32,000 bases of DNA, from contig JAWCFL010000011.1 of the NCBI GenBank assembly GCA_038858525.1, positions 30,545-62,544 of the forward strand, in the 5' to 3' direction. Numbering within the stretch: the stretch's first letter is position 1; each line of letters opens with the position of its first letter. A model generated the notes under the pieces. It was not told the DNA's origin. It saw nothing but the letters and a program-made list of their open reading frames with translations, and searched no databases. A program made the position numbers and the translations under genes. Source of the stretch: Candidatus Jordarchaeales archaeon. Its GTDB lineage: Archaea > Asgardarchaeota > Jordiarchaeia > Jordiarchaeales > Freyrarchaeaceae. Positions 1 through 32,000 of this stretch are shown here, in pieces.

Positions 1-2
1 CA

Positions 3-836
3 GTTGTCGACGCTGTGCAACTTCAAGGCAAGGAGCTCTCGTTTAACAACATTCTTGACCTAAACGCAGCACTCGAGATTATAAGGGAGTTTTCAAAACC
101 AATGGCGGTTGTAATTAAGCACACGAACCCGTGCGGAGCAGCAACAGGTGAAACGATACGTGATGCTTACGTGAGGGCTAGGGAAAGCGACCCTGTATCG
201 GCATACGGTAGCATAGTGGGCTTAAACGGGAAAGTAGATCTTGATACGGCAAGGGAGATTACTTCAACATTCGTCGAGGCGGTCATTGCACCCGGCTATA
301 CAGAAGACGCTTTAGAGGAGCTTAAAAAGAAGGAGAGCTTAAGGGTGCTTATGCTGCCCACCATTAAAAGGCGGGAGGCAGGCATCGACTTCAGAAGGGT
401 AGTCGGCGGGTTACTTGTCCAAAGTGAAGACTTGACTGAGGAAGACTTTCCAGATTTTAAAGTTGTTAGTGCCAGAGAGCCAACGGAGAGAGAAGTCCAA
501 TCGGCATTGTTCGGATGGAGGATAGTCAAACACGTGAAGTCGAACGCAATAGTGATCGCCAATGGGGAGTGGGTTGTAGGAGTAGGAGCAGGACAGATGA
601 GCAGGGTGGACTCAGCGAAGATCGCGCTAGAGAAAGCGGGAGGCAGAGCAAAGGGAGGAGTGCTTGCGTCAGACGGCTTCATTCCCTTCAGGGATACTGT
701 TGACGCCGCCGCCGAGGCAGGGGTAACATGTATTATACAGCCTGGTGGTTCCAAAAGAGACGAAGAAGTTATAGAGGCGGCAAACGAGCACGGTATGGCC
801 ATGATCCATACAGGCATAAGGCACTTCAAGCACTAG
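3..836 (+). CDS. purH: Bifunctional AICAR transformylase/IMP cyclohydrolase PurH, C-terminal part (5' end outside window)
   Basis: Frame is open from the window edge. Motifs GKELSFNNILD, KHTNPCGAA, IGAGQMSRVDS-like (VGAGQMSRVDS), ASDGFIPFRD, IIQPGGSKRD and terminal RHFKH. Confidence 0.95.
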   Translation, partial: VVDAVQLQGKELSFNNILDLNAALEIIREFSKPMAVVIKHTNPCGAATGETIRDAYVRARESDPVSAYGSIVGLNGKVDLDTAREITSTFVEAVIAPGYTEDALEELKKKESLRVLMLPTIKRREAGIDFRRVVGGLLVQSEDLTEEDFPDFKVVSAREPTEREVQSALFGWRIVKHVKSNAIVIANGEWVVGVGAGQMSRVDSAKIALEKAGGRAKGGVLASDGFIPFRDTVDAAAEAGVTCIIQPGGSKRDEEVIEAANEHGMAMIHTGIRHFKH

Positions 837-856
837 GCGTACGAGGAAGGGAGAAT

Positions 857-2032
857 TTGCCTGCACCACTAGAAGGGATTACCGTCCTAGATTTAACTAG
901 GCTTCTCCCTGGTCCCTTCTGCTCAATGATTTTAGGAGACTTGGGAGCAAATGTGATAAAAATCGAGTCAGTACGGTTAGGCGACTGGACGAGGTGGGTT
1001 CCACCTTTTATCCAGAGTGAAAGCGCTATTTTTCTTTCCGTTAACAGAAACAAGAAAAGTGTAACTTTAAACCTGAGGAGCGAAGAAGGACTTGAAATAT
1101 TCTATAGGATGGTTAGGAGGAGCGATGTGATCCTTGAGGGGTTTAGGCCGGGCGTGGCTAGAAGGCTTAGAATAGATTATGATACAGTGAGGAAAATTAA
1201 CCCACGAATAGTATACTGCTCTATTTCGGGCTTCGGCCAGAACGGACCTTACGCTGAGAGAAGTGGACACGACGTCAATTATGTAGGAATAGGGGGAGTA
1301 CTCGATTTAACGGGAGTGAGGGATGAGCCACCTGTTATTCCCGGAGTGCCGATAGCTGACTTGGCAGGCGGCATGGCTGGAGTAATCGGCGTGCTAGCAG
1401 CCCTCTTGGCTAGAGAAAAAACAGGTGTAGGCCAGTATGTTGACGTTTCAATGCTGGACATCGTAGTTTCTTGGCTTTCAATTTACGCTGGTATGCACCT
1501 AATTGGGGGAGTTACTGTTAGTAGAGGAAGTAACATATTAGCGGGGGGTATAGGTAGTTATGGTGTTTTCGAAACGAAAGATGGAAAGTACATTACGCTA
1601 GGGATACTGGAAGAGCACTTCTGGAGAAATTTCTGTAGAGCCGTAGAAAGACCTGACCTTGAAAAGTACCCTTACCTTTCACTCGAAAGAAGAGACGAGC
1701 TACATGAAATTATTCAGGAGATAATTGTGAATAGGACGCTCAACGAGTGGCTTAGGATTTTTGAAGAGAACGATGTGCCATGCGGCCCGGTCAATAGCCT
1801 ACGTGAAGTATTTTCTGATCCACATGTTTTACATCGCGAAATGGTAACAGAAGTGGAACACGCAAAGGTGGGAAAAATTAAACAAGTCGGGTTTCCATTA
1901 AAGTTCTCTGAGAAGTGGCGCGTAATCAGGCAGCCCCCACCCATTCTGGGGGAGCACACTGTGGAAGTCCTGAGAGAAATAGGGTACAACGACGAAGAAA
2001 TAGAAAACTTTAGGAAGAAGGGGGTAATCTGA
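857..2032 (+). CDS. CaiB/BaiF (family III) CoA-transferase
   Basis: LEGITVLDLTRLLPGPFCSMILGDLGANVIKIE, NRNKKSVTLNL, EGFRPGV, SISGFGQNGP, GHDVNY, PPILGEHT. Start re-assigned to TTG 857 (GGAAGGGAG upstream) because the ORF-track extension overlaps purH. Confidence 0.92.
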   Translation: MPAPLEGITVLDLTRLLPGPFCSMILGDLGANVIKIESVRLGDWTRWVPPFIQSESAIFLSVNRNKKSVTLNLRSEEGLEIFYRMVRRSDVILEGFRPGVARRLRIDYDTVRKINPRIVYCSISGFGQNGPYAERSGHDVNYVGIGGVLDLTGVRDEPPVIPGVPIADLAGGMAGVIGVLAALLAREKTGVGQYVDVSMLDIVVSWLSIYAGMHLIGGVTVSRGSNILAGGIGSYGVFETKDGKYITLGILEEHFWRNFCRAVERPDLEKYPYLSLERRDELHEIIQEIIVNRTLNEWLRIFEENDVPCGPVNSLREVFSDPHVLHREMVTEVEHAKVGKIKQVGFPLKFSEKWRVIRQPPPILGEHTVEVLREIGYNDEEIENFRKKGVI

Positions 2033-2054
2033 AAGAATTTTAAGGTGATACATT

Positions 2055-3038
2055 GTGAGCGTTAAGTCTAGAGGGGTGCTTATTCCATCGGCTGTTGCAA
2101 TGGTTTTAAAGAAGCAGAAGTACCAGCTTGTTGGGAGGCACTCCGCAGTTAAGCGCTGCCATTGGTTTTACAAGGCGTTGACGGGCAGGGGACACTGTTA
2201 CAAGCAGGAGTGGTATAATATTAGGTCGCATAGGTGTCTTCAAATGACGCCTTGCGCTGTGTTCTGCACCAATCGCTGTCTTCCATGCTGGCGTTTGGAG
2301 CCGGGGGATTTGGGGTTTGAATGGGATCAAATGGCGATACTGAGGGAGGACGTAGATGAGCCGGAGGAAATTGTTGAGGAATGCATTAGGGCGCAACGAA
2401 GAATACTCACTGGTTTTAACCCTGCACACCACCAATTAGTTAGTGAGGAGAAGTGGAGGGAGGCACTTGAGCCTAAGCATGCTGCTATAAGTTTAGCAGG
2501 CGAGCCTACTCTTTACTCTGAACTGGGAGGCCTTATAGAGGCCTTCCACAGAAGGGGGATGACTACGTTTCTTGTGACAAATGGAGTGGTTCCCGAGAGG
2601 CTTGAGGAGATAGAGGAGCCGACGCAGCTTTACCTTACACTTTACGCTCCATCTGAGGATGTCTATAAGCAGGTTTGTAGGCCTCTCCTAAAAGACGCTT
2701 GGAGCAGAGTTGTTGAAAGCCTAAGCTTACTGAGAAGTTTTAGTTGCCCGACGGTAGTGAGGCTTACTTTAGTTAAAGGGTTAAACTTTATGGAGCCAGA
2801 GAAGTACGCTGAGCTCATAAAGTTGGCTGAGCCCACTTATGTAGAGTGCAAAAGCTACGTGTCGGTTGGAATGTCCCTTAGAAGAGGTTTAAACAATAGT
2901 AACATGGTGGGTGTTGGCGAATTAAGGTTATTTGCAGAAAAGATAGGAGAGGAGTTAGGGTATAACATTATAGGGGAGTCTGTTTCGAGTAGAGTTATCT
3001 TGTTGAGTAAGCTTAGCAAACCGATAAAAGTGGCTTAA
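2055..3038 (+). CDS. tyw1: tRNA 4-demethylwyosine synthase (radical SAM, TYW1/Taw1)
   Basis: HSAVKRCHW, CYKQEWYNIRSHRCLQMTP, radical-SAM CxxxCxxC (CTNRCLPC-WR), AAISLAGEPTLY, TFLVTNG. Confidence 0.93.
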   Translation: MSVKSRGVLIPSAVAMVLKKQKYQLVGRHSAVKRCHWFYKALTGRGHCYKQEWYNIRSHRCLQMTPCAVFCTNRCLPCWRLEPGDLGFEWDQMAILREDVDEPEEIVEECIRAQRRILTGFNPAHHQLVSEEKWREALEPKHAAISLAGEPTLYSELGGLIEAFHRRGMTTFLVTNGVVPERLEEIEEPTQLYLTLYAPSEDVYKQVCRPLLKDAWSRVVESLSLLRSFSCPTVVRLTLVKGLNFMEPEKYAELIKLAEPTYVECKSYVSVGMSLRRGLNNSNMVGVGELRLFAEKIGEELGYNIIGESVSSRVILLSKLSKPIKVA

Positions 3039-3128
3039 ACACGATTTTTTAAAGCGCAGGGCACAACCTTTAAACGTTTTAGGCTTTTCGGTATGCTGAA
3101 GAGAAAAGGTGCTACTAGGTGGCTCTTC

Positions 3129-3770
3129 ATGCCCATTAGAGATATTATCCTTAAAATAATAGAGGAGCTTGAGGAGAGGGATAAGGTTAGAGAGAAGGTT
3201 TTGTCTCTTTCAAGAGAGGTTGTGAGGCTTGCAGGCTTTGCGATAAGAGCGATGCATAGAGGCGAACTGAGGGATGCTGAGGAAAAGTTGAGGATGGCAG
3301 AGGAGCGCTTAAGTGACGCGGTAGCGACTACGGCAAAGTATGACGAGTTCGCCTACAAGGGCTTTATGACTACGGCATTCCAAGAATACGCTGAAGCTCG
3401 CTTACTTCACGCTTTTATCATGGGCAGAGAAATTCCATCTCCCCAGGAGTTAAACGTTCCCAGTATTCCATACTTGATGGCGCTGGGCGATTTCGTTGGC
3501 GAGCTACGACGTAACGTGTTAATATGCATGAGAGATGGAAGGTTCGAAGACGCTGAAAGAGCTCTGGATTTAATGGAAGAGGTATATGTAAACATGATGC
3601 TTGTCGACTACCCAGAAGTCTCCTCTCTGGGGTTTAGGCAAAAGTGCGACGTCGCCCGTAGCCTCCTAGAAAGGACGAGAGCCGAGGTACTCCTCGTATC
3701 GCAGGAGGCTAAGTTAGCGGAGGGTATAGAGAAGCTCTTGAAGAGATGGAAGGGAGAGAATGAGGTTTAA
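3129..3770 (+). CDS. Archaeal translin/Trax-family (C3PO-like) RNA-binding protein/RNase
   Basis: All-helical protein with DKVREKVLSLSREV, AFQEYAEA, YLMALGDFVGELRR, RQKCDVAR. Start taken at ATG 3129. Confidence 0.85.
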   Translation: MPIRDIILKIIEELEERDKVREKVLSLSREVVRLAGFAIRAMHRGELRDAEEKLRMAEERLSDAVATTAKYDEFAYKGFMTTAFQEYAEARLLHAFIMGREIPSPQELNVPSIPYLMALGDFVGELRRNVLICMRDGRFEDAERALDLMEEVYVNMMLVDYPEVSSLGFRQKCDVARSLLERTRAEVLLVSQEAKLAEGIEKLLKRWKGENEV

Positions 3771-5325
3771 CATTAAAAAACTGCTGGAAAGAGCTGAGGA
3801 AGATTATGAAGCGGCTTGGGTTGAGTCGCGTGAGCTCCTCAAACTAGAGGGGAGATACTTCAGACTTAAGCCTCTTGGAAGAAGCAACGAAATAATGAAT
3901 TTCATAGAAGAAGTGAGAAAAACGCTAGTAGAAATGGGCTTCGAGGAAGTGGTCTTGCCGGTGATCGTTGACGAGAGCGAGGTGCGTAAGGAATATGGCC
4001 CAGAGGCTACTATAATTCTGGATAGAGTGTTCTACCTGGCGGGGTTACCTAGACCCGATGTGGGGCTAAGCAAAGAGGATGCCGAGCGTATTAAGGAGCT
4101 GGTCCCATCGTTTAACGAATTCGAGAAGCTACGGGAGATTCTCAGAAAGTATAAAAAGAGAAAGATAGAAGCAGACGATTTAGTTGAAACAATGGTTAAC
4201 GAATTGTCGTTGCAAGAAGAGGACGCGACGAGAATAATAGACACCGTTTTCCATGCGTTCAAGAACCTTACCCCTGTCCCGTCGCCTCTTACTCTTAGGT
4301 CACACATGACGGCACTATGGTTTCCGGTTCTTAGCGCGATTTACAAGTATAAGTGGAAAGAGTTACCAGTTCAACTTTTCACCGTTGGACAAAAATTTAG
4401 AAGAGAGCAGAAAATTGATCCAACACACCTTTACAGCTCGTACACTGCATCGTTCGTGATAATGACCGAAGAAATAAGTTTGGAGGATGGTAAGAGTATT
4501 GTTCAAGAATTTCTTGGGAGACTAGGGTTCTCGAAGGCGGAGTTTAGACTTAAGAAGGCGACTTCGAAGTATTATGCTCCCCAAACAGAGTTCGAGGTCT
4601 TCATACAGCATCCGGAAACTAGTGAGTGGATAGAAGTTGGAGACTGCGGTTTTTACTCTCCCGTCAGCCTTGCAAAATATGACATAGACGTTCCCGTATT
4701 TAACGCAGGTTTCGGCATTGAAAGGTTTGTCATGATAAGAACTGGAGAAACTGATGTGCGGCGGCTAACGTACCCCTACTTCTACAGACGTGACATCTAC
4801 TCCGACGAAGAAATAGCTGAGGGGATATGCTACGCGGAGAAGCCAGAGACAGAGCTTGGAGAGGAAATAATGAACTCGATAATTAGCGTAGCTGAGGAGC
4901 ACATGCATGCTGACGCACCCTGCAAGTTCACCGCTTGGAAAGGTAAAATTGATAGAGGAGAACTAACCGTGACTGTTTTCGAGGAGGAAAAGGGAGTTAA
5001 ACTACTCGGCCCGGCGGCACTAAATGTAATATGCATTCACGAAGGGAACATTTTAGGTCTTCCGCCATCCGAGGTGAGGGGAACCGTAACTAAGTTAAGG
5101 TACCTGGATGGTGTAGCAGCACTTTTCGCCAGAAAAGTCGAAAAAGAAATTTTAGAGGAAGGAAAGCGTGAGGTTAGTATGAAAGTGAGAATGGCGAAGA
5201 AGCCTTCGGATGTTAATATATACTTGAGTGAACAGGTTAGGCGCTACATTTCCTCAAAAAACAAGAGGATAGACATTAGAGGGCCTGTATTCATAAGCTT
5301 AGCGGCTTCACTAAATGACTCATAA
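3760..5325 (+). CDS. sepS: O-phosphoseryl-tRNA(Cys) synthetase (SepRS)
   Basis: N-terminal MRFN...EDYEAAW, ILDRVFYLAGLPRPDVGLS, TLRSHMT, SKYYAPQTEFEV, class II motif 3 GFGIERF, LLGPAALN. Confidence 0.93.
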   Translation: MRFNIKKLLERAEEDYEAAWVESRELLKLEGRYFRLKPLGRSNEIMNFIEEVRKTLVEMGFEEVVLPVIVDESEVRKEYGPEATIILDRVFYLAGLPRPDVGLSKEDAERIKELVPSFNEFEKLREILRKYKKRKIEADDLVETMVNELSLQEEDATRIIDTVFHAFKNLTPVPSPLTLRSHMTALWFPVLSAIYKYKWKELPVQLFTVGQKFRREQKIDPTHLYSSYTASFVIMTEEISLEDGKSIVQEFLGRLGFSKAEFRLKKATSKYYAPQTEFEVFIQHPETSEWIEVGDCGFYSPVSLAKYDIDVPVFNAGFGIERFVMIRTGETDVRRLTYPYFYRRDIYSDEEIAEGICYAEKPETELGEEIMNSIISVAEEHMHADAPCKFTAWKGKIDRGELTVTVFEEEKGVKLLGPAALNVICIHEGNILGLPPSEVRGTVTKLRYLDGVAALFARKVEKEILEEGKREVSMKVRMAKKPSDVNIYLSEQVRRYISSKNKRIDIRGPVFISLAASLNDS

Positions 5326-5336
5326 GGTGACCAGTT

Positions 5337-6008
5337 TTGAATGAGGAATTATGGTTTACACTGTACGAGATAGCATTAGTAGGGGGATGCGAAGGAGGAA
5401 TTGATATTTCGTCAACGCGTCTTGCAGACCGGCTTGGGGTTAGCCAGCAGACCGCCGCAAGAAGGCTCCAAGACTTAGAGAAAGAGGGACTCATAGTCAG
5501 AGAGATAACGGCTAAGGGGCAAAACATCAAGATAACTAAGGAGGGAGTAAGAAGGCTTTGGGAAGTTTATGTTGGACTTAAAAGAGTTTTTGAGGAGAAG
5601 CCTCAAACAATCAAGGTGAAGGGAGAAGTCTTCAGCGGCATGGGAGAAGGAAGATACTATGTGTCCATTGACGGATATAGGAAGCGTTTTGAAGAAAAGT
5701 TGGGATTCACGCCTTACCCGGGAACATTAAACTTAAAGTTGAAGTCGTATCACGATGTGCAAACGAGAAGACTTCTGGAAGCTTACCCGGGGATCATCAT
5801 AGAGGAGTTCGAAGAAGGAGGACGTACCTTCGGCAGAGTGAAGTGTTTCAGGGCTCTAATCGAAGGTAAGATTGAAGGAAGCCTTTTGCTCATCAACAGG
5901 ACACATTACGGAGATGATGTTGTAGAAATTATCTCCCCCGTATTCCTTAGGGAGGCGCTCAACTTGAAAGATGGAGAAAACGTAACAATATACGTAATCC
6001 TTGAGTAG
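5337..6008 (+). CDS. ribK: CTP-dependent riboflavin kinase with N-terminal winged-HTH (RbkR-type regulator)
   Basis: HTH LADRLGVSQQTAARRL followed by GEVFSGMGEGRYY, LGFTPYPGTLN, RTHY, VEIISPVFLR. AAGGTGA Shine-Dalgarno upstream. Confidence 0.92.
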   Translation: MNEELWFTLYEIALVGGCEGGIDISSTRLADRLGVSQQTAARRLQDLEKEGLIVREITAKGQNIKITKEGVRRLWEVYVGLKRVFEEKPQTIKVKGEVFSGMGEGRYYVSIDGYRKRFEEKLGFTPYPGTLNLKLKSYHDVQTRRLLEAYPGIIIEEFEEGGRTFGRVKCFRALIEGKIEGSLLLINRTHYGDDVVEIISPVFLREALNLKDGENVTIYVILE

Positions 6009-6025
6009 TTGCTGGAGGAAGGGCT

Positions 6026-6508
6026 ATGAGAAAGGTGATGGTCTTCGGAACATTTGATATACTACACGCTGGCCACTTAAAATTCCTAGAAGAAGCGAAG
6101 AAGCTTGGAGGCAAGGATGCGAAGCTTATTGCAGTAATAGCGAGAGATTCTACCGTGCAAAAAGTAAGAGGGCGCCCTCCAATATTCAGCGAAGAAGATA
6201 GAAGGAAATTGATAGAGGGACTAAAGCCGGTTGACGAAGCTATTCTAGGATATGAAGGCGGCGACATGCTTAAAATAGTTGAGGAGAAGAAGCCTGACGT
6301 TATAGTGCTCGGATATGACCAAAGAAAAGACATGGATCAATTCATTGATGAGTTAAGAAGTAGAGGGATCAATGCTGAAGTCTATCGGCTCCCGAAGTAC
6401 GGAGAATTGAACAGCTCAAGTATAATAGTCAAAAAAATAGTTGAAATGGCTAATAAGTGGGGGATTAGTGGGAGAGAGTTAGAGAGGCGGGAGCGGAGCG
6501 GCCGCTAG
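6026..6508 (+). CDS. ribL: Archaeal FAD synthase (cytidylyltransferase fold)
   Basis: VMVFGTFDILHAGH (HxGH), VIARD, PDVIVLGYDQ, SSS motif; directly downstream of ribK. Confidence 0.88.
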   Translation: MRKVMVFGTFDILHAGHLKFLEEAKKLGGKDAKLIAVIARDSTVQKVRGRPPIFSEEDRRKLIEGLKPVDEAILGYEGGDMLKIVEEKKPDVIVLGYDQRKDMDQFIDELRSRGINAEVYRLPKYGELNSSSIIVKKIVEMANKWGISGRELERRERSGR

Positions 6509-7270
6509 GAGGCGAAGCGCCTCTATCTCTTTAAAGTGAAGAGACCCAGTAACGATTAAGATGTGAGGAGGAGACCCAAAATCGTAGTATAAAAGGTTGC
6601 GAGGGTAATCTGCTTTAACGGTTGGGTTCTCGGACCCCGCTCGCGCCACGCCAACCATTAGGGTCTTTTCCAGGAGGGGGGATTGAGAGGATAACTTATG
6701 CTCTAGTTCTAGCAATATTGCTACTCCTTCGTTGACCGTCATGAAACGTTTTTCCTCAGCTCGGACGTCAAGGAAAACCAAGGTGTGTAATCCGCGCTCT
6801 ATGTTCTCTCGAACAACTAGATATGGCGTCTCGGGAAAGTAATTCTCTTCCGGGAAGGGTATTGTTACAGATCTGCCAAACTTATAGTTTTCCAATCCGC
6901 AAATGCTTGGGGCAGCTGAATAAATGGATACGCCATGAATAACACGCGTTTTCACTCCAAGCTTTTCAGCTTCCAGCCTGAGCGCGACATGCGTCGTAGC
7001 CACCATAGGGTCTCCTGGAACAAGAATCGCCACACGCTTATCTCTTGCGCGAGAAAGTATTTCTTCCACATTCTCCTCAACATCTTTTCTGGTGAGAGCG
7101 CGGACATTCTTACCGATCAAGGCTTCTAAGTTATCCTTTGTTAAGCCTCCCATAACGCTTGTGTAAGCTTCAAAGTATACTTCATCTGCAGAACGGGCGG
7201 CATTTAGCCCCTTAAGAGTTATGTCATCGATACCCCACAAGCCTAAGCCAATGAAGATGAGTTCCCCCAA
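6479..7270 (-). CDS. dph5: Diphthine synthase
   Basis: LIFIGLGL...ITLKGL, EAYTS, GDPMVATTH, YKFGRSVTIPF, GLHTLVFLD, FGSPPHILIV. Confidence 0.94.
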   Translation of the reverse strand: MGELIFIGLGLWGIDDITLKGLNAARSADEVYFEAYTSVMGGLTKDNLEALIGKNVRALTRKDVEENVEEILSRARDKRVAILVPGDPMVATTHVALRLEAEKLGVKTRVIHGVSIYSAAPSICGLENYKFGRSVTIPFPEENYFPETPYLVVRENIERGLHTLVFLDVRAEEKRFMTVNEGVAILLELEHKLSSQSPLLEKTLMVGVARAGSENPTVKADYPRNLLYYDFGSPPHILIVTGSLHFKEIEALRLLAAAPLPPL

Positions 7271-7285
7271 AAGAAAACCTCCAAC

Positions 7286-8356
7286 TTAAAGCTCGCGTTT
7301 TATTTCGTTCGGCTTGAAAATGCCTTTCTCGGTAACCATGAAGGTGACGTATTTTGAGGGAGTTAAGTCGAATGAAGGGTTCCTGGCATTAACGTTCGGG
7401 TGTATTTTAATGTGAGTGATTGTTCCTAACTCTGGATTGTATCCTTTCACGTGCGTGATTTCCTCTGATGAGCGCTCCTCAACTTTTACAGATGAACTCG
7501 AAGAGGCGAAAGTTGTAGTAGGCGCTGCGACTATGAACGGAACACCATTCTCATACGCCGTAACCGCGAGCATGTACGTTCCTATTTTGTTTACCACGTC
7601 TCCGTTTGGAAGTATTCTGTCTGCTCCAACTAAGACAGCGTCAACCTCCCTTCTCTGGAGATAATATCCTGCAGCTGAGTCAACTATAAGGCAGTGGGGT
7701 ATTCCTTCTTGGGTTAGCTCCCAACTAGTAAGCCTACCCTGTAGCCAAGGGCGAGTTTCCGTCGCGTAAACAAAGATGTTTTTTCCCTGAGCGTGGGCAA
7801 ATCGAACTATGCTTAGCGCGGTTCCGTAGTCTACTGTTCCAAGCGCGCCTGGGTTGCAATGAACCATGACCTTAGCATTTTTAGGTATTAGGCTACTTCC
7901 CAGCTCGCCTATCCTTCTGCAAGCTTCAAGGTTCTCTTGGGCTATTTTTCTCGCCTCACAAAGGGCTGCTTGAGCGACTTCATCGGAGGAGTTTAAATCT
8001 TCGCACATTCCTAAGACGCGGGTAACCATGTTTTGCATGTCTACAGCTGTAGGCCTCGTGGAAAGAAGGTGGGCGGCAACCTTGCTAAGAAAAGCTTTCA
8101 GCTCCTTTGAAGGGAGATGACGATTTTGAAGAGCTGCTTGAGCTAGCCCATAACATGCGGCTACCCCTATGGCTGGCGCTCCTCTAACCTTCATCATCCT
8201 TATGGCCTCGGCGACTTCCTCCACGTTCTTTGCCCTATAAATTGAAAACTCGAACGGGAGCTTTGTCTGATCGATCATGCAAACAACGTCCTCCTCCATC
8301 CATACGGTTTGGTACTCCCTTACCTCACTACCGATTCTGACTTTCATAGCAACCAT
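7286..8356 (-). CDS. mtnA: Methylthioribose-1-phosphate isomerase (eIF-2B-related family)
   Basis: IDQTKLP, MKVRGAPAIG, TRPTAVD, HCNPGALGT..YGTAL, ETRPWLQG, VGADRI..NGDVVNKIGTY, NPSFDLTP. Confidence 0.85.
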   Translation of the reverse strand: MVAMKVRIGSEVREYQTVWMEEDVVCMIDQTKLPFEFSIYRAKNVEEVAEAIRMMKVRGAPAIGVAACYGLAQAALQNRHLPSKELKAFLSKVAAHLLSTRPTAVDMQNMVTRVLGMCEDLNSSDEVAQAALCEARKIAQENLEACRRIGELGSSLIPKNAKVMVHCNPGALGTVDYGTALSIVRFAHAQGKNIFVYATETRPWLQGRLTSWELTQEGIPHCLIVDSAAGYYLQRREVDAVLVGADRILPNGDVVNKIGTYMLAVTAYENGVPFIVAAPTTTFASSSSSVKVEERSSEEITHVKGYNPELGTITHIKIHPNVNARNPSFDLTPSKYVTFMVTEKGIFKPNEIKREL

Positions 8357-8447
8357 CTCGCAGGGGGGACGTTTTAGCAGATACTAAAAAATCCACGCTC
8401 TAATTTTTAACTCTACGACCACCCCCTAAAATGAAAGGGTAGGGAAG

Positions 8448-9005
8448 TCACTTTTTATATGCAGAAATTAAATCGATCTTTGTAATGATTCCTACTATTT
8501 CTCCCTTGTCCACAACTAGAACAGCGGGGTTCCCGCATATTATTAAGTGACGGACTACGTCTATACTGGTAGACGGGTTCACTGTGGGAAAGCTTTCCTC
8601 CATAAGGTCTCCAACAGTTTTATCAAAAACGTCCTTCCCCTCCGAGAGACGCTTCATTATGGTGCCCTCACTTAGGCTACCAACCAAGCGCCCTTCATCC
8701 ACAACTGGTAGTTGCGATATGCCTTTTTTCTCCATGAGACTAATAGCCTTCCTAACTGGTTCCTTAGTAGATACAGATATGACCGGGGAGAACATTATGT
8801 CCTTGGCGCAGATTTTACTCCTGTCAAACTCGCCCAGCGCGTTAATTATCTTTCTAAGCGTTGAGAGACGTGGGTCTACCGAGCCAGATTCGATCCTAGC
8901 GATTAACGACTGGCTTACGCCAGCCATCCGTGCCAGTTCCTCCTGCGTAATACCTAGGCGCTTCCTCGCTTGTTTAAGATCTTCTGGTGAAGGAAGGTAG
9001 AACAT
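8448..9005 (-). CDS. XRE-family HTH regulator with tandem CBS domains
   Basis: LKQARKRLGITQEELARMAGVSQSLIARIESGSVDPRLSTL followed by two CBS repeats (ISQLPVV; GIITKIDL). Start ATG 9005 with AAGGTGA 5 nt upstream. Confidence 0.9.
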   Translation of the reverse strand: MFYLPSPEDLKQARKRLGITQEELARMAGVSQSLIARIESGSVDPRLSTLRKIINALGEFDRSKICAKDIMFSPVISVSTKEPVRKAISLMEKKGISQLPVVDEGRLVGSLSEGTIMKRLSEGKDVFDKTVGDLMEESFPTVNPSTSIDVVRHLIICGNPAVLVVDKGEIVGIITKIDLISAYKK

Positions 9006-9184
9006 CAACATCACCTTAAAGAAGAGAAAAAAGGTCCTTCTTGAAGCATTATCACTTATAATTGAGGAAAACATTACTTTTAATTTTTCTACGGGTCTGT
9101 TTGTTTTCTAAACTAGAAGGAAATTTATAGGGGCAAGTGGGTCGTTAAATGTGGATGACGCAAAGTTCCTAGAAGGGTTATGCT

Positions 9185-11500
9185 GTGAAGAAAAGATGCG
9201 AAATACTGTGCAGCGGAGTAGTTCAAGGAGTCGGCATGCGGCCTTTCGTGTACCGGATAGCTGTCAAAAACAGCTTAACAGGCTACGTCCTCAACTTGGG
9301 GGATGCCGGAGTAAAAATAGTCGTTGAAGGAGAAGAGGAAGACATTAAAAGGTTTATGATGGAGCTAAAGGAGAAAAAACCCCCACTGGCAAAGTTTGAG
9401 AAGATAAGGACGAAGTGGGGAAAGGCACGCGGAGAGTTCGATACGTTCACCATAGAGAAGAGTAGCAGTGACAGGATACTCGAAAGTTCCTACATACCTC
9501 CAGACGTGGCGATCTGCAATAACTGCATACAGGACATGTTGAACCCTAATGATAGGCATTACAAGTATGCGTTCACATGCTGCGCGGACTGCGGTCCAAG
9601 GTATACATCAATAATAGGTTTACCCTACGATAGAGAACTAACAACGATGCGAGACTTCCCTCTGTGCCCTCACTGCATGGAGGAATACATGAACCCTATG
9701 GATAGGAGATACCACGCTCAAGGAATATGCTGCCCTATCTGCGGCCCAAAACTCACACTCCACGCGAAAAACGGTGAGCTCATAGATTGCAACAACCCAA
9801 TAGCGGAGGCAGCCAGATTAATAAATGAGGGGGCCATAGTGGCTGTGAAGGGTATAGGGGGAAGCCACCTAGCGGCGCTCACAACTGATGACGAATGCGT
9901 ACTTAAACTAAGGCAGAGGAAAAGAGACAGGAAGTATAAGCCCTTCGCTGTCATGTCTCTGAGCCTCAACGAAGTAAGAAAGTATGCAGAAGTTAGTCAA
10001 AAAGAAGAGGAGGTTCTAACATCCTTCAGACGACCCATAGTGCTACTCAGGAAAAAAGAGGACTTTCCGCTTTCTAAGTGGATTAGCCCCGGACTACACA
10101 ACATAGGTGTGATGCTGCCATACTCGGGACTGCACATACTCTTGCTGCAAGAGGTCACAGACCCCGCTGTCATAATGACCAGCGGAAACGCGTCAGGAAA
10201 GCCCATAGCAGCAAGCAACGAGGAAATCATCACCCACCTTAGCGACTTAGCAGATTACTTCTTGCTCCACAACAGAGTGATATACCAGAGGTGTGACGAC
10301 TCTGTTGTCAAGATAGTAAATGGAAAAACCAAGCTGATACGCAGGTCAAGAGGCTATGTGCCAGAACCAATAGAGACGCCGATACCGTACAGGGGAAAAG
10401 GAATACTGGCAGTCGGACCAGAACTAACAGTAACAGTAACCGTTATGAAGGGAAGTAGGTGCTATGCCAGTCAACACATAGGCGACGTCTCAGGCGACCT
10501 CGACATGATGGAGTTCCACGAAAGCGTCACGACACACCTGCTAAAACTTTTAAACGTAAATCCTGAAGCCTTGGCATGTGATCTGCACCCTCAATTCATG
10601 ACGACCAAGATAGCAGAAGAATACGCTGAAAAATGGCAGGTCCCGCTGGTGAGGGTTCAGCACCATCATGCCCATGCGGCTGCACTAAAAGCGGAGCACA
10701 AATTGGATGAACCCATAGTCTGCATAGCGTGTGACGGCGTCGGCTACGGGCCAGATGGAACTATATGGGGTGGAGAAGTGCTACTCTCAGACTATGAGTC
10801 GAGCGAGAGACTCGGGCACCTTGCCCCCCAACTTATGCCCGGAGGAGACCAAGCCACTAAGTACCCAATAAGAATGGCGGCATCCATTCTCAGCCGTGTT
10901 TTGTCCGACAGTGAACTGAGGGATATTCTAACATCAAAATACATTGACGGGTTTAAATACGGGGAAAAAGAGGTGGAAGTTGTCCTAAAGATGATAAGAG
11001 ACGCTAAGGGGCCTCTCTCAACCAGTACAGGGCGCGTCTTAGACGCTATAGCAGCCCTGCTAGGAATATGCATGGAGAAAACATATCAAGGAGAGCCAGC
11101 GATGAGGCTTGAGGCAGCGGCGGCAAAAGGCAAACCAACCCTGAAAATAGAGCCCAAAATAAGTCGCTCAGACGGACGATACGTACTTGACACGTCCCAA
11201 ATACTTTCTGAAGTGCTACAGGCGTTAGGAAAACATAGAGTAGAGGACTTAGCGGCATCCGCCCAGCACGCTATAGCAATAGGATTAGCGGACATCGCCG
11301 TGAACGTGGCACAAGAGGAAAATGTGAGAACCGTTGGGTTTACAGGAGGCGTAGCATACAACGAAGCCATAACAAAAACCATAAGAAAGCACGTCGAAAA
11401 AAACGGGCTAGTTTTTATACAGCACTCAGTTATACCTCCAGGCGACGCTGGAGTGAGCATAGGGCAAGCGATAGTGGCGGCGTGCAGATTATTAGGTTAG
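9185..11500 (+). CDS. hypF: Hydrogenase maturation carbamoyltransferase HypF
   Basis: Acylphosphatase GVVQGVGMRPFVYR, Zn fingers (CNNC, CADCGPRY, CPHC, CPICGP), KGIGG, QHHHAH, DGVGYG, PPGDAGVSIGQ. Confidence 0.96.
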   Translation: MKKRCEILCSGVVQGVGMRPFVYRIAVKNSLTGYVLNLGDAGVKIVVEGEEEDIKRFMMELKEKKPPLAKFEKIRTKWGKARGEFDTFTIEKSSSDRILESSYIPPDVAICNNCIQDMLNPNDRHYKYAFTCCADCGPRYTSIIGLPYDRELTTMRDFPLCPHCMEEYMNPMDRRYHAQGICCPICGPKLTLHAKNGELIDCNNPIAEAARLINEGAIVAVKGIGGSHLAALTTDDECVLKLRQRKRDRKYKPFAVMSLSLNEVRKYAEVSQKEEEVLTSFRRPIVLLRKKEDFPLSKWISPGLHNIGVMLPYSGLHILLLQEVTDPAVIMTSGNASGKPIAASNEEIITHLSDLADYFLLHNRVIYQRCDDSVVKIVNGKTKLIRRSRGYVPEPIETPIPYRGKGILAVGPELTVTVTVMKGSRCYASQHIGDVSGDLDMMEFHESVTTHLLKLLNVNPEALACDLHPQFMTTKIAEEYAEKWQVPLVRVQHHHAHAAALKAEHKLDEPIVCIACDGVGYGPDGTIWGGEVLLSDYESSERLGHLAPQLMPGGDQATKYPIRMAASILSRVLSDSELRDILTSKYIDGFKYGEKEVEVVLKMIRDAKGPLSTSTGRVLDAIAALLGICMEKTYQGEPAMRLEAAAAKGKPTLKIEPKISRSDGRYVLDTSQILSEVLQALGKHRVEDLAASAQHAIAIGLADIAVNVAQEENVRTVGFTGGVAYNEAITKTIRKHVEKNGLVFIQHSVIPPGDAGVSIGQAIVAACRLLG

Positions 11501-12006
11501 AAGTTGCCAGCAACCATAAACGGCTTAGCATACTCCTCAACCAACTGAATTAACTGCTCCTCTAGCTTTTTAAGATGGGGACTTGATTCCCCATAATCCA
11601 ACCTCAACCTTTCGCGATAACTCGATATGAGGCTTGAAAGCTCAATGTAAGGCGCCAAGTTTGGAGTGTCCAGTAGCCCAACGTAACCTAGAAGGATTAA
11701 CGTGTAAATTGACTTCACAACGTTCCTACAAGCCTGCTCGAGTACACGTCTAAAGGCGCCCTTTGTAACCCCGCGGGCAAGACGTGGCCTCCGCCCTCTC
11801 GCATTCCTAGAAGCTCTCAGGAGACCTTTGAGGGAATACTGAACTCCTCTTCCAGCGCTTTCATCTAGAAGAAAATGGATGACCAGCGTTTCAAACTGTA
11901 TACGGGTGAGGTTAGACGAAGAGAGAAGGCGAGAAACAATAGAGTCGCCGAGGAGGCGACGCAGAAAATCCTCTAATTCGTTCAGTTCGACGTCTGCTCT
12001 GTCCAT
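11497..12006 (-). CDS. Hypothetical protein with a possible Bat/sigma-70 region 4-like HTH
   Basis: Pattern LTRIQFETL...GVTKGAFRRVLEQACRNV resembles HTH_10 (LTxRQxExL...GVSxST...L..A). Translationally coupled to the upstream RHH gene (2-nt gap). Confidence 0.6.
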   Translation of the reverse strand: MDRADVELNELEDFLRRLLGDSIVSRLLSSSNLTRIQFETLVIHFLLDESAGRGVQYSLKGLLRASRNARGRRPRLARGVTKGAFRRVLEQACRNVVKSIYTLILLGYVGLLDTPNLAPYIELSSLISSYRERLRLDYGESSPHLKKLEEQLIQLVEEYAKPFMVAGNF

Positions 12007-12008
12007 CT

Positions 12009-12440
12009 TCAGCCACCTTCACTTTTCAATTTGCCAAGCGTAGTGTACTGCTCCTCTAGGAGCTGGAATAATCCAAGTTCCTTCAGCTCTAACTCATCAA
12101 AAACTGTTTTCATCTTCTCCAGTATGGCAAGCCTGCAGAATACTGTTGCTCCACGCTCCCCAAACTTTTTCTTGAGCAGGGAGATGAAGCTACTAGGAAG
12201 CCTTACGTTGAAGTTTTGATCAAGCCGAGTCTTAGGGTCCTTCCTCACATAGACTATTTTCTCCACTACCTGGACGGGTAGAGGCGACGTGACCTTCTCA
12301 TCCACCAGAGATAATGAGGCCGCTGGCTGAGGATGAGCCACGGCACCTTCCTCATAGTTAAGAGGAGCAGGAGGCTGTGAGATTTGCCCATACTTTTCCT
12401 GCTCCTTGACTTTCTTCGCTATGTCAACCAGCCTCGTCAT
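12009..12440 (-). CDS. Ribbon-helix-helix DNA-binding protein with a long disordered N-terminus (ParG/SegB-like architecture)
   Basis: Pro/Gln/Ala-rich residues ~18-56, then NFNVRLP (strand), SSFISLLKKKF (helix A), G, ATVFCRLAILEKM (helix B). GGGTGA SD upstream of the ATG. Confidence 0.65.
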   Translation of the reverse strand: MTRLVDIAKKVKEQEKYGQISQPPAPLNYEEGAVAHPQPAASLSLVDEKVTSPLPVQVVEKIVYVRKDPKTRLDQNFNVRLPSSFISLLKKKFGERGATVFCRLAILEKMKTVFDELELKELGLFQLLEEQYTTLGKLKSEGG

Positions 12441-12463
12441 CTTATATCACCCGCATCGATGCG

Positions 12464-12492
12464 CGACATCGATATCTGAAAGCGATATCAGA
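12464..12492. promoter_or_regulatory. GATATC/CGACATC motif cluster upstream of the RHH gene
   Basis: CGACATCGATATCTGAAAGCGATATCAGA; adjacent 12-bp palindrome CGCATCGATGCG at 12452-12463. Confidence 0.5.
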
Positions 12493-13548
12493 CTACTCTG
12501 GAACCTCCTCGATGCATGGTAAAGCATCCACAAGGGCTCCATCGATCACAGGGCTTCCTCCATCCTTGAACCTGTTAGCAGCAACGAACACTGCCTGGTT
12601 GCAAAGCATACGAAGGTCACGCCCCACACCCATAGACTTTCGTTTCAAAGCAGGAACCGCATCCTCGGTGAAGGGGTGTATTTCAAAAGAGGACTCGTCA
12701 AACTCCTTAAGGCGGCCGCTAGCCCAATAAAGCCTCCTGCCGATAAATTCCCTGACGCCGCGCTCATCCAATGGTTCAAGCTCGATCTCCCAACATCTAT
12801 CATAGAGGTGAGGGACGCCTTCCTTGAGACCTATAGCATGAGTCTTCGTTCCAGTCAAAACGAGCATGCATATCATCTGATCCTCGTCGCCCTCCTCCGC
12901 AGCCCGCTTAATCGCATTAATCTCCCCCTCGTCAAGCTTCATTTTTTTAAGCTTAAGGAACCGCTTGAATTCATCTTCTTCTTCAACTACGAACCGCTTG
13001 GCGTCCTTCAGCGTTAAGTCGCCGACCTCCTTGATCTTAATAAAGACCTCAACGTCGTTCTCGCCGAAATCATCTATGAATATCAACGTAAGATATCCAC
13101 TCAAAAGATATCGAAGCATGATATCATACTTGACCAGCACGTAAATGTCTTCAGCATTGGCCGATCGAGAATATGGAACCCTAAGTTTCTTCGCCAAAAC
13201 CTCAGCCATCTGCCTCACATACAGCTTACTCTGAGACACCATCACGGGATAGAAACGATACTCAGGGTCACCCTGCCTAGAAAGCTCTAGAAGGTCCCCG
13301 TAAATCAGCTCGAGAAGCGTCGTTTTACCCATGCCGGGAAACTCGCTCGTTATCAGTATATGCCGCTCCCTAGCCTTAATGTAATCATCGATCTCAACTA
13401 TTACATCATGAGGAGCCACGAACAGTTCAGGGTCGCTTAACCTCACACTCGAAAACGGGTTCCACCTCCACCCGAAGAAGGAGTAGTATGCATTTCTAAT
13501 CTCAGCCACCGAAGGGTAGAGACGCCCAACAGCACCCATACGCTCCAC
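12493..13548 (-). CDS. ExeA/GspA-like (AAA_22-type) AAA+ ATPase with no C-terminal DNA-binding domain
   Basis: YYSFFGWRWNPFS N-terminal signature, Walker A variant ITSEFPGMGKTT, Walker B LIFIDD, sensor-1 LVLTGT, LYDRCWEIELEPL, FTEDAV...GVGRDLRMLCNQA. Start GTG 13548 (GGAGGTG 5 nt upstream) or ATG 13539. Confidence 0.8.
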   Translation of the reverse strand: MERMGAVGRLYPSVAEIRNAYYSFFGWRWNPFSSVRLSDPELFVAPHDVIVEIDDYIKARERHILITSEFPGMGKTTLLELIYGDLLELSRQGDPEYRFYPVMVSQSKLYVRQMAEVLAKKLRVPYSRSANAEDIYVLVKYDIMLRYLLSGYLTLIFIDDFGENDVEVFIKIKEVGDLTLKDAKRFVVEEEDEFKRFLKLKKMKLDEGEINAIKRAAEEGDEDQMICMLVLTGTKTHAIGLKEGVPHLYDRCWEIELEPLDERGVREFIGRRLYWASGRLKEFDESSFEIHPFTEDAVPALKRKSMGVGRDLRMLCNQAVFVAANRFKDGGSPVIDGALVDALPCIEEVPE

Positions 13549-13559
13549 ACAACCACCTC

Positions 13560-13625
13560 CGACATCCGATATCGACAGCCGAAAAAGATACCAGAATCCA
13601 GATATCAAAACCAGAAAACGATACG
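13560..13625. promoter_or_regulatory. GATATC/CGACATC motif cluster upstream of the ATPase gene
   Basis: CGACATC-CGATATCG at 13560-13574, GATACC 13587, GATATC 13601, GATACG 13620. Confidence 0.45.
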
Positions 13626-13843
13626 CAAAATCTAAAGAGAAAAAACATCGTAATACGTAGAGAACACCAACAGAATACGAGAAATACGCGGGAAGGCCAG
13701 CTGCGATTGAAAAGGAACACGAGCTCAAGAAACACTAAGAGAGCTAAACGAGAACCAAGAGCGACGTAGGTTTACAAAAAAGTATACCCACAGGGAGCCT
13801 AAAGCAGAAGAGAACATCAAACGAAAAGGATAAATACCAGAAA

Positions 13844-13864
13844 TATGGAGGGAATACCTCCATA
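13844..13864 (-). terminator. Hairpin, possible terminator/attenuator downstream of the 120-aa gene
   Basis: TATGGAGG-gaata-CCTCCATA (8-bp stem), followed on the minus strand by a T-rich tract. Confidence 0.35.
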
Positions 13865-13900
13865 AATAAGAAAGACGAAGAGCACAACAGTATTAGTTAC

Positions 13901-13920
13901 TTTGGAACATGTGTTCCAAA
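13901..13920. repeat. 20-bp palindrome, copy 1
   Basis: TTTGGAACA-TG-TGTTCCAAA, perfect 9-bp arms. Confidence 0.7.
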
Positions 13921-13922
13921 AA

Positions 13923-14285
13923 TCACGACTTTTTGCTCTCCTTAAGCGCAGCATAAGAAGTAAGGAGGTCCACCCAAGATTTGAGAAAACCCTTGGCGAA
14001 CCCCGCCCTCTCAGGAAGGTTTGAGGAGAAAACTTGCGCCAGAGAATCCAGATACTTCGCGTATCTCCTAGCGTCTTCTGCTGAGAGACCATTCATTAGT
14101 GAAACTATTAGGGAAATCTGGTTAAGTTTTTCAAGACCTGCAAGCCAACCTCGCCAGGCCAGCTCAACCCATTTATCTTTAAACCGTGATTCCTCCAAAG
14201 CTGCTTTAGCGATTTCAATGGCCTTCTTGTGATCGCCTTCAGCCAATGCTTTAACGAATTCTTCAACTTCACTCAAAACAACCAC
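13923..14285 (-). CDS. Hypothetical all-alpha protein adjacent to oriC
   Basis: 120-aa ORF of amphipathic helices with thermophile-like composition. TTTATATA box at 14300-14307 (minus); the true start may be TTG 14276. Confidence 0.7.
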   Translation of the reverse strand: MVVLSEVEEFVKALAEGDHKKAIEIAKAALEESRFKDKWVELAWRGWLAGLEKLNQISLIVSLMNGLSAEDARRYAKYLDSLAQVFSSNLPERAGFAKGFLKSWVDLLTSYAALKESKKS

Positions 14286-14432
14286 CCTGCTTAATTAAAT
14301 ATATAAAAAGACGACTAATTAAGATTTCCAGCAAAATGACGATTTCAGCAATCGAAAATGGATGTCGTAATCAGATATCGATACTTGAATTGCATTTTTT
14401 ATTTTTGTTCAGTGCATGAAGTGCGACAAGCA

Positions 14433-14453
14433 CCCCTTCGTTTCTACTGTAAC
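14433..14453 (-). promoter_or_regulatory. ORB element (left) with G-string
   Basis: GTTACAGTAGAAAC-GAA-GGGG versus the archaeal ORB consensus GTTCCAGTGGAAAC-nnn-GGGG (2 core mismatches). Confidence 0.8.
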
Positions 14454-14607
14454 AGGTAAACTTATAAATCACTAAGCTAAACTTGAGCTTTTTATACAAA
14501 AAACTTATATCTTCTAAGTCCCAAGTATTTTGGGGGAGAGTTTTAATTTTAAAAGTTTAATTAATAAACTTAAGAGAGTTTTACTTTTTCCAGTTGAAAC
14601 AGTGGGG
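14433..14607. other. Chromosomal replication origin (oriC): inverted ORB pair flanking an AT-rich DUE
   Basis: Minus-strand GTTACAGTAGAAACGAAGGGG (14433-14453) and plus-strand TTTCCAGTTGAAACAGTGGGG (14587-14607). The 133-bp spacer has 33 G+C (25%), core 14541-14570 has 2/30 G+C. cdc6 lies 1.7 kb away and flanking genes diverge. Confidence 0.85.
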
Positions 14608-14615
14608 TGGGTGGG
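14587..14615 (+). promoter_or_regulatory. ORB element (right) with extended G-string
   Basis: TTTCCAGTTGAAAC-AGT-GGGGTGGGTGGG. Confidence 0.82.
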
Positions 14616-14629
14616 TTTCCTTCTTTTAT

Positions 14630-14649
14630 TTTGGAACACATGTTCTAAA
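14630..14649. repeat. 20-bp palindrome, copy 2 (inverted copy of 13901-13920, 19/20 identical)
   Basis: TTTGGAACA-CA-TGTTCTAAA; overlaps the stop codon of the 95-aa gene. Confidence 0.7.
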
Positions 14650-14932
14650 TGTTTTCTTCCTCTACAACTACAAAAACTCGGCACTTAACAATATCCTTGT
14701 ATTTCTTGAAGAAAGCATTGAAGACTTCTGCGTGTTCATCTTGAACTAGTATTGCGCTATCTCCTGCCCTGTCGCAACCATAGAAGTCCACAAGGCCTAA
14801 TTTTTGCCCCTTTAATGTTTTTCCTTCCTTGTTTTTCCATTTGTAGGCGTATCCGAAGAGTTCCTTGAAGAATTTCACCCTGCGCGGGTTACTCGAATGT
14901 TCCGCCTTTACGTCGTAGACGTATATTCTCAA
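14645..14932 (-). CDS. Small orphan Cas2/VapD-like (ferredoxin-fold) protein
   Basis: MRIYVYDV (Cas2-type hydrophobic strand + YD), RRVKFFKELFGY helix, later DSAILV (cf. Cas2 QxSVF). GGAGG SD upstream of the TTG. Confidence 0.6.
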   Translation of the reverse strand: MRIYVYDVKAEHSSNPRRVKFFKELFGYAYKWKNKEGKTLKGQKLGLVDFYGCDRAGDSAILVQDEHAEVFNAFFKKYKDIVKCRVFVVVEEENI

Positions 14933-15015
14933 AGTTTTCCCTCCATCAATACGTTGCAGCCATTCGTCTTTGAAGACTTGTATTTTCGTTGTCTTTTTGT
15001 GGTCAATAGCTTAAC

Positions 15016-15377
15016 ATGTTAACACAGTGTTAACATAGCCGTTTTGAGTTGTTAACACGTTGTTTTTGCTATGAATAATGCAAATTATCTTAGTTAAAAA
15101 TTGACCCCTTTATTTCAACTGCAACATTTTTTTCGATATTTTTCTCTTTCCTTTTCGTGTTAACACGGTTTGTTAACCTTTATTTAGAAAAAACAATGGA
15201 AAATTGTTTTTTTGAAGATTTACCGCTTTTTATTTCAATTTTTCTTGTTAATACTTTTTAAAAATTCTCTTTGTCAAAAGATGGCGTATTTTTTCCTTTT
15301 TTTGTTCTTTTCGTGTTCGTCACGTTAACAAATTTACACATTATTTCTCTTTGTTTTTAACGCGTTGTTTTGTTAAC
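15016..15377. repeat. Cluster of seven GTTAAC palindromes in a long AT-rich intergenic region
   Basis: GTTAAC at 15018, 15029, 15051, 15159, 15172, 15324, 15372. ATGTTAACAC-A-GTGTTAACAT inverted repeat 15016-15036; CGTGTTAACACG 15156-15167. Confidence 0.7.
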
Positions 15378-15679
15378 GTATTGCGTGTTTTAGGTGAACC
15401 ATTTCCCCCTTTAGAAAATAACGTTTTTTTGCTGGCTTCAAAGTTTTTATGGACTCTTCTTTTAGCTTATCGTAGAAAGCGGCATATGTTCTGTTTTTCA
15501 GAGGGATTGAGCTGCGGGTTAATGTTCAAGTGTAAAGTGTTTGGTGTTGGCTCCTGAAAGCCCCTGAGGTTGTATTTTTGTGGGTGGAATGCATTAGTCT
15601 TGCAGTTTGATTATTCTGCTTTTTATGTGTTGCTGGTTGGAGTTGTTAAGGGTGTTTTTCGGGTGTAATAGATAGACAT

Positions 15680-15725
15680 ATATATTTACGCGTGTAAGTT
15701 TAACTTACCTCGTTTCCAGTGGAAG
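15680..15725 (+). promoter_or_regulatory. Putative TATA box plus ORB at the start of the wHTH gene
   Basis: ATATATTT 15680-15687, then GTTTCCAGTGGAAG 15712-15725. Confidence 0.65.
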
Positions 15726-15734
15726 GTGTGCTGG

Positions 15735-16205
15735 TTGGGGGCGAAGCGCTACAAGATCGAGATAGTTGATGCCGAGCGCAACGTGAAGGCTACTTTGACT
15801 ATTGAGGGTGATGTTTCCCCCCAGCTGGCGGCATCTCTTGTGGAGGAGCTTTCCGAGAAACTGTCTGAGGGCGGAGTGGCGGAGGAGGCACCTGCTGGGT
15901 TTGAGGCTTCCGAGGTTGACGCCGAGCTCCCCGACACTGAAAGTCTCTCGATGAAGGATAAAATTGAACTTGTACTGCTAAAGTATTTCCAGTATGGGTG
16001 GTTTACTTCTGGTGATGTTCATGAGCAGTTTACTCGGGTTTTTGGTGAGACCTCTCTAAGCGTGGTTTCAACATACTTGGCGAGGCTGCGTAGTGAGGGG
16101 CTCTTGGAGCGTAAGGGAACGAAAAAGCAGTATTATTACCGGCTTAAGGAAAGTGGCCGGCTCAGGGCTTCTAGGCTTAGCGAGCTTCTTCAGCTTCTTC
16201 CGTGA
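15735..16205 (+). CDS. Winged-helix DNA-binding protein upstream of cdc6 (beta-hairpin N-domain, acidic linker, wHTH)
   Basis: KRYKIEIVD...LTIEG N-domain, E/A/P-rich linker, then GWFTSGDVHEQF...SLSVVSTYLARL...GLLERKG...YYYRL (wHTH with wing). Start TTG 15735 after GGAAGGTG. Confidence 0.75.
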   Translation: MGAKRYKIEIVDAERNVKATLTIEGDVSPQLAASLVEELSEKLSEGGVAEEAPAGFEASEVDAELPDTESLSMKDKIELVLLKYFQYGWFTSGDVHEQFTRVFGETSLSVVSTYLARLRSEGLLERKGTKKQYYYRLKESGRLRASRLSELLQLLP

Positions 16206-16226
16206 AGTTGCTTCTCGACCGAGTGT

Positions 16227-16297
16227 GTTTCCAGTGTAATATTAATGGATATATTTGCCGGAAGTTAAGCATTATTCACCTTTGTTTCCAGTGGAAG
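16227..16297 (+). promoter_or_regulatory. cdc6 promoter region: mini-ORB, TATA-like box and ORB
   Basis: GTTTCCAGTGTAAT 16227-16240, ATATATTT 16249-16256, GTTTCCAGTGGAAG 16284-16297. Confidence 0.65.
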
Positions 16298-16317
16298 TAG
16301 GAAAAGTGGTGGTTTGT

Positions 16318-17565
16318 TTGGGTGAACGTTCTCTTGAGGCGCTTTTTGAAAGGTTTCTCTCAACCAAGATCTTCAAGAATCGTGACGTGTTGAGTCATAC
16401 TTATGTTCCTGACGAGTTACCTCACCGTGACGAGCAAATAGAGAAGGTTGGGTTAATTCTCGCCTCAGCTCTTAAGGGCGGCACTCCTTCGAACGTTTTC
16501 ATTTATGGAAAGACGGGTACAGGTAAGACTGCTGTCGTACGCTTCGTTCTTAAGCACCTTGTTGCTAAGTGTCACGAGCTGAATGTGCCTGCTCCCTTAC
16601 CCGCTTACCTTAACTGTAGAATTGTAAACACTAATTATCGTGTTCTGGCTCGGCTTTGCTCCTACTTAGGTGTCGAGGTTCCCTTTACGGGTCTGCCTAC
16701 CGATGAGGTTTACAGTAGGTTTAGGGACGTGCTTGATAGCAGGGACGTGTTGATGATAATCGTGCTCGACGAGGTTGAACGGTTAGTTGAGCGGGACGGT
16801 AGTAACGTCCTCTACGACCTAACTAGGATGAATCACACTGTTCTTAAGCGGGCGCGCGTCAGCATAATAGGCATCACGAATGACTTAACGTTCAAGGATA
16901 ACCTTGATCCTAGAGTGCTGAGTAGCTTAGGGGAAGAAGAGCTAGTTTTCCCGCCTTACACTGCCGCTGAGCTCAGGGACATTCTTTGGCAGAGGGCTCA
17001 GCTTGCCTTCAGAGAGGGCGCTCTTGAAGGTCCAGGAGTCATCAATCTTTGCGCAGCTATAGCCGCTAAGGAGCACGGGGACGCCCGTCGCGCCCTAGAC
17101 TTGCTTAGAGTCGCTGGCGAGATAGCTGAGCGGGAGGGCGCAGAAAAGGTTTCCGAAGAGCATGTGAGAGCCGCTCAACACGTCATCGAGCGAGATCACC
17201 TGGTTGAGGCACTGAGAACTCTCCCTATGCATTCTAAGCTTGTACTTTACACTATTTTTGAGTTGACTAAGCAGGGAAGGGGTAAAGCTAGGACCGGGGA
17301 CATATACAACTACTACTTGAACGTTTGCAGGCGTCTACATGTTGAGCCGTTAACTCAGAGGCGGGTTAGTAGCCTTATAAATGAGCTTGACATGCTGGGT
17401 GTCGTTGCGGCTCATCTTAAAAGCAGAGGACGCCATGGGCTCTCGAAAGAAGTGAAACTCAACGTTTCAGTAAATCAAGTCAAACAAGTCTTAGAGGAGG
17501 ATTCATTCATAAAGAAGCTTTCATCCAGTGACTCGTCTCCTCTCTTTGAGGCTAGTCCCCAGTAA
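16318..17565 (+). CDS. cdc6: Orc1/Cdc6 replication initiator
   Basis: IFKNRDVL..TYVPDELPHRDEQI, Walker A GKTGTGKT, Walker B VLDEVE, RVLSSL, FPPYT, GDARRALDLLR, C-terminal WH (LTQRRVSSLINELDMLG, GRHG). Start re-assigned to TTG 16318. Confidence 0.96.
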   Translation: MGERSLEALFERFLSTKIFKNRDVLSHTYVPDELPHRDEQIEKVGLILASALKGGTPSNVFIYGKTGTGKTAVVRFVLKHLVAKCHELNVPAPLPAYLNCRIVNTNYRVLARLCSYLGVEVPFTGLPTDEVYSRFRDVLDSRDVLMIIVLDEVERLVERDGSNVLYDLTRMNHTVLKRARVSIIGITNDLTFKDNLDPRVLSSLGEEELVFPPYTAAELRDILWQRAQLAFREGALEGPGVINLCAAIAAKEHGDARRALDLLRVAGEIAEREGAEKVSEEHVRAAQHVIERDHLVEALRTLPMHSKLVLYTIFELTKQGRGKARTGDIYNYYLNVCRRLHVEPLTQRRVSSLINELDMLGVVAAHLKSRGRHGLSKEVKLNVSVNQVKQVLEEDSFIKKLSSSDSSPLFEASPQ

Positions 17566-19066
17566 AGTCCAGCTGAGCCACCCAGAAGTCCTTCAAATTA
17601 ACGATGTACGGTTTTCCGGGTGTTGGTGTTAAGCCCATGGCTTTCTGATAATCTGTTTGGTCCTGAAATGTCCCTGAGTTTATCACGGTCACACCGCGAT
17701 AATTTTCTTGCCCATTCACGTGAAGGTGGCCACAATGAAAAATATCTGGGACCTTCTCGATAACTAAGAGGTCCATTGGTTCAGGGGACAATGGCGTTGA
17801 ACCATAGACTGGCGCTAAATGTCTTCCTCTAAGAAGCTCTATCATTGCTTTTTCCGGGTAGTGTGAGTCTATTGATAGAGCTGTCATCACGTCATTCAGC
17901 GGGTCTCCATGAAAGCATAACACCTCAACGCCGTGTATTCTAAAGTATGCTGGGTCTCCAAGCATTTCGACTCCTATTTCGTAAAGTGGTTCACTGTAAT
18001 CTTTAGGTATGGCTGGCTGGGGTAATGCTTGCCTAGTTGCATCGTGCCCGCCCGGTATAGCTATAGTCTTAACGTAGTCTGGTACGTTTTCAAGATGCCT
18101 CGCTGCTATTTCGTATTGCGCGTAGAGTTCCTCGACGACGAGCTCCTTCTCTTGATTCGGGTAGACTCCGACTCCATCCACTATGTCTCCTCCAATTACC
18201 AAGTATTTAACTTGTTTTGCCAAGCTTCTGCTTTTCTCGTCCCCTCTTTTGCCCTGAAGCCATTCTAGGAACCTTGTAAATGGTTTCTCCATGAATTTCT
18301 TGCTGCCGAAATGCGTGTCTGAAATGAAGACCGCCATTATGGGTTCATCAGCCCTCCTAGGTTTGTGATCGAATGGTATGTCGGGCCAAATGATGTTATC
18401 AGCCACAACGAACGCTCCATTACTCCTACCTTCCACGCAGACTACTTGGTCCAGCATAAGGTGTCGCGCCTTGTCTGTTAAGTTGCTCGGGATTAGAACG
18501 CTGACCACACCGTCAAGATCCTCAAGTTCTATGACCATGGAGCCACTTCGAGCCCTCGAAATTTCCCTGACTAATCCTATTAACTTGACTTCCTCGGCTC
18601 TGCCTACTTCACATGTCCTACATATCCCTTTTATGTCCCCCCTTTTCAGAAAGAGGTTGCTGAGACGCATATATCTATCCTTGAAGTAATTAACAAAGTC
18701 GTCTAGGGACCCACTGGTTCCTATCATCTTTGTTGGATCCATCACCACTTCAAAATCTTCATCTACTTCCCTAGCGGTTAGGGCCGGCTTAGGCTTCAAG
18801 CCTGGAGGAATTATACTTTGTGCTTCCTCGCTTTTAGGAGCTTTTACATTAGTTGCTTCTCGGGGCTCCTCTTTTTCAATTAGCTTCCTAATATCTTCCT
18901 CTGTTAGGACAAGTGTTCCCTCTGTGGCCTTAACCTTACTTATGACTAAGGAAGCTAAGCTAGGCTCAAGTGCCAATATGACGTCTAGCGCTCTGGGAGT
19001 AACTTGCAGTCCGGCTTCAAGCAACTCCTTAACTGTTCTCTTTGCAACCTGCGATGTCCCTATCAA
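17552..19066 (-). CDS. dp1: DNA polymerase D small (proofreading exonuclease) subunit DP1
   Basis: OB fold (LIGLVREI...LEDLDG), calcineurin-like motifs SDTHFGS, GDIVDG..VYPNQ, PGGHD, HG, HLAP, HCGHLH, NSGTFQ.QT. Confidence 0.94.
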   Translation of the reverse strand: MIGTSQVAKRTVKELLEAGLQVTPRALDVILALEPSLASLVISKVKATEGTLVLTEEDIRKLIEKEEPREATNVKAPKSEEAQSIIPPGLKPKPALTAREVDEDFEVVMDPTKMIGTSGSLDDFVNYFKDRYMRLSNLFLKRGDIKGICRTCEVGRAEEVKLIGLVREISRARSGSMVIELEDLDGVVSVLIPSNLTDKARHLMLDQVVCVEGRSNGAFVVADNIIWPDIPFDHKPRRADEPIMAVFISDTHFGSKKFMEKPFTRFLEWLQGKRGDEKSRSLAKQVKYLVIGGDIVDGVGVYPNQEKELVVEELYAQYEIAARHLENVPDYVKTIAIPGGHDATRQALPQPAIPKDYSEPLYEIGVEMLGDPAYFRIHGVEVLCFHGDPLNDVMTALSIDSHYPEKAMIELLRGRHLAPVYGSTPLSPEPMDLLVIEKVPDIFHCGHLHVNGQENYRGVTVINSGTFQDQTDYQKAMGLTPTPGKPYIVNLKDFWVAQLDFTGD

Positions 19067-19538
19067 AGTTTCCGCCCTGCTTATCTCTTAAACCAAAACA
19101 CACTATAAATTTTTGTGTGATCCGTCTCTTAACTAAAGTAGAAGTTCACCCTGAGTTTCCGCGTTTTTGTTTTTACCTTTCACTTAAAAGAATAACCATT
19201 TATTAATACTTCAAGTTGCGTCGCCTCTTACAAATGACAAGTAGCTTAAAGATTCCTCATTGTAAGCTCTTTAGCCTAAGACCTAAGACGCATTTGCTCG
19301 CTCTTTTTCGAAAAAGCAAATCACTAAACTCTCTCCCAACTTCTTCATTTGCAAAGGTTCTCCAACCAATGAGAGGGTTTTGCACATTTTCGTTCTCTTA
19401 TGACTAATTTTACACATGAATATGCTTCGTTTAAATGAGACGGAATTTATTAAATTGAGTCCATAAAAAATATATAGTATTTGTAATTACGTGTTTTTGA
19501 ATTGAAATCGTTAAAGATCATAGTGGGAGGTTTATTAC

Positions 19539-20519
19539 GTGTCTAAGATGGAAATTAGGAAGCTTCAGAAAACTGGAGGTAGCACCTTCCTCTTAAGCCT
19601 TCCTAAGGGTTGGATTAAGCGTATGGGTCTTAAACAAGGAGACCTTGTAGCATTAATAGAAAGAGGGGACGGTGCCCTCCTTGTCGATCCTCGCTACTCT
19701 GAAAAGGAAAAAGTCAAAATGGCTATTATAGAAATTGACGCTAGCCCGAATTTTACAAGAGAAATAACCGCAAACTTCCTTTATGGTTATGACGTTATAC
19801 GGATCCGCTCGAAGAATGGCATCACGTCCGAGCAGAGAGATGCCATTAAGCGCTCGCTTCAACAACTTGTTGGCGTAGAAATAGTTGAGGAAAGCGCTAA
19901 GGAGATCACTCTCCAATGCTTACTTTCACCCTCAGCTCTTTCCCTAAAGAGAACGATAAAGAGAACTTACCTCATAGCTGCTAGAATGCAGGAGGACGCT
20001 GTGACCGCTATAAAGGACAAGGACCTTAACTTGGCAGAAAGTGTTGTGGTGAGAGACGAGGACATTGATAGGCTTTACTTTTTAATGGTCAGGCAGCTTC
20101 GCTCAGCGATAATGGAACCCTACTTAGCGGAGAAAATCGGCATCAGCCCCATAGAATGCTTAGATTACCGTGTCGCAATCAAAAGCATAGAGTCCATGGC
20201 AGACTACTCCGTCAAGATAGCCGAGCAAGTCCACCTCATACTTGACGCTAAGATCCCGGAGAACGTTATTGAAAGCATCCTGAAAATAAATCGCATAGCT
20301 CATGAAATGCACTCTAACGCCATAGAAGCTCTCGTAAGGAAGGACGGAGTTTTAGCGTCAAAAACCATCGCGATGAAGCCTCAACGTAACCAAGCCGTAG
20401 AGGAAGCTTACAAGGCCCTTGCAAACGAATCAGTAGAAATATCTATTCCTCTCAGCACTGTAGTTGACATGCTAGACCGTATATCTGAATGCGGCGTTGA
20501 CATAGCTGACCTAGCATAA
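19539..20519 (+). CDS. AbrB/SpoVT-PhoU family regulator (archaeal phosphate-uptake regulator type)
   Basis: RKLQKTGGSTFLLSLPKGW AbrB domain followed by two PhoU-like bundles (DEDIDRLY, ESMADYS, DRISECGVDIA). Confidence 0.88.
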   Translation: MSKMEIRKLQKTGGSTFLLSLPKGWIKRMGLKQGDLVALIERGDGALLVDPRYSEKEKVKMAIIEIDASPNFTREITANFLYGYDVIRIRSKNGITSEQRDAIKRSLQQLVGVEIVEESAKEITLQCLLSPSALSLKRTIKRTYLIAARMQEDAVTAIKDKDLNLAESVVVRDEDIDRLYFLMVRQLRSAIMEPYLAEKIGISPIECLDYRVAIKSIESMADYSVKIAEQVHLILDAKIPENVIESILKINRIAHEMHSNAIEALVRKDGVLASKTIAMKPQRNQAVEEAYKALANESVEISIPLSTVVDMLDRISECGVDIADLA

Positions 20520-20570
20520 GCTCAAAAAGACCATTAACTATTATGTTTTGAGCATAAGGAGGGATGTCTC

Positions 20571-21434
20571 ATGAAGTCGATAGATGAAATGGCTCGTGAA
20601 ATACAGTCTCGCTTCAAAATCGTTGGTAGGCTAGAGGAGCTAAAGAAGGCACTAGCCGCTAAACTAGCGTCCCGCCACCTTCTAATAGAAGGGGAAGTGG
20701 GTGTTGGAAAGACGACACTGGCGGACGCAATAGCGAGATACTTTAACCAGCCAATGTTCCGAGTTGACGGCGATGAACGTTACACGGAGGCTAAATTAAC
20801 AGGGTGGTTTGATCCTCCAGCAGTAATGAAGTACGGCTACACGAAGGACGCTTTTGTTCCGGGGCCCCTTACTCTCGCCATGCTTGAAGGCGGCATTCTA
20901 TTCGTAAACGAAATAAACCGTTTAAGTGAGTCTACGCAGAATGTTTTCCTTCCTGTTATGGATGAAGGCAAATTGGGGATCCCGAAGATAGGCGAGATCA
21001 CAGCGAAGGACGGATTCTTCATCATAGCCACGCAGAACCCTCTTGAGCATGTTGGTGTAACCGCTTTAGGTGAAGCATTAAGAGACCGTTTCTGCTGGAT
21101 ACGAATCGACTACCAGAGTGAAGAAGAAGAAAGAGAAATAGTGGCACTCAAATCCGGCTGCTCCAACCCTGATATAATACGGTTGGCAGTAAAAATAGTG
21201 AGAGCAACCCGCACACATGAGGATCTGCGGAGGGGGGCGTCAGTTAGAGGCGCTATCGACATTGCGCGTCTCCTATCTCACTACAACGGCACCCAGGTGA
21301 CTTCGAAGGACTTGTGGGTTCAAGTTGCAGTAATGGCTCTTGGCACACGTGTCGAACTCGAGGACGGTGTCGGCAAGACGGTTGAAGAAGTCATAAGGGA
21401 AATTGTAGACGAATGCTTTGAGGATTTTCGGTAA
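20571..21434 (+). CDS. MoxR/CoxD-like AAA+ ATPase
   Basis: LLIEGEVGVGKT, FVPGPL, Walker B variant LFVNEINR, IATQNP, ALRDRF, GASVR. Confidence 0.88.
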   Translation: MKSIDEMAREIQSRFKIVGRLEELKKALAAKLASRHLLIEGEVGVGKTTLADAIARYFNQPMFRVDGDERYTEAKLTGWFDPPAVMKYGYTKDAFVPGPLTLAMLEGGILFVNEINRLSESTQNVFLPVMDEGKLGIPKIGEITAKDGFFIIATQNPLEHVGVTALGEALRDRFCWIRIDYQSEEEEREIVALKSGCSNPDIIRLAVKIVRATRTHEDLRRGASVRGAIDIARLLSHYNGTQVTSKDLWVQVAVMALGTRVELEDGVGKTVEEVIREIVDECFEDFR

Positions 21435-21592
21435 GAGAGGAGGCCCAGCCCTCCGATGAGACTAAACGCATAAATCCCTTCTCGGCTTTCGACCTCCTCC
21501 TAGAGGAAATCTCCCTGGGCTCAGCACCTCCTTACGTTTACACAGACCTCGCAAGAAACCTTGACTATGCCTCCATAAAAAGAGCCGCCGAA

Positions 21593-22504
21593 ATGGCGTT
21601 AAAATGTGGAAACCTTTCAGCCATCAAGGGCCTCTCAAAAGTGAACCCTGTCGCCGTCTCTGACGTCTTCTCATGTCCTGACGCAGCTCTCCTGGTTGCT
21701 AGGCGCCTATCCCGCGGCGACGTCCAAAGCCCTGTAGAACTTTACGTTCTGTTGCGTGGCAATCTTCGCTACAAGTATAGGCAAATTTTCAGAAGACTGG
21801 CGAAGATGGCGGTTCTCAAAACGTCCCTCAGGATCAGCGGGCGCGGACTTAAAGGGCCATTAAGAAGAAGGGTGCCTTATTACCCTGGATTAATGGAGTT
21901 CGATGATGAGTCGATGATTGAATCCTTTTTGGAGAAAGGATACCTCTCATACGAGGATGTAGTTGGACTGGAGTCCCGCTCGCAAGCTAAATCTAGCGTG
22001 CTTCTCTTCGACTCCAGTGGAAGCATGACCGAAGAGAAACTTTTCAACGCGGCTCTTTCGACAGCAGTCTTAGCTTATCATATGCGAAACGAGGATTACG
22101 CGGTTATAGGGTTTGGAACCCGTGCCTTCACCCTTAAAAAAATCGGTGAGAGAAAGGACATAGGTAAAGTGGTTGAGGAAATACTAGACATAATTTCTAT
22201 AGGTTACTCAAATATAAGCGACGCACTCTCGGTTGGGCTAAAAGAGCTTTCCAAAGTAAAGCATAAAGGAAAACGCTGGGGAGTTCTAATAACGGACGGT
22301 GAGTGGAATGTGGGAGGAGACCCCACGCCGTTGGCAGCCAAGTTTCCAACCCTTCATGTTATAGCAACTCCAAGCAAGGGTAAAATAGCGGAACATGGCT
22401 TGAAAACATGTAAAGAGCTGGCCAGCGCGGGCAGAGGGCGCTTTATGGTTGTAAAAAACTTCTCAGAAATTCCCCGCCTACTCATAAAGCTACTTCTATC
22501 ATGA
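21593..22504 (+). CDS. vWA (MIDAS) domain protein, CoxE-like partner of MoxR; frame is open upstream to 21422
   Basis: LLFDSSGSM (DxSxS), YSNISDAL, LITDGEWN. Confidence 0.85.
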   Translation: MALKCGNLSAIKGLSKVNPVAVSDVFSCPDAALLVARRLSRGDVQSPVELYVLLRGNLRYKYRQIFRRLAKMAVLKTSLRISGRGLKGPLRRRVPYYPGLMEFDDESMIESFLEKGYLSYEDVVGLESRSQAKSSVLLFDSSGSMTEEKLFNAALSTAVLAYHMRNEDYAVIGFGTRAFTLKKIGERKDIGKVVEEILDIISIGYSNISDALSVGLKELSKVKHKGKRWGVLITDGEWNVGGDPTPLAAKFPTLHVIATPSKGKIAEHGLKTCKELASAGRGRFMVVKNFSEIPRLLIKLLLS

Positions 22505-22522
22505 ACGCTGGCTGCCTCCCTT

Positions 22523-23416
22523 TTATTTCTCTGATGCAAACCTCCAAAACTCCTCTACCGCTGCGGACATCTTCCTTCTTTTGTCTCTAACAAGATACAG
22601 CACACGCTCGACGTCCCACCCTTCCACCTCAATGATCTTGACCAGTCCAGCGGCCTCTGCCTTCCTGGCAGCAGTCTCAGACAAAACGGTTATCCCAAGC
22701 CCCACAGACACCGCGTTTATCACCGCTTCCGTGCTGCCAGCTTCCAGTGATATCTTCACCTTGTCAAGAGGAACTCCCAGCTGCATGAAAGCTCTTTCTG
22801 CCTCAATTCTGGTTCCCGATGTTTTTCCCCTAAACACAAATGGGTAACGTAAGCAATCCTCCAATGTAACTTTCTTTTTCATCGCAAGCTCATGGTTAAC
22901 TGGACATATGAAAACAAGTCTTTCTCTTCCGATAGGCGTTACCTCTATCTCCTTAGCACTCGCCTCCATAAGGCTTCCCACAGCTGCTAGGTCAGCCTCT
23001 CCCCTAAGTAGCTTCTTTAAGGCTCCACCAGTATCTAACACCTCGATCTCAAAACTGATCTTCGGATTCTTTTCTTTGAATCGAGCCACTAATTCAGGAA
23101 GAATGTGCTCCCCTGGAATAGTGCTCGCTACAAGTATTATTTTTTCCTCCCCCTCTCCCTCCATCTTTCTTAGCTCCTCCTTAATCTTCTCTACTAGTTC
23201 TAGAATCTCCTTAGCTCTCTTCAGCAGTGCTTCACCTTCCTTGGTTAACCTTACTGTTCTCCTACTCCTATCAAAAAGAGTTACACCAAAAAATTTCTCG
23301 AGCGCAGCTATGTGATTGCTTACTGTGGCTTGGGTCACTCCCAGCTCTCTAGCAGCCCTAAGGAACCCGCCCTTCTCCACAACCTCAACAAACGTTCTAA
23401 AGTACTCTATCCTCAT
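22523..23416 (-). CDS. LysR-family transcriptional regulator
   Basis: FRTFVEVVEKGGFLRAARELGVTQATVSNHIAALE..LFDRS.R.V.LT..G, plus a substrate-binding domain with ASTIPGEHILP. Confidence 0.93.
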   Translation of the reverse strand: MRIEYFRTFVEVVEKGGFLRAARELGVTQATVSNHIAALEKFFGVTLFDRSRRTVRLTKEGEALLKRAKEILELVEKIKEELRKMEGEGEEKIILVASTIPGEHILPELVARFKEKNPKISFEIEVLDTGGALKKLLRGEADLAAVGSLMEASAKEIEVTPIGRERLVFICPVNHELAMKKKVTLEDCLRYPFVFRGKTSGTRIEAERAFMQLGVPLDKVKISLEAGSTEAVINAVSVGLGITVLSETAARKAEAAGLVKIIEVEGWDVERVLYLVRDKRRKMSAAVEEFWRFASEK

Positions 23417-23585
23417 CCGTCACCCCTCTCTTTTTCCAGTATTTCCCAATGTACCATAAAAAATTTTTGATAAATGACACATATAAGATAACGTTTTGAT
23501 CAATAAAACAAATTATCTTTTAGAATTTATAAAGATAAGTCCCCCGACACTCTATTAAAAACAAACTGAGAACGAAACTATAAAA

Positions 23586-23739
23586 TGGTGCGGGGGGTGG
23601 GATTTGTTCCCGCAGCAACGGATTGAACCCACGAACGCCTACGCCCACCTGGACTGCGCGACAGGATTCTGAGTCCTGCCCCTATAGCCGCTTAAACTTT
23701 GACTTAGCCTGCAGGCGCATCTGGCTTGGGTACCCCCGC
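23586..23739 (-). tRNA. tRNA-Leu: tRNA-Leu(CAG) with four non-canonical introns (18/19, 21/22, 45/46, 58/59); CCA genomically encoded
   Basis: Removing 23704-23720, 23684-23698, 23646-23659 and 23604-23622 gives an 89-nt type II cloverleaf: acceptor GCGGGGG/CCCCCGC, A73, CCA, anticodon arm CAGGA-CTCAGAA-TCCTG, T arm GTGGG-TTCAAAT-CCCAC. Anticodon at 23669-23671. Confidence 0.88.
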
Positions 23740-23789
23740 ATCTACCGCCAATCACCTTCATTATGGCTTCCTCAAAAATTTTTTGATTT

Positions 23790-25190
23790 TTAACTCTTAA
23801 TGTTTGCAACAGTTTTCTCCGCGATGAGCTCCGCGACTCGTTCAGCTTTCCGTTTAAGCTTTTCTGTTATGTACCCTTTAATGAATGCTTCTTCGAGAGC
23901 GTTTTTGTCTATTATTTTTACGGTTCCGTTAGGGAATTGTATGACGTCAATCTCCAAGTCTATATATCTGATCCTATTGGGATATAGCTCTATGGGTGTG
24001 TTTATGTTGTAGAATGTTCCTTTAAGTTCTCCTTTTTTAGAGTAGTATTCCGTTTTGAATGTCCATTCCCCAACTTTTACTTGAGTTATGCCGTAGTCTC
24101 CGGCTTCCTTTGGTATGTTTAAGCCGTCGTAGTATCCCCCCGCCGTAAAACTTCTCTTTATGATCATCTCTTGATGGTCTCTCTTTTGAAGGAGCTTTCC
24201 ATGAAGGAGTATTACTTTTCCATTGAGTTTCACGTGTTCAAAGCGTACTTCATCGTTTTTGAAGGCGTTATCAATGACCATTTTTTGGAGTAATTGGCTT
24301 GCTTCTTCGCGTAGTTCTGGATGTCTTGAAATGAGTTCCTCTGCGAAGTCTACTATCTGTGCCACATCACTTCCTAACGCCTTATAGTAATGGTGCCCAT
24401 TTATTGTCGGAGCGACTCTCTCCCTTATGTTGTCTAGCTGTCTTTTGATACTCGCTGGAAACTCAGCGATCACAGTTTCATCACCCTCCCTTACTAGTGT
24501 TGGCTCATCTAAATCCGCTGAGATGTCTAAAATCCTCCTCATTTCCTCTTCTAGCTCCTCTATTTCTTTTGCGATTAGTGAGAGGTCTGCTTTTCCCGCC
24601 GCCGTCCTAAATATTACCCCCATGCCTGCCGGCTTCATCTTATTGCCAAGATGGTAGAGGATGTCACGTACCTCTCTATTTCTGATTTTGTTACTTATGC
24701 CAATATGCCCACCGAAAGTTAAGACCACATATTTCCCTGCGATTGCTATTTCTCCGGTTGCTTGCGGTCTAGGGTCAACTTCATACACTCTCAGGAGCTG
24801 TACTTCCCCTTCTTCTCTAGCTTTTTCATTTACGGGAACTTTTAGACACCCGATATCCGCTATTGCTTTTTCATCGTACTTTTTGATTATGCGTCCTACA
24901 TAAATGGCGTTTAAGTTAGCTTCTGCTTTACGGATAATCACATCTTCCAGCCCTTCTCTAATAACACTGACTACTTTTCCCAACGGTTCCCTTTCACCAG
25001 TTATAATTACTCCCTGCCTGTTCTTCGTGTCATAAACCTCTACATTTGGAGGGTTCATTGTTCTTTCAATTTTTAGTCTTTCAGCCAGTATAGCTGAACT
25101 TTGAGTTATTGAGAAGCCATGTTCTAGGAAAAGTTTGGAAAGTGCTGTAGCGTATATCCCTCTGACTCTAATTTGTATCTCTTCTCCCAA
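23790..25190 (-). CDS. fau-1: FAU-1-family RNA-binding protein/ribonuclease (RNase G-like N-domain + DUF402)
   Basis: IRVRGIYATAL, GVIFRTAA, PTINGHHYYK, G.YDGL, YNINTPIELYP..IRYIDLEIDV. Confidence 0.88.
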   Translation of the reverse strand: MGEEIQIRVRGIYATALSKLFLEHGFSITQSSAILAERLKIERTMNPPNVEVYDTKNRQGVIITGEREPLGKVVSVIREGLEDVIIRKAEANLNAIYVGRIIKKYDEKAIADIGCLKVPVNEKAREEGEVQLLRVYEVDPRPQATGEIAIAGKYVVLTFGGHIGISNKIRNREVRDILYHLGNKMKPAGMGVIFRTAAGKADLSLIAKEIEELEEEMRRILDISADLDEPTLVREGDETVIAEFPASIKRQLDNIRERVAPTINGHHYYKALGSDVAQIVDFAEELISRHPELREEASQLLQKMVIDNAFKNDEVRFEHVKLNGKVILLHGKLLQKRDHQEMIIKRSFTAGGYYDGLNIPKEAGDYGITQVKVGEWTFKTEYYSKKGELKGTFYNINTPIELYPNRIRYIDLEIDVIQFPNGTVKIIDKNALEEAFIKGYITEKLKRKAERVAELIAEKTVANIKS

Positions 25191-25286
25191 TCAGGATACA
25201 CCTCTACTCTTCAATCCGCCTCTTGATAACGAGAGAAAATAAATGAAGTGTTCTGCTTGACCTCTCGTTTTCACGTAATTTTATAC

Positions 25287-25550
25287 TTACTCGTCCCTTA
25301 CAGTTTCTAAGATTGATACGGCGCTCCATATTTTCGTTCTGCTGTGTAAGGGGCAGTTTGGGTCTTGTGAGACCTCTTCAAGTATTGATATGGCGTTTGA
25401 AGCTTTAACGGCAGGAGTATACTTTCCCTCTTTAAGAGCCTCTATTGCCTCACTTGCCGCTCTCCTAATATTTCTCGGAGTAGTCGTATCCTCTGATATC
25501 TGCTTTAAAATTGCTATCGCCTGATTCATTTTCTCGATAGAATCACTCAA
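25287..25550 (-). CDS. UPF0147 family protein
   Basis: ISEDTTTPRNIRRAA...SILEEVSQDPNCPLHSRTKIW. Confidence 0.88.
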   Translation of the reverse strand: MSDSIEKMNQAIAILKQISEDTTTPRNIRRAASEAIEALKEGKYTPAVKASNAISILEEVSQDPNCPLHSRTKIWSAVSILETVRDE

Positions 25551-25787
25551 CGTATAACCCTCCCTGCACTTAATTGCAGGCTATGCATTCCTTCCTTTAA
25601 AACGGAACTCTTCTACGTGTTTTCTTATTCCTCACCTATCTCAATTAAAGTGTGGACTATTTTTGTCTTACGCTACAATCTGCCTTAAACTAGTCTTCTT
25701 CCCTAAAAAGCACTTACCTTTGAAAAACGTTTATTTTTTATTAAGAGCTCCGTAGTATCTGGGAGTATCTAACAAATTATTGTCTCG

Positions 25788-26138
25788 GTGGTTTTCTTGG
25801 AGTCTGAAGATTTGCAGAAAATGGTTGACATGTTACGACGTGGCGCGACGTTGCTTTCTAAGTCGTGTCCCGTATGTAACTCCCCCCTATTTAAGGTGGA
25901 CGGGAAAATATGGTGTCCAACATGTGAAAAGCAAGTTGTTGTGATAAGAGAGGGAGAGCCGCCTCCCCCAGAGTTAAGTAGCTTGCTACTCGCCAGCTTG
26001 GCAAATGCAATCTATGAGAAGCTCAGAGGAGTAGAAGCACGCATCAGGGAAGCTAGAGACGCTGATGAGCTACAAGAGTCATTAAGACTTGCTGTTGGAC
26101 TACTAGAAGTTTTAGAGCGAATAAAACGCTTAACTTAA
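25788..26138 (+). CDS. UPF0148 / autoantigen-p27-like Zn-ribbon protein
   Basis: LRRGATLLSKSCPVCNSPLF...IWCPTC plus a C-terminal helical segment. Confidence 0.82.
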   Translation: MVFLESEDLQKMVDMLRRGATLLSKSCPVCNSPLFKVDGKIWCPTCEKQVVVIREGEPPPPELSSLLLASLANAIYEKLRGVEARIREARDADELQESLRLAVGLLEVLERIKRLT

Positions 26139-28394
26139 TTCTTCTTCGTTGTACTCGGCTTGGATGATCTTCCTTATTCGTTCCGCCTTCTTTTTTCCTA
26201 TACCTTGAACTTCCATGAGCTCCTTCTCATTAGCAGTGAATACTTTTTCAACACTCTTAAACTTCTGAAGTAATCTTTTAGCTAAAATATGATCTACGCC
26301 TGGTAAGGCCGCTACCAAATGCTCCTGTAGCTCTTTTATTGTGCCTGGCTTTTTGATTCCAATCCGTATTCCCTTTCTCCCCTCTTCTCTTTCTCTTCGA
26401 GCCACAGTCTTAATTACCTCAGCGGTTTCTTTAGCGTTTCTCGTCCAAAAAATTGGCGTTTTAAAGTCTAATGCTATACTTACTAACGCCCCTCTGATCG
26501 CTTCAGCCTTCACACCTCCTCTCTCATACAAGCCTTCCCCTTCTATTATCAAGAGGGGAGCTTCATAGGTCCTTGAGAGGTCGGCGATCTGCTTGAAAAC
26601 ACGCTGGTCTATGATTGACTGCACGAAATCGGTAGCCGTCTTACGCTCTATGCACACTTTCTCCGAAACAACGTAGTCGCCAACATCTAGCTTCGTTAAA
26701 ATAACCTCAACTCCAAGCCTAGCCAGCTCCTGAACAACAGGGCTCCCCCCCTCCCTCACATCCGCATAAACGGTTAACCTGTCTTCCTTTGGAATATATT
26801 CCTCCAAAGTGGCTTGCTGATTAACCTCCACCCTACTTTCTAATCCACCTCCTTTTCTCTCCAGCTCTCTTATGACTCCACGCATATTCTCCTCCCTCCA
26901 CTTCACTGACCAATAGTATTTCTCGTCCATAGTTCCCTTAGCTATAAGGAAGACAACCCTTCCCGGCCTACGCCTACCGGTCCGTCCCTTCCTCTGAACG
27001 AACCTTATAGCGCTGGGAGTAATGTCATAGAAGACTACTAAGTCACACTCGCTGACATCAATTCCCTCTTCAGCCACACTAGTGGCAACCAACACATTAA
27101 ACTCTCCCCTTCTAAACCTTTCAAGAACCTCAGCTTGCTGCCTCTGTGTAAGGCCGGTAGCGTTTCCTCTGTTACCTTGCCCAACTATCCTGTCAGCGTT
27201 AATTCCATCCTCACGGAGCTTCTTCAATATGTCGTCTACTGTGCTTCTAAACTGCGTGAACACTATCACCCGCGACTCTGGTTTGCCAGAGAGTTGTTCT
27301 TTAACGACGTTGACAAGAACACCAAGCTTAGGGTGCGTCATCCCTTGAACGCTCATTGCTGCCACTTCGCTCCTTACAGATGCTACGAGCGGATCTTCAA
27401 GAAGATTCATCAGTCCTCTCCCTCCCTTAATCCGAGCCCTTTCATTCATCCTCTCAAAGTACTTATTGAGGGCACTAATCCCCTGAGTCTCCAAAATTTC
27501 GTGAGCGTGAGCAAGCCTAATGGCGCCTGAGACCGCTGCTAAACACTCGTAATCCTTCTCGCTTTTCTCTTCTTTTCTCAAAAGTAACTCTTGAAGCTCT
27601 AGAAGCTCTCTTCTAGTCCACTTTTTCTTTGCCTGAACATACCCTGCTTCCCTCAAAATATTCATTAGTCCCTTAATGGCCTCTTCAAGCTTTGCTTTTG
27701 CGCGTAACATTTCTGGGGAAAGCGTTACGTTAACCCATTCAACCTTAACTTTTTTAACATAAGGTGCAACGTCAGGGCTTCTTTCAGTTCGCGCCTCAAC
27801 AAACTTTATGCTTAGAGCCCTACAGACATCCAGAACCTTTTCCCTTTGAGAACCGGGTGACGCGGTGAGTCCCAAGATAAGAGGCTTCTTCGCCTGCTTC
27901 AAATACTCCTCTGCTATGAAAACGTACGGGTAATCGCCTACCGCTCTATGTGCTTCATCAAAGACCAGGAGAACCCAGTCTGAAGCATCCACTCGCCTAG
28001 CTATCAAGTCGTTTCTAACAACCTGCGGAGTTGCTATGATGACTTTTGCCATCCGCCATATGTTTTCCCTCTCCTCCGGCAACGTCTCTCCAGTGCAAGT
28101 TCTCACGGCGTCCTCAGGCAATTTTAAGATCTTTTTGAAAGTTTCTGAGTGCTGGACAACTAAAGGCTTCGTGGGAGCTAGAACAACAACTTTCCCCCAA
28201 TCGTATTTAAGTAACCTTTCCGCAGTCAAGATCGCCGCGATAACGGTCTTACCTAAACCCGTAGGGAGCACCACAAGCGTGTTACCCTGCAAAGCCTTAG
28301 AAAATATGTTCCTTTGATACTCTCTAACTTCAACGCTTCCTTCCCTAATAAGAGGGTGCATAAACTGCTCCGAAGAATGCATGCTCTCCTTCAT
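26130..28394 (-). CDS. hef: Hef (FANCM-like SF2 helicase fused to ERCC4/XPF nuclease and HhH)
   Basis: REYQ, PTGLGKT, DEAH, LTASPG, ATSVAEEGIDV, QRKGRTGR, GDY...ERKT..DF, C-terminal GIGKKKA. Confidence 0.95.
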   Translation of the reverse strand: MKESMHSSEQFMHPLIREGSVEVREYQRNIFSKALQGNTLVVLPTGLGKTVIAAILTAERLLKYDWGKVVVLAPTKPLVVQHSETFKKILKLPEDAVRTCTGETLPEERENIWRMAKVIIATPQVVRNDLIARRVDASDWVLLVFDEAHRAVGDYPYVFIAEEYLKQAKKPLILGLTASPGSQREKVLDVCRALSIKFVEARTERSPDVAPYVKKVKVEWVNVTLSPEMLRAKAKLEEAIKGLMNILREAGYVQAKKKWTRRELLELQELLLRKEEKSEKDYECLAAVSGAIRLAHAHEILETQGISALNKYFERMNERARIKGGRGLMNLLEDPLVASVRSEVAAMSVQGMTHPKLGVLVNVVKEQLSGKPESRVIVFTQFRSTVDDILKKLREDGINADRIVGQGNRGNATGLTQRQQAEVLERFRRGEFNVLVATSVAEEGIDVSECDLVVFYDITPSAIRFVQRKGRTGRRRPGRVVFLIAKGTMDEKYYWSVKWREENMRGVIRELERKGGGLESRVEVNQQATLEEYIPKEDRLTVYADVREGGSPVVQELARLGVEVILTKLDVGDYVVSEKVCIERKTATDFVQSIIDQRVFKQIADLSRTYEAPLLIIEGEGLYERGGVKAEAIRGALVSIALDFKTPIFWTRNAKETAEVIKTVARREREEGRKGIRIGIKKPGTIKELQEHLVAALPGVDHILAKRLLQKFKSVEKVFTANEKELMEVQGIGKKKAERIRKIIQAEYNEEELS

Positions 28395-28500
28395 TTTCTC
28401 CTTCCCATCTGAAAACAGAACATAATTCCCAAAAACACTTCGATGCTCTCCAGATAATATCTAATTATAAAATCATCCTTCCCATTAATTTTCATCACTC

Positions 28501-28887
28501 TTGACCATAATGTTTTTACAGGTGAAAATGATGGAACTGGCTGTTATGGGTCAAGGCCGCGAAAATCTTTCAGGTGTCCATTGTGAATTATACGAGCTTA
28601 ATGTTCCAGGCGACCTTGTAGGGAAACTGGTTATTGACGGAGCGGCGAGAATAGTGGGAATAGTGCGAAGCGTTAAGCTCGTTTTGCCCCCGGCAAAAAT
28701 TGAAATAGTGGTTAAGGGGTTAGAAGTTGAGTTCTCGGTGGACGTCTCTAATGTCAGTGCTGTTGGCAGCGTTGTTCAACTGAAGAACGTTGCCAAAGAA
28801 GCTGAACCATTAGAACTAAGAGACGCTCAAAGGCTGAGGAAGGAGCTCATAGAAGAGATAAGAACAATGGCCTCAAACATATCTTAA
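28501..28887 (+). CDS. PRC-barrel domain protein with a C-terminal helix (true start probably downstream of 28501)
   Basis: LVGKLVID...IVGIV..V and VSAVGSVVQLK match the PRC-barrel pattern. Confidence 0.6.
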   Translation: MTIMFLQVKMMELAVMGQGRENLSGVHCELYELNVPGDLVGKLVIDGAARIVGIVRSVKLVLPPAKIEIVVKGLEVEFSVDVSNVSAVGSVVQLKNVAKEAEPLELRDAQRLRKELIEEIRTMASNIS

Positions 28888-28900
28888 AAGGGGAATCTAA

Positions 28901-30808
28901 TCAAGCACCACTGTTAGCGTAAATCGCAGTACACCTAACCTCCATGCACTTAGAACAATGGGCGCATCTATCCTCAAGTATCCATGCCATCCCCCAATTA
29001 ATTAGAACAGCCTGTCTTTTACAGGCAGAAGCACACTCGCCGCAGCCCACACACCTCAACGCCTTAACCACAACATGAGCAACACGCCGCTTAATTTCAT
29101 CTATCCCCTCCTCTGAACCGCTGGAAATCGTGAAGCTTCCATCCTCGAGTATCCTTGCCTCTCCCCACCTACAAGCAACAGCGACCTCACCTATACTCGT
29201 ACTGACCTCACCCATTACGTTGGCAATGTTTTTGATACGTGAAAGGTCCAAAGGAGAGTTGAACCGTCCGGAAAGAATTGTTCTCCCGTCTCTCTCACCT
29301 CTTTGTCCGATGCAGTATGTAATCTTTTTTCCTCCAGCTGGTCTCTCAGCAAGCATTACCCCCAATTGCTTAGCTAGTTCCAAATGTCCCTTCGGTAACC
29401 TTTTCCACCTCCAAAAACCATACCGAACCCATTCCTCAGGGTACCCGTATTTTTCTCTCCATTTTTCAAGAGTGCTCATCAACATTTTGTAAAAATCTTC
29501 ATGTGTCTCCTTAAGCACTTCTATCTCCGAGAGCTTGCTTGCTGGACAAGGCCAACATCCTATCCTGCTAAGTCCTTTCTCGTAAAGTGAATTATACTCT
29601 ACGCCCTCCCTAAATATATAGAGCCACACGTGAAGCGCAGTCCAGTTCTTGATAGGGTACGCTGCTATCTGCCCTGGAACCCAAGGGTTAACGTTAACCT
29701 TCGGCTCCCTAAACCTAGCTTCAGACTCATAACTTCTCTGCCCAATAAATGTCAGGCACCCCTCCGGAAAGTTCTCCTTAATAAGCTTCGTTAACGGTCC
29801 CAGCTTGCATCCCTTACAGCATATTCTGTAATCTCTCCCTGGAGGACCAAATTCCTCAACAAGCTTCCAGAAAACATCGCTGGCAACTTTTTCCTCCAAT
29901 AAATCAACTCCTAGTTTTTTAATAAACCTCTCCGTGTAAGCTACAGTTTCAGGGAACTCTACTCCGGTATCAACGAACAGAACCTTGAAGTTCTCTCCAA
30001 GCGCTTTTTGCACAAGTAAAAGAGTAACCAACGAATCCTTTCCGCCAGAAAAAGCCACGGTCACGGGTCTACCGTAATTTTTAGCTACATTCCTAATGAA
30101 GCGTAACGCATCCTTTTCGAACATATCCAAGACTTCTTCGTTGGCCCTTACAGCATCGCTCCATGTCCCCCTATTCGTTTCTTTCCCCCTTGGCAAAATT
30201 CCTCTTTCCCTTATCTTTACAGCCACTCCTCTTTCACGCGCCAGCATTTCTCTCCCCGACTTCTTTGCCACTCCAACAGCGAAAACTTCTCCATTAGAAT
30301 CAACGACAACCACGTGATCTCCAATGTTAATTTCGTGATCACAATCTAGAACACCGGGACCGAGAAGATTGGCACTCCCCTGCAGTATGCTCTCAACCGC
30401 TCCCTTATCTGCGCAAACCCATTTACCTCCTCCTTGTTGCCATATAACACGTCCTCCAGCCAGCTTCGGTAAAAACTCCCAGCTCAGTTTAAAAACGTTA
30501 AATCTAAGAGCTCCGATAATTTCTCCGTCCATAATCACTTCGTCCATGTGGTCTAAGTAGGGCACCTTGTTTAGCACCACACAGCCATCACAACACAAGT
30601 CGACTCCAAACTGGAATTTCACAACATTACGCAGAACTTCAATTTCCCTTCTAAAGGCTGGCCTCACGTCTCCCGGCGGCGAAATATCGACATCAATTCC
30701 CCTTCCCCCGCACGATGAACATTTCTCATCTAGAAGCGGAACACCACAATCCATGCACCAGAATAATTTAACAGCTCCCAAATAAACACCCAAATCGTCC
30801 ACCCACAA
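28901..30808 (-). CDS. Zn-ribbon + PUA + PAPS-reductase-like (PP-loop) + 4Fe-4S dicluster protein
   Basis: WCMDC...CSSC, PUA-like ADKGAV..ILQG.NLLGPGV, FSGGKDS, CCKGCK, RIGCWPCP, C-terminal CVGCGEC...C / CAHCSKC. Confidence 0.85.
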   Translation of the reverse strand: MWVDDLGVYLGAVKLFWCMDCGVPLLDEKCSSCGGRGIDVDISPPGDVRPAFRREIEVLRNVVKFQFGVDLCCDGCVVLNKVPYLDHMDEVIMDGEIIGALRFNVFKLSWEFLPKLAGGRVIWQQGGGKWVCADKGAVESILQGSANLLGPGVLDCDHEINIGDHVVVVDSNGEVFAVGVAKKSGREMLARERGVAVKIRERGILPRGKETNRGTWSDAVRANEEVLDMFEKDALRFIRNVAKNYGRPVTVAFSGGKDSLVTLLLVQKALGENFKVLFVDTGVEFPETVAYTERFIKKLGVDLLEEKVASDVFWKLVEEFGPPGRDYRICCKGCKLGPLTKLIKENFPEGCLTFIGQRSYESEARFREPKVNVNPWVPGQIAAYPIKNWTALHVWLYIFREGVEYNSLYEKGLSRIGCWPCPASKLSEIEVLKETHEDFYKMLMSTLEKWREKYGYPEEWVRYGFWRWKRLPKGHLELAKQLGVMLAERPAGGKKITYCIGQRGERDGRTILSGRFNSPLDLSRIKNIANVMGEVSTSIGEVAVACRWGEARILEDGSFTISSGSEEGIDEIKRRVAHVVVKALRCVGCGECASACKRQAVLINWGMAWILEDRCAHCSKCMEVRCTAIYANSGA

Positions 30809-30896
30809 ATTATAGAAGTCTCTTCATCAAATAAAAAGGACAAATTCGATAATAATTTAGATTTGAACATTAAAAAAGAGAAAAGCTTCATGGGAG

Positions 30897-31310
30897 CTAT
30901 TTTTCGAGCTCTTTTTCCACTATTTCGGCGTAGTTATCTGCACTTAACAAGTTTTCTTTTTCCTCTTCTATGTTTGAGGCTTCTATCACAACCATCCAGC
31001 CCTCGCCGTACGGATCGCTGTTAATAAGTTCAGGGGAATCCTCTAAAGCCTCGTTAACCTCCACGATCGTTCCACTCACCGGCGCATAAAGTTCAGACAC
31101 CGCCTTAACTGATTCGATAGTCCCAAACTCGTCTCCCTGACTTACTTCGTCACCGACCTCGGGTAGCTCAACGTAGACTATCTCCTTCAACTGCTTCTGA
31201 GCAAAATCAGTGATTCCTACGCGAACCCTTCCATTCTCTATTTTAGCCCATTGGTGCGTCTCATTGTACAACAGGTCGTCAGGTATCTGTACATCATCAA
31301 CTTTAACCAT
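30897..31310 (-). CDS. gcvH: Glycine cleavage system H (lipoyl carrier) protein
   Basis: HQWAK, VGITDFAQ, IESVKAVSELYAPVSG (lipoyl-Lys), SPELINSDPYGEGW. Confidence 0.95.
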   Translation of the reverse strand: MVKVDDVQIPDDLLYNETHQWAKIENGRVRVGITDFAQKQLKEIVYVELPEVGDEVSQGDEFGTIESVKAVSELYAPVSGTIVEVNEALEDSPELINSDPYGEGWMVVIEASNIEEEKENLLSADNYAEIVEKELEK

Positions 31311-31441
31311 TTTTTTCCTCCTTATACTAATTTCAGGTTTAGCTTCTCGAGTCGTTTACCTCATAAAGCTTTCGTTTCTCTACAAGTTAACTCTCCTATG
31401 TGATCCCTGACTTTACCTGAACCATGTTCACAACACCTTAG

Positions 31442-31472
31442 AAAAAAAGCCTCCTCATCAATGAGGAAGGCT
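31442..31472 (-). terminator. Intrinsic-type hairpin + U7 terminator between tnpB and gcvH
   Basis: Minus strand AGCCTTCCTCAT-TG-ATGAGGAGGCT followed by TTTTTT. Confidence 0.6.
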
Positions 31473-31516
31473 GCTTTCTTCACATTCTTCACGTCTTCAT
31501 TATGAAGTCCTTAGCA

Positions 31517-32000
31517 GTAAAGCCCCCACCTTTAGGAGGAAGCTCTGTTATTCAGCGGGAGTATGAACCGTTGTCGGATAGTTAACTTTTTATAACTATC
31601 CGTTCCACCTCGGCTAAAGCCTCATGGGTGGCTTTCGCCGCCAACGGTAAAGGACGGCACATCAAGAGCTTCATAGCTATGTTCCAAGCGGCAACAAAGT
31701 GTCTATCCGCCTGGAACCCGCACCGCCTACACTTGAAGACATGCCCATTCGGCTTACTAATTTCGCCACACATCGGGCACGTCCTAGAGGTGTTCTCCGC
31801 CTTAACGGTTTCCGGCTTAAAGCCACGCTCCATCCCCTTATAAGAAATGTAAAGCTGGATTCTCCTAAATGGGATGCTGTGGAGCCTCCTATTCATCACC
31901 CTACCATACCTTATCCTCTCCCTGATATGGGTGAGCTCCTCCATTACAGGTCTAGCGTTTTCCTCGGCAACCACACCAGCTACAATCTTCGCCGCCCTAT
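31517..32000 (-). mobile_element. IS200/IS605-family element, right end (left part outside window)
   Basis: tnpB 3' end followed by a subterminal hairpin AGCTTCCTCCTAAAGGTGGGGGCT and TTTAC; end position inferred. Confidence 0.6.
31582..32000 (-). CDS. tnpB: TnpB (IS605 OrfB) C-terminal part: RuvC-II, Zn ribbon, RuvC-III
   Basis: Frame is open to the window edge. VMEEL, F..IQLYISYK, TSRTCPMCG, FKCRRCG.QADRH..AAWNI. Confidence 0.9.
   Translation of the reverse strand, partial: RAAKIVAGVVAEENARPVMEELTHIRERIRYGRVMNRRLHSIPFRRIQLYISYKGMERGFKPETVKAENTSRTCPMCGEISKPNGHVFKCRRCGFQADRHFVAAWNIAMKLLMCRPLPLAAKATHEALAEVERIVIKS

What the first reader, a model, noticed from the sequence alone, without database searches (positions are those of the whole stretch)
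11497..14390. oriC-abutting AAA+ ATPase / ParG-like RHH / HTH operon: candidate undescribed chromosome partition or origin-control system
Seen: a minus-strand run starts ~150 bp from the left ORB. It comprises a 120-aa helical protein, a 351-aa ExeA-like AAA+ ATPase with no DNA-binding domain, a 143-aa protein with a disordered Pro/Gln-rich N-tail and RHH, and a coupled HTH-like protein; GATATC-family boxes lie ahead of the first three genes. Known: a flexible tail plus RHH is the architecture of centromere-binding adaptors (ParG, omega, Sulfolobus SegB), which normally pair with a ParA ATPase carrying a deviant KGGxxK[ST] Walker A. This ATPase lacks that motif and resembles the ExeA/TnsC/MuB-like group related to initiator AAA+ proteins. 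Inference: an RHH adaptor that loads a filament-forming or Cdc6-like AAA+ motor at oriC-proximal sites, acting in segregation or in modulating origin licensing.
Basis: partly seen in the sequence, partly recalled or inferred. Interest (0 to 1): 0.85.

Follow-up and report, generated by a model that had tools for sequence, protein, structure and literature searches.

The report
Asgard origin-side ATPase-adaptor repeat module
Next to the replication origin of a Jordarchaeum (Asgard archaeon) lies a conserved, undescribed gene pair, an ORC/ExeA-like ATPase and a small tailed protein that probably binds DNA, surrounded by short repeats found almost nowhere else in the genome; it looks like a new device for marking or handling origin-side DNA, but its function is untested.

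Summary
The four minus-strand genes, the ExeA-like AAA+ ATPase with no DNA-binding domain, the GATATC boxes and the origin 155 bp away are all present.

The functional unit is not the four-gene run. The core is the ATPase (12493-13548) and the small protein after it (12009-12440). This pair is single-copy in seven Asgard families (Jord-, Frey-, Thor-, Odinarchaeota and three others). p169 (HTH-like) and p120 belong to the wider origin neighbourhood and have different distributions.

New evidence:
- The locus is the densest GATATC window in the 2.09-Mb genome, holding 6 of 9 paired sites genome-wide.
- In a complete Freyarchaeum genome, 9 of 10 paired sites lie in 11.5 kb around the origin.
- Thorarchaeota carry a different repeat (TAWTAC, 9-bp phase), almost unique to a 13-40 kb domain around the same gene pair.
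- Repeat type follows the small-protein type, not p169.

The ATPase model is closest to Cdc6/Orc1, TnsC and MuB (Z 17-19) and to ExeA-like models.

The RHH fold of p143 is not confirmed, and ATPase-p143 binding gave no verdict. Function is inferred only: a centromere-like or origin-domain nucleoprotein system.

This scan has already reported the same module on other Asgard DNA.

The parts
12493..13548 (-). Core gene 1: 351-aa AAA+ ATPase (ExeA/AAA_22-like; base plus lid only, no DNA-binding domain). Walker A G72-x-G74-K75-T, Walker B IFIDDF, sensor-1 T234, conserved DR (R251) and R310/R313.
   Evidence: ORF; alignment and invariant residues; AF2 model pLDDT 88; AFDB ExeA-like hits TM 0.60-0.65; VIA Z 19.2-16.7 to Cdc6, Orc1, TnsC, MuB; single copy in 81/251 Asgard genomes.
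12009..12440 (-). Core gene 2: 143-aa small protein. N-terminal basic helix (res 3-17), Pro/Gln-rich disordered linker, conserved C-terminal domain of about 90 aa (putative RHH-like DNA binder; fold unconfirmed).
   Evidence: ORF; a small ORF of about 90-155 aa follows the ATPase in every locus examined; alignments; AF2 monomer pLDDT 58; sub-threshold RHH_1 only in f27 counterparts.
12471..12489 (.). Array 1: two GATATC boxes in 13-bp phase, between the ATPase stop and the p143 start (31-49 nt upstream of the ATG).
13079..13125 (.). Array 2: four boxes (AATATC, then three GATATC) in 13/15/13-bp phase inside the ATPase coding sequence; conserved in Jordarchaeum G002.
13568..13606 (.). Array 3: GATATC, GATACC and GATATC boxes 20-58 nt upstream of the ATPase GTG start.
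   Evidence: the same position in G002, G004 and G006
14361..14379 (.). Array 4: GATGTC plus GATATC in 13-bp phase, 76-94 nt upstream of p120, between p120 and the left ORB.
13650..13656 (-). Single GTATTAC box about 105 nt upstream of the ATPase. This is the motif that forms large arrays in Thorarchaeota and f27. It is also present upstream of the ATPase in f20 and f26 loci and at -108 in another Jordarchaeum.
11497..12006 (-). p169: 169-aa protein with a sigma-70 region 4 / DUF134-like recognition-helix segment (GVTKGAFRRVLEQACRNV). Translationally coupled to p143 here, but not a core component.
   Evidence: alignment; hhalign against DUF134 gave 84% probability, E 7.6e-6 over 24 columns; found without the ATPase in f12, f13 and f6, and near orc1/p159 there.
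13923..14285 (-). p120: 120-aa protein of no family. An origin-neighbourhood gene, not part of the ATPase pair.
   Evidence: Found only in f1 and, next to p95/p159, in f20; not found in Freyarchaeum; 374-bp gap to the ATPase.
14440..14600 (.). Context: origin core. Inverted ORB-like elements (14440-14452 minus, 14588-14600 plus, each followed by a G-string) flank an AT-rich stretch.
   Evidence: the same arrangement in Freyarchaeum G006 (L011 5824/5994)

Best explanation
The core is a two-gene module with a private set of DNA repeats.

Shown:
- An ORC/TnsC/ExeA-like AAA+ ATPase with intact catalytic motifs and no DNA-binding domain is always followed by a small protein built as basic N-terminal helix, disordered linker and short conserved C-terminal domain.
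- The pair is single-copy and vertically inherited in seven Asgard families.
- It sits in or beside a cluster of short phased repeats that occur almost nowhere else in the genome. These are GATATC in 13-bp phase in Jord-/Freyarchaeota and TAWTAC in 9-bp phase in Thorarchaeota and f27.
- Repeat type changes with the type of small protein.

Inferred:
- The small protein dimerises and binds the repeats through its C-terminal, RHH-like domain.
- Its tail and N-terminal helix recruit or regulate the ATPase.
- The ATPase then oligomerises on the adjacent DNA, as its nearest structural relatives (Cdc6/Orc1, TnsC, MuB) do.
- The result is a unique nucleoprotein landmark beside the origin. It would act as a centromere-like or origin-domain organiser, and the boxes at the promoters would also autoregulate the operon.

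p169 and p120 are neighbours from the conserved origin gene block, not parts of the machine.
For: ATPase identity:
- AF2 model, pLDDT 88.
- ExeA/GspA-type N-terminal domains fill the AFDB-cluster hits (E 3e-13 to 4e-10, TM 0.56-0.65).
- Best solved matches are Cdc6, archaeal Orc1/Cdc6, TnsC and MuB (Z 19.2-16.7), above clamp loaders and DnaA (Z 13-14) (Foldseek).
- A profile search of 1.84 billion proteins finds 7 close clusters, then an ExeA-like tail.
- Invariant Walker A, sensor 1 and arginines.

Pairing:
- A small ORF follows the ATPase directly in every locus examined, across all seven families, and in distant relatives P0034, P0036 and P0037.

Inheritance:
- One copy per genome in 81 of 251 Asgard genomes. 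By family: f1 4/4, f2 5/6, Odin 4/4, Thor 55/60, f20 3/3, f26 1/1, f27 3/5; two large families 0/54 and 0/26.
- The surrounding genes are housekeeping (PolD DP1, HypF, PAN, V-ATPase D).

Repeats:
- Own genome: 8 GATATC in 1.9 kb, the genome maximum. Exact pairs 3 of 4 genome-wide; pairs with one mismatch 6 of 9.
- Complete Freyarchaeum genome: 9 of 10 exact pairs within 11.5 kb covering the orc1, p159, p95, ATPase and p143 intergenic regions.
- Three Frey genomes have 15-21 pairs per 17-21 kb.
- Thor and f27: TAWTAC-N3-TAWTAC hits are 28/28, 18/19, 13/14, 6/7 and 8/9 inside one domain containing the pair. The reversed control gives 34 hits in all against only 4 true hits outside the domains.
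- 35 Thor loci show 1-2 sites per kb from -3 to +10 kb, against about 0.07 per kb genome-wide.
- Sites also lie inside coding sequence.

Co-variation:
- GATATC arrays occur only with the Jord/Frey type of small protein.
- TAWTAC arrays occur only in lineages with the Thor type (Thor and f27; f26 has that type but no array).
- Lineages with p169 but no ATPase have neither.

Origin proximity:
- 1-3 kb from orc1 in Jord, Frey, Odin and f20; 9 kb in f26; 10 kb from an Orc paralogue in f27; 35 kb from Orc1-2 in Thor.
- A distant pair lies 6 kb from an Orc1/Cdc6 gene.
Against: - No protein-DNA or protein-protein contact is shown.
- The RHH fold of the window's p143 was not recovered. The AF2 monomer is poor (pLDDT 58) with one long helix where RHH has two. 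There is no Pfam or PDB sequence match. The three small-protein types are not detectably homologous (hhalign E 0.04-0.47).
- The binder of the repeats could be another locally encoded protein.
- No repeat family was found for the Odin, f20 and f26 loci.
- Gene order around Asgard origins is conserved for unrelated genes too (hypF, CBS-HTH), so proximity alone is weak evidence.
- In Thorarchaeota the pair is far from the main orc1 (75 kb to about 1 Mb).
- In Jordarchaeum itself the boxes span only about 2 kb and mostly sit at promoters, which simple autoregulation would explain.
- ExeA-type ATPases in bacteria are not DNA enzymes.
Confidence: 0.45

Rival explanations
1. Plain autoregulated operon. 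The repeats are operators for a local repressor (p143 or p169) that controls the ATPase operon and a few neighbours. The ATPase does something unrelated to DNA, for example an ExeA-like assembly or chaperone role.
For: In the window, arrays 1, 3 and 4 lie 20-94 nt upstream of start codons. ExeA-like domains are the best AFDB matches. About half of the Thor sites are intergenic.
Against: Thor domains of 13-40 kb with 13-28 composite sites, many of them inside genes, are far more than an operator needs. The motif is nearly absent elsewhere in the genome although the reversed control occurs 34 times in all. Freyarchaeum boxes also lie at the convergent 3' ends of DP1 and orc1. The ATPase has no membrane or peptidoglycan part, and no ExeB-like or secretin context was seen.
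Confidence: 0.2
2. Replication-initiation accessory. A Cdc6-like AAA+ without a winged helix is brought to origin-side repeats by the adaptor, to modulate Orc1 binding, MCM loading or origin firing (licensing control).
For: The top solved matches are Cdc6 and Orc1 (Z 19.2-17.5). The pair is 1-10 kb from an orc gene in six of seven families. Freyarchaeum boxes sit upstream of orc1 and next to the ORB-DUE-ORB core. A distant pair lies beside Orc1/Cdc6, Topo VI and gyrase.
Against: In Thorarchaeota the pair and its repeat domain are 35 kb from Orc1-2 and 75 kb or more from Orc1-1. Two large Asgard families were not found to carry it (0/54, 0/26), so it is not a general initiation factor. No contact with Orc1 or MCM was tested.
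Confidence: 0.15
3. The repeats belong to another protein (p169, the CBS-HTH protein, or a factor encoded elsewhere), and the ATPase-small pair merely lies inside that protein's domain.
For: p169 has a well conserved HTH-like helix and lies inside the Thor repeat domain. A GTATTAC box upstream of the ATPase is shared by lineages whose small proteins differ (Thor, f27, f20, one in Jordarchaeum).
Against: Lineages with p169 but without the ATPase pair have no GATATC or TAWTAC arrays near p169. Array type follows the small-protein type. In f27 all 8 local sites start directly after the ATPase gene, over and beyond the small gene.
Confidence: 0.12
4. Remnant or part of a mobile element or defence system: a TniB/TnsC-like target selector, or a defence ATPase with an antitoxin-like partner.
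For: Structural similarity to TnsC and MuB; a weak PADLOC mad8 hit (E 0.006).
Against: Single copy, vertical distribution and conserved housekeeping synteny across classes. No transposase or integrase neighbours were seen among the ORFs compared or scanned. No relative in 2.9 million viral contigs.
Confidence: 0.03

Closest known systems
Archaeal SegAB with segS (Sulfolobales); SegB is an RHH protein with a disordered N-terminal part (PMC8682754, PMC12139799)
   Same: A two-gene operon of an NTPase plus a small tailed site-specific DNA binder, with short repeated sites next to the operon. Chromosomal, not plasmid-borne.
   Different: SegA is a ParA-type Walker ATPase; here the ATPase is an ORC/ExeA-like AAA+ with a classical GxxGxGKT P-loop. 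No sequence relation of p143 to SegB was found. The repeat domains are much larger in Thor- and Freyarchaeota (12-40 kb).
Plasmid type Ib partition cassettes (ParF-ParG; delta-omega of pSM19035)
   Same: The adaptor architecture (flexible N-tail plus a small dimeric DNA-binding domain), arrays of short direct or inverted repeats, and boxes overlapping the operon's own promoter (autoregulation). This rests on my knowledge of these systems. Protein-atlas feature neighbours of p143 are CB_ParB_C, DUF5388, MetJ, RHH_1/3/5 and McdB clusters at 0.85-0.91, which are leads only.
   Different: The motor class differs (AAA+, not a deviant Walker A ATPase). The RHH fold is unproven for p143. The module is chromosomal and restricted to Asgard archaea.
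TnsC / TniB / MuB (DNA-bound AAA+ filaments or rings steered by a partner's peptide)
   Same: Fold (Z 17.2 TnsC, 16.7 MuB); a stand-alone AAA+ base plus lid without a DNA-binding domain; dependence on a separate DNA-recognising partner is plausible.
   Different: No transposase, TniQ or transposon ends. Single-copy housekeeping context.
Archaeal Orc1/Cdc6 and eukaryotic Cdc6/ORC1
   Same: The best solved structural matches (Z 19.2-17.5 over about 250 residues) and a location next to orc1 and the origin.
   Different: No C-terminal winged helix and no Cdc6_lid or Cdc6_C Pfam match. About 12-16% identity. It carries the ExeA-type N-terminal FG(W/L)xxxPF motif, which Orc1 lacks.
ExeA/GspA-type AAA_22 ATPases (COG3267-like)
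   Same: The N-terminal motif and the whole ATPase domain align (TM 0.56-0.65). The profile search runs into this superfamily.
   Different: No membrane or peptidoglycan-binding extension and no secretion genes nearby. The window protein is below the AAA_22 cut-off (12.3 against 27 bits).

Membership tests
ExeA/GspA-like AAA_22 ATPases | N-terminal F-G-hydrophobic-x3-P-F motif followed by an AAA+ base and lid | tested here: met
   FGWRWNPF at residues 25-32; G26 and F32 are invariant across the family. ExeA-like N-terminal domains (residues 2 to about 260 of the hits) align to model residues 21-350, TM 0.56-0.65.
ExeA/GspA-like AAA_22 ATPases | Pfam AAA_22 (PF13401) at or above the gathering score | tested here: not met
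   The window protein scores 12.3 bits against a cut-off of 27. Relatives P0029, P0032, P0034, P0036, P0037 and P0041-43 pass (34-60 bits), so superfamily placement holds by transitivity only.
ExeA/GspA-like AAA_22 ATPases | C-terminal membrane or peptidoglycan-binding part and a secretion (ExeB/secretin) context | tested here: not met
   The 351-aa model is AAA+ base plus lid only. The neighbours are replication and housekeeping genes.
Orc1/Cdc6 initiators | AAA+ module of the initiator type | tested here: met
   VIA Z 19.2 (Drosophila Cdc6), 18.4 (S. solfataricus Orc1-1), 17.6 and 17.5.
Orc1/Cdc6 initiators | C-terminal winged-helix DNA-binding domain (Cdc6_C) | tested here: not met
   No Cdc6_C or Cdc6_lid hit, while the neighbouring true Orc1 gives 6.6e-30 and 3e-28. 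The alignment to Orc1 structures ends at their residue 288-293, before the winged helix.
TniB/TnsC/MuB transposition ATPases | Linked transposase and target-selector genes, within a mobile element | tested here: not met
   No such neighbours among the ORFs compared or scanned in 30 loci. Single copy and vertical.
ParA/SegA partition ATPases | Deviant Walker A KGGxxK[ST] | tested here: not met
   The P-loop is F-P-G-M-G-K-T-T, and the fold is AAA+.
Ribbon-helix-helix (MetJ/Arc/CopG) DNA binders, for p143 | A beta-alpha-alpha unit recognisable by profile or model | tested here: inconclusive
   The window protein has no RHH Pfam hit. The AF2 monomer has pLDDT 58 and shows one long helix, 83-113. 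There are no PDB matches by sequence or fold. The f27 counterparts hit RHH_1 below threshold (E 0.0027 and 0.04, model positions 2-34 of 39), but hhalign does not link them to p143. An RHH needs a dimer, which was not modelled.
Partition cassette (NTPase + centromere-binding protein + adjacent repeats) | An NTPase gene followed by a small DNA-binder gene in one operon | tested here: met
   The gene order holds in every locus examined, with overlapping or closely spaced genes. That the small protein binds DNA is inferred.
Partition cassette (NTPase + centromere-binding protein + adjacent repeats) | Repeat arrays next to the operon that are rare elsewhere in the replicon | tested here: met
Partition cassette (NTPase + centromere-binding protein + adjacent repeats) | The adaptor binds the repeats and stimulates the NTPase; loss causes missegregation | not testable with these tools
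   Needs EMSA or ChIP, ATPase assays and genetics.
Sigma-70 region 4 / DUF134-like HTH, for p169 | A recognition-helix segment alignable to the family | tested here: inconclusive
   hhalign of the p169 alignment against 11 Asgard DUF134 proteins gave 84% probability, E 7.6e-6, but over 24 columns only. No Pfam or PDB hit.

The most novel reading that the evidence does not exclude
Several lineages of Asgard archaea use a so far undescribed class of chromosome-marking machine. A tailed, sequence-specific adaptor coats a genome-unique repeat domain beside the origin and loads an ORC/TnsC-like AAA+ ATPase there. This would be a centromere-like partition or origin-domain organising system whose motor is an initiator-type AAA+ protein rather than a ParA, actin or tubulin homologue.
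Probability: 0.3. Interest if true: 0.9.

Novelty: new variant of a known kind. Interest (0 to 1): 0.78.

Why it matters
How Asgard archaea, the closest known archaeal relatives of eukaryotes, organise and segregate their chromosomes is unknown. The SegB component of the SegAB system is confined to Sulfolobaceae (PMC12139799).

This is a conserved, single-copy module with three parts that can each be tested at the bench: an ATPase, a tailed adaptor, and a repeat array that is nearly unique in each genome. If the ATPase is loaded on DNA by the adaptor, it would be a new motor class for a centromere-like system. It would also be an example of an ORC/Cdc6-like AAA+ module recruited by a separate DNA reader, which bears on how ORC-type proteins took on non-initiator chromatin roles.

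Even if the pair only regulates transcription, the genome-unique repeat domains mark the origin-side region in Jord-, Frey- and Thorarchaeota and can help locate origins in metagenome-assembled genomes.

Tried and rejected
- Complex prediction of the ATPase with p143 (alignments A1 and A4): score 0.24 and 0.11 against a mark of 0.32, so no verdict either way.
- AF2 monomer of p143: pLDDT 58, not usable for fold assignment. Foldseek with that model found nothing at E <= 0.001.
- PDB sequence searches with profiles of the p143 C-domain and of p169: chance hits only. With the ATPase profile: nothing better than E 0.0037, confined to the P-loop region.
- NCBIfam and PADLOC: nothing meaningful for any of the four proteins.
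- hhalign between the three small-protein types: not significant, so their homology is not shown. Only their position and architecture are shared.
- The idea that GATATC is counter-selected genome-wide in Jordarchaeum: rejected, observed/expected 0.95 under a Markov model.
- Search for a third repeat family around the Odin, f20 and f26 modules (k-mer enrichment; GTATAC, AACGTA): no convincing cluster.
- Strand polarity of the Thor sites: mixed, not pursued.
- Viral contigs: no relative of the ATPase.
- Literature searches found no description of this module.
- HypF link: hypF is adjacent in five families but 200 kb away in Odinarchaeota, so a hydrogenase-maturation role was set aside.

Full report
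**Organism and setting.** The window is contig C11:30545-62544 of a 2.09-Mb Asgard genome. Close homologues are labelled Candidatus Jordarchaeum, Jordarchaeia or Freyarchaeota.

To the right of the finding lie:
- p95 (14645-14932, minus strand);
- an AT-rich region with GTTAAC boxes;
- p159 (winged-helix-like);
- a bona fide Orc1/Cdc6 gene (16255-17565; Cdc6_C 6.6e-30);
- the PolD small subunit DP1 (17552-19066; DNA_pol_E_B 1.6e-16).

ORB-like elements lie at 14440-14452 (minus) and 14588-14600 (plus), each with a G-string, and bracket an AT-rich stretch. Further copies lie at 15712, 16227 and 16284. A complete Freyarchaeum genome has the same ORB-AT-ORB core at the equivalent place.

**The four genes.** All four ORFs exist, and each has a GGTG-type ribosome-binding sequence. 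The long 411-aa reading of the ATPase frame is unlikely, because orthologues start at MER.... None of the four reaches a curated Pfam, NCBIfam or PADLOC threshold.

**The ATPase.** A 16-sequence alignment shows:
- an invariant Walker A (G72, G74, K75);
- an acidic Walker B;
- sensor-1 T234;
- a conserved DR before beta-5;
- R271, R310 and R313;
- the N-terminal F-G-x-x-x-x-P-F motif typical of ExeA-type proteins.

The AF2 model (pLDDT 88, pTM 0.82) is an AAA+ base plus lid and nothing else. In AlphaFold-DB clusters all 30 rows are the N-terminal ATPase domain of ExeA/GspA-like or "ORC1/DEAH AAA+" proteins (E 3e-13 to 4e-10, TM 0.56-0.65).

Among solved structures, an exhaustive VIA search ranks the matches as follows (Foldseek agrees):

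| Match | Z |
|---|---|
| Drosophila Cdc6 | 19.2 |
| archaeal Orc1/Cdc6 | 18.4, 17.6, 17.5 |
| TnsC | 17.2 |
| human ORC1 | 16.8 |
| MuB | 16.7 |
| NLRs, clamp loaders, DnaA | 13-15 |

A profile search of 1.84 billion representatives gives seven close clusters (E < 1e-30), a second tier of proteins of about 300 aa, then the broad ExeA-like superfamily. Second-tier members pass Pfam AAA_22.

**What is conserved with it.** Profile searches of 251 Asgard genomes find exactly one copy in 81 of them.

| Family | Genomes with the ATPase |
|---|---|
| own family (f1) | 4/4 |
| Freyarchaeota (f2) | 5/6 |
| Odinarchaeota (f3) | 4/4 |
| Thorarchaeota (f7) | 55/60 |
| f20 | 3/3 |
| f26 | 1/1 |
| f27 | 3/5 |
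| f9 | 0/54 |
| f5 | 0/26 |

In every locus examined the ATPase is followed directly, often with overlapping stop and start codons, by a protein of about 90-155 aa. This also holds for the distant relatives P0034, P0036 and P0037.

These small proteins share an architecture: an N-terminal basic helix (RLVDIAKKVKEQE, LLGKYRKEE or RFKKIDGGKAS), a low-complexity linker and a short C-terminal domain. They fall into three types that hhalign cannot connect.

p169 behaves differently. It is found in the same seven families, but also in f12 (13/19), f13 (3/3) and f6 (1/1), where the ATPase was not found. There it still sits near orc1, p159 and the CBS-HTH gene. In Freyarchaeum it lies downstream of hypF on the opposite strand.

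p120 was found only in the window's own family and, beside p95/p159, in f20.

So the four-gene run is a local juxtaposition. The unit is ATPase plus small protein.

**Origin proximity.** The distance from the pair to an Orc1/Cdc6 gene is:
- 1-3 kb in Jord-, Frey- and Odinarchaeota and f20;
- 9 kb in f26;
- 10 kb to an Orc paralogue in f27;
- 35 kb to Orc1-2, and 75 kb or more to Orc1-1, in Thorarchaeota.

A distant pair lies 6 kb from an Orc1/Cdc6 gene, next to Topo VI and gyrase genes. The linkage recurs but is not absolute. Unrelated genes (hypF, CBS-HTH) share the same conserved block, so proximity alone is weak evidence of function. hypF is 200 kb away in Odinarchaeota.

**The boxes in this genome.** This is where the finding gains most.
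- Eight of the window's 11 GATATC sites lie in 12471-14379.
- In the whole genome (277 sites) this is the densest 2-kb window, with 8 sites against 3 for the next best.
- The sites form four small arrays in 13-15-bp phase: after the ATPase stop and before p143, inside the ATPase coding sequence, before the ATPase, and before p120.
- With one mismatch allowed, 6 of the 9 phased pairs genome-wide are here. Exact pairs are 3 of 4.
- The positions are conserved in two other genomes of the family.

**The boxes in Freyarchaeum.** The same box is amplified.
- 31 sites lie in 18 kb.
- 9 of the 10 exact pairs in the complete 3.58-Mb genome lie within 11.5 kb. They sit between DP1 and orc1, upstream of orc1, p95 and p159, in the ORF-poor stretch next to the ORB core, and before the ATPase and p143.
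- Three different Frey genomes carry 15-21 phased pairs per 17-21 kb.

**A different repeat in Thorarchaeota and f27.** Upstream of the ATPase in Thor, f26, f27 and f20 I found a GTATTAC/GTAATAC box instead. In Thor and f27 these are composite sites of TAWTAC half-sites, either direct in 9-bp phase or inverted. The counts of TAWTAC-N3-TAWTAC are:

| Genome | Hits inside one domain / genome-wide |
|---|---|
| G127 (Thor) | 28/28, in one 40-kb domain |
| G015 (Thor) | 18/19 |
| G077 (Thor) | 13/14 |
| G244 (Thor) | 6/7 |
| G237 (f27) | 8/9 |

Each domain contains the ATPase pair. The reversed control pattern occurs 34 times in all across these genomes, but the true pattern occurs only 4 times outside the domains.

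Across 35 Thor loci the density is 1-2 per kb from -3 to +10 kb, against about 0.07 per kb genome-wide. Sites lie inside coding sequence as well as between genes.

**Which protein do the repeats follow?**
- GATATC arrays occur only with the Jord/Frey type of small protein.
- TAWTAC arrays occur only in lineages with the Thor type of small protein.
- Lineages that have p169 but lack the pair have neither.

It is correlation, not proof.

**Is p143 an RHH?** This is not settled.

For:
- the sequence FNVRLPSSFISLLKKKFGERGATVFCRLAILEKM fits a strand-helix-turn-helix pattern;
- the f27 counterparts hit Pfam RHH_1 just below threshold across nearly the whole model (E 0.0027 and 0.04);
- the repeat geometry (short direct or inverted half-sites) is what RHH dimers read;
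- language-model neighbours are RHH-type centromere binders, at scores of 0.85-0.91 that count as leads only.

Against, or missing:
- no Pfam or PDB match for p143 itself;
- a poor monomer model with one continuous helix;
- no profile link to the f27/Thor type.

**Is p169 an HTH?** The segment GVTKGAFRRVLEQACRNV aligns with the recognition-helix region of Asgard DUF134 proteins (hhalign 84%, E 7.6e-6, 24 columns). This is suggestive only.

**Mechanism.** Shown: the gene pair, its inheritance, the fold class, the intact ATPase motifs, and the genome-unique phased repeats that follow the small-protein type.

Inferred:
- The small protein binds the repeats as a dimer or higher oligomer.
- Its tail and N-terminal helix engage the ATPase.
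- The ATPase oligomerises on neighbouring DNA like Cdc6/Orc1, TnsC or MuB.
- The resulting complex marks the origin-side region for segregation or organisation, with promoter-proximal boxes giving autoregulation.

The main alternatives, set out under the rival explanations, are pure autoregulation, a licensing accessory, another protein as the binder, and a mobile or defence origin. The complex prediction gave no verdict and RNA data could not be obtained.

**Comparison with known systems.** In logic it resembles SegAB/segS and type Ib partition cassettes (ParF-ParG, delta-omega). In ATPase fold it resembles Orc1/Cdc6, TnsC/MuB and ExeA. It fails defining tests for each family: no winged helix, no transposase, no deviant Walker A, no secretion or membrane part. 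I found no paper describing it.

**Relation to earlier notes of this scan.** After my own analysis, a look-up showed that the scan had already reported the Thor repeat domain with the same gene pair, and a similar origin-linked module in another Asgard genome. It had also reported the origin of this genome. My Thor counts reproduce those notes independently. New here are:
- the Jord/Frey GATATC family;
- its spread over the Freyarchaeum origin region;
- the co-variation of repeat type with small-protein type;
- the separation of p169 and p120 from the core.

**Verdict.** This is a new variant of the adaptor-plus-NTPase-plus-repeats theme with an unexpected ATPase class. Function is untested.

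Noticed in passing
window 13901-13920 and 14623-14642: A 20-bp palindrome, TTTGGAACACATGTTCCAAA, lies directly after the stop of p120, and a one-mismatch copy lies directly after the stop of p95. The two bracket the ORB-AT-ORB core. Freyarchaeum has TTAGAACACGTGTTCTAA after p95 (L011, about 5755). It could be a terminator or a protein site.
   Followed up: partly
window 13549-13922: A 374-bp gene-free, pyrimidine-rich (on the gene strand) spacer lies between p120 and the ATPase. It holds array 3 and the single GTATTAC box. No RNA family search was run on it.
   Followed up: no
L011 (Freyarchaeum G006) 5750-8030: A 2.3-kb AT-rich stretch with no ORF of 70 aa or more lies between the origin core and the ATPase. 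It carries about ten GATATC boxes, including a run at 7084-7116, and p120 is missing there.
   Followed up: partly
window 14645-14932 (p95) and 15726-16205 (p159): These two small genes flank the AT-rich region with the GTTAAC boxes and recur next to orc1 in Frey, Odin, f20 and f26 (p159 also in f6, f12 and f13). p95 has no family.
   Followed up: partly
L151 1-14900 (metagenome contig carrying P0036): A distant ATPase plus 113-aa pair sits between Topo VI A/B and an E2/Ub-like/E1 cluster. It is 6 kb from an Orc1/Cdc6 gene and 5 kb from gyrase B/A. A 300-bp extremely AT-rich region with AATAATTAATA-type repeats lies upstream of the ATPase.
   Followed up: partly
G015, G127, G077, G244, G237 (Thor and f27 genomes): Outside the repeat domain the TAWTAC-N3-TAWTAC pattern is nearly absent: 4 hits in about 16 Mb, against 34 hits in all for the reversed control. 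This suggests selection against ectopic sites.
   Followed up: partly
window 12970-13040 (ATPase residues about 166-219): The Jord/Frey ATPases carry a helical, highly charged insertion of about 35 aa after Walker B that Thor and Odin proteins lack.
   Followed up: no

Follow-up and report, generated by a model that had tools for sequence, protein, structure and literature searches.

The window analysed here, a stretch of 32,000 nucleotides from the genome of a Jordarchaeia (Asgard) archaeon of hot springs, carries on its minus strand a tRNA-Leu(CAG) gene of 154 nt that runs from 23739 (G1) to 23586 (the last A of an encoded CCA), so that a window coordinate equals 23740 minus the gene position. 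The 5' acceptor strand reads GCGGGGG and the 3' end CCCCCGC-A-CCA; between them the sequence is divided into five exons and four introns with bulge-helix-bulge (BHB) motifs (Table 1). The genes around it lie on the same strand: upstream, an RNase E/G-family protein with a DUF402 domain (FAU-1-like, RNA-binding; 23790-25190) ends just short of the promoter-like box of the tRNA gene, with a Hef-like helicase-ERCC4 nuclease farther upstream (26130-28394), and downstream lies a LysR-type regulator (22523-23416).

Table 1. Parts of the interrupted tRNA-Leu(CAG) gene and its flanking elements, in order of reading (H, central helix; h', inner helix).
Feature	Window coordinates	Strand	Gene positions	Description
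Promoter-like A/T element ATCAAAAAATTTTTGAGG	23770..23787	-		about 30 nt upstream of G1; putative promoter
Exon 1	23721..23739	-	1-19	acceptor 5' strand, U8, A9, D-stem 5' strand, D-loop to G18
Intron 1, 17 nt	23704..23720	-	20-36	between G18 and G19; H AGCC/GGCT, h' TGC/GCA, bulges AG/A and AA/G (slash, cut)
Exon 2, micro-exon GTCAA, 5 nt	23699..23703	-	37-41	G19 to A21
Intron 2, 15 nt	23684..23698	-	42-56	at 21/22; H AGTC/GGCT, weak h' GT/GC, bulges AA/A and AT/A
Exon 3, 30 nt	23654..23683	-	57-86	D-stem 3' strand, G26, anticodon arm, variable-arm 5' strand and loop
Intron 3, 15 nt	23639..23653	-	87-101	3' edge of variable-arm loop; H GCGC/GCGT, h' CC/GG, bulges AG/T and AG/G
Exon 4, 16 nt	23623..23638	-	102-117	variable-arm 3' strand, T-stem 5' strand, T-loop to A58
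Intron 4, 19 nt	23604..23622	-	118-136	at 58/59 in T-loop; H GTTC/GAAC, h' CCGT/GCGG, bulges AA/T and AA/A
Exon 5, 18 nt	23586..23603	-	137-154	rest of T-loop, T-stem 3' strand, acceptor 3' strand, A73, CCA
T-run	23582..23585	-		directly 3' of CCA; likely termination signal

Excision in silico of the four segments (66 nt) leaves a product of 88 nt, which ARAGORN folds into a class II tRNA-Leu(CAG) cloverleaf with encoded CCA. This product has G18G19, the T-loop TTCAAAT, the discriminator A73, an anticodon arm CAGGA-CTCAGAA-TCCTG (contributed by exon 3) and a variable region of 14 nt made of a 3-bp stem and a 4-nt loop; the anticodon CAG, the long variable arm and A73 together identify it as a class II tRNA-Leu. 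No intron is found at the canonical position 37/38. The unspliced gene is invisible to general scanners: ARAGORN calls no tRNA anywhere in the window, its intron-tolerant mode (-i) makes none at the locus when run on the whole genome, and Rfam has no tRNA match at the locus, either at the gathering threshold or at E <=10. A preliminary description, based on the letters of the sequence alone, had proposed a tRNA-Leu(CAG) with four non-canonical introns and none at 37/38, had warned that standard scanners might miss or mis-call it, and had suggested running a scanner on the spliced form. All of this stands, the ARAGORN cloverleaf, the orthologues and the BHB geometry agreeing with one another, and so do the lengths and helices that it gave for the introns at 18/19 (17 nt; H AGCC/GGCT, h' TGC/GCA), 21/22 (15 nt; H AGTC/GGCT, HBh'-type) and 58/59 (19 nt; H GTTC/GAAC, h' CCG/CGG). 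Its total of 65 nt removed, with an 89-nt product, had to be corrected to 66 and 88 nt, and its variable-arm intron is redrawn below.

Under the BHB rule, each strand of the motif reads, 5' to 3', four helix nucleotides followed by a 3-nt bulge that is cut after its second base. The central helix has four of four pairs, with 3-nt bulges, at all four introns, the exon-exon junctions falling at gene positions 19/37, 41/57, 86/102 and 117/137. The inner helix h' of introns 1 to 4 measures 3, 2, 2 and 4 bp, and the outer exon helix h 1, 0, 0 and 2 bp; intron 4 is thus a full hBHBh' motif, and introns 1 to 3 are relaxed substrates of the HBh' type. In shuffled versions of the gene, strict geometry (4/4 central pairs and h' of at least 2 bp) occurred in 0.23% of position/length pairs; as it was found at all four sites, and as these sites are set independently by compact relatives, the four motifs are more than chance would provide. 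The BHB helices of introns 2 to 4 are missing from the RNAfold prediction (37 C) for the naked 154-nt precursor, and the all-BHB structure has an energy of -42 kcal/mol, against -63 kcal/mol for the minimum free energy (MFE) fold. We also enumerated all BHB-like removals and let ARAGORN judge them, an approach that proved too permissive, since it left 31 alternative "valid" parses; the boundaries of the introns were therefore settled from orthologues.

A DNA search of 40 related genomes recovered an orthologue from each of the family's four other genomes, three of the same genus (G001, G002 and G003) and one of a sister genus (G004). The five genes, including that of the present genome (G000), are 138-156 nt long, and all splice to 88 nt under the BHB rule. 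The full set of four introns is found in G003, whose gene measures 156 nt. Intron 4 is missing, with exact boundaries, from the genes of G001 (142 nt) and G002 (138 nt), leaving GGGTTCAAATCCCAC; in G004 (139 nt) there is no intron 1, and a T-loop intron of 13 nt occurs at 56/57 rather than 58/59. The exons are well conserved (87 of 88 positions identical to G001, 85 to G003 and 80 to G002), and changes in them are often found in the anticodon stem (6 of 8 in G002, 8 of 18 in G004), where in both genomes the two strands have changed with pairing intact and the CAG anticodon kept. Within the genus, introns 2 to 4 share just 9-14 of their 15-19 nt and vary in length: the intron sequence drifts, and the BHB pairing alone is kept. 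The second strand of the central helix of intron 2, for instance, is GGCT, GGCC, GATC or GACC according to the genome and remains paired with GGTC in every case; h' of intron 3 covaries across the orthologues (CC/GG, CGG/CCG, CCT/AGG, CCA/TGG, CGC/GCG).

Compact relatives, in which the inserts are missing, provide a check that makes no use of the motif. A scan of metagenomes with the 19-nt exon 1 as query returned compact Leu genes, in which this 19-mer is identical, together with a metagenome copy of the G003 gene. One compact Leu(CAG), L053, has the D-arm CCAGGTCGAAGGGG with no insert, so that intron 1 is absent from it as well as from the G004 orthologue. Aligned by MAFFT with the compact genes and with G001 and G002, the window gene displays additional blocks in its D-, variable and T-loops; compact metagenome Leu(CAG) and Leu(TAA) genes, along with the variable arm of the paralogue Leu(TAA), place the insertions exactly at the introns. 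This Leu(TAA), from the same genome, has a compact 14-nt variable region (T-CCC-GTAG-GGG-TTC) that matches the spliced Leu(CAG) (T-CGC-GCAG-GCG-TTC) position for position.

Fewer than four introns might be removed, with one or more inserts, for example in the D-loop or the variable arm, kept as an enlarged loop. Introns 2 and 3 lend themselves to this reading, with only 2 bp of h' and no outer helix, and with BHBs that do not appear in the MFE fold. Yet every insert has the full 4-bp central helix and 3-nt bulges, the inserts vary in length and sequence among orthologues as the spliced length stays constant at 88 nt, and the compact relatives do without them; kept inserts would, moreover, split G18 from G19 and disrupt the variable arm typical of tRNA-Leu. 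We regard the retention of any insert as very unlikely. The comparison confirms, at the level of sequence, that positions 23739 to 23586 hold a real tRNA-Leu(CAG) gene with five exons and four BHB introns.

The one boundary that had to be displaced is that of the variable-arm intron, which the preliminary description had drawn at 45/46 with 14 nt and H CCTG/CAGG, marking the placement as uncertain. An intron is indeed present, but it has 15 nt and the helix GCGC/GCGT, a site kept in the four family orthologues. The two solutions differ in the junctions of the product, GCGCAG/GCGTTC for 15 nt and CCTGTC/GGCGTAG for 14 nt. ARAGORN accepts the 89-nt product of the 14-nt intron as Leu(CAG) too, and natural Leu variable regions can reach 15 nt, as in L053. 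The CCTG/CAGG site, however, has neither h nor h' of 2 bp or more, borrows a strand of the anticodon stem and is without an equivalent in G003, G001, G002 and G004, all four of which possess the GCG(C/T)/GCG(C/T) site with a covarying h'. The shorter intron is accordingly judged extremely unlikely, and we retain the 15-nt intron, whose site is common to the five orthologues and occurs also in the paralogue Leu(GAG). On the minus strand of G000:C1 (140643-140765 in reverse-complement coordinates), the latter gene is interrupted both at 18/19 and in the variable loop, at the sites used in Leu(CAG) and by introns with unrelated interiors; either the introns predate the split of the isoacceptors, or the same sites have been reused.

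The D-loop offers another alternative parse. A single intron of 37 nt (gene positions 20-56) could be formed if the AGCC of intron 1 paired with the second GGCT, that of intron 2; the micro-exon would be skipped, the gene would have three introns, and the mature RNA would not contain CCAGGTCAAAGGGG. In G000 alone this pairing is available, with fitting bulges (within window positions 23704-23720 and 23684-23698), and MAFFT merges the D-loop region into one insertion block. The pairing nevertheless fails in G003, G001 and G002, where the corresponding strand is GGCC, GATC or GACC; the 37-nt intron has no h' helix and its product would lack G19; and the pentanucleotide GTCAA is unchanged in all four genes of the genus, in agreement with GTC(A/G)A in the compact relatives. 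A single D-loop intron is extremely unlikely on this evidence, and two introns around a 5-nt exon remain the reading adopted here.

Two introns so close together raise the question of the order of their removal. Only the five exon bases GTCAA stand between them, and the central helix of intron 2 opens with the final A of intron 1 as long as the latter is in place, and with G18 after its removal (GGTC). In G003, G001 and G002 this changes the helix from three of four pairs before the removal of intron 1 to four of four after it. The G000 helix has 4/4 pairs in both states, an A-T standing in place of G.T, so that the argument for an order depends on the relatives and on the micro-exon. A comparable transition (3/4 to 4/4 after the first splice) is found for the second D-loop helix of a tRNA(CAT) gene in the same genome (G000:C11:10510-10694, plus strand, 186 nt), which has four strict BHB introns of 14, 15, 39 and 44 nt, two of them in the D-loop around the 5-nt exon TGGAT and the others at 37/38 and 59/60. 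As G18 forms part of the central helix of intron 2, intron 1 would probably be cut out and ligated first, and intron 2 next. Going further, one might speculate that the two D-loop introns are spliced as a unit, in two steps whose order around the micro-exon is obligatory, a proposal to which we give slightly less than an even chance. If the four D-loop sites were all cut together, the pentanucleotide would be lost by exon skipping; an ordered unit, if real, would point to a tight coupling of the splicing endonuclease EndA to the ligase RtcB and to a minimum size of exons in protein-only RNA splicing. That close introns may need sequential removal has already been noted in the tRNAscan-SE 2.0 paper (PMC8450103).

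The machinery that such processing would call for is encoded in the genome. Two EndA paralogues (PF01974/PF02778 proteins) of 191 and 198 aa are present, as is a gene for RtcB. The 191-aa protein is closest to the catalytic chain (chain B) of the Aeropyrum pernix heterotetramer (E = 1.6e-48) and has the Tyr/His/Lys triad intact; in alignment, its K46 corresponds to Aeropyrum K44 of the Crenarchaea-specific loop, a lysine required for the broad specificity of EndA (PMC3488258). It is 77-91% identical to proteins of Candidatus Jordarchaeia and Freyarchaeota MAGs. The 198-aa paralogue, with Ala at the site of the catalytic His of M. jannaschii, is probably a structural subunit. This gene set fits an (alpha-beta)2 EndA of broad specificity, with a catalytic alpha and a non-catalytic beta-like subunit. 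The broad-specificity endonuclease that the preliminary description had deduced from the introns finds its likely counterpart in these two paralogues with their specificity lysine.

We consider it highly probable that the locus is the sole Leu(CAG) gene of this Asgard archaeon and that it gives rise to a functional class II tRNA of 88 nt. The primary transcript would comprise a leader and about 154 nt of tRNA precursor; EndA, composed of its catalytic alpha and non-catalytic beta-like subunits, would remove the four short introns, each by cuts at a BHB motif formed half by exon and half by intron; and RtcB would join the five exons into the mature molecule, whose CCA is already encoded. Actual excision, splicing order and use of the promoter are what we infer from sequence. 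The promoter-like box ATCAAAAAATTTTTGAGG recurs at a similar distance from the gene in G000, G003 and G001, the flanks being otherwise dissimilar, and G004 has a near-identical variant with two differences.

That this is the only Leu(CAG) gene appears from three types of search of the genome assembly (a MAG of 2.09 Mb in 63 contigs, 47% GC, 92.7% complete): BLAST with the mature sequence, a scan anchored on the acceptor and T-arm, and a pattern search for the anticodon arm all failed to find a second copy in it, a point that the preliminary description had marked for checking. A pattern match 'CTCAGAA...TGGCGTAG' on contig G000:C28 was rejected as protein-coding-like sequence. The assembly being incomplete, a further copy may still exist. 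The failure of scanners to recognise the gene might be taken as a sign that it is a decaying, unused pseudogene. On the contrary, each of the four other family genomes searched retains an orthologue, as do five of six Freyrarchaeaceae genomes; the four family orthologues have intact stems, an encoded CCA and the CAG anticodon, with the upstream box conserved in three; the gene of a complete Freyarchaeia genome likewise splices to a Leu(CAG) cloverleaf; and the genome has yielded no other Leu(CAG) gene. Decay is a scarcely credible explanation in the light of these data, and an active, sole gene is the interpretation that we follow.

Interruption seems to be the rule among the tRNA genes of this genome. 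Only five loci in the whole 2.09 Mb reach the Rfam tRNA threshold. The anchored scan gave 28 credible tRNA genes, all 85-199 nt long and none uninterrupted, 16 of them with an insert in the T-loop; both observations, like the nearest EndA relatives in Jordarchaeia/Freyarchaeota, agree with membership of this lineage. About 46 tRNA genes are expected, which means that the remaining ones must have introns that break the anchors or lie in unassembled parts. In a survey based on a home-made cloverleaf score, four introns were also counted in tRNA(CAT), Ser(CGA) and Cys(GCA); the score serves for about 20 genes and fails for certain others, Leu(TAG) and Leu(GAG) among them, so these counts are approximate. 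Intron-tolerant scanning can also mislead. Three ARAGORN -i calls were rejected on inspection: a 'Leu(cag)' at G000:C3:53645-53750 is really a Val(CAC) with an intron, a 'Leu(gag)' at G000:C5:44861-44946 is an Arg(CCT) with a D-loop intron, and a 'Tyr(ata)' with a 320-nt intron at window positions 17782-18191 is coding sequence.

Beyond the family, the Leu(CAG) orthologue of Freyrarchaeaceae is 186-188 nt long in the five genomes that have it. In the complete Freyarchaeia genome (G006), whose gene is the only one of that family that we parsed into introns, it lies at G006:C1:1631535-1631720 (L086:96-281), measures 186 nt and gives an 86-nt Leu(CAG) once four introns are taken out, at 21/22, at 30/31, in the variable loop and at 59/60. 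Two of these introns have 3/4 central pairs; the variable-loop intron occupies the same site as intron 3 of the window gene, in relaxed form (H 3/4). The site of intron 2 is the same in all orthologues of the order, and the comparison as a whole indicates that the order has the introns at 21/22 and in the variable loop in common. On the sequences compared, the one at 18/19 is specific to the genus of the window gene. The T-loop intron has been found at 58/59, 56/57 or 59/60 across three genera, and at 58/59 in two of four congeners. The coordinates of G006 match those of the complete Freyarchaeia genome as published (two genes of Supplementary Data 4 of PMC11291895, Pro-CGG at 1625968 and Leu-CAA at 1716276, agree), yet the Leu(CAG) at 1631535-1631720 is absent from the 38 tRNAs in that table and apparently escaped both tRNAscan-SE and R2DT. 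Its omission suggests that the annotation of Leu(CAG) may be incomplete throughout the order.

The gene is a clean and comparatively dated example of the extreme fragmentation of tRNA genes in Asgard archaea. It consists of five exons, one of only 5 nt, and its introns sit twice in the D-loop, once in the variable loop and once in the T-loop, that is, in the elbow and core of the tRNA, where they split the universally conserved G18/G19 pair and, in the T-loop, separate A58 from A59. General scanners (ARAGORN, Rfam) miss it, just as the published Freyarchaeia table omits its orthologue. The variation in introns among close relatives supplies natural controls for studying how introns are gained, which substrates EndA and RtcB accept and in what order these enzymes act.

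The preliminary description had set the gene against the multi-intron tRNAs of Thermoproteales and had implied that four introns would be new. The genome in fact belongs to an Asgard archaeon, of the Jordarchaeia, and the lineage already has such genes: Supplementary Data 4 of PMC11291895 lists four-intron genes, and up to five introns are reported in 10.64898/2026.10.13.758758. According to Valentin-Alvarado et al. 2024 (PMC11291895), introns, for the most part non-canonical in position, interrupt 92-95% of the tRNA genes of Freyarchaeia and Atabeyarchaeia; the four-intron entries there are Arg-TCT and Ile2-CAT of Freyarchaeia (4/4), with Leu-GAG and the Trp gene of Atabeyarchaeia at four according to R2DT. 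Those genes come from the same Asgard class/order, whereas the window gene belongs to another family (Jordarchaeia) and another isoacceptor; the Freyarchaeia table has no Leu(CAG) entry, although a four-intron orthologue sits at the coordinates given above. For Jordiarchaeaceae and Freyrarchaeaceae, the parts of the census by Goswami et al. (bioRxiv 10.64898/2026.10.13.758758) drawn on here give 2.0-2.4 inserts per gene and 'up to five in a single gene'; the same parts report that Asgard D-arm inserts are often missed by tRNAscan-SE, that the inserts lie at BHB motifs and that lineage-specific gains have been repeated. That work, as far as these parts go, is a statistical census whose drawing leaves out the variable-arm inserts of class II tRNAs and which does not discuss micro-exons or splicing order. 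As of 2021, the maximum stated for an archaeal tRNA gene was three introns (tRNAscan-SE 2.0, PMC8450103). The multi-intron tRNAs of Thermoproteales (Sugahara 2007/2008; PMC8450103) likewise have non-canonical BHB introns and a broad-specificity (alpha-beta)2 EndA, and close introns of which one must go before the next BHB can form, as may hold for the window gene; they differ in belonging to another phylum and in their stated maximum of three introns per gene, against four here. As tRNAs with four or five introns have been reported for the lineage, the window gene leaves the known picture unchanged and is a good example of it, not a first.
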